A stretch of DNA of 64,000 nucleotides from Camelus ferus (GCF_009834535.1 NC_045708.1:30566001-30630000); one strand, 5' to 3'. Counted from the first letter of the stretch, positions 1 to 64,000 are shown. Numbers and translations: made by a program. Notes: generated from the sequence alone by a model not told the origin.

Positions 1-233
1 TGCTGCCGGGCTCAGTCCTGGGCCTGGGGTCACCGCAGAAGATCTGGATCCCTGAGGGAGGCCAGATGACCTGCCTGGTCTGGAGTGGCAGGGGCCATGT
101 GACAGCAGCCCGGCTTAGGCTTGTGGAGACCAGGGCAGAGGTGGGGTGGGCCAGCCCCAGGCCAGGGGAAGAGCTGCAGTGGTGCCTGTTTACCAGTCAG
201 GCTCAACTCCACATCCCAGGAGGAGGAGAGCTA

Positions 234-1001
<768 letters not shown>

Positions 1002-4000
1002 CTACTGGACTGAGGTGCAGCAAGTGGTCAGAGGTTGAGGCGAGGTGGCAGTCCTGCAGTGGCAGCAGCAAAGGCAGCCGCCCCAGGCTCTAGAATGCAG
1101 GGGGAGGCCCAGGGGATGGAAAGGCCAGGGGCCCGCCCACAGTGGCCGCCTAAGCCAGGGCAAGTCCCCAGCAAAGCTCCTGCCCAGCCCCCTGGGGCTG
1201 GGGGTGGGGGTGAGGCGTGGCCGAGATGGGTGCCCCTCCCCAGGGATAGAGAAGGGAGGGGCTGGGAGGAGTGACCCCATTGGCCCTCAGGGCCTTTCTG
1301 CTGGGGAACCCCCTTTAGGAACCTGATACAAGTGCCCTAAAATTCTCCTAATTCCCACCCCAAGCACCAGCCCTGAGATGATGAACTTTGCTTTTGCACA
1401 ACTGAGCTGGCCCATGGGGTTTTCTGTCCTCTGACTGTAGGATGGAAAGAAAATGGAACTCCAATTTGCAAAAGGTAAGACTAGAATTAGACATCAGGGG
1501 GAACTTTTTGGGGAGGGCTCTGAGGTCAGCTGGGCTGGGGAGAGGGTGTTGGGGAGAGGGGGTCCTGGGTACCTAAGGGTCATGTGTATTGAAAACAGGG
1601 GAGGGCCAGACCCACTGTGGGGTCTGTTTGAGATCTGAGGAGGACAGAAGAGGGACCTCATGAAAGCTGGTACAGAGCTGGCTGCCAGCCAGCAAGGAGC
1701 CTGGCAGGGAGGTGGGAGATAGCACCAACCTTCTGGAATTAGCCTGAAAGAAGGCAGACTGTTCAGCCTCGTTAATCCCCTTGCTGGCTGGCTTAGCCGC
1801 TCCTGCTGGGGCCGGAGGCTCGGGGCCCTGGCTCCCGGCTCTGGAACAGCCTTGTGGGGAGCAGCAGCCTCTGCACATTCCTGGGGTTCAGGCTGCCCCC
1901 TCCTAGCGCCCCACCTCCCCCTCCTCTCTCCCGTCCCAGCCTGGCCCTCTGGAGCAGGGGAATGTTTAACTCTCCTCGACCTCATTAGCAATCCCCTCAC
2001 GTTCAGTTCAGCGTGGGTGCAGGGGAATGTCACAACCCCGCTCCTGCTCCCGCTCCTGCCAGCCCCCCGGCCGCCCCCTCCAACCCTGGCGGCCCACCAG
2101 CTTCTCCCTGACGGACTGCGCAGGGACAAGGCAGGTCCCGCTGATGACCCTGGCCTGCTCGCCCCTGCCACCGCCCGGACCCCCTCCGGCAGGACAGCCC
2201 CCCTGCTCCCGCGCATTCTTCACGTGGCTATGCAAATGAGAGGGTGCCAGGCGCTGCAGACAATGCTGCCCTGTGTGCCCGCCCAGGCGTGGGCCCTGCC
2301 ATGGCCCGTGGCCTGGGGCTGCGAGCTAGGGGAGAGGCCTGCCTCGAGGGGGCAGTGGGCACTGCTGGGTCTGTGGTTCCCCACATCGGCTCCCTCTCCC
2401 CAGGCCCTCAGTGCTGGGGAGGCCAGAGCCACGTGGACCTGTGCACACACACACCTGTGTCTCCCAAAGCCAGCGGGACCTAGAGCCTTTGCACAGAAGT
2501 CGGTCTTGAATTCCAATTCCTCCCCCACGGACAGGGAGGGACTGTTTGATGTGGGGGAGCAGAGGACATTGCCGGATCCCAGAGTGGAGACTCACTGGGA
2601 GCTCCCTTTCTAATCCTTAAGGTAACCCTTCACAGATAAGGAGCGAGACTGAGAAGTGACTTACCCCAAGCTGGGAGGTGCGGGGGCCTGCCCACTCCCC
2701 ACCTTTCTCAGGAACTCTGGGGGGCTGAGACTGAGCTGGCTGTGGTGCCTGTGTCCTCACCTCTCCTGGGGCTGCCACGGAGTGGGGGGAGCTGCCCTGT
2801 GCCTGGCGGGGAGCAGAGTGCCTGCAGGTGGCAGCCACCTAGCACAGGTTATTCCCCAAAGGCCAGGTCTGTCCTTTCCCAGTGGGGTCTTGACCTCTTC
2901 TCCCAGGCTTTCTTCCATAGGACTCTCTCTGTAAGGAGGATTCAGGGCTCACTCTGGTCCTCAGGAATACCTGGGTCAGGTCTCTGAGCCTCAGGACCTT
3001 CAAGGCCACGTAGAAATGGAGTGTCAGAACCACACGGGCTCTCGAGACCATGGACTGCCACTCCCTCCGTTGACAAAGGGAGCTGAGAGCCAAAGAGAGG
3101 AAGAGAGCTGCTTAGGGTCACACAGCTGCCCCCGGGGCCTGCATGCCCCTCCTCGCGGGTACCCCCAGAGCCCACCCCCACACTGGGGACCCAGAGCCAC
3201 GTTATGATCCAGGACGATGCTCACATCTCCCTCAGAAGCTCCTCTGTGTATCCCTTCTCTTTGTTATTTGAGGGCTTGAGTCTGTTCTACCCAAACATCC
3301 TCTCCTACTGTGATCCACCCCCCACCTCAGTATTCCAAAGCCCTTGGAAATTCAGATCCAGCTCCTGGAGTGGAGCTCCTGAACCTGGTGTAGCTTCTCC
3401 TCCTAGGGCTCCTACTGCCCCAGTGGCCCCTGCAGTCCAGCAACTCCCAGGCATGCGGGGAGAGCGGGAGGGCTCAGGGACCCGCCACAGCCTCTGTTAA
3501 GAGCTAACTAGAAACCGCCCTGGTGTGTCACACTTCACTGTTTAAAAAGTGCTTTCACTCACATTACAAGAAGCTTAGGGTACTGAAAAGCTGTGCGATG
3601 TTAGGCAAGTCCCTTAGCCTCTCTGGCCCTGATTCCCCAACTGGAAAATAGGGGTAACACCCCTCATCTGTTGGGATCGTGAGGGAGTTTACAAGGCTCA
3701 AATGATGGGTGAGAAGTGTTTGTGGAAAACCTAATACACTGGAAGAAATGAGGCTAATGAGAGCTCTGTTCCAAAAAGGCTCCCTCCTGAGCGGGTCTCC
3801 CCCTTGTGTCTTCTTACCCTGAGTGTGGCAACTGCCCCTTAGTAGATATGTGCTGACCATGGACTGATTGCTGTGAGGATGACACGTTTCTGCCTCCCTC
3901 CCAGTGAGACACTGGAGTCCTTTCCCTGGTCCTTTCCCATGGCCGGTCAGGAGGGTCTGATTCACTTGGTTACTATCCGGCACATTCTTGGCAGCCACCA

Positions 4001-5199
4001 CCTGAAACACTGGAGGCTCAGGAGGTGGTGCTGGTCAGACTCCCCCCAGCTCCTGGTCTGACTGCTGTGGAACCCCAGGCTTGGAATGGAGAGGACTTGC
4101 CTTGGGCGGCACAGCCAGAAAGAGCGCAGCCAGCAGCGTGGACACACTACCGTCCCGCCCATGCCCTGATCTGGGATCCATAATGCTCTTTGCGTATTTC
4201 CTTTCAGAGCACTTGGTGCATTGTTGGCCTCCTTCCAGAGGACTGAAAGTGTCTCTAGGCCCTCCTACTAGCCCAGTTTTTGTGTCCCATGCTAACCCAG
4301 GGCGAAGGCATCTCTGCAGCAAACATGGCCATTTGGAGGTGCCCTCTCCTCACAGGCTCTCTCTGGCATCCCTGCTGAGAGGTCTGCCCATCCCCCTGCC
4401 TGGGGACTGACGTCTTCCCCATTCACATCTTCCCCAAGTTTGCCAAGTTGCCTCCCATCCTCTCTAACACTCCCATGGCTGCTCTTCCTTCGTCTCAAGC
4501 AGGCTTGCCCACGGCTGACCTGCCCTGGCACGTGCATACACACGGGTCAAGCAATCACAGCCGCATCCCGGCCCGCCCCCACCATCACCTCCTGCTGACC
4601 GGGGAGGGGGGGGACTCACTCGCTGTAATTACATGCACTTATCCCGGTTCAGTTCCCTTTGAAAAACGTTTGGCCTTTCATGAACTAAACGGAGACAGTT
4701 AGCTGTCTCTATGTGTTTAGCATATTTTAAAATTGTGAAGGTCATCTGCCTTGAAGTAGAAACTGCTGGAAGACCTGAATCGGGCTGACAGAGTTTTCTG
4801 TAATGTTGAGTGTCTACTATGCGCTAAGCCTCTCTCTGAGCGCCCCCTCACTGATGCTCTCAGCATCCTGGGAGGTAAGGACTGTAATCTCATGTTACTG
4901 GTGAGGAAGCACACTCGGGGGTCACACAGCACCCAATGCTGGGAGTGAGAGTCTAGCCCAGCTCAGCACGTGTGTGAAGAGGCTCATGCTCTTTCCATGA
5001 ACGTGGTGCTCCCTCCCTATGGCGAGTGGGTCATCCAGACAGGACAAGGGATCAGCACAGTGACCGTCCCTATGGGATCACTCCCACGAGCATACACACA
5101 TGTGCTGTCTCCCAGCTTAAAAAACAATCGTTCCTTTACATCTCCCTCCAGCTCATCCTGCCCCCATGCAGAGCCAAACTCCTAATTGTCTACACCCAC

Positions 5200-6372
5200 C
5201 ATCACCACACATTTCCCCGCCCCTTCTCACTTGAACTCACGCCAGCCCATCTCGTGTCGACTGAAACATCTCTTACCAAAATTCTCACTGATCCCCGTGT
5301 CACCAAATCCAAAAGTGGATTCTCAGTTCTTACCTGGCTCAGCCTCTCAGCAGCATTACCCCACCATTGCCCACTCCCTCCTTCATGAAACACTTTCTTT
5401 GGCTTACAGGACACCAGGCCTCCTGGACCCCCTGCTCACGGCTTGTCCTCGTGTCCTCTCTTGGACCCCACTGTCCTCCAGCCTGGCCCAGTCTTCTGAC
5501 TCTTCCTGTCTACAGTGACCTCCGTCTCCTGACTTTGAACACCACCTCATACACCAGTGGTGACTCCCAAAGTTTTGGCTCCTACCTCCGCTTCTCTCTG
5601 AACTCCAGACTCATAGACCCAACTGGCTATTTGATATTTCCACCTGGATACCTAACAGGTTCCTCAAACTTAAGCGTAACTGATGCAAAATCAGACTCCT
5701 GCCTTCCATCTCCACCAACATCTTGCCCGCAGTTGTCCCCATCTTAGGCAAGCCTGCTCCACTTTCCCAACTACTTAGGCTGGAATCCTTTGTGCTTTTT
5801 CTCATACCACCCAATCCATCGGCAACTCCTGCCACCTCTACTTTAAAGAGATCCAGAAGCTGACCTCTTTCACTGCCAATGCCCAATCCACGCCCCCTCC
5901 ATCTCTCTCCGTGGCCACCGCAGCTGCCTCTGCTCTCCTTGTCTCCGTCCTTGCCCCTACAGCCCATGCTCAATGTACGTTCTTCACTGAGGCCTTTAAA
6001 ATGTAAGTCAGATGTAAGTCACCCCCCTGCTCAAAACCCTCCAAGGGCTCCTGTCCCACTGAGTCAAAGCCCAGGTGCTCACAGTGGCCGATGAGCACCC
6101 CCCAGGACGCTGGCCTCATTGGCTGCCCTCCTGGCCCACTCGGTGTCAACATGCTGGCCTCCTTGCTGTTGCTCCCCCCTCAGGGCCTGACTCACTTTCT
6201 TTTCTACCTCAAAGCATTACACACACATGCACACTTATGTGTTTGTTACCTGTCTGCCTTGATAAACTGTAAGCTCTAGGAGAGTGGGGACTTGTTTTGT
6301 GTGGTGCCATATTCCCAACACCAGGCACTTAGCTGGTGCTCAATAAACAAGCACCAGATGATTGAATAAATG
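5200..6372 (+). mobile_element. L2 (RT region to 3' end)
   Basis: CTCAGCCTCTCAGCAGCATT...CACTCCCTCCTTCATGAAACACTT (degenerate RT motif); ends GTGCTCAATAAAC...ATTGAATAAATG. Confidence 0.75.
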
Positions 6373-6914
6373 GGCACTCAGACTGCAGGTTCCCAACTCA
6401 CTGCCCCCCAGCATCTCAAGCCCGGGAAGGGAGATGGGCTTCTGGCCAGAGAAGCCAAATCTCCAGGTCTGCTCTTCCTCTGTCTCCTAGAGGTGTTGTC
6501 ATGCACACAGGCCCTGAGGCATGAGGACCCTACAGCCAGACGGCAGAGCAGGACACATGCGGCTGACACGGGGGCAACACGCCAGAGCACTGCTGACTGC
6601 GGCTAGCTGCCAGAGAAGGATTAATAGTAATCCCTGCCATCCACCCAGAGTGTCCAGTTTACACAGTCCTGTCACATCCAGTATTGCATCTGGGCCACAC
6701 CACTGCCCAGAAGGTGGGCAGGGCGGGGATTACGTGGTCCCCATTATGCAGACGACAACCCAGAGGTCCCCGAGGTTAAGTGTCTGGCCTGAGGCTGCAG
6801 AGGAAGTGGCCGAGCCGGGTACCAAGCCAGGCCTCCTCACAGCGTGCCCGCCACTGCGTCCTGCCCAGAGCAATTTTTATTCAGTGAGACCTCCGGGGTC
6901 AATGGGTAGATTTC

Positions 6915-6960
6915 CCCTCTCTGAACAAACCACCAAGTACAAAACCACAAATCATTTATT
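6915..6960 (-). terminator. P3H1: P3H1 polyadenylation signal with GU-rich downstream element
   Basis: AATAAA on - strand at 6960-6955, about 290 nt after the stop, followed by TTGTGGTTTTGTACTTGGTGGTTTGTT; second AATAAA at 6881-6876. Confidence 0.75.
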
Positions 6961-7252
6961 CTTTGGACGTCTACACAGACACTTAAATACTGTACTGCTG
7001 TCACACGGCTGCCTGTGCAGGCCCCCGCAGGGGCTCTGGGCCTGCGTCCTGAGTCCTCAGTCAGGTCCAGCGCGGAGTGGCTGTCCTGCCATGTCCACTA
7101 CAAAAGCGGTAGCACCGTGTGGACGGCTGTGAGTGGAGTCCCCTCAGCTGGGCGGCAGACCCAAGGTCCCCACTGCTCCTCAGCCAGGGCTGGCCAGTTC
7201 AGGATGCAGGACAGTTCCTCACGTGGTCCAGTCACCACCCATGTGTGAGCTG

Positions 7253-7408
7253 TCAGAGCTCATCCTTGCGCCCCAACTCACTGCTGGAGAGAGACTCCTG
7301 TACAGGCTGGTGGTGCCCCTCCTGGGCTTCCTGGGGCTGCTCGTTGGGGAGGTCTATCTCTTCTGGGCTAAAAAGCATCTTCACCAGGTCGTCTGCCTGC
7401 ACCCTGTC
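7253..7408 (-). CDS. P3H1: P3H1 exon 15 coding part (156 nt), ends KDEL-stop
   Basis: ttgcag|DRVQADDLVKMLFSPEEIDLPNEQPQEAQEGHHQPVQESLSSSELGRKDEL*; TGA at 7255-7253. Confidence 0.96.
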   Translation of the reverse strand, partial: DRVQADDLVKMLFSPEEIDLPNEQPQEAQEGHHQPVQESLSSSELGRKDEL

Positions 7409-7835
7409 CTGCAAGGACAAACCCCTAGCTGTTCAGAGAGGCCTCTGGACCAGGTACTCACCAACTCTCAAGTTCTACTTCCTGGAGGACAAGAAGGCTT
7501 TTTCCTCAATGGCCTCCAAGCTCATCATCGTCTCAGCAGGTCCTATGCTCCGTGCAAAGGCAGCGGAGGTGGTACACAGCGAGGGACCAAGAACCAGGAT
7601 TGCTCCCCATCTTGCCCCCAACCCCTGTCTGGAGCCCCATTTACAAGGATAGAAGAAGGATCAGTGACCACGGCACGTCGTGACCATGGTGACACAGTGC
7701 CCGAGGGAGGAGTCTCTCTGGACTCCCAAGCCCAGTGCTCTTTCACATCTGAGCATCCGTAGTGGAACCAGAGAAGGTGGAAGCAGAACAGGGGCCCTTC
7801 CAGGGAGAGGTCACAGCAGCACCAGCTGCTCTCAC

Positions 7836-7976
7836 CCGCTCACTGTGTCGAGCGTCCAAAGTGAACCACAGGGCGATGGCGCAGCGCTGCCCCCTGGTGA
7901 CGGCCTTCACACCGTGCGGGTTTTCAGTGCCGGAAGAGAATCCCACGGCCCTTCCACACCGGGGCTGCACCTCCGC
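7836..7976 (-). CDS. P3H1: P3H1 exon 14 (141 nt), distal His and 2OG-binding Arg
   Basis: ctttag|AEVQPRCGRAVGFSSGTENPHGVKAVTRGQRCAIALWFTLDARHSER|gtgaga. Confidence 0.96.
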
Positions 7977-8235
7977 CTAAAGGGGTCAATGAGGGGGGTA
8001 CACAGGACAGAGACCGTGACCTGCTTTCAGAAGGGACATGCAGTCATTGGGGTCCAGGAGGGGGTGTCCCCTCAGCCTGGTTCCCCAAAGACCAGAGCTA
8101 AAGAGGAAACGTGACCAGTTGGAGGCCCCCTGTTTTGGGAGGGCAGTGCTGGCCACTAGGGAGACCGGTTGGCCATTCTGCCCACTGCACTGTGAGGGTT
8201 TGTCCTTCCAGGGATGGGGACAAGGGCGCACTCAC

Positions 8236-8311
8236 TGTCACGGTCTTGGCATCTAGTTCAGTGAAATAGAAGTTTCCTCCATCGAAGTCTCCATTCAGGT
8301 AAAGAATGGCG
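8236..8311 (-). CDS. P3H1: P3H1 exon 13 (76 nt)
   Basis: tcccag|S-AILYLNGDFDGGNFYFTELDAKTVT|gtgagt. Confidence 0.96.
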
Positions 8312-8724
8312 CTGGGAAAGGCAGAGAGCATCTCAACACAGACTTCCTCCTCCTCCCGCCCCCCACACAACCCACAGCTTCAGTGCCTTCATCTCCAAGT
8401 GCTTCCAACCAGCAGCTGGAGGGGGCCTTTCATAGGAAGAAAGCCTTCTGGAACTTCCTCTGAAGTCTCACGAACACGTCTCCCAACCTTCCTGCCTCCC
8501 TACCCTCGCCCCAGAGAATCCACCATGTCCGTCTCTGGGGTGTTTCTGTACCAAATCCAGCTTTCACTGTCCTACTCATCACACTACTCTGTGATGGTTC
8601 CTGTACCATCTGACTTCTGATCCAGAGGGTCTTGGATTCTGGGAAGAGCTGGTCCCAAATATGTATGTGTTGGGGGAGGGGGCAAGGCACAGGGCACTGG
8701 GGGCCTTGGAGGGAGAGCCGGCAC

Positions 8725-8842
8725 CTGTAGTCCCGGAATGTGTAGGCAGGCGGCTCCTTGATGCACACGAGGGCCTCGGCGTTCAGGATACAGTTGTCCA
8801 CGTGGACTGGGTGGCTACCATCCTTCCTCTCAGCCTGTGCCT
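8725..8842 (-). CDS. P3H1: P3H1 exon 12 (118 nt), contains Fe-binding HxD
   Basis: ccccag|E-AQAERKDGSHPVHVDNCILNAEALVCIKEPPAYTFRDY-S|gtgccg; HVD motif of the 2OG-Fe(II) dioxygenase domain. Confidence 0.96.
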
Positions 8843-9715
8843 CTGGGGCCAAGGTAACACGTTAGCACCAGGCCACCTCAGGGGACATCACAGCTCTCCT
8901 GTCAGCATATGTCACTGCTGACCAGCTTCCCTTCCCTTATTCTGGTTTGATCCACACCCTCCAAATCTTTCAACACACAGCAGCAAAACTAACCTGAAAT
9001 CCTTACCCCTGGTGAGTTAAAAACAAGGCTTCATCAGGTCCTTCACTGCCTGTGGACTCTTCCCGGCTTCCCGGGAGCGCTGGCCCAGTGTGACAGAGGG
9101 AGAGTGAATGACAAATAACCTTGAACCTGCTCTAACTTGTAAGATAAGTAGCTCTCTCGCAAATCTGGTATTTAACAATTAGTGACAGAGAACTTGCAAC
9201 AGAGAACAGGATTCATCTAAAGACACAGAGCATGATTCAAAGAGTCATCTCAATACCAACATTGAGAACCACTGGAGGAAAAGTATTCTTGAATGCAGGA
9301 CTCTGTAATTTGGCTTCTGAGGACTTCACCACCTTACCTGACTGCCCTGCTCCCCACCTTAAACTTACTCTCCAGAAACAGCAACTTTCTTAGTTCCCCC
9401 AACTGCCAGTTGCTCAATGCCTCCACTCCTTTGCACACGCTGTTCTCTCTGGCTCAAACATTCTCCCATCACCCTGTGTATCCCACAACTCCTATTCATC
9501 CTGCACAACCGTCATCAGTCATCACCTCCTCTGGGAAGCCCTCCTGACTCCCCAGGGAGATGGACTGTAATTTCCTCCACTGCATTTCTCACACTGGTTT
9601 ATGCTGACTCCCCAGCAGGATGAAAGGGACTGTGTCCTGCTCTCCTGCACACCCTCAGCATCCAGTACAGCACGTGCTCTGCGGGGCAGGGGCTGCAGTG
9701 GGGAGGGAGGCCCAC

Positions 9716-9866
9716 CTTCGATGGCAGTGCGGCACACCAGGTGGGAGTAGGAGAAGTAGAGGGGGGTGTCCAGGCGGAAGTAGGACTCCATGACGCGCCG
9801 CACCTTCTCCGTCACGTTGTAGTACAGGTGGGCGCTCTGCAGAGGGACCTTCCCCTCCTGCCCCAG
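9716..9866 (-). CDS. P3H1: P3H1 exon 11 (151 nt)
   Basis: ccgcag|LGQEGKVPLQSAHLYYNVTEKVRRVMESYFRLDTPLYFSYSHLVCRTAIE-E|gtgggc. Confidence 0.96.
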
Positions 9867-10320
9867 CTGCGGAGGAGACCAGTGGTCAGCCACCCGGAGT
9901 GCCCCTCCGTGGCTGTGGCTGACAGAGACCAGGAGGCACCGGGCCACACTCCTCGTGCCCAAGAAGGCGCAGTCCCTTTGCTCCCCACACATGACACTCT
10001 GCCACAGCCCCCTCCCCTCGCCTTCGTATTTCTCTTTCTGAATAACTCGTGCATCCTGCTCAGGAGTACAGCCGTTCCTCAGAGCACTCTCAAGCTTAGG
10101 ATAGTGGTCGTGCTTGCCTGCCTTATTTCTGTTATACTTGGTCTAGTAGCCAGGGTTCAAGAGTCAACCTCACTCAACGTAGTTCATCCTGCCTCCGTAG
10201 CAGCTGGAATGCTGACAGGCAGACACCTTTTACCTTTCCCACCACTATCCCCAACTCTCCCCCAGATCCTGGGTGTCCCCCTCCCCCTCTCCACACCCGA
10301 GAACAGAGTACTGACCCTAC

Positions 10321-10416
10321 CTTGAGGGCCTTGAAGACAGTGACACCATAGAACTTTTCACTGGGGGTGTGTGGGGAGGTCTGACCCCGGTAGCCATCTC
10401 CTGAAGTTGCTGCTGC
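10321..10416 (-). CDS. P3H1: P3H1 exon 10 (96 nt)
   Basis: tcgtag|AAATSGDGYRGQTSPHTPSEKFYGVTVFKALK|gtaggg. Confidence 0.96.
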
Positions 10417-10580
10417 CTACGAGGCCCCCAAAACAGGTGGAGTTAGCCAGGGTGGCTGAGGGCCTGAGAAGAGGCAGTCAACTGCCCACGAGAAGCAGGC
10501 AATCACTCAGCACCAAAGAGGCACCTAGTCAGGGGAGGCCAGGCCCTTAGGGAGAAGGTGTGGTCATGGGGTTCCCTCAC

Positions 10581-10708
10581 ATTGGTCAGTCTCTGCAGCT
10601 CCTGGCACTCATCATCAGAGATCACGCCATCCATCACCACCCGCTGGGAACCGTTCAAGACTTTGGAGTTCATGGTGAGACTGATGCCGTCATAAAGCAG
10701 GGGGCCAC
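10581..10708 (-). CDS. P3H1: P3H1 exon 9 (128 nt)
   Basis: ctgcag|G-GPLLYDGISLTMNSKVLNGSQRVVMDGVISDDECQELQRLTN|gtgagg. Confidence 0.96.
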
Positions 10709-12340
10709 CTGCAGAGCAATGACAAGACAGGGCTAAATCCAGCAGCAGTTCTGTCCCAACACTCTCCATTGGGTATTGCCTCCTGTAAGGAACAGAAATT
10801 CCAGGTGTTTGTTTCCTGTTCACCAGGGAAACCTCCCTTTTGGCCACTTCTAAAGGCAGCGTGGTCCAGAGCACAGAACTTGGAGCTGAAGGACAGGAGA
10901 GCCAAGTGCTGGTCCTAGCTCCACTCGCAAAGAGCTGCTGGCTCTTGGGCCTGCTGGTCACACATTGTTGAGGAAACATCTTAAAGACAATCCTAAAATA
11001 TGAGCCCCAGGATCCGAAAGAACTAGGTTTGACCTCTGGACCCACTTATTAGCATGTGAGTTACTTAACCTACCTGAGCCTTATCTCATCTGTAAAACAG
11101 CATCTACCTCGTAAGTTTGATATAAAGAACAATAAGACAATTTAAGAGCTTAGCACGATACTTGACATATGGTAAATGCCTGAACGTTTAGCTACCATCA
11201 TATCACTATCATCGTCACCTGTTTAAAATGAGGATCTTACAACCTGCCCCACTCACTTCCCAGACAATTAAAAGAGTCAAGAGAAATCACAGAGGGAAAG
11301 CTCTCTGAAAACACAGGAATGCTGGACAAATTCTTTAACACGCTAATCTTGTTAAATTAACCACTGTGAACTGAAGCAACTTCAGAACAAAGGCCAACCT
11401 TCCTCTCTTCTATTTCCCCTGGGGTCTCTCTGTGCTGGGGCCATACCAGAGACTCACTATAACTCCATCTATTTACTGAGGCCTCAGCGTGTGCCATGTA
11501 CCGTGCTAGACAAGGCCAGGGATTAACACCTAAGACAGCAACTGTTCCAACAGTTACGTGAACAACCAGCACAAGGCCGACCTTGTGAAAGGGTGAAGTG
11601 CCTTGGAAGTTCAACAGAAAGAGGGAGGGGATCCTAAATGCCCTGGAATTGTAGGGTGGGTCTGAGATGCACCCCCAGGCAGAGACGATGGGAAGTGTAT
11701 AAGAGGGGGACAGGGATGAACAAAGACCCGGGGGCAGAGAGAGGCTCAGGGATGAAGAGAAGGTGTGAACGAGGAAGAGCAGAACACGTGGTGAAGGGGG
11801 CAGGAGGGAGGATGGTGTCAGAGCCCCGTGTTTGGGAGACTGGTCTAGTCCCAGCATGGGAAGGGGCAAGGTGAGTGCGGACAGGAGAGGCAGCGATGGG
11901 ACAAGAAAAGGGTTGGGAGAGAGAAACAGGGCGGAGTCCTGATCGTGGGTCTCTCCAGTGGGTTGGGGGGGACGATGGGCAAGGGGGGAGGAGGACCAAA
12001 AGAGACCTGAAGATTTTGAGGCTTGGAAACAGGACGAATGATGGCAATTGGGAGGAAACAGTTTGGAGGCAGGGAGACAGGATGAGTTTTTACTGGAGTG
12101 AACTAAACTAGTGTCACTGTGACACAGGAGTCATTTCTTAACCCAAGGCCACCTCTCAGTGCTCTTTGCAGGTGGAAGTCCCGTTGCTGAGTGAGGAAGG
12201 ACATGTGGCGAGGGAGAGCAGACTTGTGCTGGTGCAGGCCCTGAGGCTGCCCTCTGCTGGGGGCTGCCCAGCTAACGTGGGGACCCCTGGCCTGGCTGCC
12301 TCCACAACGGTCACAGGGGACCCCGAGCTCATCCTCTCAC

Positions 12341-12462
12341 CTTCCCGGGTCAGCCTGCTCACGTCCAGTGACTCCTTGGTCTTCTCTTCCACAAGGGTCT
12401 CAATCTCCTTCATGAGGTTTCCGATCTCCTGCGAGATGCGGGCGGCTGTCTCCCGTTCTGAC
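12341..12462 (-). CDS. P3H1: P3H1 exon 8 (122 nt)
   Basis: ccgcag|K-SERETAARISQEIGNLMKEIETLVEEKTKESLDVSRLTRE-G|gtgaga. Confidence 0.96.
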
Positions 12463-12636
12463 CTGCGGGCACAGCCGCTCTGAGGACTGGGCTCCAGGAC
12501 CCGCCCAGGCTCCCACCCCCACTGCCCAGACTGGACCTGCCCACCCCTGGCCAGGGGTTCACATCTGCCTGGGCTCAGGAAGCCTCAAGTGCTTCATCAG
12601 ACCGATCCAATCATGCACTTTCTTCAAGGTCCTCAC

Positions 12637-12689
12637 TTCTGTTTCTCTTGCAGCCTCTTCGGAATCACCTCCTCTGGCGTCCATGAATC
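12637..12689 (-). CDS. P3H1: P3H1 exon 7 (53 nt)
   Basis: ttttag|DSWTPEEVIPKRLQEKQ-K|gtgagg; not in the ORF track, found by reading. Confidence 0.95.
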
Positions 12690-13014
12690 CTAAAAGCAGA
12701 TCGGGAGAAAATAAACAGAGTCGGGTGAGCTGCTCAATCTTCCAGGTCTCGATGCACAGACTAGGGCCTACAGGGGAGTACCCCTTCTCACCCGCCTCCT
12801 TTCAGGAGATAAAGTGAGAGATCCCTGGAACTAAGTCAGCTATAACTAGCTGCCAAGAATTCCCCTACGTCTCCCATCTCTCATCCATGGGCTTCTCGGA
12901 TCCCATGTTTGGCTCAAGCCCTGAGAGTCTTCTCCCCAAAGTGACACAGTGTACAGCTCACCCCTACCCCCTGCCCCATGACATTCCCTACTCTGTTTCC
13001 ACACCCTAGCTCAC

Positions 13015-13104
13015 CGGGTCAACAAAGGGTATTCCAAACACATCATAAGCGAAGAAGAGCAGTTCTTTCTCCAGCAGGCTTCGCTGTCGGTACTCCTGGG
13101 CACT
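13015..13104 (-). CDS. P3H1: P3H1 exon 6 (90 nt)
   Basis: cctcag|SAQEYRQRSLLEKELLFFAYDVFGIPFVDP|gtgagc. Confidence 0.96.
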
Positions 13105-16035
13105 CTGAGGAAACACAGTAGAAGGAAGACCCTGGAACTCAGCCCTGTCAATAGCTCTCGGGGCGGGGGGTGGGGGACTCTGGCATTCTACACTGTTGTT
13201 CCCAGTGTGACCTGAGGCTTCAGGTCCCCCAGTTTTGGGCAAAAGTCTCATTTCTCTGCTCAAGGGCTCCTCTTGCCTGGCACAAGCAGTACCTCTGAGG
13301 GTGGCATAACCTGGCTTCCCTTGAAGGGAAAAAGCCCCCTTCCTCCCCCGCCACCACTCCCCCTACCCCTGCATTAATCTCTGAGACAGAAAATCTGAGG
13401 ATTCTCCGGAGATGTTGAAATATTTTTCAGAGAAGGAAAATTCCTTCTGTGATCTCTGCAGGATTTCAATACTCAGGAAAAAACCTAGGAGTTAGGTGAC
13501 TCTAGACACCTCTGGTGTTGGTACTATTATCCTCATTTTACAGATGAAGACACTGAGGTACAGAGGGGATATGCGACTTGATTCAGGTGACACTGCAGGA
13601 CATGGTAGAGCAGGGACCCACATCGAAACCCAGGTCTTTCCAAACCTAAAGCCCACGTGCTTTTCCTCTGCCATCCGCCTCCTGTCAGACGTGGAACAGA
13701 CGGTATCCCTCCCTGCAGACGGGCAGCCCTTCCCACATATGCTCACAGGCAGGGCTTACCCAGGACAAGGAAACTAAGTACCTTCCGGGGTCACATGTTT
13801 CCCTAGGTGCCCCGCTTAGTCTCCCAGCAGCAGTAGAAGGAAGGAAAAGAAAAAGACATCGTCAGTTGAAATAAAAGATGAAAGCAATAAGGGGGATGTT
13901 AAAGGCGTCGGTGATTCCTGTATCACCTATTACATGTACCCAAGAGGAAGACAGAACTCTTCCCCTGTGGTGTCTGAATGATTGGCTTCCCTCTCCAAGT
14001 GCCAGACACCAAGCTCGGTAGGTTGTCATCTCCTTTAACCCTCTCCAACAGCTCTATGAGGCTGTGAGGGAGCAAGTCCCACTTCTGCCATATATTCATT
14101 CAACACCAGTTTACTGAGTATCAGCCACGTGTCAGAACCCTGTTGCACCGGGATAAAGCAGGGAGACAGGGATTCTGGTCACCACGGGCGCCCGTCGGCT
14201 TCTGTGTAATTTAACTCATTTCCAGGAGTCTCATCTCTAGAACGGGAAGAATAGTGCCCACCTCACAGGGCAGCTGTGATGATTAAATGGGATGATGGGT
14301 GTAAACCAGCCAGCTCAGTGCCTGGCCTGGGACAGGGCTCAACCAATGTTACTTAGCTTCTTTCCAGAAGGGTGGTTGTAGTTAGAAATGGTAGATTGAC
14401 CACGTAGACTTATTTTCCCTTTCTGCCCCACACTCACTAATATGACCATAAGGGGTAGGGGTGGTGTGGTCTGAACCCAGCACGGAGACCAGGAGCGGTG
14501 CCATCTCAAATCCAGATGGTCACCATCTAGCAGCTGAAGAGGACAATGATGAGGTAACTGGTCTCCACATGGGAGGGGGTGACAAGAGAAGGGTTATTTC
14601 TATTGGAGACTCTCGGGATTCCAGCACTAGGAAGGAAGAAGCTTGGTTTTTAACTTCAGGGTAGGTGGGTACCACCACCTCACTGGGTTGCTATGAGAAT
14701 CAAATGAAAGAAAAGCTATGAAAACTTTTTGTCAACTAAAAAAATGCCACACACATTTGAAGGGTGGTTATTTTCAACAGTAAACACCACAACAAACAGA
14801 ACGGGAAGTCTGTTACTGCCTGCTTCTCCAGTGAACAGAGGAGAAATTAGCCACCATGGGCTGGAGTGCAGGCGGGGCAGGAGACTGTGCAGGGAGCATC
14901 CCGCTCCACCTGTGTGTCCCTAAGCCATGTGGCCGGCACCACACATATGTCTCCCAGGCTGGGAATGTGGTTTCAGGAGGTGGCTGAGGTTAGACGTGAG
15001 AAGACCAGCCACCTGCTACCTGTGTGCCATCAGCAAGACCCCTGTGATGCCACCTGCCCACACAACACTTTGCACATATTCATACACCATCTGCCAGCTC
15101 ACTATCTCACTTGACCCTCACACTCATCCTGTGCTGAAGACAGAGCAAGAACCATAATCCCATTTTACAGAAGGAGAAGCTGAGACTCAGAAGGGCAATG
15201 CAGCATGACTAACATCCCATACGATGTGCCAAAGGTCGCACGGCTAGTAAGTGGAAGGGCCAGGATTTGGGCCCAGAGTAGTGACTTCAAATCCATTGTT
15301 CTGGGCTCAAGGAGAGGATGTAGGTTCCGTGTGAGGCATACATACAAATATCGAGGTTCATAGTACCAAACTCCATTAAATTAAAAACAGAAAACATTCC
15401 ATGTTTTCAATTACAAAAATAATACCCATTCACTACAGGGAATTTAGAAAACATAAATGAGCAAAATCCAAAAATCACCTGTGATTCTGCCACTCAGAAA
15501 TAGCCATTGTTAAATGTACAGCACAACCTGAAGCCCCCCAGCAGTGCGGGGGTGCCTGCTTTCACTGCAGTGCCTTTTGCTTCAGTGTGTATTGTACAGA
15601 TTTTTCTTCTTGATTTGGAGTGAGATGGGAATAATGCTGAAATAGGGAGAGATCAGAGAATGGCAGAAAGAAGAGGGGACAGGGAGGGAAATGGAGACAG
15701 AAAAGAGATGAGTGAAAAAAAATTTAGCCTGAAGTAGAAAATGATAAATCTTGGCCAAATGGTATCAAGTCTCAAAGTAGGGATGCTAAAAATGGAAAGA
15801 ATATGGCTGCTTTGCAGTTCTGCTTTTCTTTACCGACTCAGAGAAAAGACTTCTGGGCCAAAGATTGTGCCAATTAAGGCTTCGGCTTATCCCCCAGGCT
15901 TCCTCTGTGCTCACACCGACCCGGGCACCCTGCCCCCACCCTGCCCAAGTGGTGCTGGCTCCCCTGTCCACCCACCTCCCTGTCCTCTGGTCTGGGTTCG
16001 GCTGGCCTCTGCCCTAACTAATGCAAGTCTCTCAC

Positions 16036-16175
16036 CTCTCGAGGGCTGATGGACCTGGCTTGCTCTTCTCCAAGCATGGCTGTATAGTAGGCCAGATTCT
16101 GGCTCATCACCTCATCGTTGGGAAAGAAGAGGAGATAGGTCTTGGCACACTCAATGGCCTGTGTATAATTCCCAA
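16036..16175 (-). CDS. P3H1: P3H1 exon 5 (140 nt)
   Basis: ttgcag|x-GNYTQAIECAKTYLLFFPNDEVMSQNLAYYTAMLGEEQARSISPRE|gtgaga. Confidence 0.96.
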
Positions 16176-16987
16176 CTGCAAAGGGGAAAAAAACGTGGCT
16201 GAGAAGAAAGCATCTAATCCTGGTTACCAGGAACCGCCTAGTGTTCAGTCTCAGCACAGCTCAAGGCAGTGATGACACGACAAGATGGCACCAGCTACAT
16301 ATCAAGACTGCCTGATTTGGGGGGACAAATTCCAGAATCCACATAGAATATATAATTGAGCTTAAGGTGCTCAGTGATCTCAGGTAATTCAAACATCAGC
16401 CCTAATATTCCCCATCATTAGACCAATTTCAGGAATATTCCCGTCTTCCTACCTTTTTTTCCCTATGGATTTTCAGAAGAGAAGGGAAGATTACAATAGC
16501 AGATTGCCTCTTTAGCAGAAGAGTTCTTATTGACATGTGTTGGTCTCTTCAACGCAACTATAAACAAGGTATATTCTTGAATATGCTGTAATGCTCAGCA
16601 CACAGTAGGAACTCGGTAAAGACCTGCTGACTTGTCGCTTTTCTGGATATTGACAGCCACACCCCCAACCCCAGTGCTACACTAGGGAGAAGGGCTGGGA
16701 AGTGTCCCGTGAGTAGGCTTATGTGGAACTACACCCTTGCCTTTGCTGTAACTTAACTCAGATGCAAAATCAGATTATAAACGTTAAGAGAGGGGACCAG
16801 AGAGTGAGGTCCTGGAGTCTCCCTCTCCCAGCTTTTAGGGCTGCAGGTACCAGCTTCCCAGGAAGTGGCTTATGACAAGGCACACAGGGATCACCTGGCA
16901 CTGTGCCTCCCAGAGCCACAGAGAGAGACCAAACAGGTTGACGAGGCACAGTGGCCATAATCCCTGCCTCCCTTGCTTCTGGCTTAN

Positions 16988-17149
16988 NNNNNNNNNNNNN
17001 NNNNNNNNNNNNNNNNNNNNNNNNNNNNNNNNNNNNNNNNNNNNNNNNNNNNNNNNNNNNNNNNNNNNNNNNNNNNNNNNNNNNNNNNNNNNNNNNNNNN
17101 NNNNNNNNNNNNNNNNNNTGCTTACAGCTGAGGACCTGGATGTAATGAT
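16988..17149 (-). CDS. P3H1: P3H1 exon 4, mostly hidden in N-run 16987-17118
   Basis: Acceptor tttcag then D-HYIQVLSCKQ visible at 17149-17119; the gap exits into TAAGCC, consistent with a (g)TAAGCC donor. The left boundary is inferred. Confidence 0.8.
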
Positions 17150-17351
17150 CTGAAAGGAATCAAGGAGGGGGTAGAAACATAAGGTCAATTTCCAGGATGC
17201 AAATTCTGTTTAAGATGAACAAATTCAAGTGGAGGCGATTTCCAGGCAGAGTCCCAGATTTAAGAGATTCAGGAATGAGGGTGAAGAGGCTGTGTCTGCC
17301 GTGTTACGTTGCTGCCGTCTGAGCCCAGCGGGCCTGGCCTGCGGCACGCAC

Positions 17352-17541
17352 CTGTGATGGCCTGGAAGAGGTCAGCGTTGTACTCCAGGTAGTTGTAGCC
17401 GTCGTAGTCATAGGGCCCTTCACAGAGGGCCCGGCACTCCTCATCCGCCACGAAGTACTCCTGCAGCGCTGCCTCCAGGTGGGGTATGGCTTCCTGCGGC
17501 TGCTCCTCCGAGTAGAGGCGCACCCCCAGCTGAAACTCGTG
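17352..17541 (-). CDS. P3H1: P3H1 exon 3 (190 nt)
   Basis: cagtag|HEFQLGVRLYSEEQPQEAIPHLEAALQEYFVADEECRALCEGPYDYDGYNYLEYNADLFQAIT-D|gtgcgt. Confidence 0.96.
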
Positions 17542-18022
17542 CTACTGGGAGGAAGGGGTACTCAGCTGCAGGGCAGGGCAGGCGGCAGGCCGCCCTCCCT
17601 CCTTGCCTGCAGCCACCTTCAAGGGCATCCTCGTAGGTGAGGGTGGCTGCCTGTAAAGGGTCTCTGTTTCTTTTGAAATTTTAAAACATCTAACTCAGTC
17701 TAGATGAAAAGACTCATGGGGATTCAGTGTCATCTTCTCACACTTTTCTGTAGGGCTAAAAGTTTTCAACATAAAAGTTTAATATAAAAAATTAGCTCAG
17801 ATTTTAGAATGTGATCAGAGGTGCTGAAAGCCATCTTTCCAGCAGTTACGGAGTGATTTGGGCCTCTGTGGCTGATTACAGACTGCCGTTCTGCTTTCTG
17901 TGGGACACAGCTTCCTTCTTGTGGACAATAACGATTTTCATTTGTCATGGAATCACCAAAAAAATCCCCCAAATTGTGTCGAGTTTGTGTAATGTACTAG
18001 ATGTACACAGTTTACTTTAAAA

Positions 18023-18179
18023 TTATTTATTTATTTATTATTGTATTATTTAATTGTTTTATTTTGGGGGGGGTAATTAGGTTTATTTTTAGAGGAGGTA
18101 CTGAGAATTGAACCCAGGACCTTCTATGCTAAACATGCTAAGCAGGGGCTCTACCACTTGAGCTATACCTCCCCCAAAG
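18023..18179 (-). mobile_element. Camelid tRNA-Ala-derived SINE (Vic-1-like)
   Basis: - strand GGGGAGGTATAGCTCAAGTGGTAGAG...GGTCCTGGGTTCAATTCTCAGTACCTCC plus A-rich tail; near-perfect TSD GTTTACTTT(T)AAAA at 18010 and 18180. Confidence 0.88.
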
Positions 18180-18751
18180 GTTTACTTTTAAAAGTCATTC
18201 TGATATTGTTTGTAATATGCCTGTTTCTAAACTAGAACATAAGCCCTTTATAAGAATGCTGTATCATCACAGACAATTATCTCTTATGAGATACAGACTT
18301 TTCTTGCTAAATTAATAGAATAAGAACATTGAGGAGTATTGTACCACACACTGTAGTGAAAAACAAAAAACTACATGAGCAAAAAAATTTGACTAGTAAG
18401 TTAATATAATCTGTGCATAAGATGGACTATCATGCAGTCATTAAAAATTGTGTTTTCAAAGAAAATTTGAAGATATGAGAAAAGGCACATGATGTAATAA
18501 TGTTAGTGCAAAAAGGATGATGAAAAATACATACGTCATATGACACCAAATAAGATTAAAAAGTGATACAGAAGACTTACAAAATACGCCAAAATATCAA
18601 CTACTGGTTTTCTTAAGGTGGTAATATTATAGGTGATTACTTTCCGTTTTATACTTATTTCCATTTTTCTATTATTGTACTTCTGTCATCAGGAAACAAC
18701 CCTAGTAAATGTCACTATAATAAAAAGAGAAGAGGATAATGTTTTTTTCAC

Positions 18752-18904
18752 CATATGCGGTTTGGCTTCAAGATCCTTGAAGTCGGCCTCCTTCACCCCA
18801 GACATGGTTTGGTAATAGTCTAGGTTCTGACGCATCTCCATGTGCTCAGGATTGCCCACGAAGAACGTATGTGCTGCTGCCACGGCTTTCTCCAACTTGT
18901 TTAT
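18752..18904 (-). CDS. P3H1: P3H1 exon 2 (153 nt)
   Basis: cttag|INKLEKAVAAAHTFFVGNPEHMEMRQNLDYYQTMSGVKEADFKDLEAKPHM|gtgaaa. Confidence 0.96.
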
Positions 18905-19972
18905 CTAAGGATGAAGCACAAGAACACAGCTGTCACATCCACACCCATAAGGTTTATGTCCAAATGTGCAGTTCATGGTAAACAGGAAATCCCAGCCTTC
19001 CTGAGCCTTCCACGCGGTGTGCCCCAGCCCAGAAAACACACCTACGGCAGGAACTACATACCAGAGATCAGAAGCACAGGGCCCTGGGCGGATTTTCAGC
19101 TATTTCCCAAATCAGGATTAGGGATTCCTCAAATTACAGGAGGTAATGCTTCAAAAGTGTAAACACTATTTTAAAACAAAGGTTGTATTGTAGGGGGAAT
19201 GCTATGGAAGACTGCCCGGATAATACATTCTTGAGATTGAGATGTAGTGACTGAGCTAAAGAAAATCTAAAGAGTCAAGGATTTAGCGATAGCAGAGAAA
19301 GAGCAGTTAACAACTAGACTATGCTTAAGAATTTGCCTAGAAAAAATATGTATATATTTTTGCATAAAATAAATGTTTTGACACATTGAAGGAAAAAGTG
19401 GGTGGTTGAAAAGTCTTAAGGTCCTATACAAAATCCAGACGTGGCATCTTCTGACTCAAAGCCCAGGACTCATGTGGTTAAAACAAGTCAGTATCCAGAA
19501 ATCTGAGGGGGAAAAAATGTACAACAGGTCACAATAATGCCTATAGCAATGGACTCCAATGTATCAAAGTTATACAGGTTCATATGTAGAACCCAAAACA
19601 AATCACTGATGATCTAATGATTAACTAGATGGGTTTGGGGGTCAGACTGGTAACAAAGGTAGATTTAATTATTTACTTGCTGGGGCTTTAGACAAATTAC
19701 TTAAAGTTTACTCTCTAAACTCAGTTCCCTAGTCTGTCGTCTGGAGATAGTACTCGCTAGCCACAGGATTGCCAGGAAGGTGAAACAAGATGATAGATAC
19801 ATGCAGTTTCTAACANNNNNNNNNNNNNNNNNNNNNNNNNNNNNNNNNNNNNNNNNNNNNNNNNNNNNNNNNNNNNNNNNNNNNNNNNNNNNNNNNNNNN
19901 NNNNNNNNNNNNNNNNNNNNNNNNNNNNNNNNNNNNNNNNNNNNNNNNNNNNNNNNNNNNNNNNNNNNNNNN

Positions 19973-20725
19973 TGCTAGAGATAAATGGAGAAAAGGGAAC
20001 CTTCCTACATTGCTGGTGGGAATGTTGTTTGGTGCAGCCGTTATGGAAAACAGTATGGAGAGTCCTCAAAAGACTAAAAATAGACTTACCATATCATCCA
20101 GCAATCCTATTCCTGGGCATATATCCAGAAGGAAACTTANNNNNNNNNNNNNNNNNNNNNNNNNNNNNNNNNNNNNNNNNNNNNNNNNNNNNNNNNNNNN
20201 NNNNNNNNNNNNNNNNNNNNNNNNNNNNNNNNNNNNNNNNNNNNNNNNNNNNNNNNNNNNNNNNNNNNNNNNNNNNNNNNNNNNNNNNNNNNNNNNNNNN
20301 NNNNNNNNNNNNNNNNNNNNNNNNNNNNNNNNNNNNNNNNNNNNNNNNNNNNNNNNNNNNNNNNNNNNNNNNNNNNNNNNNNNNNNNNNNNNNNNNNNNN
20401 NNNNNNNNNNNNNNNATTTACAAAACAGAAACAGACTCGCAGGCACAGAAAACAAACTAATGGTTACGGGGAGGGGGAGGAAAGGGATGGAAAGGGATAA
20501 ATTGGGAGTTTGAGATTTGCAGATACTAATATATATAAAATAGATAAACAACCAGTTCATGCTGTATAGCACAGTGAACTATATTCAATGTCTTGTAGTA
20601 ACCTATGGTGAAAAAGAATATGAAAATGAATATATGTATGTTCATGTATGACTGAAGCATTATGCTGTACACCAGCAATTGACACAACACTGTAAACTGA
20701 CTATACTTCAATAAAAAATATATAT
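19973..20725 (+). mobile_element. 5'-truncated artiodactyl/camelid L1 (ORF2 C-terminus, 3'UTR, polyA), antisense in P3H1 intron 1
   Basis: ...[39 protein letters not shown] is the ORF2 C-terminal motif; 3'UTR ends ACTTCAATAAAAAATA; interrupted by N-runs. Confidence 0.92.
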
Positions 20726-22483
20726 ACTAACATATGGTGCCAGACACGTATTAAGTGCTTAAAAAATGTTAGTTCAATAAATGTAAATCTCAGCATATTA
20801 TTAATATGCTAAGAAAAAAAATTTTTTTTCTGATCATCAGCACTAGTAATGCACACTAAGCAAGGAGTCAGCCCTGGCTGTGACCCGAAAATAGCTAGGT
20901 GATCCAAGGTCACCAATCCCCATCTCTGTACCTCAGTTTCCTTAACTGTAAAATTAGAAATTCTCTCAAGTCTGTTCCTGTAACGGATTGATTCTCTCTC
21001 TGGTATCCTTCAGGACTGCTCTTGCCTTTCTCCGATCTCCTCCATCTCCTCTCCCCTCACCCCACCCCCAGCCCTTCTTTACCCGCCAAGCACGTGGCAT
21101 CTCATTTCCTTTCCTCATGTGGACAACCACACTGCTAGTGGTTCACCCTGCCACCACTTTCTCCTTCTCCCAAGGCTTATTACATGTGGCTTCCAGAATT
21201 AGCATTCCATAGCCCTGTTCTGATGATGGCTCCCTGAAGTCTGCAGAATTTTCTTCCCAGTCTGGCCTCACTCTATGCGAATGGCCATCCTTGCTCTCTC
21301 TAGCAATATTTGGGATCAGTTTCAAATGTCATGTCATCTTTCAAGTCTAATTTCTCTGAGACAAAGCTATATTCTCCCCGATTTGTGCTCCCACAGCTTG
21401 CTGTACACACCCTTTTTGTAGCCCTTACTACTAAAGGGATTCTTAACAGCAAAGCAAGGCAAAACAAAAGAATATAAAGTCAAGCACTTTAATTACCTGT
21501 ACAAGAACTGGAATGTACTAAGTATTCAATAAATGTTTGTCAAAGAATTTTTTAAAGTGCTGTTAAGTGACATGACCAAAGACATAGCCCAATTATTTTG
21601 GCTTCAAGTCCAGCACTCTTCTGGGAAACTAGAAGGAATGGAACAGAACTGCGTAGGCCAAATGCTTGTGGGGAGGTGGAAGTCTGAGATTCCCCAAGAT
21701 TTTCCAAGTCTCTCTTTAGAGTGAAGGTCTGCTCAACTATGGATATAACAGATTGACGGCACAGTCCCTCTTTCTCTTTCCCCCCAGTAAAATCGGGCCA
21801 ATAATGGCCTCGACTTTACAGGACATTGCCAGGATCTGGACAAATGAATTCATAAACGCGAAGTACTTAACAGTGCCTGGAAGTATGTGTTGGTTATCAT
21901 CACCATCTTACACAAGTCAGAGAGTTCCAAATCTATGTACACACTTGGACTTAAGGCACTCTGGAATTCCTAAAACACTCATTTTCGCTGGAAACCTGAC
22001 AGACTAGCCAGAGGGTCCCCCACGGGGAGGGGCCATACAGCCCCTACTGGCGACGTGGCAACCTCACATCCTGAAGGAAAGCTACTGCACTCCAGGAGCA
22101 GGAAAAGCATCACTGAAAAGCGAACCGGAAGGAAGATATTGTAGAAAGGTCCTAGCTTCTTACTCCGTTACTTACAATGAATCAGAATCAGAGACCCAAG
22201 CTGCCGCATTAGTTCCCTCTAGGAGGCCTCTCGGGGACACAAGGCCAAGTTTTGCTTGGTCTGTGCCTTAACCCTAGGCTGGACTTTTAGGATCACCATC
22301 TGCCTATGCGAACCGGGCGAAGCTAGTCTCCCGGCAGGGTCCCTGCTCTCCCTGGGTCCGGGGAGAGCTCTCCAGCCAGAGGCCACTTTTCCACTCCACG
22401 GACACTTCCCTGGTCCCCCAAGTCCCCCCGGGTCAACCACGCCCAGAAGGACTCCGGCCGCCTGGGCCCAGGCAGGTCTGCAC

Positions 22484-22948
22484 CTTGAAGTAGGCGACCT
22501 GCAGATAGTTGTAGGGGCTTCGCTTGTGGAACTCCAACTCCAGCTCCTCGCTGAGCGAGAGGGCAGCCGATGGCCCGAGGCAGCGGCGCAGGCAAGCGGC
22601 TCGGCGGAGCAAGCCCCCGAAGAAGTGCAGGTCGTGCAGGGCGGCGGCGCCCGAGGCCTGAGCCTGGCTTGGGGGCGAGGCGGGGTCCAGCTCCCACGGC
22701 AGGTCGGCGGCACACTGGGTGCGGCAGCGCAGCCGGAGGGCGCGCAGGGCTGCCCGTGATCGCAGCGCCCGCTCCATGCTCAGGACCACCCCGGCCCAGT
22801 CCCCGCGCGCGTAGGCCGCGGTCCCCTCCGCGAAGAGCAGATCAGGAGCCGCCATGTCCCACCCCGCCTCCGAGTCGGCCTCGGCCCGCGAGACAGCGGC
22901 GGCGACCGCCAGCAGCGTAGTCAGCAGCCTCAACGCGCGTGCCGCCAT
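22484..22948 (-). CDS. P3H1: Prolyl 3-hydroxylase 1 (leprecan), exon 1 (465 nt)
   Basis: MAARALRLLTTLLAVAAAVSRA signal peptide, CRTQC and CLRRC CXXXC motifs, ends YNYLQVAYFK; donor AAG|GTGCAG. Confidence 0.97.
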
Positions 22949-23291
22949 TGCCTCCTCAGACCTAACGGGACCCGCTGGTCACCGGCCACGGAGGCCGGAG
23001 TCCCACCCCCGGGAGGCCCCGCCCCCGGCCGAAGCCCCGCCCCCAAGTGCTCACCCGGCTCCCAAGCTCGGCAGCGCAAGCCCAGGAGGCTTGCACCGCC
23101 TCTTCTGCCTCCCTTCAGCCTGGACTCCGCCCCTCAGCGGAACCCTGCGCGTCAGCAGGAGCCCCGCCTCCGAGCTCCAGGCAGCTCCGACGCCCAATGG
23201 CCAGGGAATACGGAAGCTCCGCCCACGGGCCTTTATGCGCATGCTCTGCCGCCTCGCGCCGCCGGGGTAGTAGGGAGGACGCGACGCTGTC

Positions 23292-23367
23292 ATGGAAGAC
23301 GCTGCGACGCCCGGGCTGACCGAAGGAGTCACAGAAAACCGAGTTCAGTTGGCTGCAGGTCGGGGAG
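23292..23367 (+). CDS. C1orf50: C1orf50 (DUF2452 family) exon 1 coding part (76 nt)
   Basis: MEDAATPGLTEGVTENRVQLAAGRG-G then donor GTAGGC; resembles recalled human MEDAAAPGRTEGV... Confidence 0.88.
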
Positions 23368-23462
23368 GTAGGCGGGGCGGGAGTCAGGAGGGGAGAAGAA
23401 GCCCTCCCGGAGCAGCTAGTCTGCCGGGCTCGGCGGGAGGCCGAGGGCGGGCGCTCACGGCC

Positions 23463-23626
23463 NNNNNNNNNNNNNNNNNNNNNNNNNNNNNNNNNNNNNN
23501 NNNNNNNNNNNNNNNNNNNNNNNNNNNNNNNNNNNNNNNNNNNNNNNNNNNNNNNNNNNNNNNNNNNNNNNNNNNNNNNNNNNNNNNNNNNNNNNNNNNN
23601 NNNNNNNNNNNNNNNNNNNNNNNNNN
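23463..23626 (+). other. C1orf50: N-run probably hiding C1orf50 exon 2
   Basis: Exon 1 ends in phase 1 and exon 3 starts in phase 0. The intervening orthologous peptide (GALVELTP...AEQVQK) is not visible elsewhere between 23368 and 27559, and the 164-N run can hold it. Confidence 0.65.
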
Positions 23627-24220
23627 AAAGACCGTCTTCCGTGCACGTTTGGTCGTGCGTCTTAGGGCTCAGACCTTCCAGCCGCTTAGTGTGGGGTAGC
23701 ATCTGTTCTTGTCTCCATTTTACACGCGGGGAGAACTGATGGTCACTGCGAGTCGGTGGCCTGACTCGAACTCTGATCTGAGAATAAACACTCCTTCAGC
23801 TGCAACTTGACTGCCCATAATCTCCCTTCGTGGGAAGGTTTGTGCGGTACTGTCAATATTCATGATTTCATTTGGGCCTTAGGACAGCCCTGTGAGGTGG
23901 GCAGTAGTTATTCTTCCTATCTGACACGTGAAGAGAAGTGAGAAGTTTCCAGGGAAGTTTCGATATCACTGTAACGCTGTTCTGCAGGGATGCACAGTCC
24001 ACTTTAAACTGCTTCCGTACCTGTGACCTGAGGGATTGTAGAACTTAACATCTTAAGGGCAAGGACTGTAGGTTTTGTCCTCTGTCCTCATTCTCTGGAC
24101 ACCGTATTCCCAAGCCCAGCGCTTAGACACTGACTGCCAAAAGAAGTAAAATAAGACTGAAATGTGAAATAAGAGAAAAAACACTGGGAATTTGGACACC
24201 TGAGTTTTAATCCCAGTTTT

Positions 24221-24259
24221 TTTTTTAACTTTTTTTATTGATTTATAATCATTTTACAA
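24221..24259 (-). mobile_element. Ultra-truncated L1 3' tip (39 nt) with 14-bp TSD
   Basis: TSD TTAATCCCAGTTTT at 24207-24220 and 24260-24273; insert reads TTGTAAAATGATTATAAATCAATAAAAAAAGTTAAAAAA on - strand. Confidence 0.8.
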
Positions 24260-25944
24260 TTAATCCCAGTTTTGATACTAACTTACACTGTGACTTGAGG
24301 TAAATTACATTTCTCTGGACCTCAGTGTCTTTATCTGTAAAATCCAGGGTTTGAACTAGGAGAGCTCCTAGATCTAAAGTTCTTGAAAAACCAAATTTCA
24401 TCTAATCTTTCTTACCAGGACTTCCAGTTGTAGAACCCTCTTCAGTATGTACAGATACAGGGCCTTGGCTGCTTCAAAGCGTATGATATTCCCTCATCCT
24501 TGTATACACTATCACATTTGGCCTTGGTTGTGTTAAAGGCCTTCGTTTTGCTCAAAAATATTTAATAATGAATGTGCTTAAGTTCTGTTATATATACATC
24601 TCTGTACTTCAGTTTTTTTAAAAATTAAGAAATACTCAAATACTTAGGAAATCTGTGATTAAACCTTGTGCTTTCTCTTTTCTAGAGAGGTAGGAAGCCA
24701 AGTATAACTATGGGTTAGGAGAACATTATGTGTCTGTTTAATCAGATCACTTATTGGGAGTGAGGCTCCCAGGGTCAGATCTTTGGCACACATTTTCATT
24801 GGGTTACCAAGTGACCATTATGTTTATTACAGTGGCCTAAAACAAAGAAAGAAGTAACACGGTTTTTGTCCTTCAGCCTATAATCAATCTAGTGAAATAT
24901 AGAGGATGCATTGCTGTGCTGCCTTCATGTTTCCAGTATTAGTCTTTGAGAAACTGATGGAAAAACACTCTGGAGACAAACAAATTGGATGAAGCATATT
25001 TACTGCCTGTGTACTGAAACGTACTTTCTAGCAGGACTGATTTCTTACCTGCCATTTGACATTAACGTGTGTTCAGAAAGCTTGGGAGCCCTGGGATTAA
25101 GACATGAAATTTAGAACCAGCCTGATCTGTGTTGAAATCTTCAACTGCCATTTATGAGCTATGAAACCTTGGACAGGTCGCTTCACCAGTCTGAGTCTAA
25201 TTCCTAAAATGAGAAAGTGAAGATACCTTCATAAGGTGTTACAAGAGTTAAATGAGGTAGTAAATGAGTAAAAGACCTCAGAGTGATTAAGGCCAGAGTT
25301 TGTGCTTGATAATTATAGGTACTCTTTCCCTTAGTTCTGTTTTAACTAGCCTCTTTTGTTTACAAGGAACAGATTTGTTGCCACCTTAAGAAAAAGGAGA
25401 TATATTGTAAGGCCGCTTCTAACCCAGAACTGTCTTAGCCCTAGGAACCACCTCACTCTCTCATGGCCACATTGTCCTTGGAACAGAAGGCAAATTCTTA
25501 TATCAGGAGCCATAAAGCCTTGCGTGATCTCGTCTCTGCCCTCTTTTTCACATCTCCCCTCAGTAACTACCCTTGAGCTGCACTGGCCTCAGAAATGCCT
25601 GGAAGCTGCTGCTTCAGTTTTTTGCATGGCTGGCCCTTTCATTCAGACTCAAGTCAAATGTCACATCCTTGATTAGGCTTTTTTGACTCTAGAGGGTTAT
25701 ACCCCACCTCATCCAAATGACAGTATTATTCAGTTAAATTTGAATGCCTCCAGACTACACATGCATTCTAATTCCTGCAGTCCTTACCACTCCCTGTTAC
25801 TAAACCATTTGCTTCATTCGTTATATTTGATCTGCTTCTACCACATATTGTGGTTATTTCCTTCATAACAACATCATAATTCCAAGTACATACAACACTA
25901 AGTTTAATGATTTTTCTTTTTGGTGTCTGTATTTGTTACTCACT

Positions 25945-26430
25945 AGAGCTGTGCTGTGCAGTGCAGTATGGTAGCCACTAGCTACATGTGGCTGTTGAAC
26001 CTTGGAATATATGGTTAGTGCAACTGAGAAACTGAATTTTAAATTTTATGTGATTTCAAGTAATTAAAACTTTAAAACCTGGTAATTGATTCAATTTTTG
26101 GAAACTTAAGTATATTTGGAACAACTTGGATGTGTGAATCTACTCTTTCAATTTAAATTTTATGAAGTCTAACTACAGATCAGGTTTTTCCAATGAAAAC
26201 TTGGCATCTAAATTGATTTGTGATGTGAATATAAAATACGCAGTTAGTATGAAATGTAAAATGTCTCATTAACAATTTTTATATTGATTACATGTTGAAG
26301 TGAGAATGTCTTTTGATATATTGAGTTAAATGTATCATTGTAATTAATTTTACTTATTTTTACTTTCAGCACGGCTAGAAAATTTAAAATTACATAATGT
26401 GACTTGCTTCATATTCTAGAAGACAGTTGC
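25945..26430 (-). mobile_element. hAT-Charlie (Charlie1/MER33-like) DNA transposon remnant
   Basis: GTAGCCACTAGCTACATGTGGCT terminus and AT-rich internal region; related to the copy at 34255-34550. Confidence 0.65.
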
Positions 26431-27559
26431 ATTAGACTATTATCTTAATGAAGGCAGGGACCTCTTTCTCATGTCTGCTGGTGTGTCCAGTGCCTGGCAT
26501 GGTGTCTGACACACAGTAGTTGTTAAGTATATATTTGAACAGATAAATGATTGACTCAACCTACTTAGTTGTTTCTGTTCACTCATAACACTGGTTTATA
26601 CCTGACCTTTATGTTATGCTTCCTCAGCCAACCAGCAAATTCTCTTAATATTTCTTAGTTCAACTTTAACCTCTCAATTTGTTTTTCTTCACTTAATTGT
26701 GTAACACTAGAAGTTAATCAGCTTTTCATGAAAGTCATCTGATGCCTGAGTGATAACTCTTCCCAATACATGAATTGGTCACACCAGTCTCTCCTAGCTT
26801 TGAAAGTTAGTTGATTTATTTTAAGCAATTTCCGGTGCCTTCAGTTGAATTTCCTAGCACATGATAGGCAGTCTTCTGTGTACATAATAATTGTTTCAGG
26901 TCTACATTATGGTGCAATTTTTAAAAATACACTTTAAATAACAATTAGGAGTGCAAGTACAAGTTAAAATATAATTAAGTGTGATGTAAATTCAACTGAG
27001 ATAGTGGTCAGGTTAACAGATACTTTCTCTATACAGCTAGATGCCTGTACAGCAGATGGTAAGAGGCAGACCACAGGTGTCTTTGGATTTTCATTGTAAG
27101 ATGCATCCCTGATTTCAGAAATGTTTAAACATGGAAAATAATGGCAGCGTGAGGAATAAGTGGAGTTAGGCAGAAGAGCAATAGGGGAAACATGTTGGGT
27201 AGAGGAGAGGGCATGTTCAGTATCATTTGCAAGCAAGAGAGAGCAGGGGATGTTGGAGGACTGGAAAATTTGAGTGTGACTAGAATCTAGAGTGAAAACG
27301 GTAGAAGCTTTGGGAAGTAGAAAAGAAGGAGCACTTCATTCTGTGGTATGGGGCCACGTCAGCATTGGCTTCTCATAAGCAGAGCTGTCGGAGCTCGGCC
27401 TGGGGCTGAGTGGGCATTCACGGGGGAATGGTGAGAACGGGAAGACTATTTGAGGCATAAGCAAAGATGTGGACGTAACTTCACTTTGGGATCTAAGTAA
27501 GGGCGTCCTAGAAATCTTACCCTTTTTCGACCCACAGTTCGTTTTTTTCTCACTCTTAG

Positions 27560-27697
<138 letters not shown>

Positions 27698-28156
27698 TGA
27701 CTGAACTTGCTTATAAATCATTGTAACTTACTTGTTTTCAGTACCTCCTAGGAATATAGAAATGCTGAGTGAAAGAGCATAAGCCCAAGAGGTTAAGTAT
27801 AAGTTTTTCACTGAGAGAAAGTTCAGTAAGGCAAAGTATTTTAAGGGAAAAATATGTTTTCAGTTATAAAAGAAATGTACTTACTACAGAAAAATTGGAA
27901 AGAAATTTAAAAACTGCTCAAAGCCAATAATACTCAACATTTTGAAATATTTTTCTAAAGGCATTTTTACAGCACAGTAGCGTAACCCAGTCTAACTTTT
28001 GTCTCCTCAGTATCATCTGGATCTCAGTAGTGATTCATTGCTATTGGGGAGCAGGATCCTTAGCACTGAGCAGATTGCAGATGTTGAGTGGGATGATCGT
28101 TGACTATGAGCCTGTTACCTCTGATACCTAATTTGTTACATTTCTGTGGCTCTTAG

Positions 28157-28330
<174 letters not shown>

Positions 28331-28343
28331 TGAGAAATTCTTG

Positions 28344-28378
28344 GTGTGTGTGTGTGTGTGAGAGAGAGAGAGTGAGAG
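28344..28378 (+). repeat. Compound (TG)n(AG)n microsatellite in C1orf50 intron 4
   Basis: Seen directly. Confidence 0.9.
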
Positions 28379-28621
28379 AAAATGTAGGCATAGTAGTTGG
28401 TAAATGGTTTCCTAGAAAATTGGAGGTGGCGTGAGCTCAGACATGGCTCTAAAAGATATACAGGTGCTTAAATTATTTCACAGTCATTACCTCTGTTAAG
28501 AGAGGTATCTGGCATGTAATGTAATGCTTTCCAAGAATGATTCTGACCGGTCTGAAATGAAAAACCAAAAGAGAAATTTGAGACATAATTAGGAAATGCA
28601 CTCAGTTTCTTTACACCTTGA

Positions 28622-28850
28622 NNNNNNNNNNNNNNNNNNNNNNNNNNNNNNNNNNNNNNNNNNNNNNNNNNNNNNNNNNNNNNNNNNNNNNNNNNNNNNN
28701 NNNNNNNNNNNNNNNNNNNNNNNNNNNNNNNNNNNNNNNNNNNNNNNNNNNNNNNNNNNNNNNNNNNNNTTGCTAAGCCAGCCAGTGGCTCTGCCTTCAA
28801 GCACTGAACCCAGCTTCCAGGGGTTCAGTTCCACTGAGAGTGGACTCTGA
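28622..28850 (+). CDS. C1orf50: C1orf50 exon 5; 5' part and acceptor hidden in N-run 28622-28769
   Basis: Visible LLSQPVALPSSTEPSFQGFSSTESGL* from 28770, TGA at 28848-28850; start is approximate. Confidence 0.8.
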
Positions 28851-30237
28851 CAAACGCTGTCACGACAAGGACCAGTCACCTCCTTGTTTCTCCAATGTCT
28901 GCCTTGATGGGAAGTGGCATGTAGGTGAATCATGAACTTGGAAGGCGATCCTCTGTGAATGTAAATGCTGTCGTTACTACTTTTAGTTGGGATGATGAAG
29001 AATCATATCAGTCTCTTTGGGGATCCTCTCTGGGTCATAGATATGAAACCAGTCAGTTGCATAGCACTGGCCAGTGTACTTTCTTTCTCCATTATCTCCA
29101 TCTGTTCTCCCATAAGTCACACCATTAGAGAAAGAAGAGTTTCTTCTTTCCACAAAAAGGTTACCGAGTCATTTCCCGGAGAGGACTGTTATTAGCCTTT
29201 TTGTAACTGAAAGTGTTTAAGATTAGGGTTGAGGCTATTTAACAGTTGGTGTAACCCCAGCTTCAGATTCATCTGGGAAGCAGAATATTGGGTACTGGAG
29301 GATGATAAACAACTTGGCTTGGCTAGTGAGAGAGGGTGTGTGATTCTGCTATTTCTGCACTGTTGATGAGGTTTGGCTTGCCCCATTCTGCTCTTTCTGT
29401 CAAGATAGGATGCCCGGAGAAACTGAGGCAGTAGCAATGGCCAGGTTTTGGGTTTTGGTCAGGTTCAGCCTCTAAACTCACAGAATTTTAGACTTGGAAG
29501 AGATGTTGGAGGCTGCTGCTAACCATGGTATGAATCCACTCTCTAGCCTCACTGAGCTGGAGATCCAGAGATCAGCCGTCTGCAGCATGAAAAATCCACT
29601 AAATGGCAACTTCAGAATATTATGGAAGAGAGAATAGTGCAGCGGGTGAGAAACAAGAAAAACAGCCAGCCTGTTGGTTAGGAGTTAACTCAGATTAAAA
29701 CTCATTTTGACCTGGATTATTAAGGAATTTAGAGGCTCTTTGGCTGAGTTTTTATGCTGATTCTGACTGAGCCCTTGTGGGATTCTACCTCACTACTTGT
29801 CTGTTCAGTGGAATTAACTAATTGACCGTGTATCCAGCATTGCTTTACTTCCCCTCAGTGCCATATAATCTATCACAACATACGGTAAAAGGAGTGAGAG
29901 ATGTGTGCTCGAAACCACGACTGCCAGGTTCCTCTCTGGGGATGAATGTCTCTTGTGCTGGTCTGCTTGGTAATACCACAACCTCATCCTGGTGCTCATG
30001 GCCTTTTCTTACAAGCTTCATTCCTCGTGAGCTGTAAGTGGTTGGCCAGGGCCGAGCACAGGTGGGGCTGGATTCTGACAAGGTCACACAGATGGTACTT
30101 GGTCGCTCAGTTCACAGGGTGAGATGCTCCAGGGAATGAGACACACACACACTAGTACAGTAGTTGACTCTAACTACGGAAAGTTTCTCAGGTTTTCAGA
30201 AGGTTCTCACTTGCATGGTAATAGCCCATTTTGAGTA

Positions 30238-30480
30238 GGTGTTTTATTATCTATTGCTGTGTAAATTACCACAAACTTAGTGGCCTAAAACAACACCCAT
30301 TTATTATTTCGTAATTTCTGTGGGTCAGAAGTTCAGGTACTGGGTCCTCTGCTTCAGGGTTTCTCACAAGGCTGCTGTCGAATTACTTGCCAGCCCTGTG
30401 TCCTCATCTGAAGGGAGGGAATGACCAAAGAGCATGAATACCAGAAGGCAGAAATCGTTGAATCTTAGAACCTTTCTCCC
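30238..30480. mobile_element. MLT1-type (ERVL-MaLR) LTR fragment
   Basis: TATTGCTGTGTAAATTACCACAAACTTAGTGGCCTAAAACAACAC...TTCTGTGGGTCAGAAGTTCAGG is typical of MLT1. Confidence 0.7.
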
Positions 30481-30840
30481 ATAGTGCTCAGTTGAGAGGG
30501 AGAAAGGAAAAGTTGTGGGTAAAAGAGGCAAAATTACAGTGGTTAAGTTGGTGGTGTTGGAGTCACAGATTTGGACGTGGCTCTCTGCTCTGACAGAATA
30601 TCCTCCCCGCTGTTGTCCCTGCTTCCTCCTCTGTTCCCGTCTCCAGTCCATTCTGCATAAAGTCATCAGCGTGATCTTTTGAAATGCAAATCCACCTCAC
30701 TCTTTTTTTTTTTTTTTAACTTTGTTACAAAGGATATTGCATTTTAAATTGTTGTGAATGCTGCTACAAATCCACCTTACCCTTGACAGTTCCTAACCAC
30801 TGGAGCAGAAATGAGCAGTGATTCAAAAGCAAACTTTCAG

Positions 30841-30954
30841 AGCGGTGGATGTAGCTCAGTGGTAGAGCACATGCTTAGCATGACCAAGGTCCTGGGTTCA
30901 AGTTCTAGTACATCCACTTAAAAACAACAAGAACCAAAAAACCCAAAAAACTAA
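30841..30954 (+). mobile_element. Camelid tRNA-Ala-derived SINE
   Basis: GTAGCTCAGTGGTAGAGCACATGCTTAGCATG...GGTCCTGGGTTCAAG plus A-rich tail; short TSD AAACTTTC at 30831 and 30955. Confidence 0.85.
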
Positions 30955-33039
30955 AAACTTTCTTTTGTTCTATAAGGTGTGCTCCCTACACTGACCACCA
31001 GGTGGTGCCATTGTACTTTCCTGGTTAAGCCAGTTTCCAAGCTTAGGGAAAGTGAGTGGCATTGTGAAGTGATTTTGGAGGCAGCATCTCAGAATGGGGG
31101 ACTAGGACCCAGTGGTTATGTACAGTAACCATTTTTCATTTACCTGTCCATGTACCCATCCAGTTATTATTAAGTAATAAGTGCCTTCTAGGTTGCAGAT
31201 TTTTGAGAATAACACAGCTAAATAAGACAGGTCCCTGTTTCCAAGAAGCTCACGGTCTGGGGTGGGGGGTGAAGCAAGTCAGTCATTACAACATAGTATA
31301 AGAAGGGCTGTGATAGAGGTATGCATGGGATATCATGGACCACCGGGGAGGGGTACCTAACTCAGCTTCGAGAATTTGAGAAGAGGAGGAGCTGACACCT
31401 GCTTGGTGTTGAAAAACAAAAAAGCCTGTTTGGAGGCTTCAATTTTCTGCTCTGTAGTAAAGTTGTCTCTGAGGGTGGAGGTAGGGTCCATTTTGGGATG
31501 GAGTTTTATTGTGAATGAACAAAGGGATATCCACTGAAGTCGTATCAACCAGAGTAATCCTGCCAGTCAGGAGGGGTGGAGTGAGATATGTACTGGCTAG
31601 AACACTCTTCTAACGGCTAGGAGATAGGTAGATGATGAATAGGATCAATTCTAGACAAAAAAAAAATAACGTGAGGGACATTGACAAGATGTAATTTGAC
31701 ATTTGGGGTATTGCATCCAGTTTAAAGTGAAGAATATGGGCCAGGGGATATGAGAGAAGAGCCAGGTGAAGGATTGGGAGTAGGGAGTTGGTAAAATTGG
31801 CCTTTTAGAAACCTCATTTTGGCAGCAGAGGATGAGTGGAGGGAAAATCATCAGGGGCCTACATCCTAGTCTGGGCAAGAGACGATAGAGATCTGAACTA
31901 AGATGGTGCTGGAATGAGAGTTGACATATTTCATCAGTTGTAAGATGTACTTTTCTTCCCTCACATTTTAATATCTGAGACCTAGATGCTTCTAGAAGTC
32001 AGGAGTATCTCATCATTTTAAGTGGCAGCATTTTTTCTTTCAGCTACATAAAACAGTGGTGTGTCTTAGCAATGGGTAGCATCCTAGGCTTAATGAAGTA
32101 CGGCATTTTGAAAGTACAGTGGATTGCCATCTTGTTAACTAATACAGTGTAGCAGGATGAGTGGAAGGAAAGAATCTTGGATAATGCTTATATTTCTGGC
32201 TTGAGTGTGTGGATGGTAGGGATCCACCCAACAAAACATGGAAGAGGAAGACATCTCTGATATTTCCCAGAATAATTAGCAGTCTGTATTTGCTTCAACA
32301 ATCCACTGCACTGGCCCTGCCCAGGTTCCACCAGGTTTACAGGGTATGAGTATTGGCTAACTGTACCTCCTTTCTCTACCTTAGGGTTCTAGAAGTGGGG
32401 GGAAGAAGGCATGCTGTGTCCTTACCTTTTCAAGGTATCATTAATCTACAAGCGTTGAGAGTATTGGTGTTGCAGATACAAGAATGATGCATACTGTGTA
32501 GTGAGCTTTTATTCTGCCAGGCATACCCATTACCTGATTTAATCTTTATATAATCCACCATCTATGAGGTATTATGTAGTATTCCTGTTTTACAGAGCTG
32601 GAGCATCTCAGAGATTAAGCAAGCGGCCCAAAGTTAAACAGAGTGGTAGAGTCAAGTTCAGACATTCCTGTTTGATTCCGTCTGACCATGGCCGTAACAA
32701 TAACCTGCTTTGGTCGATTAGGACAAAATAGGACCTCTCCATAGAAGTGCGAAGAAGTTAAAATTCAAAAGCGATAGAGTAACACGTGCATATGGGATGC
32801 TGTAGGAGCAGTGCACAAGAGCATTTAGTGCTGAGCATGCAGAGGGTATGTATCAAGGTCCTGAGAAGTCACCTAAGGTCACACAACTTACAAGCAACGG
32901 AGCCCACATCTCTGGCACTAAAGCCCATGTGCAGCGCCCCTGCCCCCAACCCGGACACATACACGTATGCAAGATAGGGCTCATTCCCTTAAGGAGCCAG
33001 AGCTTGAGAGGAAGGAGCTACTAAAGTGCCTGGAGTAAT

Positions 33040-34215
33040 TAGATTTCTGTAGTCCAAAACAACGTTTGGTTCAGTGGGCCACTCACTACTTGAAAGCTTT
33101 TTTTCTTCATTTTGATTTGGAATATAACCATCCTGCTATTCTCCTACTTCTTTGACTGCATCTTTTCTGTCTCCTGACACTTGCATCTTGGACTGCTCTG
33201 GAGTCATGTCCTTGGCCCACTTTTCTTTCTCTCCTTGGTGATCTAATCATTTCCCATGGCTTTAAATGCCACTCAAATGCTGCTGAGTCACATGTGTCTC
33301 CAGCCCTGATGTCTCCCTGAGTTTCATGCAGACTTCATTTATCCAGCAGCCCAACTTGATGTAAATTACAAACCTAACGTGTCAAAAATGAGTCTTGAGT
33401 TATACCCCAAATCTGTTTGATCACCAGTCCTCTGTTTCCATCAGTACCTATGTACACACTGCTGCTGAAGCCAAAAACCTAAATCATCCTGATTCTATTT
33501 GTTCTTCCCATACCAATCAGCAAGTCTTCTCAGCTCTGTCTTCAAATTACATCCTAAATCTGACTGCTGCTCACCACCTGTGCCCCTCTCTCCCTCCTTA
33601 GTCCAACATCTCTAGTCTGGACTAAGGCAGTAGCCTCCTAACTTGCCTCCCTGCCTCCATTCTCATCCTCCTTCAGTCTGTTTCCGTAGAAACTGCATCA
33701 TCTTTTAAAACTATAAGTCAGGTTATAACACTTCTATAAAAGTGACCCCCAAATTTCTCATTATACTTAAAGTCCAAACTTGCCAGGGTTCCATGTGAGA
33801 ATGTGAGCACATTCTCAGTGCTCACCATGTTCCCACTGACCGTGCTGTGCTTTTAACACGTCAAGCTCATTCTTGCTCCAGGGTCTTTGCATTTTCTGTT
33901 CCATCTGCCTGGAACATTCCTCTCAGATCTTTACGTGGTTTGTGTCTTCTCATCATTCAGGTTCCTGCTCAAATTATCACTTCACTGATCACCCTAACAG
34001 AAGTACCAGCTCCTTTCACATCGAAATATTTCTGACTCTGCTTTGATTTCCATAGCACTTATCACGACCAGTGATTATCGCCTTTGCCCCATACTTGAGT
34101 GTAAGTTCTCTGAGGGCAGAAGCAGTGTCGGTCTTGTTTACTGCTATACCCCTAGCACCTAACATAGTGCCCGGCACATAACAAATGCTCTATTAATGGA
34201 TGAAAGGATGGATAT
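33040..34215 (+). mobile_element. L2 fragment
   Basis: CCCATGGCTTTAAATGCCAC...CCATCTGCCTGGAACATTCC...CCTAGCACCTAACATAGTGCCCGGCACATAACAAATGCTC. Confidence 0.75.
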
Positions 34216-34254
34216 CTGCAGCTCTGTACTTACTTACATCCTGCAGAGGATCTA

Positions 34255-34550
34255 AGGCAATGCAGCTAATAGAAATAGAATATGAACCACATGTGTGATT
34301 TAAAAATTTTTAGCAGCTACATAAAATAAAAAGAAACAAATGGAATTAACTTTACACTTACACTAACCTAGTATATACTAGTAAATACTAACATTTCAAC
34401 AAGTAATACCAAGAATTATTAGTGAGTTATTTTGCATTTTAAAAAAAACTATTCAGACTCTGGTAAATGTACAGCACGTCTCAATTTGGACTAGACACAT
34501 TTCAAGTGCTCAGGAGCCATATGTGGCTTGTGGCTACCGTGTTAGTGCAA
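34255..34550 (+). mobile_element. MER33-like hAT-Charlie element
   Basis: ...CTCAATTTGGACTAGACACATTTCAAGTGCTCAGGAGCCATATGTGGCTTGTGGCTACC matches the recalled MER33 3' end. Confidence 0.75.
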
Positions 34551-36758
34551 GTGCACATAGCCCCCTGCTGTTCTGTGAGCTCCAGAAGGGAGGAAGCTCG
34601 AAACTTCCAGCAGTTGGGGAGGAAGGTGTTTCTTCGCTATCCCTGCTTCCTCTCTCTTCTGAAGGAAGCTGCGGGGATGTCCAGGCTAACAGATGCATGA
34701 TCAAGTCCTTAGAATGATAATGATGACGACTGAGCTTCTGCTCTGTGCTGAGCACCTCATGTAATCTCATTTAATTCTCACAGCAATCCTCTTTTACAGA
34801 TTAGGAAATAGGTTCAGGAAACTACAGTGATGTGTTCAAATTTTATGCACCTGCTAAGTGTTAGAGCTGGAATGTAAATCTGGTTAACAGTTAAAGCCAG
34901 CAATATAATTATGTGATAGTTTTAATTTTGCCACTTTAATGGTCCATGTGGCCTGGACAAATGAAGAGAAATGCAAACCATAGAAAGAAGACGACCTGAC
35001 TCTTGGACTTGGACTCAGCACAGCTTTGGTTGCTTCCATCTTGCATCTCCCTCGTAGTTTCTCAGACACCTTAGATGCGACTTTAGTGTCAGACCGTGTT
35101 CAGGTCTCAGCTCCACTAATTAATAACAGTGTAAGCTTCAGTAAAATCGGCTCATGCCCCATTTCTTCTGGAGAATGGGAACGCTAATACTAACCTCAGG
35201 GGCACTTGAGAAAATCCAGTAAGATGATGATGTCTGCAAAGCATTGAACACAGTGCCTAATGGCTGGTAGCCACTCAGGACACACTAGATCCTGTACCCG
35301 TCTTCCCCCTCCAGGCTGTAAGGTGAGGCAAAGGGTCTCCTGACCTCCTAGCTCCACACCTTCTCTTAGCAATAGGGTAGTCAGAGAATGTGGGGTGGGT
35401 GTTAGCACTGGTGCTTGGGATCCTACCCAGTAGTAACACATTTCTTTCTGTGGCACACTATTCTTTCAGTTGCCAAATCTGGATACCTCAGACAGGCTCT
35501 AACCACCCCACCACCACCCCAACACACACACACACTCTTGGGATTCCATCCCACAATGGCTCCTGGTCTGGCTACTTCTTCCCATTCCTTTCTGTTGCTG
35601 TCCAACAGTATGTCTTTACTCCAGGCCTGCTCATCTCTCACGCAGTGTTACAGAGCCTTCCTCAACACTGGCTGCCACATAATCTTTCTAAACCAACCCG
35701 ACCATGTCACGTACCTCCTTAAAATTTACTATTTTCAAATTTACCCCAGCATCCCTTTGCAGCCTTATCTCCCCCAACTCACTTCCAGCTCACCTCCCAC
35801 ACACCGTGCGCTCTGGTCTCTTCCTGGCCAAGCCTTTCCGTACTCGCCATGATAGACTAGTCCCCTCCTCTCAGATCCTCCATTCCGCCTGCCGCGCCAC
35901 TTCGTGACCTAGGGCGCCCCTGTAAATTGAGGCCCCTTTCCCTGCCAACTACAGCCCCGTTGCCCCTCCCCTGTTCTCCCGGGGATTGTGAGCTAAGAGC
36001 CAGGGGTGAGAGGCTTGGGACGGCGCGGCTCCCCCTCGCCTGGGCTGGCCCCCGCCCACCGCACAGGAAGCGGGGAGAGAGTGTGGCCCCCACCCCACCT
36101 AGGAATGTCTAGTCCCCAGGTAAGCGTCTTCAGGTCTTCAGCATCGCTGGTGAGCCTGCCCCCAGTGCTGTCGGTGACCACGCCCCTGGGGGAAGGCGCT
36201 GTGCCAAAGTGCGGTTGCCGAGCCCCGGCTCTGTCTCGTCCATCTTTTCGAGGGGGCGTCGCGGTTGTCATCGCGGTCTGGGCGCAGAACGGCGGGCGGG
36301 GAGGGAATCCCTGGTGTCTCTAGTTCAGATAGACGAGCTCTCTGTTGGGGATGCTGGCCTCTAATGGGGATGGGAGTGGGAGCTGGGAGGGGGAGGCAGA
36401 GCGTCTCTAACCAGCGTGACTCTGCCTATGGCTCAGCCCCTGCGGGACAGCACCACCTGGAATATTCTCGCTCCAGTGATGCGCCAGGGTTTCCGGACAA
36501 GGAACCAACACCGCCAAGCCTTTCCTGAGACATCTCAGAGTCATACTCAACCCTCCCCTCTTCTTCCGGAAGCAGCCCCAGTGTCTGCCATTTCTGCTCG
36601 CCCAAATCGTTCTCCTCACTCACCAGTCTCGCGGCTCATTTCCTTTTCTTCAGTCTCTCCCCTCCCAGCCCGCGTGTGACCAAGACACCTCCTTACTAAA
36701 TAAATTATATCACTGCCTATCCACAGGCTGCAATTCAAGGTCACAGCAGCTTATCCAA

Positions 36759-36786
36759 ATGTGGCCTCCCTGCCGACTTTGCATCG
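36759..36786 (+). CDS. TMEM269: TMEM269 candidate first coding exon (28 nt, MWPPCRLCI-G)
   Basis: ATG 36759; donor TCG|GTATTG in phase 1 fits the open frame entering the next exon at 40300; TATA-like TAAATAAATTATAT at 36697-36710. Confidence 0.55.
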
Positions 36787-39700
36787 GTATTGTGCTGGCA
36801 CCCTTGCCAAGAAGTACCCCCCTTGTTGATGCTTAGAGACCCTCCCTAAATACTGCAATGGCGGAATCTTCCCCTGCCACCACCTCAGCCTTAGTCTTCC
36901 CCTGGACATCCTCAGCAACCAGACAACCCCCTTGTCTAACAGAACACTTGCCACACTGCCTTCACTGTCCCTGCACACGTCTGCCCCCGCTGCCAGACTC
37001 CCAGCTTCTTGAGGATGCTCACTGTGCCCAGAACACACAGGCCTGGCATAGAGCAGGCATTGGCAAATAAATCTTTTTAATGAGTAAATGGAAGATCATA
37101 AGTGTTGGGTAGATGCTTGGTGTGTTGAAGGGGCTGGATTGTTGAGAGCTTTTTTGAGAAGGCTTCTCATAAGACAAGCTGGACAGGCTCTGAGTAATTT
37201 GGTGCAGGGAGAGGATCTCGGGCAAGCACTGGCGTGCTCTATTAATTTAACAATCATTGAACAACTTCTATTGTCAGGCCTCATGCCCGGCACAGGGGAC
37301 CTCGGTCGGCACTCAAGTTACTTCCCCTGTAGTAGAGGAGGAAGACCACATAAGCGGTGCCAATACAGAGTGCCAAGTGTCACACGGTGAGCACAAGGAG
37401 TTGTGGCAGTACAGAGGAGGAGCACCTCAAGGCTTGCCAGGGGTGTCAGGCTTCCCAAGAGGACCACCACCCAATCCAAGACCAGAGTGGGGTGTAGAGA
37501 AGGGGTCAAGGGGCAAAAGAGAGAGGAGGCTGAGAGTTGAGCAGGGCTTCTTCACAAAGGACTTGCATACCAAATGAAGGAATTGGACTCCATCCCAAGG
37601 GCACTGGGGAGCCACTGATGGTTTCCAAGGAGCTGGGGAGTGACATGATCTGGTCTGCAGGCCACTGCTGTGCAAGGCCCTGGCTCTGACTCCCCTCTTC
37701 TAAGAAGCCTTCTCTGAGACCCCTGACAGGTGAGGTCCCTCTTCTGTGCTCCCTTAGCAGCCTCATCACTTCTTTTCTGTTCAGGGTTGGATGCCTCCCC
37801 TAAACTGAGCTTTTTGAGAGATAAGACCAGGTCTTAATCTTCTCTGTGTCCCAAGACCGAATGTTTGCTGAATGTATGGATTGTTCCTTTTTTTCTCTGA
37901 ATTTCTACAGCCCTTACTCTCAGGTCCACATCCTTTCACAGCTGGGACCTGTGCATTTTGCTGCAAATAGCATTTAATTGGGAAAGAGGAGGCCCAGTTC
38001 CAAATGGTTCCACCAATTACTGGGACAAGTTGCTTAACTGTCCTGAAACCTGTTTCCCCATCTGTAGGATGAGTTACCACTGTGAACTGAGTCTGTAAGT
38101 CTTCCCACGCATGCATGAGTCTTGTTTTCCTGGATAGACTATAAGTTCCATGAAGGCAGGGACCAAGGGCTTTCCCCAGCACCTCCCTCAGTCTAAGCTT
38201 ACAACAAATGCAATGATCAGTCCTGTTGGTTAGTAGAGTAAATAAGAAAGCAGAGTAAATAGGAAAGAACACGTAAGGTGAAGTTGGAAGTCTTTTGCCA
38301 CTTCCCGTATGACCTTGAGCAAGGTTCTTCCTCTCTCTGTCTTCTTTGCCTTACCTGGCAGACCTCATAGGGCCATTGGAAACCAAAGAGGTGAAAGTGC
38401 CTTGTGACTGAAAGAGATAATATAGTAGAAAATTAATTGAATATTAACCCCCCCAAACTATGAAATAGTGCAGATGAGGCGTATCTAGTAATTGGTAGAC
38501 ATACCCCAGGCATCTGCTAACTGCCTCTGAGAGGCTAGGATGCTGCTTTTCCAGGCACCAGTGGGCTAGGCTGGAACAGAAGTATTTGGTCTTGCTGGGT
38601 GGGATCAGCCCTGAGACCCAGGACAGACCAGGAGGGAAGAGTTTGCGGGGTGGGAGTGTGCATCCAGTCCTTTGCCCTCTCTCCTTCCAGATTTCTCTGG
38701 TAAGCATCGCTTTCTGTCTTAGGTTTTGAGGTGCCCTGGCATGACAAGGTCTCAGGAGTCCCAGTGGCTTTAGCAGTGTAGCTTCTGATGCCCCTTGGTG
38801 AAGAAGCTGGCCTGTGGGAGCAGTAAGCCCCACCATGCTGCCCTGGTAAACTCCCAGTCCCAAACTAGAAGTACAGCCCCCTTGCAACCTCTGACATCTT
38901 GGTGGCAGTGTTTATGGTTTAAACTATAATTAGTGTTTAAACCATGATTTGTTTTAGCTCTTGCCAAAACCAAAAGGGCCTGGGACTGTATGGAGGCTGA
39001 GTCTCAGCTTCCTCACTCTAAAATGAGTAAGGATTTAATGAGAAGACAGACATGAAAACACCCCAGAACTTGTATATTTTACTCACATGCAGAATTGCTG
39101 TTTGCAGGTAGCGTGTTTACAACCAGTATTTCAGAGGGCACTGGGGCTCTTTCTCCAAAAGAAAGTTTCACATAGTTTATGTGTAAGGAGTGCACATCTT
39201 TGGTCTTAGAGTGAAAACAGAGACAGAGGGACTGTGAAAATGGGCAGGGCCAGCTAATGCACTGCTGCTGAGGGAGGCTGGGAGGAGTGAGGAGGCCGGG
39301 GCAGGCCTGGGCTGGCCATCTGAGCTCCCTCATTGCCCCCTGCCCCACAGACCTCTCCTGCTGAGATTATACGCCTGGCAGAAGAAGCACCAGATTTAGA
39401 ATCAAACAGGCAGGATTAGGTTCCACTCACCTAATATGTGACTTTGAGCAAATATCTCCATTTCTCTGAACCTCAGTTTCCTCACCAATGAAATGGGGAG
39501 ATTGCTAGCACCATTACTGGAGGCTGTCAGGATCAGAAAAGAGAATGCAGTGACATTGCCCTGTGAACTGTTTAGTGCTGCCCATATTCATTTTCTGTTT
39601 CTCATCTCTTCCCTTCTGGAACTGGGCCTGCTGTTGGGGCTTGTCAGGACCAGTACCTTGGGGCACCTCGGCCACAGCTCTGTCCTTCTGAGGGAGTGAG

Positions 39701-40299
39701 CATGGCCTGCGGGACAAAGGAGCCTGAGTCTGCAGTGGGCCCTTTGTGCTTCCTTCCTGCCAGGTAGCCTCTCTCCCCCCGGGCCACTCCTGGGGGTGAG
39801 GGGGTTACCCTTTCCCAGTGTTTTTATTCCTGTGGCACTTACCCCAAACTATTAAAAGTAGCTTTGTAATTAAAATAAAAAAGGAGAGCTCATCGACGGT
39901 AAAGGTCTCTATGATGAAAGGCTTGTCTCTCAGAAAAGGGAAGGACCTTACCCCTTGGACCCCAAGCCATGGGGTGCCAGGAGGGTCAGCATATGGGTTG
40001 GAGGGAGGTCTGGGCTGTAGGGCAAGGGGTGCCATCAGAGAAGGGTAAGAGCTATGGTTGTGCTGGTTCACTCGCTTTGCTGTCAGACTTTCCCAGGCCC
40101 TCATCTTTAGCACCTTTGTCTTACCTCCTAGGTCTCCTCCATCTACCTCCTGCCTTCCTCTTTCCAGCCAGCGAAACAGTGTTGGGAGGGTGCCCTTCTG
40201 GGATGAGGTCAATGGGAACAGGAGCGCCCAGGTCCTTGGGGGCCTCTTTTGGGACTCTCTGAACTTGGCAACCCTTTTCTCCTCTCCCCTTGGGCCCAG

Positions 40300-40438
40300 G
40301 TCAGCTTGCCAGTTTCTTCCTGACTGAAGATCACATCCACCCCCAGATGAATGAATTTTCCTGGAAGGATGTTACCAATGCCTTGTCCCTGGCCAACATG
40401 ATCCTGGGGCTCTTCTCTATCTTCTGCAGCTTCTGCAA
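40300..40438 (+). CDS. TMEM269: TMEM269 exon 2 (139 nt)
   Basis: Strong pyrimidine tract ...ccttttctcctctccccttgggcccag|; frame open G-QLASFFLTEDHIHPQMNEFSWKDVTNALSLANMILGLFSIFCSFC-K; in-frame ATGs at 40347 and 40398; donor AA|GTAGGT. Confidence 0.85.
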
Positions 40439-41429
40439 GTAGGTCTGGGCCCCAGCAAGCTCCTAGCCAAGAATGGGAGTCAGTGGCATGAGGGAATGAG
40501 GTGGGAGTCTAGAGAGCTGGGCACTGAGGTGTACAGATCAATTGGGGGCAGGAGAAAGTGCAGTGGGTTGGGAGTCAAGGGGCTGAGATCCTAGCCTCAG
40601 TTCTACCACCAACCTGATATGGCCTTGGCTAGGTCACATCCTGAGCCTCAGTTTCTCCATCTTTAAAACAAGGAGCTCACACTGTGATCTCTATAGTTCC
40701 TTCCAGCTTTGCCAGCCTAGAATGGTTTCTATGAGAAAGTCAAGCAATTCTGTTCTGGCAGCCTTCGCACAATCCTTAAGTAGTCAGGCTACCTACCATC
40801 AAATTTTTTTGATTCTTAAATTAGAGCATATGATCTAGCAGAATAATTGAAATTAACATTGTTCTGGAAACTCTGAGACTTATGTATGGCCCCCCAAAAA
40901 AGCTATAAGCAAATTATGTTTCTATAAATTGAATCATATTTTAACGTCTTTGGGAAATCAGCTCTTTAAAGATAAGTCCTTTATAATACAAATAACATCC
41001 TCCTAATCTGTTTGATTCTTATAACCATTAGCAAGTGACTTTTCTGGATCTGTTTCTCATCTGTAAAATAAGATGATTTTACCTGATGATGTTTAAGTTC
41101 CCTTCCAGTCTGAAAGTTTTATGATTCCCTAAGTCTGGGTTTTGGGGGCCTCATAAAGTGGGGCATACCTGCAGCTGAAAATCTCCATCTTCTTAGTTCA
41201 GCCTAATCTTCTGGGAGCGTAGGTTATATGTCATGATGGGGGCCCAATTCCTTTTAGACACATAGGTATGGGTCTCAACAAAGGAAATGCTAAGTTTGTT
41301 TCGGGACAGCTGAGGTCTGGAGTCAGGCTCTGTTTGCTTCTGCTGGGCCACCCAAGCATTGCAGCTCCTAGGGCAGCTTGGCCTGAGATTGTGGTGGCTG
41401 CTTTTAGAGGGGTCTGGGAATATGTGCTG

Positions 41430-43680
41430 GAAAGAAACAGAATCCTTGAATGTAGAGTCTGAAAGATGCCTTGGAAATTATTCAGAGCATCAAGATACAT
41501 GAGACAAAAACTGATAGAACTACAAGGAGAAACTGATGAATCTGTTATCATAGTTGGATATTTCTATACCCCTCTATCAGTAATTGACAGATCCAGCAGG
41601 CAGAAAATCAGTAAGGATATAGTTGAATTGAATAGCATCATCAATCCACTGGATCTAATTGATATTTATAAATATCATCCAACAACAGCAGAATACACAT
41701 TCTTCTCAAGCTCACTAAGACAGACCACATTCTGGGCTGTGAGACATACTTTAACAAATAAAATAGAAATCATATAAAGTATGCTGTCAGATATTCTTCT
41801 GGAATTAAACTAGAAATTAATAACAGAGATAACTAGAAAACCCCAAAATAGATGGAGGTTAAACAACTTACTTCTAAATAATACATGATAAAAAAAAAAG
41901 AAGTCTCAAGAGAAATTTTAAAATATTTTGAACTAAAAGAAGTGAAAATACAACTTAGCAAAATTTGTAAGATGCAGTGAAAGCAGTGTTTAGAGGGAAA
42001 GTTATAGCATTGAATGCATATTTTAAAAAAGAAATCTGCTCTGCAAAAGATAGCATCAAGAGAATGAGAAGAAAAGCTTCAGACTAGGAGAAAATGTTTG
42101 TAAAAGGTACATCAGATAAAGAACTATAGTGCAAAATATATAAGGCTTAAAACTAAATAATAAGAAAACAACCCAATTTAAAAAGGGCCAAAGACTGTAG
42201 CAGATACCTCACCAAAGAAGATATACAGATAGCATTTAAGCATGCGAAAAGATACTCAATATCATATACCATCAGGGAAATGCAAATTAAATAACAGTGA
42301 GATACTACTACACACCTATTAGAATGACTGGAATCCAGAACACTAACAAAAAGAAATNNNNNNNNNNNNNNNNNNNNNNNNNNNNNNNNNNNNNNNNNNN
42401 NNNNNNNNNNNNNNNNNNNNNNNNNNNNNNNNNNNNNNNNNNNNNNNNNNNNNNNNNNNNNNNNNNNNNNNNNNNNNNNNNNNNNNNNNNNNNNNNNNNN
42501 NNNNNNNNNNCCAAATGAATTTAAAACTATGTCCAAAACCTGTACGNNNNNNNNNNNNNNNNNNNNNNNNNNNNNNNNNNNNNNNNNNNNNNNNNNNNNN
42601 NNNNNNNNNNNNNNNNNNNNNNNNNNNNNNNNNNNNNNNNNNNNNNNNNNNNNNNNNNNNNNNNNNNNNNNNNNNNNNNNNNNNNNNNNNNNNNNNNNNN
42701 NNNNAAGAGCCTTAAATGCATATTATTAAGGGAAAGAAGCCAATCTAAAAAGGCTACATATTGTATGACTCCAACTATGTGACATTCTGGAAAAGACAAT
42801 GTGAGGGAAATATGTCTCCAAAAATATAGAGATAATAAAAAGATCAGTGGTTGCTAGGAGGGCTGGGAAGGACATAAATAGGTAGAGCACAGAGGATTTT
42901 TAAGACAAAGTACTCCATTGAAAAAAAAAGAAAAAGAAAGTACTCCATATGATATTGTAATGATGGATATGTCATTACATTTTTGTGCAAACCATAGAAT
43001 GTACAACACCAAGAGTGAACCCTAAGGTAAACTATGGATTTTGCGTGATTATGATGTGTCAGCATGGGTTCATTCTTGGTACATACCAGGAACCAGGATG
43101 TACCAGGCTAGTGAGTGATGTTGTCAACATGGGAGAGGCTGTGCACATGTAGGGACAAGGTGCAAATGGGAACTCTGTACTTTTGCTCTCAGTTTTGTCG
43201 TAAACCTAAAACTTCTCTAAAAAAATAGTCTTAGAAAAATTTGAAAGGAAGGAAGATCTAAAATCAATGATGNNNNNNNNNNNNNNNNNNNNNNNNNNNN
43301 NNNNNNNNNNNNNNNNNNNNNNNNNNNNNNNNNNNNNNNNNNNNNNNNNNNNNNNNNNNNNNNNNNNNNNNNNNNNNNNNNNNNNNNNNNNNNNNNNNNN
43401 ATGAAACCAAAGCCTGGTTTTTTGAAAAGATCAGCAAAATTGATAAACCTCTAGTCAGGCTAACCAAGAAGAAGAGAATTACCAGTATCAGAAGTGAAAG
43501 ACGAGGAATCATTACATGAACATTAACAGATAATAAAGGAATATTGTGAACGATTTATGCCCACAAATTTGATAGCCTGGATGAAACAGTCCAATTCCTT
43601 AGAAGACATAAGCTACCAAAACTCACACTAGGAGAAATAGATAATCTAAATAGGCCTCTATGTATTAAAGAAATCATTTG
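41430..43680 (+). mobile_element. Old L1 ORF2 endonuclease/linker fragment interrupted by a nested L1 3' fragment (about 42035-43230)
   Basis: YMRQKLIELQGETDESVIIVGYFYTPLSVIDRSSRQKISKDI (endonuclease domain), resuming at 43235 with GGAAGATCTAAAATCAATGA...GGTTTTTTGAAAAGATCAGCAAAATTGATAAACC. Confidence 0.85.
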
Positions 43681-43900
43681 GTACAAGCCCCTCATTTTAC
43701 AGATGGAGGGACAGAGGCCTGTAGAAAGTGGGAGGTGATTTACCTGAGAATTCACAGTGAGATGGTTGCAGAGGCTGGGCCAGGGCCTAGGATCCCGCTT
43801 GCCATTGAACATGCCTGGAACTTAGAGTTTAAAGGGACCTTAGTGATTACCTAGGGGGTTCAGGTAAGACTGTGGGTTGAAGGTATGGAAGGGATGTAGG

Positions 43901-43903
<3 letters not shown>

Positions 43904-43958
<55 letters not shown>
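43904..43958 (+). repeat. (GT)27 microsatellite
   Basis: Counted directly. Confidence 0.97.
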
Positions 43959-43959
<1 letters not shown>

Positions 43960-44108
43960 TGTGTAAAGCAGCATCTATCAGAAAGGATGTAAGTGTGGGG
44001 AACATGTAGGGGGGTGTGTATATGTGCACGGTGGGAAGCATATTGGTATATTGGAGGGAGGGTGGAGTCCAGTGGAGACTCTGAAAGAGCTGTGGGCCTG
44101 CACTTTAG

Positions 44109-44206
44109 GAAATCCCCCTGCGCCTCCTGGTTGCTTTTGGTCGGCTTTCTGTTAGACATGGCTATCGGAGCAGTGACCAGACACCTCAACATCTGCTCCA
44201 AGTCAG
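44109..44206 (+). CDS. TMEM269: TMEM269 exon 3 (98 nt)
   Basis: ctttag|K-KSPCASWLLLVGFLLDMAIGAVTRHLNICSKS-G|gtgagt. Confidence 0.92.
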
Positions 44207-44870
44207 GTGAGTCCAGGCCTCAGACTCGTCATCCCTGACCCCGGGAGCACCCATTCAGGTCAGCTCCTCCATCCTCTAACATCCAGCGGGCTTTCATCAG
44301 TCTCCAGTCCTGTTCGCATCCCTCTGAGTATAGCAGAGGCAGCCCTAGGACAGGAGTTTGTGAGCCCCACAGTCCAGATCTAGGTCCTCTGCTGGCTCAC
44401 CTATTGATCTCTGGCTGTCCTTGTCCTGGCTTTCAGTTTCCTAATCTGCCCTGCCTCCCTCTTCAGGGCCGATCTGGGACTGGGAGTGGTGATTGTGGTA
44501 ATGAGGGAGTGGGGAAATGAAAAGTTACCCCAAGCAGAGCAGCTGGTTTAAAATACAGTAAAAATATTTCCATGTAAGATTTTACTTGAAAAAAGAGTTT
44601 CATAGCTTATCAATTTGTTCCCAGTTGAGTTCCAACATTTGCATGTTTAAGGATGGGAAAACTAAGACCTAGACAGGGAAAGGCTTGCTTGGGGCCACAT
44701 GGTCAGTTTGAGGCAGAGCTTAGAAGGACACTCTAGTCTTTGACCTAGAGACCAGAGGAGAGCAGCTGTTGCCCTCTGGGATCCTGCTTGTCACACTCCA
44801 GACCCCCACCAGGGGGGACTAATGTACAAGACATATGACTGTAAGTTCTAACCTTGGCCTTCTGGAGCAG

Positions 44871-45014
44871 GAGCTGAGCTGAATGACTTTGCTGTCTTCA
44901 CCACCTTTGGCCTGGCATCAGCCCTGCTTCTAGGCGTGGATGGGCCTCTGAATGGGTTCCTCGCCATCATCTATGTGTTAGCTATTTCCTTCCGCCTCTG
45001 TTTTTATTCACCTG
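44871..45014 (+). CDS. TMEM269: TMEM269 exon 4 (144 nt)
   Basis: gagcag|G-AELNDFAVFTTFGLASALLLGVDGPLNGFLAIIYVLAISFRLCFYSP-G|gtgagt. Confidence 0.92.
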
Positions 45015-45629
45015 GTGAGTGGAAGCCAGCCTTATGGCTGAGGGTCTGGCATCATGGAGGGGAGGAGTTGTTGGTGCCAGAAGCCTGGGGTGCAGTAATT
45101 GACTCCTCTCCTTCCTTTTATGGACACCCCCTTCCTTCCTTCTCCCCTGCTCCAGGCCCACTGGAGACCGCAAGCTGCACTGGCAGAGCCCTGGTCTAGT
45201 GGGCGGGAGCCCTCGGTTCTTGGACCAGCTGTGACTTTTTCTTGTTGTGTGTCCTTTGGATGGAGCATATGGATTCACAGGCTTTAAAACTAGGTGGAGA
45301 AACTGAGCTCTGGTGAGGGCGATTGCCTTGCCTGAGGTCACATGGCAAGGGATTGCAGGCGCAGACTAAATGGTCTCAAAGGACCCTTCTACAGAGGCTC
45401 CATAGGGGCTGGGACATAGGCCTGGTCCTAGCTTCCAGCTTCACCTTGGGGATCGAGTGCAAAGCCCACCTGTCGTCTCGGAATAACTAAGTGCTTTACA
45501 GATGTGCACTGCCCTGGGATTAAGGGGGTTTGGAATGTGGGGCAGAGAAGACTCAAAGAGAGAAGGCTGCTTCTTGTGCATGGTTTGGAGCAGTGGGAAG
45601 CAGCTCACCCCATCTTCTTTTCCTGGCAG

Positions 45630-45830
45630 GCATTCCTTTCACATACAAGGGTCTACCCTGCCCCTATGCTTCCTGTGTTTTGGCCTCCACCTCCCTTCTG
45701 ACCAACGGCAACACGTTCATTCTCTCTTGCATGGCCTGTCTCATGATTCTGTTCATGATGGATCAGAGCTACTACCCACATGACGAAATCCTGGAGTCTG
45801 AGAACTGGAAAAAAATGGTCTATCTGGGAG
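45630..45830 (+). CDS. TMEM269: TMEM269 exon 5 (201 nt)
   Basis: tggcag|G-IPFTYKGLPCPYASCVLASTSLLTNGNTFILSCMACLMILFMMDQSYYPHDEILESENWKKMVYLG-G|gtgagt. Confidence 0.93.
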
Positions 45831-45844
45831 GTGAGTGAAAATAC

Positions 45845-46105
45845 TGCTCTCATATGTCACTAGTGGTCCTTTATTATCACTGCTGTTCACTGCCACCCTG
45901 TATCTCACCCAGCATTCCCTGTCTCTCTCACCCTGCTTTATTTTTTCCATAGAATTGATCATCACCTGACATGTATTTACTTGTTTATTGCCTATACACA
46001 CTAAACCTGACCCCAGTGGAGGAATCGCTTTTATTCGCGCTATAATCCCTAGCACCTAGGCTTGTGCCACTCACACAGTAGATGCTCAATAAATATTTGT
46101 TGGAT
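45845..46105 (+). mobile_element. L2 3' end immediately after TMEM269 exon 5
   Basis: CCCTAGCACCTAGG...ACAGTAGATGCTCAATAAATATTTGTTGGATG. Confidence 0.7.
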
Positions 46106-46261
46106 GTTATTAAGCTGAACAGAAATTTAGGGAACACCTATCATATGCCAGGTAGTAGGAGTCAAAACGGTGAACTAGACAAACACGTCAGGATTTACAG
46201 TCCTGTAGGGGAGACAGATACGAAACAAATCATGGCAGAAGTAACTAAAATATATAGTTTT

Positions 46262-46456
46262 TGTTTTTTGAATTTCTTAATGTTATTGAAGTACAGCCAG
46301 TTTACAATGTCATGTCGATTTCTGGTGTACCACATAATGTTTCAGTCAAACAGACACATACATATATTCCCTTTCATATTCTTCTTCATTATAGATTACT
46401 GCAAGATATTGAATATACTTCTCTGTGCTATACAGTATAAACTTGTTGTTTATCTA
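46262..46456 (-). mobile_element. 5'-truncated artiodactyl L1 3'UTR (195 nt) with perfect 16-bp TSD
   Basis: TSD TAAAATATATAGTTTT at 46246-46261 and 46457-46472; body homologous to 20530-20720. Confidence 0.9.
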
Positions 46457-46591
46457 TAAAATATATAGTTTTGATGTGTTGTGAAACTACAGGGTGCTCT
46501 CAGAGGGCATCAGAGGGTGACCTGATTTAGACTGGGATGCCTAAAGGGTAGGAAAGGATCCTTAAGGAGGTGACATTTAAATGAAACCCAG

Positions 46592-46898
46592 GTAAAAGTG
46601 GTCAAAAGGTTAAAAACTCCAGTTATAAGATAAACAAGTTCTGGACATATAATGTATAGCGTGCTGACTGCAGTTAACAATACTGTATCATCTGTTCAAA
46701 AGTTGCTACGTGAGTAGCTATTAAAAGTTTTCATCACAAGAAAAAATTTTGTAACTATGTGAGGTGATGGATGTTAACTACATTTATTATGGTGATCAGG
46801 TTGCCATATACACAAATATCAAATTGCTGTTACACCTTGGACTAATACAATGTTATATATCAATGATAGCACAACAAAACTGGAAGAAAATAAAAAAT
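46592..46898 (+). mobile_element. Older L1 (L1MA/MB-type) 3' end
   Basis: GGTCAAAAGGTTAAAAACTCCAGTTATAAGATAAACAAGTTCTGG...ACTAATACAATGTTATAT...AAATAAAAAAT. Confidence 0.75.
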
Positions 46899-48652
46899 AT
46901 GGGACACCTGCAAGATGGTTGGCCAAGTGGTGGGAGGGGTGGTTCAGAAGAGGAAACAGAATTTTGTGAATGCTCGGAGGCAAGAAAGCGTTAGAGCAGC
47001 AGTGCAGCTGGACTTGCTGAGCGAGGGGCTGGTGACAGACTGAGACCAGTGATGTGGGCAGACCGGGCAGGATTTAGGATTTGGTCCTGCAGGCAAATGA
47101 GAAGCATCTGAAGGGATTTCTGTGTGATAGTTTTCAATGATCACTTTGACTACAAAGTGGAGAATAGATTGTAGGAGACTGAGAAAGGAGGGAGAAAAAC
47201 CAGCCTTTCATCAGATAAGAGGTGATGGTGGTGGTGGGGATGAAGAGATTTGATATAAATGTTGGAAATAGGATTCATATCAAGGAAGCAGGTTCTGGGC
47301 TATAGCAACTGAGTGATGGGTTCCAGGCGCTGAGGTCCTGGTCACACTGGGGCCCTGGCAGAGGCCTTCCTAGAGTTTCCCCTGACTTAGGGCTTTCTTC
47401 AAGGAATATCAAATTTGCTTCTTTGAAATGTGCTCATGTAAACAAGACAAACATCTATGGGGATGCTGAGTTTCTTTCTGTATTCCCTCGTTGTGGGTCC
47501 ACTGGGTTTGCAGGGTCCTGGGTTCCCTCCTGACCCTCCCCTTTAGGTTCCCACCCTTTGTTCTGTAGCATTAGACCAACAACCCTGTCCAATCTCTAGG
47601 CGCTGGCTCCTCCTGTGCCCCAGTTGGCAGAGGCAGAATTGGGGTGAGAAGAGTCTGGGTTTGGAGCTAAAGAGACCTGAGTTCAAGTTCTACCCCCAGC
47701 ACATAGGGTTGCATGAATTTGGGTTAATTACCCTTCTGCAGTTTTCTTCATCTGGGAAAGCAAGCCAATTCAGGATTCTTGAAACTGAATGAGACAATGT
47801 ATATAAATCCTCTGGCACAGATGTATCCTTTAAATGGAAATTTCTAGCCCTCTTCTTCCCTCCACCTGCCCTTCTCTTATCTCATAGCAACAGTATTTCC
47901 CACCATGTTCTTTGCTCCTGTGGACACCACCGATCCTCTCTTCTCACAATAAGCAGTGCACTTGGCCTTAGCCTTCCTTGTATCGTCTGTGCTATGTGAA
48001 TAAAGGAGGGAGCTGCACCTCACAGACTTGACACTAGTTGATACTGGAGCCCTACTAGATACATTTCAGAATGCCTGCTGTAGATATTCCTCTTGCCTGG
48101 AGTGCAGCCAGTCACCTGTTTAGACTGAAGCCCCTTCTCCCCAACAGAGCTCTGTACATCTGAGAAGCTGGCCTAGCTAAGACTTTTTTCCAGGACAACT
48201 CTGGTTTAAAATATTATCTCATTGATGCAACAGGTCAATGACTGTTCTCTTGATGCCATATTCCAAAGCTTCAGGAACTTCCTGTAACTGCTTCTTACCC
48301 CAGTAGTGGTCTTCTGGCAGAGCACGAGTTCTGGTTTCTCTTGAGCACGTGGTGGTTATTCCCATGGGCATGCTGTGGGTCATACTCTCCCACCCTCCTT
48401 TTGAGCTTTCTGAAGCAGTGTAAGTGTCTAGTTATTAAGAGTTGGATAGACATGGGATTGAATCAGGGTCTTCGGCAGGTTACATCCTGTTTCCTTATCT
48501 GAAAAAGACTTAATTCTAAATCACAGGATAGCTGTGAAATGTACATAAAGTAATTTTTGTACCATACCTGGCAGAATGTCTAGCACAAAGTAGATCTTCC
48601 ACAAATGTTAGTGCCCTTTTGCCTTTCAGTGGTGAATCTGAGATTCAAATTG

Positions 48653-49197
48653 TGTTGGGCCCTCAAGACCACCTCCAGGTTCAGTGATTCTCTAGGAGGA
48701 CTCACAGGATTCTGCAGATAGTCATACTTATAGCATAAATTTACTATAGCAAAAGGATACAAAGCAAAATCAGCCAAGGGAAGGTAGAAAGGGGCGAAGT
48801 TTGGAGGGAAGCAGGCGCAAGCTTCCAAAAGTCCTCTCCCAATGGGGTCACACAGGACACACTTAATTCTCCAGAACTGAATTGTGACACAACTTCTGAA
48901 GGTCTGCCTACTGGGAAGTTCTTTAGAGACTCAGTGCTGAAGGTATTTACAGGGGCCGGACACATAAGTCTCCTCTGCCTAGCATGTACCAAAATTCCAG
49001 ACTTCCACAGAAGGAAGTCTGCGCTCCACATTAACTACCTTGCTTCTATAAACAGTCTAAGCACAGTGAGCCACTCTTCTCGGTTTTATCAGTGTAGAGA
49101 ACTATTTACTTCTCGTTTCCAGGCCTCTGCCCACCTTGCAAGCAGGCCTCTCTAAGGATAGCAGTTGCAGGCCTGCTAGGTTAACTCTTTTCTGCGT
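48653..49197. mobile_element. MER21-like solo LTR in the last TMEM269 intron
   Basis: CAAGACCACCTCCAGGTTCAGTGATTCTCTAGGAGGACTCACAGG...AAAGGATACAAAGCAAAATCAGC...GGATAGCAG...GTTAACTCTTTTCTGC matches recalled MER21 consensus blocks. Confidence 0.75.
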
Positions 49198-49546
49198 GAG
49201 TATAATATTGTATTGGCCCATATCACATGTTAAACTTGAAACAATTATGAATATTTTTCTTTTTTTTTTTAACAAGACATCTGGGCTACTCATATTTATT
49301 CTTGGCTAAGAGTGATTTCTGATCTGAATTTGACAAAACGGAACCTGAGATTACATTAGAATTAATTTTCTAGTTACGCACAGACAAACCTCGTAAAGGC
49401 AGGCTCATGTGCCATTGGTTTTAGTATCTTAGGCACTATGAGTGAAAACTGAAGGCTGGAAGGATGGGGATGGGAGAGTAGAGGGTGGAAAATACATGTA
49501 AGAGGGCTTCGTAAAAATTGAGTGTTTGCCTCTTTTCTTCTTCCAG

Positions 49547-49683
49547 GTGTCATCATGCTGTTTTTGTCTCCATTCTCGCTAACTGCTTTTTACTGCCTGA
49601 TGTGGTCACTCTCCTACATCTTCTTTCCAGATGCTCTGTGGGGCAAGGCAGCATGTCTTAGGCTACAGCACCGAAGATACTAA
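49547..49683 (+). CDS. TMEM269: TMEM269 last coding exon (137 nt)
   Basis: ttccag|G-VIMLFLSPFSLTAFYCLMWSLSYIFFPDALWGKAACLRLQHRRY*; TAA at 49681-49683; AATAAA candidates at 50380 and 50618. Confidence 0.92.
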
Positions 49684-52330
49684 ACAGCTCTACCCGCTTC
49701 CACTCTCCCACTGGCCTCGGTGGGGTCTCTGCCAGCATGTTGGGCCAAGCCTTGCCTTATCCTCACTAAATCTTTGCCTTGTCCCTCTGTTGTGCATGTG
49801 CTCAATACATGTTGCCTTGAACCCGAGCAACCTACAGTAGGGCCAGCGGCCGTTACTTCTTCCTCTTTATTCAGGGTTCTGAATCCCTTGGGGACAGTAG
49901 TTGTTTATGTCATACAGAACAGAATTTTTTCCAAGCTGAATTTGACCCAGGTTTGAGTTCCAGCTCTGTTATCAGCTGGGTCACTTTGTGCACCAAGATT
50001 AATTCTTTGGAAATGAGTGAAACCCTTCAGAACTGGTATAGCCTCCACCCTGGCCCTGCCAAACTGTAATTACTCTAGTGGTGAGGTGGGGCTTACTAAC
50101 GTGTTCCTTAAACGTGCAGACTCTGGCCTGTAGTGCAGAGCTAACAGCAGGACCATCACGTTGCCCACTTTGTCTGTAGGATTTTGTAACTTAAAATTCT
50201 GTAATTCCATAGTCAAGGCTTCTGCCTCTTGCTTTGTTTAGAGGTTAGATTCATTGGCATCTCGAGGGCATCATCTGGTTTCCAGGATCTCATTATGCAT
50301 TTTTTTCCCCTAAGCTCTAATATACTGAACTTCAGGTATTCAAATGGCACATCATATTTTAAAATCCACATTGAATAGAAATAAAAAGAATTGTATGGAA
50401 CCCTAAAGTTGCACCTGGCAAAGAACTCAGGCCCATTGAAAGCCATGCCCAGCACTGCCCCTGGACTTGCCACCTCACGTAGTGGACCAGAGGACTATTG
50501 GCTAGTTCTGTCCTTTCCTCTAGGGCACCAGAGCACCTTTACCTCAGGCCTAACTTTCTGAAGTTTGCAGGACAATGTATATGGCAAATATACATTACAT
50601 CTAAAATTAAATTAAAAAATAAAAGTGAAGTCCACATTGCTATGATCTGGTTCTAGAGGAACACACAGCGCCCTCCTCTTCGCTGCATTCTGTTCGTATC
50701 TCTGTTACACCACTGACAGTTTTTCATGGTTAGATGACTCTGTCTGTATCCCACCAAATTTTAAGCTCCTTCAGCTTACATTTTCATATTTCTGCTGCCT
50801 GCCACAGGGCCTAGCACTCAAAAATGCTTACTTTGTAGATAAATTGATTTCCTTATGCATTCTGGTGAGTTACATACAAGGTTACTATAATGTAGTAAGA
50901 ATCTTACAAATATACATGGGCATAGACATTGTGCAAATATACAGATACACAACAGACATTTCAGTGTGATGTCCTTCAATGCCAAACCCTCATTTCACTG
51001 ATGTTATCCTTCATCAAAACATTTTAGGAACTCTGGTTTGAGAACTGTCTTCACATAAACTCTTAGAGGCTAGCACCTAGCACAGTGCCTAGATATAGGA
51101 GGTACTCAAAAAATACTTACTTTACTCTGAATCAACCAAATTTAGTCCAAAAATTTAATATTTAATATTAGCCAGTGATGTCCTCTTCTTAAACCAAAAC
51201 CACATTAGCTATCAGATTTGGCCTCACATGATTTCTGGCTACTTCTAAAACTTGAACTACATTCAAAAGAAAAAGATGCAATTCTGAAAGAGGATTTCCA
51301 TGTTCACTTTGAGCCATAGCAGCAGAGCTAAAATAAATATGTAGACTCCCGAGAGGACTGCTTTGAAAGGGAAAATGCACATTTGGATGTGTAAATTGCA
51401 CTTTGTTTACAGAGTGAGGCTTTAAGAGGTTAATCCAATGTAGTAAAAATGGTATTTGCCCCCAGGTCATCTGGCTCCCCAAACTGTGCTCTTTCCAGCA
51501 TACTGCATCATTTCCTGAGGCTTATGATGACAGCTCACTCCAAATCCCCGTTTCTCCAAAACACAAACTGAAAAATCCCCATTCAGCCCAAATTCAGTAG
51601 GACACTAGAATCTAATTACCATTTATGGGGATAATCTATGTAATGATTATCCTCAACTTTAACTTCGGCTTTGAAAAACACATTCTTCACAGTGGTAACA
51701 AGTTCCTTAATGCGAGTTTACTCCTAAAACACAAGCAGAGCAATGGGAACAGAAATCTCAGTGACTTCCAAGCAGCAGGGAGACAAAGGAGAGATGGGAA
51801 TCACTTGAGATATTCTGAGTAGGAAAAGTACAGGTATTTCCAACATGGAGAGTAACGGGGGGGTGGCAGTGTTGGTTCTTGTGCCCCATCTGAGTGATCT
51901 GCCTCATTTCCATGCGTATTCTGCTTCTACGCCTGATAAGGTAGCCCCCCAAATGAAAAACCCAAAGTGCCTCAGTCCCCTCCCTCTGTTGGTACAAGCC
52001 TGCTGCTAGAGGTCAACATTCACAGGGTGACAGGAATCCCAGCTTCAAGCCTTTAAGCCTGAGTAGTGGCTCATGTGGGAGTAGAGATCACATATTTATA
52101 CCTGTGTGGCTAAAGTTAGGCTCTGTAGGGTCTGCAGAGCTTTGGCCCCAGGAAGAATGAAATCTGGAAGCAGTCCTGTTCTTCCTCTCCTCTCCGCTCC
52201 CCTCCTGATGGAAAAACGGTTCCCTCTGCTCACCTCAACTTTTCCTACCTACTACATTCTTTTTGACTCCACTTTCTGTGGGTAGGGACTCCCAAACTAA
52301 AGTATGAGCAAACCAACATTTAATTAGTAT

Positions 52331-52336
52331 TTTATT
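52331..52336 (-). terminator. SVBP: SVBP polyadenylation signal
   Basis: AATAAA on - strand about 320 nt after the stop codon. Confidence 0.7.
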
Positions 52337-52654
52337 TGTACTTTTGGAGATTTACAGTTTCACAAGAAACACTAATTTTTTTTTTCAAACAATAGAAAAG
52401 GTTTAAAAAAAAGTGTCTATTGTCTTGGAAGAACAGAACAAGTCTCTTCAGCAAGCAATGGGCCAATTCAATTGGAGGAACCGGTGAAGCAGAAGTTACA
52501 TATAGGAATTCAGATTTATCCAGTTTTAGGAATAACACAAATGTCTTCTTGCCTAGTTGTGTAAGGCTCCAAATGGGCCATCTCAGCTTAAAACTGGTAA
52601 CAGGTTCACAAAGCAAGCCTCCAGGGTCCCATCTATTGTGAACACAGGGGTAGC

Positions 52655-52741
52655 TCATTCTCCAGGAGGCTGCATCTGTTTACAGAACTCATCAAACTGC
52701 TGCTGCTCCAGTTCTGTCATGACTCTGTTGAGGGCATAGAT
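52655..52741 (-). CDS. SVBP: SVBP last coding exon (87 nt)
   Basis: attcag|[28 protein letters not shown]; total 66 aa. Confidence 0.96.
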
Positions 52742-53569
52742 CTGAATGGGAGAAAAGATATGTTAGCAATGGAGACAGCTGCTCAGCGTACCTTCAGACA
52801 CAACTGGCTGTGCCCTTTCAAAGTGCCAGAACTGCATCAGTAAAGCAGGGGCAGTGATAAAGGAACCGGAGGGGTAGATGATGTTAAGTCCACCGGGGAA
52901 TCGGGAAAGAAGCTGGGAGGCAGGTGGCTTGATGTGGCCTTTAAAGCATCAGTAGGGTTTGAACAGGTAGAGATTGAGGAAGGGACATGAAAGGGGATGG
53001 GGGAGTGGATATTATGATTAAATAAATATAATGGAAAAGCACAGGATTACTTCTGGAAATTTCAAGTATGCTAATATGAAAGATATCATAGAGTGGGGTT
53101 TAGGGAGCTGGAGAAAGCAAGAAAAGTATGTTAGGGCCTTAAATGCCACGCCAAGGAATCTGGACTTCATCTGGCCAACTCTAGAGAACCAGCAAAGACA
53201 AATGTGCAGAGAAGCAACTTGATTCTATCTGTGCTTTGGAAAGATTACTCATGACTATGTGAGGGATGGAGTCTGGGAAGAGAGATTATCGGCATTTAGG
53301 AGACATCTATTACAACAGTCCAGGAGGAGGCAGGAGGAAAATGACCTAGGGCGGGCAGTTTGGGGGGTGGGAAGAAAACTGCAAGAGACATTCTAAGGTG
53401 AAAGGTAGTAGATAGAGTATCTACCTTATTGATCCCCTTGCAGTAATTAATCAATGCCCCGAAGTACCCGAAACACCATAAATCTTCCAGAAGAAAAAAA
53501 AAGAAGGGCCGTGTTTGTGTTAGGGGATGAAACTCGAGTAATCAAAAAGAAGAGAAGGGGAAAAAGAAC

Positions 53570-54330
53570 TGAGAAATGAGACAAACAGAAAATACAAAAT
53601 AAGAGCAGAAATTAATGAAAAAGCAACCAAATGTACAATAGAGAGTATCACCAAAACTGCAAAATGGTTTTTGAAAATACTAAAGAAAACCCTGTAAACC
53701 TGCCACAAGACTGGTCGGGCACAAACAGTACAAGAATTAAAAAGAAGACGTAATTGCTGATACAGTGGAGATTAAAACAAAACCTACGAGCTTTCTGTCA
53801 GTAAGTTGGAAAACTTAAAGATCAAAATTGACTAAATAGAAAGCTTGAATAATCCTATAATCTTTTCCCCCCAATTTAAACAATTGTGGTAAGATCTATA
53901 ATCTTTGAGGAAAACGGAATTCCACACTGATGAAAATAGTTTCAAAACACAAATGATTCTCAAAAAGTGTAACACTGAAAGTTAAAATGGTCAAGTTTTA
54001 TGTATATTTTACCATAATAAAAACAAATAAATTAATAAATTTGAATGGTTTAAAAAAAAGATTCTGAGTGAAGAGAGTCAGTCATGGAATATGGTAACAT
54101 ATATAAAGTTCAGAAACACGCAGGACTAGACAATGTATTGTTATGCTATAAAATATTATTTAGGGGTACACACAGAAAATAAATTAATATAGAACAGCAA
54201 GGGCATGATTAGCATAAAATTAAGGAAGGAGGGCACTGCTAGTGGGAAGGCTGGGGACGTGACCAGTGAGAGAGGCCCGAGGAGCTTCTAAGTTACTGGT
54301 CATGTTCTATTTCTGTAGTTGGGTGGTAGG
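53570..54330 (+). mobile_element. Degraded L1M fragments
   Basis: AATAAGAGCAGAAATTAATGAAA (ORF2 linker) and TTAAAATGGTCAAGTTTTATGTATATTTTACCATAATAAAA (3' end). Confidence 0.6.
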
Positions 54331-55704
54331 TACAAGGGTGATTGTTTTATTCATCTTCTTTAAGTGCACACACATTTTATATTTATTATATATAATATTA
54401 TTAAGTATATACATATATATGGCTGAGAAAGGAGAGACTCAAAATGGGTCAGGGGTCCAAGCCACAGAATGAAAGACTTTCAAGAAGGAAAGGGTCACCA
54501 ACAGTGCCAAATGCTACTTCAACTGCCAAATGGGACTCTGCTCCCATTCACCCCTCACTTTCACATCTCACTTTCTGGAATATGGCATCTTTTCAGAACT
54601 GAATGGAAACTGTGTCTCTTCCTCCCCACAAGGGCTCTTGTCACATTCCTATCTTAGGAGATTGCATTCCAGGCAACACAGATAAAACATCAAGACAGCT
54701 GCGAGGCAAAGCAGGAAGCAAGGGAGGAAAGTCAGGAGACCTGTTCAGACTGCAGCCTGCCCTTCAATCCGTCACTACCTAGGGATTCTGGTCATGTCAC
54801 TTCACTGTAAATGATGCTAACACCTTCTACCTTACAAGATCAGGTACGTTCTGTCTCCCTTCAAAGGTCAAAGTGGGAGCAACAATAATACAATAATCCT
54901 GATGTGAGGATTACATGTGGTCATGCCTGTGCAGGCTGGCCCTGTGCCTGGCACATCTGAGGAGCTCAACAAGTGCCAGCAGCTGCGGGAGTGCAGGTCC
55001 AATACGACATCTCAGCAAGTCAGCATAATTCACCTAGAGGCCGCACAGTAAGGCACAGGGACTCCCCGTAACAGTCGCTGCCATATCCAGGCGCTTTCCC
55101 CAGGCCCGGCCCTGTGCCTACTGCTTTACATACAACACTTCTGTTCTTTACCACGATCTTGTGAGGCTGATGTTACCATCCTCGTTTTACCAAGGAGGCA
55201 TTGAGGTTCAGAGAGGTTCAGTAGCTGGTACAAGGGGACCTGGGAAGAACTGGAATTTACAGAGGAGCTGGGATTTGAAGTCAGACAAAGAAGTCTAACC
55301 TGTGGAACCTCATGGCAGGGTGTCATGTGAACAATGTCGTCAACAACATCTACTGCTGCAGTGTGCACAAAGGAGTTTCCTAGGGCTGTTTCTTACAGCG
55401 GCCCTCCAACTTTCACCAAAGCACGATGCAGCCAAATCATCTAGGGGCCTGGATCCAGGTGAGGACGGGGAGGTGAAGGAAAGAGGGGAACAAGCTGTTA
55501 GAACCGAGGTCCACAGCTCTCAGATGGTCTGCCTGAATCCAAAGGCAGTTTTCAGTTTATGAGTTAACTTCAAACACACTATTAAATTTACTTCTTATGT
55601 TTCTGTCGGCCTCCCCGACTGACTGCAAGCTCCATGAAGGCAGGGACTCTTCCCTGCCTGGTCCAGTCATGTATCTCATGAATGTTTGTTTAGTGAGTGG
55701 ATCA

Positions 55705-56560
55705 TATTAACAAAAATTTAAAGTCTGACACTATCAAGTGTTGGAAAAGAAGTGAGGAATGAGAAGAAGTGCAAACTTGTACAATTTCTTTGAAAATAAT
55801 TAGGCAACATCTAGTAAATTTGAAAATGTACCCAATAATTCTACTCCTAGAATTTATGTATATGCCCTACAGGAATTCTAGCACATGTGCCAAAGGAGAC
55901 AACTAAAAGGTTTTCACTTCCATATTGTCTGTAATAGCAAAAATTGTTATTTAAATGCCCTATAAATTATTTAAATATCCATCACTGAAGGCCTGGGTAA
56001 ATGTACTAAAGTGGATTCATAAAACAGACTACTATAAGCAGTGCTGAGGAGTTAGCCAGATTCCTACACTGACAGGAATAGTTCTAAAAAACATAATGTA
56101 AGCAAAATGCAAAACAAAACATATGGAATTAATGTAAGTTTTAAAAAAATTTTTTGGGGGGGATGGTGGTAGTTAGGTTTATTTATTTATTTAATTTTAG
56201 AGGGAGTACTGGAGATTGAACCCAGGACTTCATGCATGCTAAGCACGTTCTCTACCACTTGAGCTATACCCTCCCCTCAATGTAAAATTTTTAAAACAAA
56301 AGAACACTGTATTGTTCAAGAATAGCTATTAATATATTTGAGTGTAAAAGTATAAAAAAACAGGGTTGCAAATAGGGAGAGGAAAAAGGGTATAAGACAG
56401 AAAATGGAAAAAGGGGACTTCATATTTATATGTAATTTTTATTGATCTTATTTAAGACTCCAGGCAAATATGATAAAATGTTAACCACTACCAATCTGGG
56501 GTGCTGAGTACCCAGGTGTTAGTTATAATGTTCTGTTTTTCTGTATTTTTAAATCTCTGG
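55705..56560 (+). mobile_element. Degraded L1ME-type fragment carrying the nested camelid SINE
   Basis: TTTCTTTGAAAATAATTAGGCAACATCTAGTAAATTTGAAAATG...CAATAATTCTACTCCTAGAATT. Confidence 0.6.
56150..56278 (-). mobile_element. Camelid tRNA-Ala-derived SINE (Vic-1-like)
   Basis: - strand GGGGAGGGTATAGCTCAAGTGGTAGAGAACGTGCTTAGCATGCATGAAGTCCTGGGTTCAATCTCCAGTACTCC plus AAATAAATAAACCTAA tail. Confidence 0.9.
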
Positions 56561-57095
56561 GGAAAAAAAGGGAAACAAAACAAAAGAGGGAAAAGACTGC
56601 AGCAGACTTTTTTTCTGATATTAAATACTCAAATCAAATACATAAACAGCCAAGTTGATTTTAGGTGCAGAGTGAACAAAGGAACACAGTGCTGTGTGTA
56701 GAGCTTAGGACTCTACTTCCTGGTTATGAGCAGCTACTCTCCAGACCAAATTCAGAACATCCGTACTAGGGGATGTCTGACACCTGCTCTCTCTCTCACT
56801 CCCTTACAGGACCCCTTCTTTCTGTTTTCTTCCTTCCCTCAGGTCCCTACCACAAAAGCTCTGCACCAGGAGTCATCTGGAGACCTGGTACTGGTTGGTC
56901 AGGGTTCTGACACTTGGCATGTGACTCTGAGCTGCCACCTCTTCATCAGGACCTGAGTGATCTCCTCTGGAAACCTGGGAGAACACCTGTTTTGCCTGGA
57001 AGCAGGTGGGGCTCCCCATCACAGCTCTCCTCTCCTATTTCTCTATTCCAGCATCATCTCCAGCAGAGTACAGGTAGATACCTCCCTAATCTCAC

Positions 57096-57209
57096 CTCTG
57101 CTCTTTGTCTTTGCTTCAGCTCCTGCTGGGCTGATTTCTGCTTGGCCTTCTCAACTCTGCTGACAGGCTCTTTAACTTTGGATTTTTCTTTCCGTGCAGG
57201 TGGATCCAT
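57096..57209 (-). CDS. SVBP: Small vasohibin-binding protein, first coding exon (114 nt; exon begins at 57245 with 36 nt of UTR)
   Basis: [38 protein letters not shown]|gtgaga; acceptor atacag at 57246. Confidence 0.96.
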
Positions 57210-57960
57210 GACTTGGCTTCTGAGCGCTTCTTAGTCAGCTCTGACCTGTATAGCACAGAAGGAGGCTGATCTAAAAAACGAAAAAGAAAGGACGAAGGAA
57301 CGAACTGCCTGTCATTCGCCTAATATCCTACCTCAGCCCCTTCCTTTGGCAGGTGGGGCAGAGGGACCCGGGGGAAAGGGCACACTGCATTGGAGTAAGA
57401 CCTGAGTCTCACTACCACCACCACGCTGCGCGTCCCTAGGCAAATCTCCTTCCCACTCTGAGCCTTAGTTTTCTCTATCTGCAAAATGGAACTACAGTCC
57501 ACTCCCTGGACCCCTTCCACGAGCTGCCCTGTGAGGACCAAACGATAAGAGTCCTGTGAAAGCGGTTCATACACTGTGGCGCGCCGCATCCAGGGTGGGT
57601 CTGCTAGAATTACGAAGCCACCGCGGCCCAGGGGGACCAGCCGGCCGAAGTCCAGGCAGGACCGCGGGGACCCGAAACTCGCTGTCTCCGGCCTTCGGTC
57701 CAGCGCTCTCCCACCCCCTCCCTCCCGGGCAGCTACCGCCCGGCTAGGCCGGCCGGGCCCGCCCTCCGCCGCCGCCCCGCCCTGGGCCCAAGCCCGGCCC
57801 CGGGGGAGCGCCTCGCCCGCCGCTGCCCTCTTCCGGTGCAAAATGGCGGCGGGAGGCGGGCGACGCCCGGGAGTCGGCGCCTTCCCTCCCCAGCCTCGGG
57901 GCCCGGGGCCCCGCCGTGTCGCGGACAAGGCCCCACGAGGGGACCCTAGCCTTTCCCTAC

Positions 57961-58060
57961 CTCCGGGTCTGGAGTCCAGAGCCCGCCGCGCCTGGGATTG
58001 GGCGGGGACGGGGGCGCGACGGGGCGGGGCCCGGAGGCGGGGGGCAGTCCGGCGCGCCGA
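57961..58060 (-). other. SVBP: SVBP non-coding exon 1 (3' boundary 57961; 5' end approximate)
   Basis: Donor GAG|GTAGGG at 57960-57955 inside the CpG island, upstream of the UTR-containing exon 2. Confidence 0.65.
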
Positions 58061-58117
58061 GGCCCCGCCCACAGGAAGGACCGCGCGTGCGCAAAGCGGC
58101 GGTCCGGACGCCCGGGA

Positions 58118-58206
58118 GCTGGCGCTGGGGCTGGCGCTGGGGCTGGCGCTGGGGCTGGCGCTGGGGCTGGCGCTGGGGCTGGCGCTGGGGCTGGCGCTGG
58201 GGCTGG
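58118..58206 (+). repeat. Perfect GC-rich dodecamer tandem repeat (GCTGGCGCTGGG)x7 + GCTGG
   Basis: Seven identical 12-mers counted directly. Confidence 0.97.
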
Positions 58207-59119
58207 AGTGGGTGGGAACGAGTAATAAAAGCTTTTCCCGGGATTATATTCTCGGGTAGCTGCTCGGCCTTGAAGGGTGAGATCTGAAACCTGGGACTAG
58301 AATTGTAGCTTTCTAAGCCTCAGTTTTTAATTCGAAAAATAGGAATGGTGATTGCCGCCTTCTTGATTTAGGAGCTTGTTAGGAAGGTCAAATGAGAGCC
58401 TGTTTGCCACAGTGCTTTGAAAAGGAAATAGTGAGAGAAGTATAAATAGCCAATATAAACAAAGGGAAATGTTCAGGTTCACTCATAATCAATAAGTTTA
58501 CAATGACAATTTTTTACAATTACAATTTTATAATTATTTACAATAATTTTACAAATAAAGATACCTGGCTATCATTTTTCATTTATTAGATTAGCAAGGA
58601 TTGGACAAAATGGTAGATAAATGCTTTGACAGAAATCTTGCTCAGTCTAGTAAGAATAATGACAACAACAACAATAATGCTACCTGTCTTCTGGGCTTTA
58701 TTATATTCCAGGTACTCTTCTTAGAGCTTCATATTTATTACTTATTTATTCCTCATAGTAAGTACGCATAATAATGTACGTCCATAATAATATTATTGTT
58801 CCCATTTTGCAAATAAGTGAACAGAGGCACAGAGACGTTAAGTAACTTGTCCAAGGTCACACAGCTAGTAAGTGCCCCAACCAGTATTTCAGCCAGGATT
58901 TAGGATAGGACAATGGCCTGTCCAAAGGAAAACATGTTCAAGGCTGCTCCTTTTGTACGTCTAAGGACTGGGCAAGAATTGAAACAAAGGATGGATTCTA
59001 AGCAACAGTGAAAGTGTAGCCCGGATGAACACTCAAACATTTTCAGTCAAAGTGTAAGTGGTTACAACCTTTTTGGAAGCCAGTTTAGCACGGCATGTCA
59101 GAAGCCTTGAAAATAAGCA

Positions 59120-59745
59120 CAACCCCACAAAAAGACAAATACTGCATGATTCCATTTCTGTGAGATACCTAAAACAGTCAAACTCTTAGAAAGTAGAATA
59201 GTGATTGCCAGGCACTGGGGGAGTGGGGGAAAGGGGAGTTGTTCAATGGATGTAAAGTTTCAGTTTTGCAAGATGAAAAAGTTGTAGACATCAGTTGCAA
59301 AACAATAGGCATATAGTTAATACCACTGTTATTACCACTTAAAAATGATTAAGATGGTAAACCTTTCTAAGGAGGAAACTATCAACAAAATGAAGAGACA
59401 ACCAATGGGAGAAAATATTTGCAGTCGATATGAACAATAAGGGGTTAATATTCAAAATGTATAAACAGCCTATNNNNNNNNNNNNNNNNNNNNNNNNNNN
59501 NNNNNNNNNNNNNNNNNNNNNNNNNNNNNNNNNNNNNNNNNNNNNNNNNNNNNNNNNNNNNNNNNNNNNNNNNNNNNNNNNNNNNNNNNNNNNNNNNNNN
59601 NNNNNNNNNNNNNNNNNNNNNNNNNNNNNNNNNNNNNNNNNNNCAACTGTCATCATGGCTATCATCAAAAAAAAAAAACAAACAAAAAAAAAAACAACAA
59701 AACACACACACACAAATAACAGGATGACGAGGATGTGGAGAAAAG
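59120..59745 (+). mobile_element. Two adjacent L1 fragments (3'UTR piece, then ORF2 C-terminal piece)
   Basis: AAAAGACAAATACTGCATGATTCCATTTCTGTGAG...; ATGGGAGAAAATATTTGCAG...GGGTTAATATTCAAAATGTATAA...GATGTGGAGAAAAGGGAAC. Confidence 0.75.
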
Positions 59746-60015
59746 GGAACAAGAGTCTGTTTCAGAAATCTTGACATAATAGTGTATTTTACATTTGCAT
59801 CACGTTGTACAATTTATAAAGTTTAGATTACAGCTGGAGACAGGGCAGGGATCTTTGGAAGGCTTTAAAAAAAAAAAAGACTAAAATGACTGGATGTAGG
59901 GAATGAAGGAGTGGAAAAGCCAAACTGGAAGACTGGAAAAAGTGGGGAGCCACTGATAAAAGTGATGTTATCATAAGTTGTCTTGGGAAAAGATGAGGAA
60001 GAGGATAAGTTAGAA

Positions 60016-60064
60016 GTGTGTGTGTGTGTGTGTGTGTGAGACAGAGACACAGACACAGACACAG
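60016..60064 (+). repeat. (TG)11 followed by GACACA-type repeat
   Basis: Seen directly. Confidence 0.9.
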
Positions 60065-60079
60065 AGTCAGTTTACCCTT

Positions 60080-60950
60080 TAAATTATCCTAACTAAATAA
60101 TCCCATCTCTTTTCCTGTGCTGAATCCCCTGTCTCCTGGATCTTTCTGTTTGTGGTTTATTTTCTCATTATGGAGGATCTTATTCTCCAGTAGCTTCCTC
60201 AGAAGAGGTTCATGAAAGGTAAGTTTTTGAGACCTTGCTTGCCTAAAAATGGCTTTATTTTGCTCTCACACTTGACTGACAGCTGGGTGGGGTACAGATT
60301 TCCAGATTGGGAATCACTTTCCCTGAGAATGTTAAAGGCATTGATCCATCATCATCTAGCTTCTCATGTGGCTAGACTCTTGAAAAGTCTGAATGATTTT
60401 GATTTCTGTTACTTCCTGTGTAATTTTTATTTGTTCATTTGTTTCTGGAAGCTTTTAGGACATATATCTTTCCTTCATCGTTGGTGTCCTAAACCTTCAT
60501 CATGGTAAGTGATAATATAGGTCTATCATTCATTGCACTAGGGACTCATTGGTTTCTTTCAATCAGGAAACATAGTCTTCAATTCTGAGAAATTTTCTGT
60601 GTGTTAGATTGTCTGGTTTTTTAATTCATCTTTTCCCTCTCATTTTCCATCTCCCTTTTTTTTTTTTTTACTTTAACTTTTTGAGACATTTTCCTGAACT
60701 TTATCCTCTGATTTTTCTGTTGAATTGGTTTATTTCTATTATAAAATTTTAGTTTCCAAGAGTTTTTCCTGTTTCCCTGACTTTCCTTTTGGTAGCCTCT
60801 TGCTTTTGTGTTGTGGATTCAGGATCTTCTTTATTTTGCGTTTCTGAGGATATCAGTTGTAATTTTCTGCCACTTTCTACCACTTCCTAGATTGTCTCCA
60901 TTGTTTATTTTGGTCTCTGGCTTTCAAGTTGGAGACTTTCCTCAGATAAT
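60080..60950 (-). mobile_element. Degraded L1M fragment
   Basis: T-rich strand with GCTGGGTGGGGTACAGATTTCCAGATTGGGAATCACTTTCCCTGAGAATGTTAAAGGCATT. Confidence 0.6.
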
Positions 60951-62023
60951 AACAATAGCTACCATTTATTGGGTGTAAAGAACTGTTCCAAATATTTTTA
61001 CATGCTTTAACTAATATAATCCTTACACCCAGTGAGGGAGTTACCATTCTTAGCTTCAATTTACCAATAAGGTACAAACTACTATGTATAAAATAAATAA
61101 GCTACAAAGATATATTGTACAGCATAGGAAACATAGCCATTGTTTTATAATAACTCTAAATGGAATATAAGTTAAGAAAAGTGACTGGCTTATTTCTCTT
61201 TCTAAGCATTCTAATGTATGAGGCTATGATAAAATTTTAAAAAGTCAATTTCCTGAGGAAAAAAAAGACATGTAAAAAAATTTATAGTAAGGAAACAGAG
61301 ACAGAAAGGTTAAGGCTCTCATCCAGGTCACAAAGCTCAGAAGTGAACCTGAATTTGATCAAACCTCCAGCTTTCCAGTTTACATGAAATATGAGAGATG
61401 GAGAAATAAATAATACTGCAAGAAAGCAATTGACCCAGTTGAGAATGAGGGACATTGTACAAGACAAATTACCATGAATCAAAGGTATAAGGAAAACTTT
61501 TAAAGGAAGGGCAGAGGAATCATTATGGAATAAAGACACTTAGGAAGTTTAGCCACAAAATGCAATGTATGTACTTTGTTTGGATTCAGGTTTGAGCAAA
61601 CCATTAGTAAAAAGACATATTTGACACCACTGAAAACATGTGAACATAGACTGGCTATCAAATTCTATAAAGGGATTACTGTCAATTTTGATAGGTGTAG
61701 TAATGGCATGAAGTATGTATTTGTCCATGTGCCTTAAAAATGAATGAGGGCCCCAAAGAGATTTAGTTTACATGGGTTATATTTTTTGAAATTTGCCATA
61801 TTAGGAATTAAAACTGAGATATTTAAATTATAACCTCATTTAAGAACAAAAATAATAAACACATTACATGTCAACATACCATGTTTTATGAAAAACAACT
61901 ATTTTCTGAAACAAGAAAATAGAAGAATGTTTTCCATTTCTGTAAGTCCTTTAAGTGTCTGGCTTAACAGACGACAGCTATTAGCTCATACCAGTTACTG
62001 CATTCAATTGGGAAGTGCATGTA

Positions 62024-62097
62024 CGGTTGACCCTTGAACAACGTGGGTTTGAACTACCTGGGTCCACTTAAACGTGGATATTTTTCAACAGTAAATA
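62024..62097 (+). mobile_element. Tigger (TcMar) terminal fragment
   Basis: TA followed by CGGTTGACCCTTGAACAACGTGGGTTTGAACT...GGGTCCACTTAAACGTGGATATTTT. Confidence 0.7.
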
Positions 62098-62649
62098 CCC
62101 AGTCCGCGAGTCTCAGCTACCCTGAAATTGGGTGAGCTGAGGAGACATGGTGTGAGCCATCACCGGTGTCTGCTAGACTGAGAAACTAATGTTGAGTGAA
62201 AAAAGGAAAACACAGGGAGGGTATTACATATGATGTGCTCCATCTTTATAAAGTTTAAAAATACATAAAAGGATACAATTATGGATCTTATTAATATAAA
62301 ATTGTGGCTATTCTGAAAGCAAGGTAGGAGGGAAAGCGTTTATCACATGTTGGGGGCAGTAAGCAAGTTTGTTTGTCAGAAAGCACACATCAGGGTGCAG
62401 CTGGAGATAAAGGTGGTGAGTTATAGAAGGTGGCTAACTGGTGGTTCTTTGAAACCGATCTTCAGTTTTACTCTGATTTAGAAAGGAAAGAGAAGCAAGC
62501 TTTTCAGAAAGGGTGTGATAGGATCAAAATGTATCAAAGGCAATCACTTTGCACTTAGCTTGGGAGGGAAAGGGAGCTGAGGGGCAAAGGCCCTTTACCT
62601 CAGTGGCACTGGAAGGCTCCCTCACTCTTAGGAAGCCTCTTTTTGCTCA

Positions 62650-62915
62650 GTTTCTTTATCAGGGGCAGGCAGGCAGGGTGTGGCTTGCTGGGGTATAGGG
62701 ACACTGGAAGGGAGTCTGTGGGGCAGAGGAAGCCCCTGGCTGAGAGCTGCCAGCATCAAATAAAAGATGAACTTTCCCCAGGCCCACCTGCAGAGCCCTT
62801 CCTGATGCTTCTGCCTGATGCCTGCCTGATCTCCCTGAGTGGGCGGAGGGATGGTTCCAGCTTGGAGACGCCAGCTCAGCCGGTGACGGACAAAGGGCCC
62901 CCAGCTCCAAAGGTG
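62650..62915 (+). promoter_or_regulatory. ERMAP: Candidate erythroid promoter and non-coding 5' exon of ERMAP
   Basis: TGATAA (-) 62656-62661; CCACACCCT (-) 62675-62683; AATAAAA 62759-62765; acceptor-like cag at 62791-62793; tandem donors AAG|GTGGTG (62912) and GTG|GTGAGT (62915). No ERMAP coding exon lies in the window. Confidence 0.5.
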
Positions 62916-63329
62916 GTGAGTCCTCCTCCCTCTCTCCTTTCTCAATTCTTCCTAGTTCTTGGACTTTCTCAGGATCCTCAGGTTCGTTGGAGAAGCTATC
63001 CCCTTTCTCCATACTCACAAGAACATTTTAGAGGATGAAATGAGGCAACAGGAAATGAGGGGCATGAAAGGGGACAAGTAACTAGGAGGCTTGATCGGCT
63101 TTGTCTAAAGACTCTTCTCTGGTAGCACTGTCATCACTGTTAAGCATCAGAGCCATCACTTTCTTAGCCCTCACTCTCAGCCCTGTCCTGAGCTCTGTGC
63201 TTTCAGACGGATCATCTGTAGATTCCCAGGATCCTCTTAAGCTGCTTGGAGTTATCAAGGGAACTTCCGTTGCATGTTTTTTATGATTTAGAAGTTTTTG
63301 AAATTAAACTATTTCAAACTTAAATGTAA

Positions 63330-64000
63330 GTGACTTCCTATGGGAAAAAATATTTCCAACATGTATAGTAGAAAAAAAGATGATAACTATGTGAAGAATT
63401 TTGTAACCCATTTCAGAGACAAATGCCCAAATAGAAAAATGGACAAAGTATAAAGGCAGGTAATGGACAAAGTCCAAATAAGAAACGAATAATCAAAGAA
63501 ATACAAATTAGGGTTCACAGGTGCTGCCAGTCTCCTAAGGTTGAGTCCAGTGTGGAGGGGAAAAAAAAAAGAAATACAAATTAAAATGAAACAGCATTAA
63601 TTATTTTTAAAGAGATAACGATTTGGTTACTCATTAAAATGACAAAAATTTTTTAAAATGACAGCAGTGATAGCAAGGTTGTGGAGAAACAAACAGTATG
63701 ATACATTTTGGTAAATTGATATGACCTCTCTGGAGGGCAGTTTGGCAGTGCAAATGAGAAGTCTCACCATTTTAAAGATGGGAAACTCAAGGCCTAAGAG
63801 TTTAAGTGACTTCCTTAAATTTACAAAGTCACACAATTAGGGACCCAGCCAAGACTAGGACTAAGCCTTATAACTTGGCCCTCAATCTACTCACTGCCAA
63901 TTGTAGCAAAGCTTTGAATAGCAATGCATTGGGAAAAACACTAAATATCCTATAATATGGAATTATTTTTAAAATTCTTGCATATTCATCATGGAACATT
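63330..64000 (+). mobile_element. Degraded L1M ORF2 C-terminal fragment with a small nested insertion
   Basis: AATAGAAAAATGGACAAAG...GCAAGGTTGTGGAGAAAC...GGAGGGCAGTTTGGCAGT. Confidence 0.6.
63511..63567 (+). mobile_element. 57-nt A-tailed insertion of unidentified origin with perfect 16-bp TSD
   Basis: TSD AAAGAAATACAAATTA at 63495-63510 and 63568-63583. Confidence 0.8.

Follow-up and report, generated by a model that had tools for sequence, protein, structure and literature searches.

Mammals are held to make phosphatidylserine only through base exchange (PTDSS1/2), and to our knowledge textbooks deny animals a CDP-diacylglycerol-dependent pathway of the PSS type. Work on the fungal enzyme Cho1 as a drug target rests in part on the host being said to lack it. 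A 64,000-nucleotide stretch of Camelus ferus DNA (the window) contains the gene TMEM269, and the original prediction, made from this sequence, took its product for a PssA/Cho1-type CDP-alcohol phosphatidyltransferase (CDP-AP) with its catalytic aspartates replaced. The locus thus raises the question whether TMEM269 belongs to this enzyme family and, if so, whether it is still an enzyme.

Near-identity, exon sizes and neighbourhood identify the locus as the camelid orthologue of TMEM269. It consists of five coding exons on the plus strand (40347-49683), all with AG acceptors, GT donors and consistent phases, which are spliced to 672 nt encoding 223 amino acids; the product is identical to residues 58-280 of alpaca TMEM269 X1 at 222 of 223 positions, gap-free. 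The start Met, the horizontal helix at the N-terminus and TM1 (NALSLANMILGLFSI) come from exon 1 (40347-40438, 92 nt, residues 1-31), which ends in phase 2. TM2 and the first half of the signature lie in exon 2 (44109-44206, 98 nt), TM3-TM4 and the second half in exon 3 (44871-45014, 144 nt). Exon 4 (45630-45830, 201 nt) encodes two beta strands, YKGLP and YYPHD, with TM5-TM6 between them, and exon 5 (49547-49683) encodes TM7-TM8 and the C-terminal tail with the stop codon TAA at 49681-49683. The start at 36759 that had been proposed has to be abandoned, as this ATG opens 25 codons followed by a stop and has no match in any orthologue; the conserved coding sequence starts at 40347, and the same start Met is used in 223-amino-acid proteins of hippo, humpback and a bat. 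In longer predicted isoforms exon 1 begins at an acceptor before 40302. An alternative upstream exon on the plus strand (37275-37391, with matches over about 37272-37406) supplies the N-terminal extension of predicted 'isoform X1' models, as found by tblastn with the N-termini of alpaca, cattle, deer, whale and donkey models, and in some species predicted extensions also map to about 35957-36274. These extensions are poorly conserved and lie outside the conserved TMEM269 core.

Three runs of N (42358-42510, 42547-42704 and 43273-43400) all fall within the intron 40439-44108, before the motif exon, and the same intron carries a (GT)31 microsatellite (43904-43964) 145 nt 5' of exon 2. The N runs conceal no TMEM269 coding sequence, because the split codon AA|G is in frame across this intron, the alignment to the alpaca protein is gap-free and the exon sizes recur in orthologues. 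A first coding exon of 92 nt is also present in all four placental models of 223/224 amino acids, exons of 98 and 144 nt in seven of eight automatically rebuilt orthologous genes, and a fourth exon of 201 nt in six of these eight (204 nt in sea lion and mouse). The 98-, 144- and 201-nt exons are shared with the platypus, guineafowl and lizard genes. In a separate rebuild, tenrec matches at 144 and 201 nt, and its motif exon as annotated uses a non-AG acceptor that adds 18 nt, probably an annotation slip. Upstream of TMEM269 the window holds the first exons of CLDN19 and P3H1, and in another mammal a gene model that fuses TMEM269 with ERMAP fits the two being neighbours. Gene look-up returned no TMEM269 records for warthog, armadillo and alligator.

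The spliced protein reads DMAIGAVTR-HLNICSKS-GAELNDFAV, at the positions originally given for it. D1 (D47, 44155-44157), G1 (G51), the motif Arg (R55, 44179-44181) and G2 (G64, whose split codon is completed in exon 3) are kept. The complete signature D1xxD2G1xxAR-x8-G2xxxD3xxxD4 is absent, since D2 is Ile (I50, 44164-44166), the motif Ala is Thr (T54, 44176-44178), D3 is Asn (N68, 44882-44884) and D4 is Val (V72, 44894-44896). Two further residues of exon 3 matter below, E66 (44876-44878) and D69 (44885-44887). All these codons are on the plus strand, those up to R55 in exon 2. The other PssA-like blocks that had been listed are likewise all present: TNALSLANMILGLFSI, TFGLASALL, FRLCFYS, YKGLPCPYA and LFMMDQSYYP.

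Profile searches bear out the predicted family membership. Whole-protein scans used alpaca residues 58-280 as a stand-in, which differs by one loop residue (P111T). It matched PF01066 with 22.9 bits (E 1.2e-4; cut-off 22), bear TMEM269 reached 26.7 bits, mole rat stayed under the cut-off with 18.2 bits, and motif-intact orthologues scored 41-58 bits. Five separate exon pieces, too short for this purpose, gave no Pfam match. A weak lead to PF08009 from an ESM Atlas feature search with the exon 4 piece (score 0.81) was rejected, as the full-length Pfam scan did not contain it. Among NCBIfam models pssA (TIGR00473) was best (E 5e-11); pssA and archaetidylserine synthase (TIGR04217) lead the subfamily models with E 5e-11 to 5e-10, and one of the two ranked first for all eight proteins scanned, with 37-67 bits where the pssA cut-off is 107. 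By these sequence scores TMEM269 is a relative and not an equivalog, and placental TMEM269 scores at or under the curated cut-offs of both Pfam and NCBIfam. In a PDB search with a single sequence, the Methanocaldococcus jannaschii PSS (MjPSS) was the sole match below E 0.01 (E 0.007), and with a family profile it reached E 6e-9 versus 0.83 for PgsA. Homologue listings (the best 120 matches each) were all vertebrates. Vertebrate motif peptides searched against 185,579 prokaryote genomes gave just one weak locus, 36% identical over 71 amino acids, and thus no sign of a recent bacterial donor. The original prediction also supposed that a domain annotation might already exist. The family link is indeed visible in database names, and in a table of one review (PMC11993586) TMEM269 appears as the human counterpart of CHO1.

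The predicted fold points the same way. The AlphaFold2 model (pLDDT 85.7, pTM 0.85) has helices at residues 3-29, 33-57, 62-83, 89-108, 122-135, 140-155, 170-185 and 188-204 and DSSP strands at 117-118 and 159-160. Besides its eight TM helices it has a horizontal helix at the N-terminus and, between helices 4/5 and 6/7, a short beta sheet; it contains the six-helix CDP-AP core with the motif on TM2-TM3. The same architecture was described for MjPSS (PMC8633023). The four best Foldseek matches are MjPSS chains (E 6e-8, TM 0.69-0.77). The superposition on MjPSS that had been suggested gave, in VIA (7B1K, 7POW), Z 22 over 192-193 aligned residues, covering model residues 1-209 and all eight helices. 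Six-helix CDP-APs (PIP synthases, AF2299, DIPPS, PgsA) reached Z 10-12 over model residues 1-160, CHPT1/CEPT1 Z 7-9, and every CDP-AP structure other than MjPSS stayed at Z 12 or below. In AFDB/Swiss-Prot the structural matches following TMEM269 itself are bacterial PssA, archaetidylserine synthase, Pcs and yeast Cho1. By sequence and fold, the window protein is thus a true homologue within the CDP-alcohol phosphatidyltransferases, in their PssA/archaetidylserine-synthase branch.

Comparison with the known enzymes shows what was kept and what was changed. MjPSS (PDB 7B1K, 7B1L, 7B1N, 7POW; PMC8633023) shares with TMEM269 the eight TM helices, the horizontal helix, the two-stranded sheet and the signature spacing on helices 2-3, with 24% identity over the Z 22 alignment. 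Both the GLPxP strand and the FG(V/L)A block are retained, and MjPSS R101 (Cho1 R186) is kept as R105 in the FRLCFY segment of exon 3. In contrast, MjPSS D44, D62 and D66 are replaced by I, N and V in the window protein and the motif Ala by T. Further differences are found in every TMEM269, motif-intact ones included: S63, which coordinates the bound serine (PMC8633023), corresponds to D69, and R104, whose Cho1 counterpart R189 has been linked to serine binding, corresponds to F108; MjPSS F105 is Y109 or F. Apart from R105, the serine-site residues of true PS synthases are therefore absent even from motif-intact TMEM269, so that 'PS synthase' may misname the ancestral activity, whose acceptor was perhaps another alcohol than serine. 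Fungal Cho1/Pps1 and bacterial PssA (type II, CDP-AP type) have the same family and motif architecture as TMEM269; however, the window-type protein reaches 42.8 bits against the PssA equivalog cut-off of 107 and lacks the catalytic Asp. In structure, prokaryotic PssA matches better (E 6e-9) than yeast Cho1 does (E 4e-4 to 4e-3). Bacterial Pcs, which also uses CDP-DAG, is the next structural neighbour after PssA (TM 0.56-0.71, E 5e-6 to 3e-4), and its HMM, NF045886, scores much lower, matching motif-intact orthologues (E 4e-4 to 5e-7) but not placental ones.

The aspartates were lost in a lineage-specific manner. The motif is DLADGAVAR-x8-GAKLDDFAD in all 146 motif-intact sequences, which range from shark and chimaera to birds and include platypus, and D2, G1, A, R, G2, D3 and D4 are invariant (146/146). 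These orthologues from non-therian jawed vertebrates are 50-63% identical to the window-type protein, and 41 sites are at least 95% identical across placentals and fishes. Unlike the window protein they keep the signature and, judged by sequence, look like active CDP-APs, in line with the earlier suggestion that orthologues in other animals might still be active. Among 89 placental-type sequences, D2 is replaced by V in 56 and by I in 31, the D3 position is N in 88, and the D4 position is V in 79, I in 7, A in 2 and G in 1. D47, G64 and D69 are present in all 89, and residue 66 is E in 79 of 89, versus K in 144 of 146 motif-intact sequences. G51 is R in 27 of 89, leaving G1 in about two thirds of species, and at residue 55 primates and mouse have S or K. 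The alignment places the loss of D2, D3 and D4 on the placental stem, a long branch of 0.37 substitutions per site; the opossum branch also shows a burst of change, and the opossum motif decayed differently from the placental one. On the placental stem, three of the four metal-binding/catalytic aspartates would have been replaced by a single-base change each: D2 GAC to GTC or ATC (Val/Ile), D3 GAT to AAT (Asn) and D4 GAC to GTC (Val), and the Ala preceding the motif Arg would have become Thr. We found no paper describing this lineage-specific loss in TMEM269.

What the loss means for activity is suggested by mutagenesis of the same residues in characterised enzymes. In Cho1, D128A (D2) and D150A (D4) leave about 0% activity and D146A (D3) is 5-fold down (PMC8727905), and in MjPSS mutating any of the four Asp reduces or abolishes activity (PMC8633023). 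By this analogy, placental TMEM269 most likely does not carry out CDP-diacylglycerol alcohol transfer. With fair confidence we read it as a PSS-branch homologue that lost its catalytic Asp on the placental stem, stayed under selection and is probably a dead pseudoenzyme. After the loss the protein evolved under purifying selection, and D1, Asn68, Asp69, Val72 and the rest of helix 3 are almost invariant; the pseudoenzyme might reuse the kept fold, namely the lipid channel, the polar pocket and dimer-type surfaces. It is tempting to speculate that its putative non-catalytic job is to bind CDP-DAG or another anionic lipid, or to regulate a partner.

Since D1, R, G2, the Asp adjoining D3 and, in two thirds of species, G1 are still there and Glu has taken the place of K66, it is conceivable that a metal site persists in reduced or altered form. 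TMEM269 could then still be an enzyme, with D47, N68, D69 and the placental-specific E66 forming a new one-metal or metal-independent site that runs the same reaction or another one (other acceptor, hydrolysis, base exchange). The conservation of these four residues in the 89 sequences fits such rewiring, the second half of the motif helix is as conserved as in motif-intact orthologues, and some MjPSS Asp mutants become partly active again with extra Mg2+ (PMC8633023). However, three of four ligands were lost together, including the proposed base D4 to a hydrophobic Val, one D2 or D4 substitution alone abolishes Cho1 activity, and the D2-G-A-V stretch lining the CDP site is relaxed, as the substitutions at G51 and R55 show. 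We therefore regard a rewired enzyme as unlikely.

Far less probable is a decaying or functionless gene, an ORF remnant left after loss of the enzyme. The missing catalytic motif, the bursts of change on the placental and opossum branches, a sugar glider model flagged as low quality and exon skipping in many predicted isoforms might be taken as signs of decay. However, the window carries an unbroken ORF with every splice site in place, and rebuilding from six more placental genomes, covering Boreoeutheria and Afrotheria, likewise gave intact ORFs. Neutral dN/dS had been named as the signature of decay. For seven placentals the ML omega was 0.369, clearly below 1, and omega = 1 was rejected (2dlnL = 69.8, p = 7e-17); thus TMEM269 is not decaying in placentals. 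Pairwise dN/dS among placentals was 0.18-0.53, and an omega of 0.37 represents moderate constraint only. For platypus, bird and lizard compared with one another, dN/dS is saturated (dS 0.9-2.0). The 41 sites shared with fishes also speak against decay, as does N68, which was retained for about 100 My though Asp is one transition away.

That TMEM269 belongs to another CDP-AP subfamily (cardiolipin synthase (CMP-forming), PI or PGP synthase), as the automatic name 'cardiolipin synthase (CMP-forming)' of many orthologues (UniRef, many fish) would have it, is hardly credible, since the ClsA, pgsA and PIP-synthase models fall far under pssA (E 1e-5 to 0.03 vs 1e-17 in motif-intact orthologues; bacterial PIP-synthase, ClsA and pgsA models without any match at E <= 1 in the three placental proteins scanned) and the eight helices and beta hairpin are those of PSS. 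None of the outcomes named beforehand as refuting the original prediction was observed.

With placental TMEM269 read as a probable pseudoenzyme, a wider scenario can be drawn, which we offer tentatively and as somewhat less than probable. Jawed vertebrates may have inherited a PSS-type, CDP-diacylglycerol-dependent synthase that is still active in fishes, amphibians, sauropsids and monotremes, with an acceptor that is maybe not serine. Therians would have disabled it, marsupials and placentals independently, and the placental scaffold would have become a selected pseudoenzyme with a new non-catalytic role towards CDP-DAG or anionic lipids. Vertebrates do carry a PSS-type relative that outside therians appears fully competent, and TMEM269 is a candidate for a CDP-DAG pathway that has gone unrecognised in fish, birds and monotremes. 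Placentals kept the gene for about 100 My without its catalytic aspartates, and motif-intact and disabled orthologues together provide a clean natural experiment for the function of a lipid-enzyme scaffold. Annotation calls for caution, as placental proteins are named 'CDP-diacylglycerol--serine O-phosphatidyltransferase' and fish ones 'cardiolipin synthase'. Human TMEM269 shows the lowest variant-effect predictor agreement among 13,332 proteins (bioRxiv 10.64898/2026.03.18.712765), which may be explained by the mixture of two constraint regimes in TMEM269 alignments.

Sequences were classified by anchoring on the FTTFG block and reading the CDP-alcohol phosphotransferase (CDP-AP) signature D1xxD2G1xxAR-x(7-12)-G2xxxD3xxxD4, in which D1 corresponds to D47 of the 223-aa TMEM269 of the window. 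In 146 full-length sequences that keep all four Asp residues (motif-intact), the motif is D-L-A-D-G-A-V-A-R-x8-G-A-K-L-D-D-F-A-D, and D2, G1, Ala, Val, Ala, Arg, G2, D3 and D4 are 100% invariant. The named motif-intact species are fishes (chimaera, sharks, coelacanth, bichir, sturgeon, gar and teleosts) and tetrapods (salamander, frogs, tuatara, lizards, turtles, alligator, birds and platypus). Three of the Asp residues are gone in 89/89 placental-type sequences, Xenarthra, Afrotheria and Boreoeutheria included: D2 is replaced by Val (56), Ile (31), Glu (1) or Thr (1), D3 by Asn (88) or Ser (1), and D4 by Val (79), Ile (7), Ala (2) or Gly (1). Each loss corresponds to one base change (GAC to GTC/ATC, GAT to AAT and GAC to GTC, respectively). 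Reversion to Asp, also a single step, was never seen among the placental-type sequences. The Ala position is mostly Thr (74) or Asn (8). The first half of the motif has relaxed in placentals, with Arg at G1 in 27/89 and Ser or Lys at R55 in 12/89. The second half is rigid; G64, L67, D69 and F76-G77 are found in 89/89 sequences, and F73 and A71 in 88/89. Mean consensus frequency of residues 47-72 drops from 0.954 in motif-intact sequences to 0.809 in placentals, whereas outside this stretch placentals are more uniform (0.869 vs 0.766), which is what a younger clade would show.

The marsupial models were those of Monodelphis (proteins P0045 and P0107) and of the sugar glider Petaurus (P0063), the latter flagged LOW QUALITY. 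In opossum, D1 and D2 are changed to Ser, G2 to Arg and D4 to Glu, whereas D3 remains Asp, and the linker is shorter by one residue; a few therian-derived states (W6, S37, S43) are shared with placentals. These differences point to an independent decay or, in some marsupials, to pseudogenisation. Together, the intact platypus motif and the differing losses in placentals and opossum argue that the catalytic site was given up in therians after the monotreme split, by separate paths in the two lineages.

In the phosphatidylserine synthase (PSS) of Methanocaldococcus jannaschii (MjPSS), Ca2+ is held jointly by the CDP-DAG phosphates and D41, D44 and D62, whereas D41, D62 and D66 bind Mg2+. D66 is proposed to activate the water that accepts the proton, and every mutation of these Asp residues cuts or abolishes activity (PMC8633023). 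In C. albicans Cho1, D128A (D2) and D150A (D4) leave ~0% activity and D146A (D3) lowers it five-fold (PMC8727905). It is very unlikely that a protein without all three Asp residues, and with Val at D4, would carry out the canonical reaction. Placental TMEM269 is probably a pseudoenzyme that is 'inactive but functional'. It retains the PSS scaffold, the hydrophobic helices 5-8 (the lipid channel of MjPSS) and a polar pocket containing D47, N68, D69 and E66. Its most likely role would be binding without turnover, with either a partner or a lipid (CDP-DAG or an anionic one) as the ligand. The main rival, that the active site has been rewired, is unlikely.

The serine site differs from that of MjPSS even where the motif is intact. 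S63 of MjPSS contacts the bound serine (PMC8633023), whereas every TMEM269, motif-intact sequences included, has Asp at this position (D69 in the window, 44885-44887, + strand). R104 of MjPSS corresponds to R189 of Cho1, where R189A raises the Km for serine, but this position is Phe in every TMEM269, again including motif-intact sequences (F108 in the window); R101 of MjPSS (R186 of Cho1) is retained. These two replacements suggest that the ancestral acceptor alcohol may have been other than serine. The database names 'PS synthase' and 'cardiolipin synthase' for TMEM269 are best read as putative labels.

Placental TMEM269 is not decaying. For 218 aligned codons of seven placentals, NG86 pairwise dN/dS was 0.18-0.53, and bootstraps of three phylogenetically independent pairs never reached 1 (maximum 0.815). 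Maximum likelihood (ML) under GY+F3X4 gave an omega of 0.369 and a kappa of 3.22, and fixing omega at 1 with kappa profiled cost 34.9 log-likelihood units (2dlnL = 69.8, p = 7e-17). Neutral decay, in which the reading frame would simply be eroding, is contradicted by both this omega and the rejection of omega = 1, and is highly improbable; the original prediction of a retained protein is upheld here. In the protein ML tree, the placental stem (0.37 substitutions per site) and the opossum branch (0.48) each show a burst; turtle has accumulated ~0.135 since the amniote ancestor. Omega between bird and lizard is ~0.20, with dS near saturation. Therefore, the constraint on placental TMEM269 is real but somewhat looser.

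The original prediction had placed TMEM269 with PssA/Cho1-type enzymes, and profile and fold results agree at the level of the subfamily. PF01066 matched alpaca TMEM269 at E 1.2e-4 (22.9 bits, cut-off 22), bear at 26.7 and mole rat at 18.2 bits, and motif-intact orthologs at 41-58 bits. A precomputed PF01066 match is absent from most placental TMEM269 clusters, so that database domain annotation is patchy. Among NCBIfam models, pssA (TIGR00473) or archaetidylserine synthase ranked first for every protein scanned (top E 5e-11 for alpaca, 1e-18 for a salmonid), all scores being far under the equivalog cut-off. The pgsA, ClsA, bacterial PIP-synthase and Pcs models were much weaker than pssA and gave no match at E <= 1 with the three placental proteins scanned. 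In the PDB sequence search, MjPSS was the sole match below E 0.01 (0.007 with a single sequence, 6e-9 with a family profile); PgsA reached 0.83 with the family profile.

An AlphaFold2 model built on a 70-sequence alignment (pLDDT 85.7, pTM 0.85) comprises eight long helices along with two short strands (residues 117-118 and 159-160). The same architecture is described for MjPSS, whose eight TM helices are accompanied by a horizontal helix at the N-terminus and by a small sheet located between helices 4/5 and 6/7 (PMC8633023). In Foldseek against the PDB, the first four matches were MjPSS chains (E 6e-8, TM 0.69-0.77), and beyond these no match fell below E 0.05. Superposition on MjPSS with VIA-align, a comparison already proposed with the original prediction, gave Z 22 over 192-193 residues. 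Six-helix CDP-APs reached Z 10-12, with coverage limited to residues 1-160, and CHPT1 and CEPT1 reached Z 7-9. In AFDB/Swiss-Prot, mouse and human TMEM269 were followed by bacterial PssA, archaetidylserine synthase, MjPSS and B. subtilis PssA, then Pcs, then yeast Cho1; an AFDB cluster search agreed. Membership of another CDP-AP subfamily is scarcely credible, given the first rank of pssA-type models, the weak or absent pgsA, ClsA and PIP-synthase matches and a fold that matches PSS.

The window is a camelid TMEM269 locus. The exon 4 piece, run by HMMER against 1.84 billion representative proteins, gave 82 matches, of which Vicugna pacos TMEM269 was the best. Two long ORFs on the - strand look, by eye, like the first coding exons of CLDN19 (claudin-19, 231-914; 31 residues not shown) and P3H1 (prolyl 3-hydroxylase 1, 22433-22948; MAARALRLLTTLLAVAAAVSRAEA...); CLDN19 and P3H1 also neighbour TMEM269 in other mammals. 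The matches listed in word-index homolog searches included TMEM269 of ~115 placental clusters and of sharks, chimaera, coelacanth, ray-finned fishes, amphibians, reptiles, birds and platypus. Three Rfam tRNA matches (18093-18172, -; 30847-30916, +; 56201-56273, -; 35-42 bits) are, given their mammalian intergenic or intronic setting, probably tRNA-derived SINE heads and not tRNA genes.

Splicing of the window sequence, with AG/GT boundaries and phase bookkeeping, yields a 672-nt CDS for the 223-aa protein from five coding exons on the + strand: 40347-40438, 44109-44206, 44871-45014, 45630-45830 and 49547-49683. Exons 2 and 3 bear the motif. Reading of 44050-45000 confirmed both, together with the predicted codons of D47 (44155-44157), N68 (44882-44884) and V72 (44894-44896); I50 lies at 44164-44166. 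The start predicted at 36759 was not sustained, as the frame opened by this ATG closes after 25 codons, without a match in any ortholog. The conserved start is 40347, which the 223-aa RefSeq models for hippo, whales and a bat share. Some predicted isoforms carry N-terminal extensions; these lie at ~35957-36274 and ~37272-37406 and show little conservation.

Three N runs (42358-42510, 42547-42704 and 43273-43400) lie within intron 40438/44109. They hide no coding exon, because the reading frame continues through the codon divided by this intron (AA|G), the spliced protein aligns gaplessly with residues 58-280 of alpaca TMEM269 isoform X1 (sole difference P111T, in a loop) and exon sizes recur in orthologs. 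Among CDS rebuilt from hippo, humpback whale, a bat, sea lion, mouse, platypus, guineafowl and a lizard, the 98- and 144-nt exons recur in 7/8, the fourth exon has 201 nt in 6/8 and 204 nt in sea lion and mouse, and the 92-nt first coding exon is common to the four 223/224-aa placental models. In tenrec, rebuilt separately, the 144- and 201-nt exons match. Its annotated motif exon (locus L005, Tenrec ecaudatus, 6074) begins 18 nt further 5', at a non-AG acceptor (CT), and the six residues gained (RTGLRP) occur in no other species; this is probably an annotation slip.

The homology was already present in database names; some older RefSeq orthologs are called 'CDP-diacylglycerol--serine O-phosphatidyltransferase'. 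In a review, human TMEM269 is tabulated alongside CHO1 (PMC11993586), and a fish paper labels tmem269 a PS synthase by annotation (PMC7569605). Our literature search found 10 papers naming TMEM269, none a study of the gene, and no paper on pseudoenzymes tied to CDP-alcohol enzymes. Therian-specific loss under continued selection seems unreported. When ten variant-effect predictors were compared over 13,332 proteins, they agreed least on human TMEM269 (median correlation 0.025; bioRxiv 10.64898/2026.03.18.712765). A testis yeast two-hybrid screen gave TMEM269 as candidate partner of FAM183B, also called CFAP144 (PMC6168554). In predicted isoforms of Manis pentadactyla (X2, P0003) and P0006, the in-frame 144-nt exon 3 is skipped, which would remove the second signature half and helices 3-4. 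Within its intron, a (GT)31 microsatellite (43904-43964) precedes the motif-bearing exon 2 by 145 nt.
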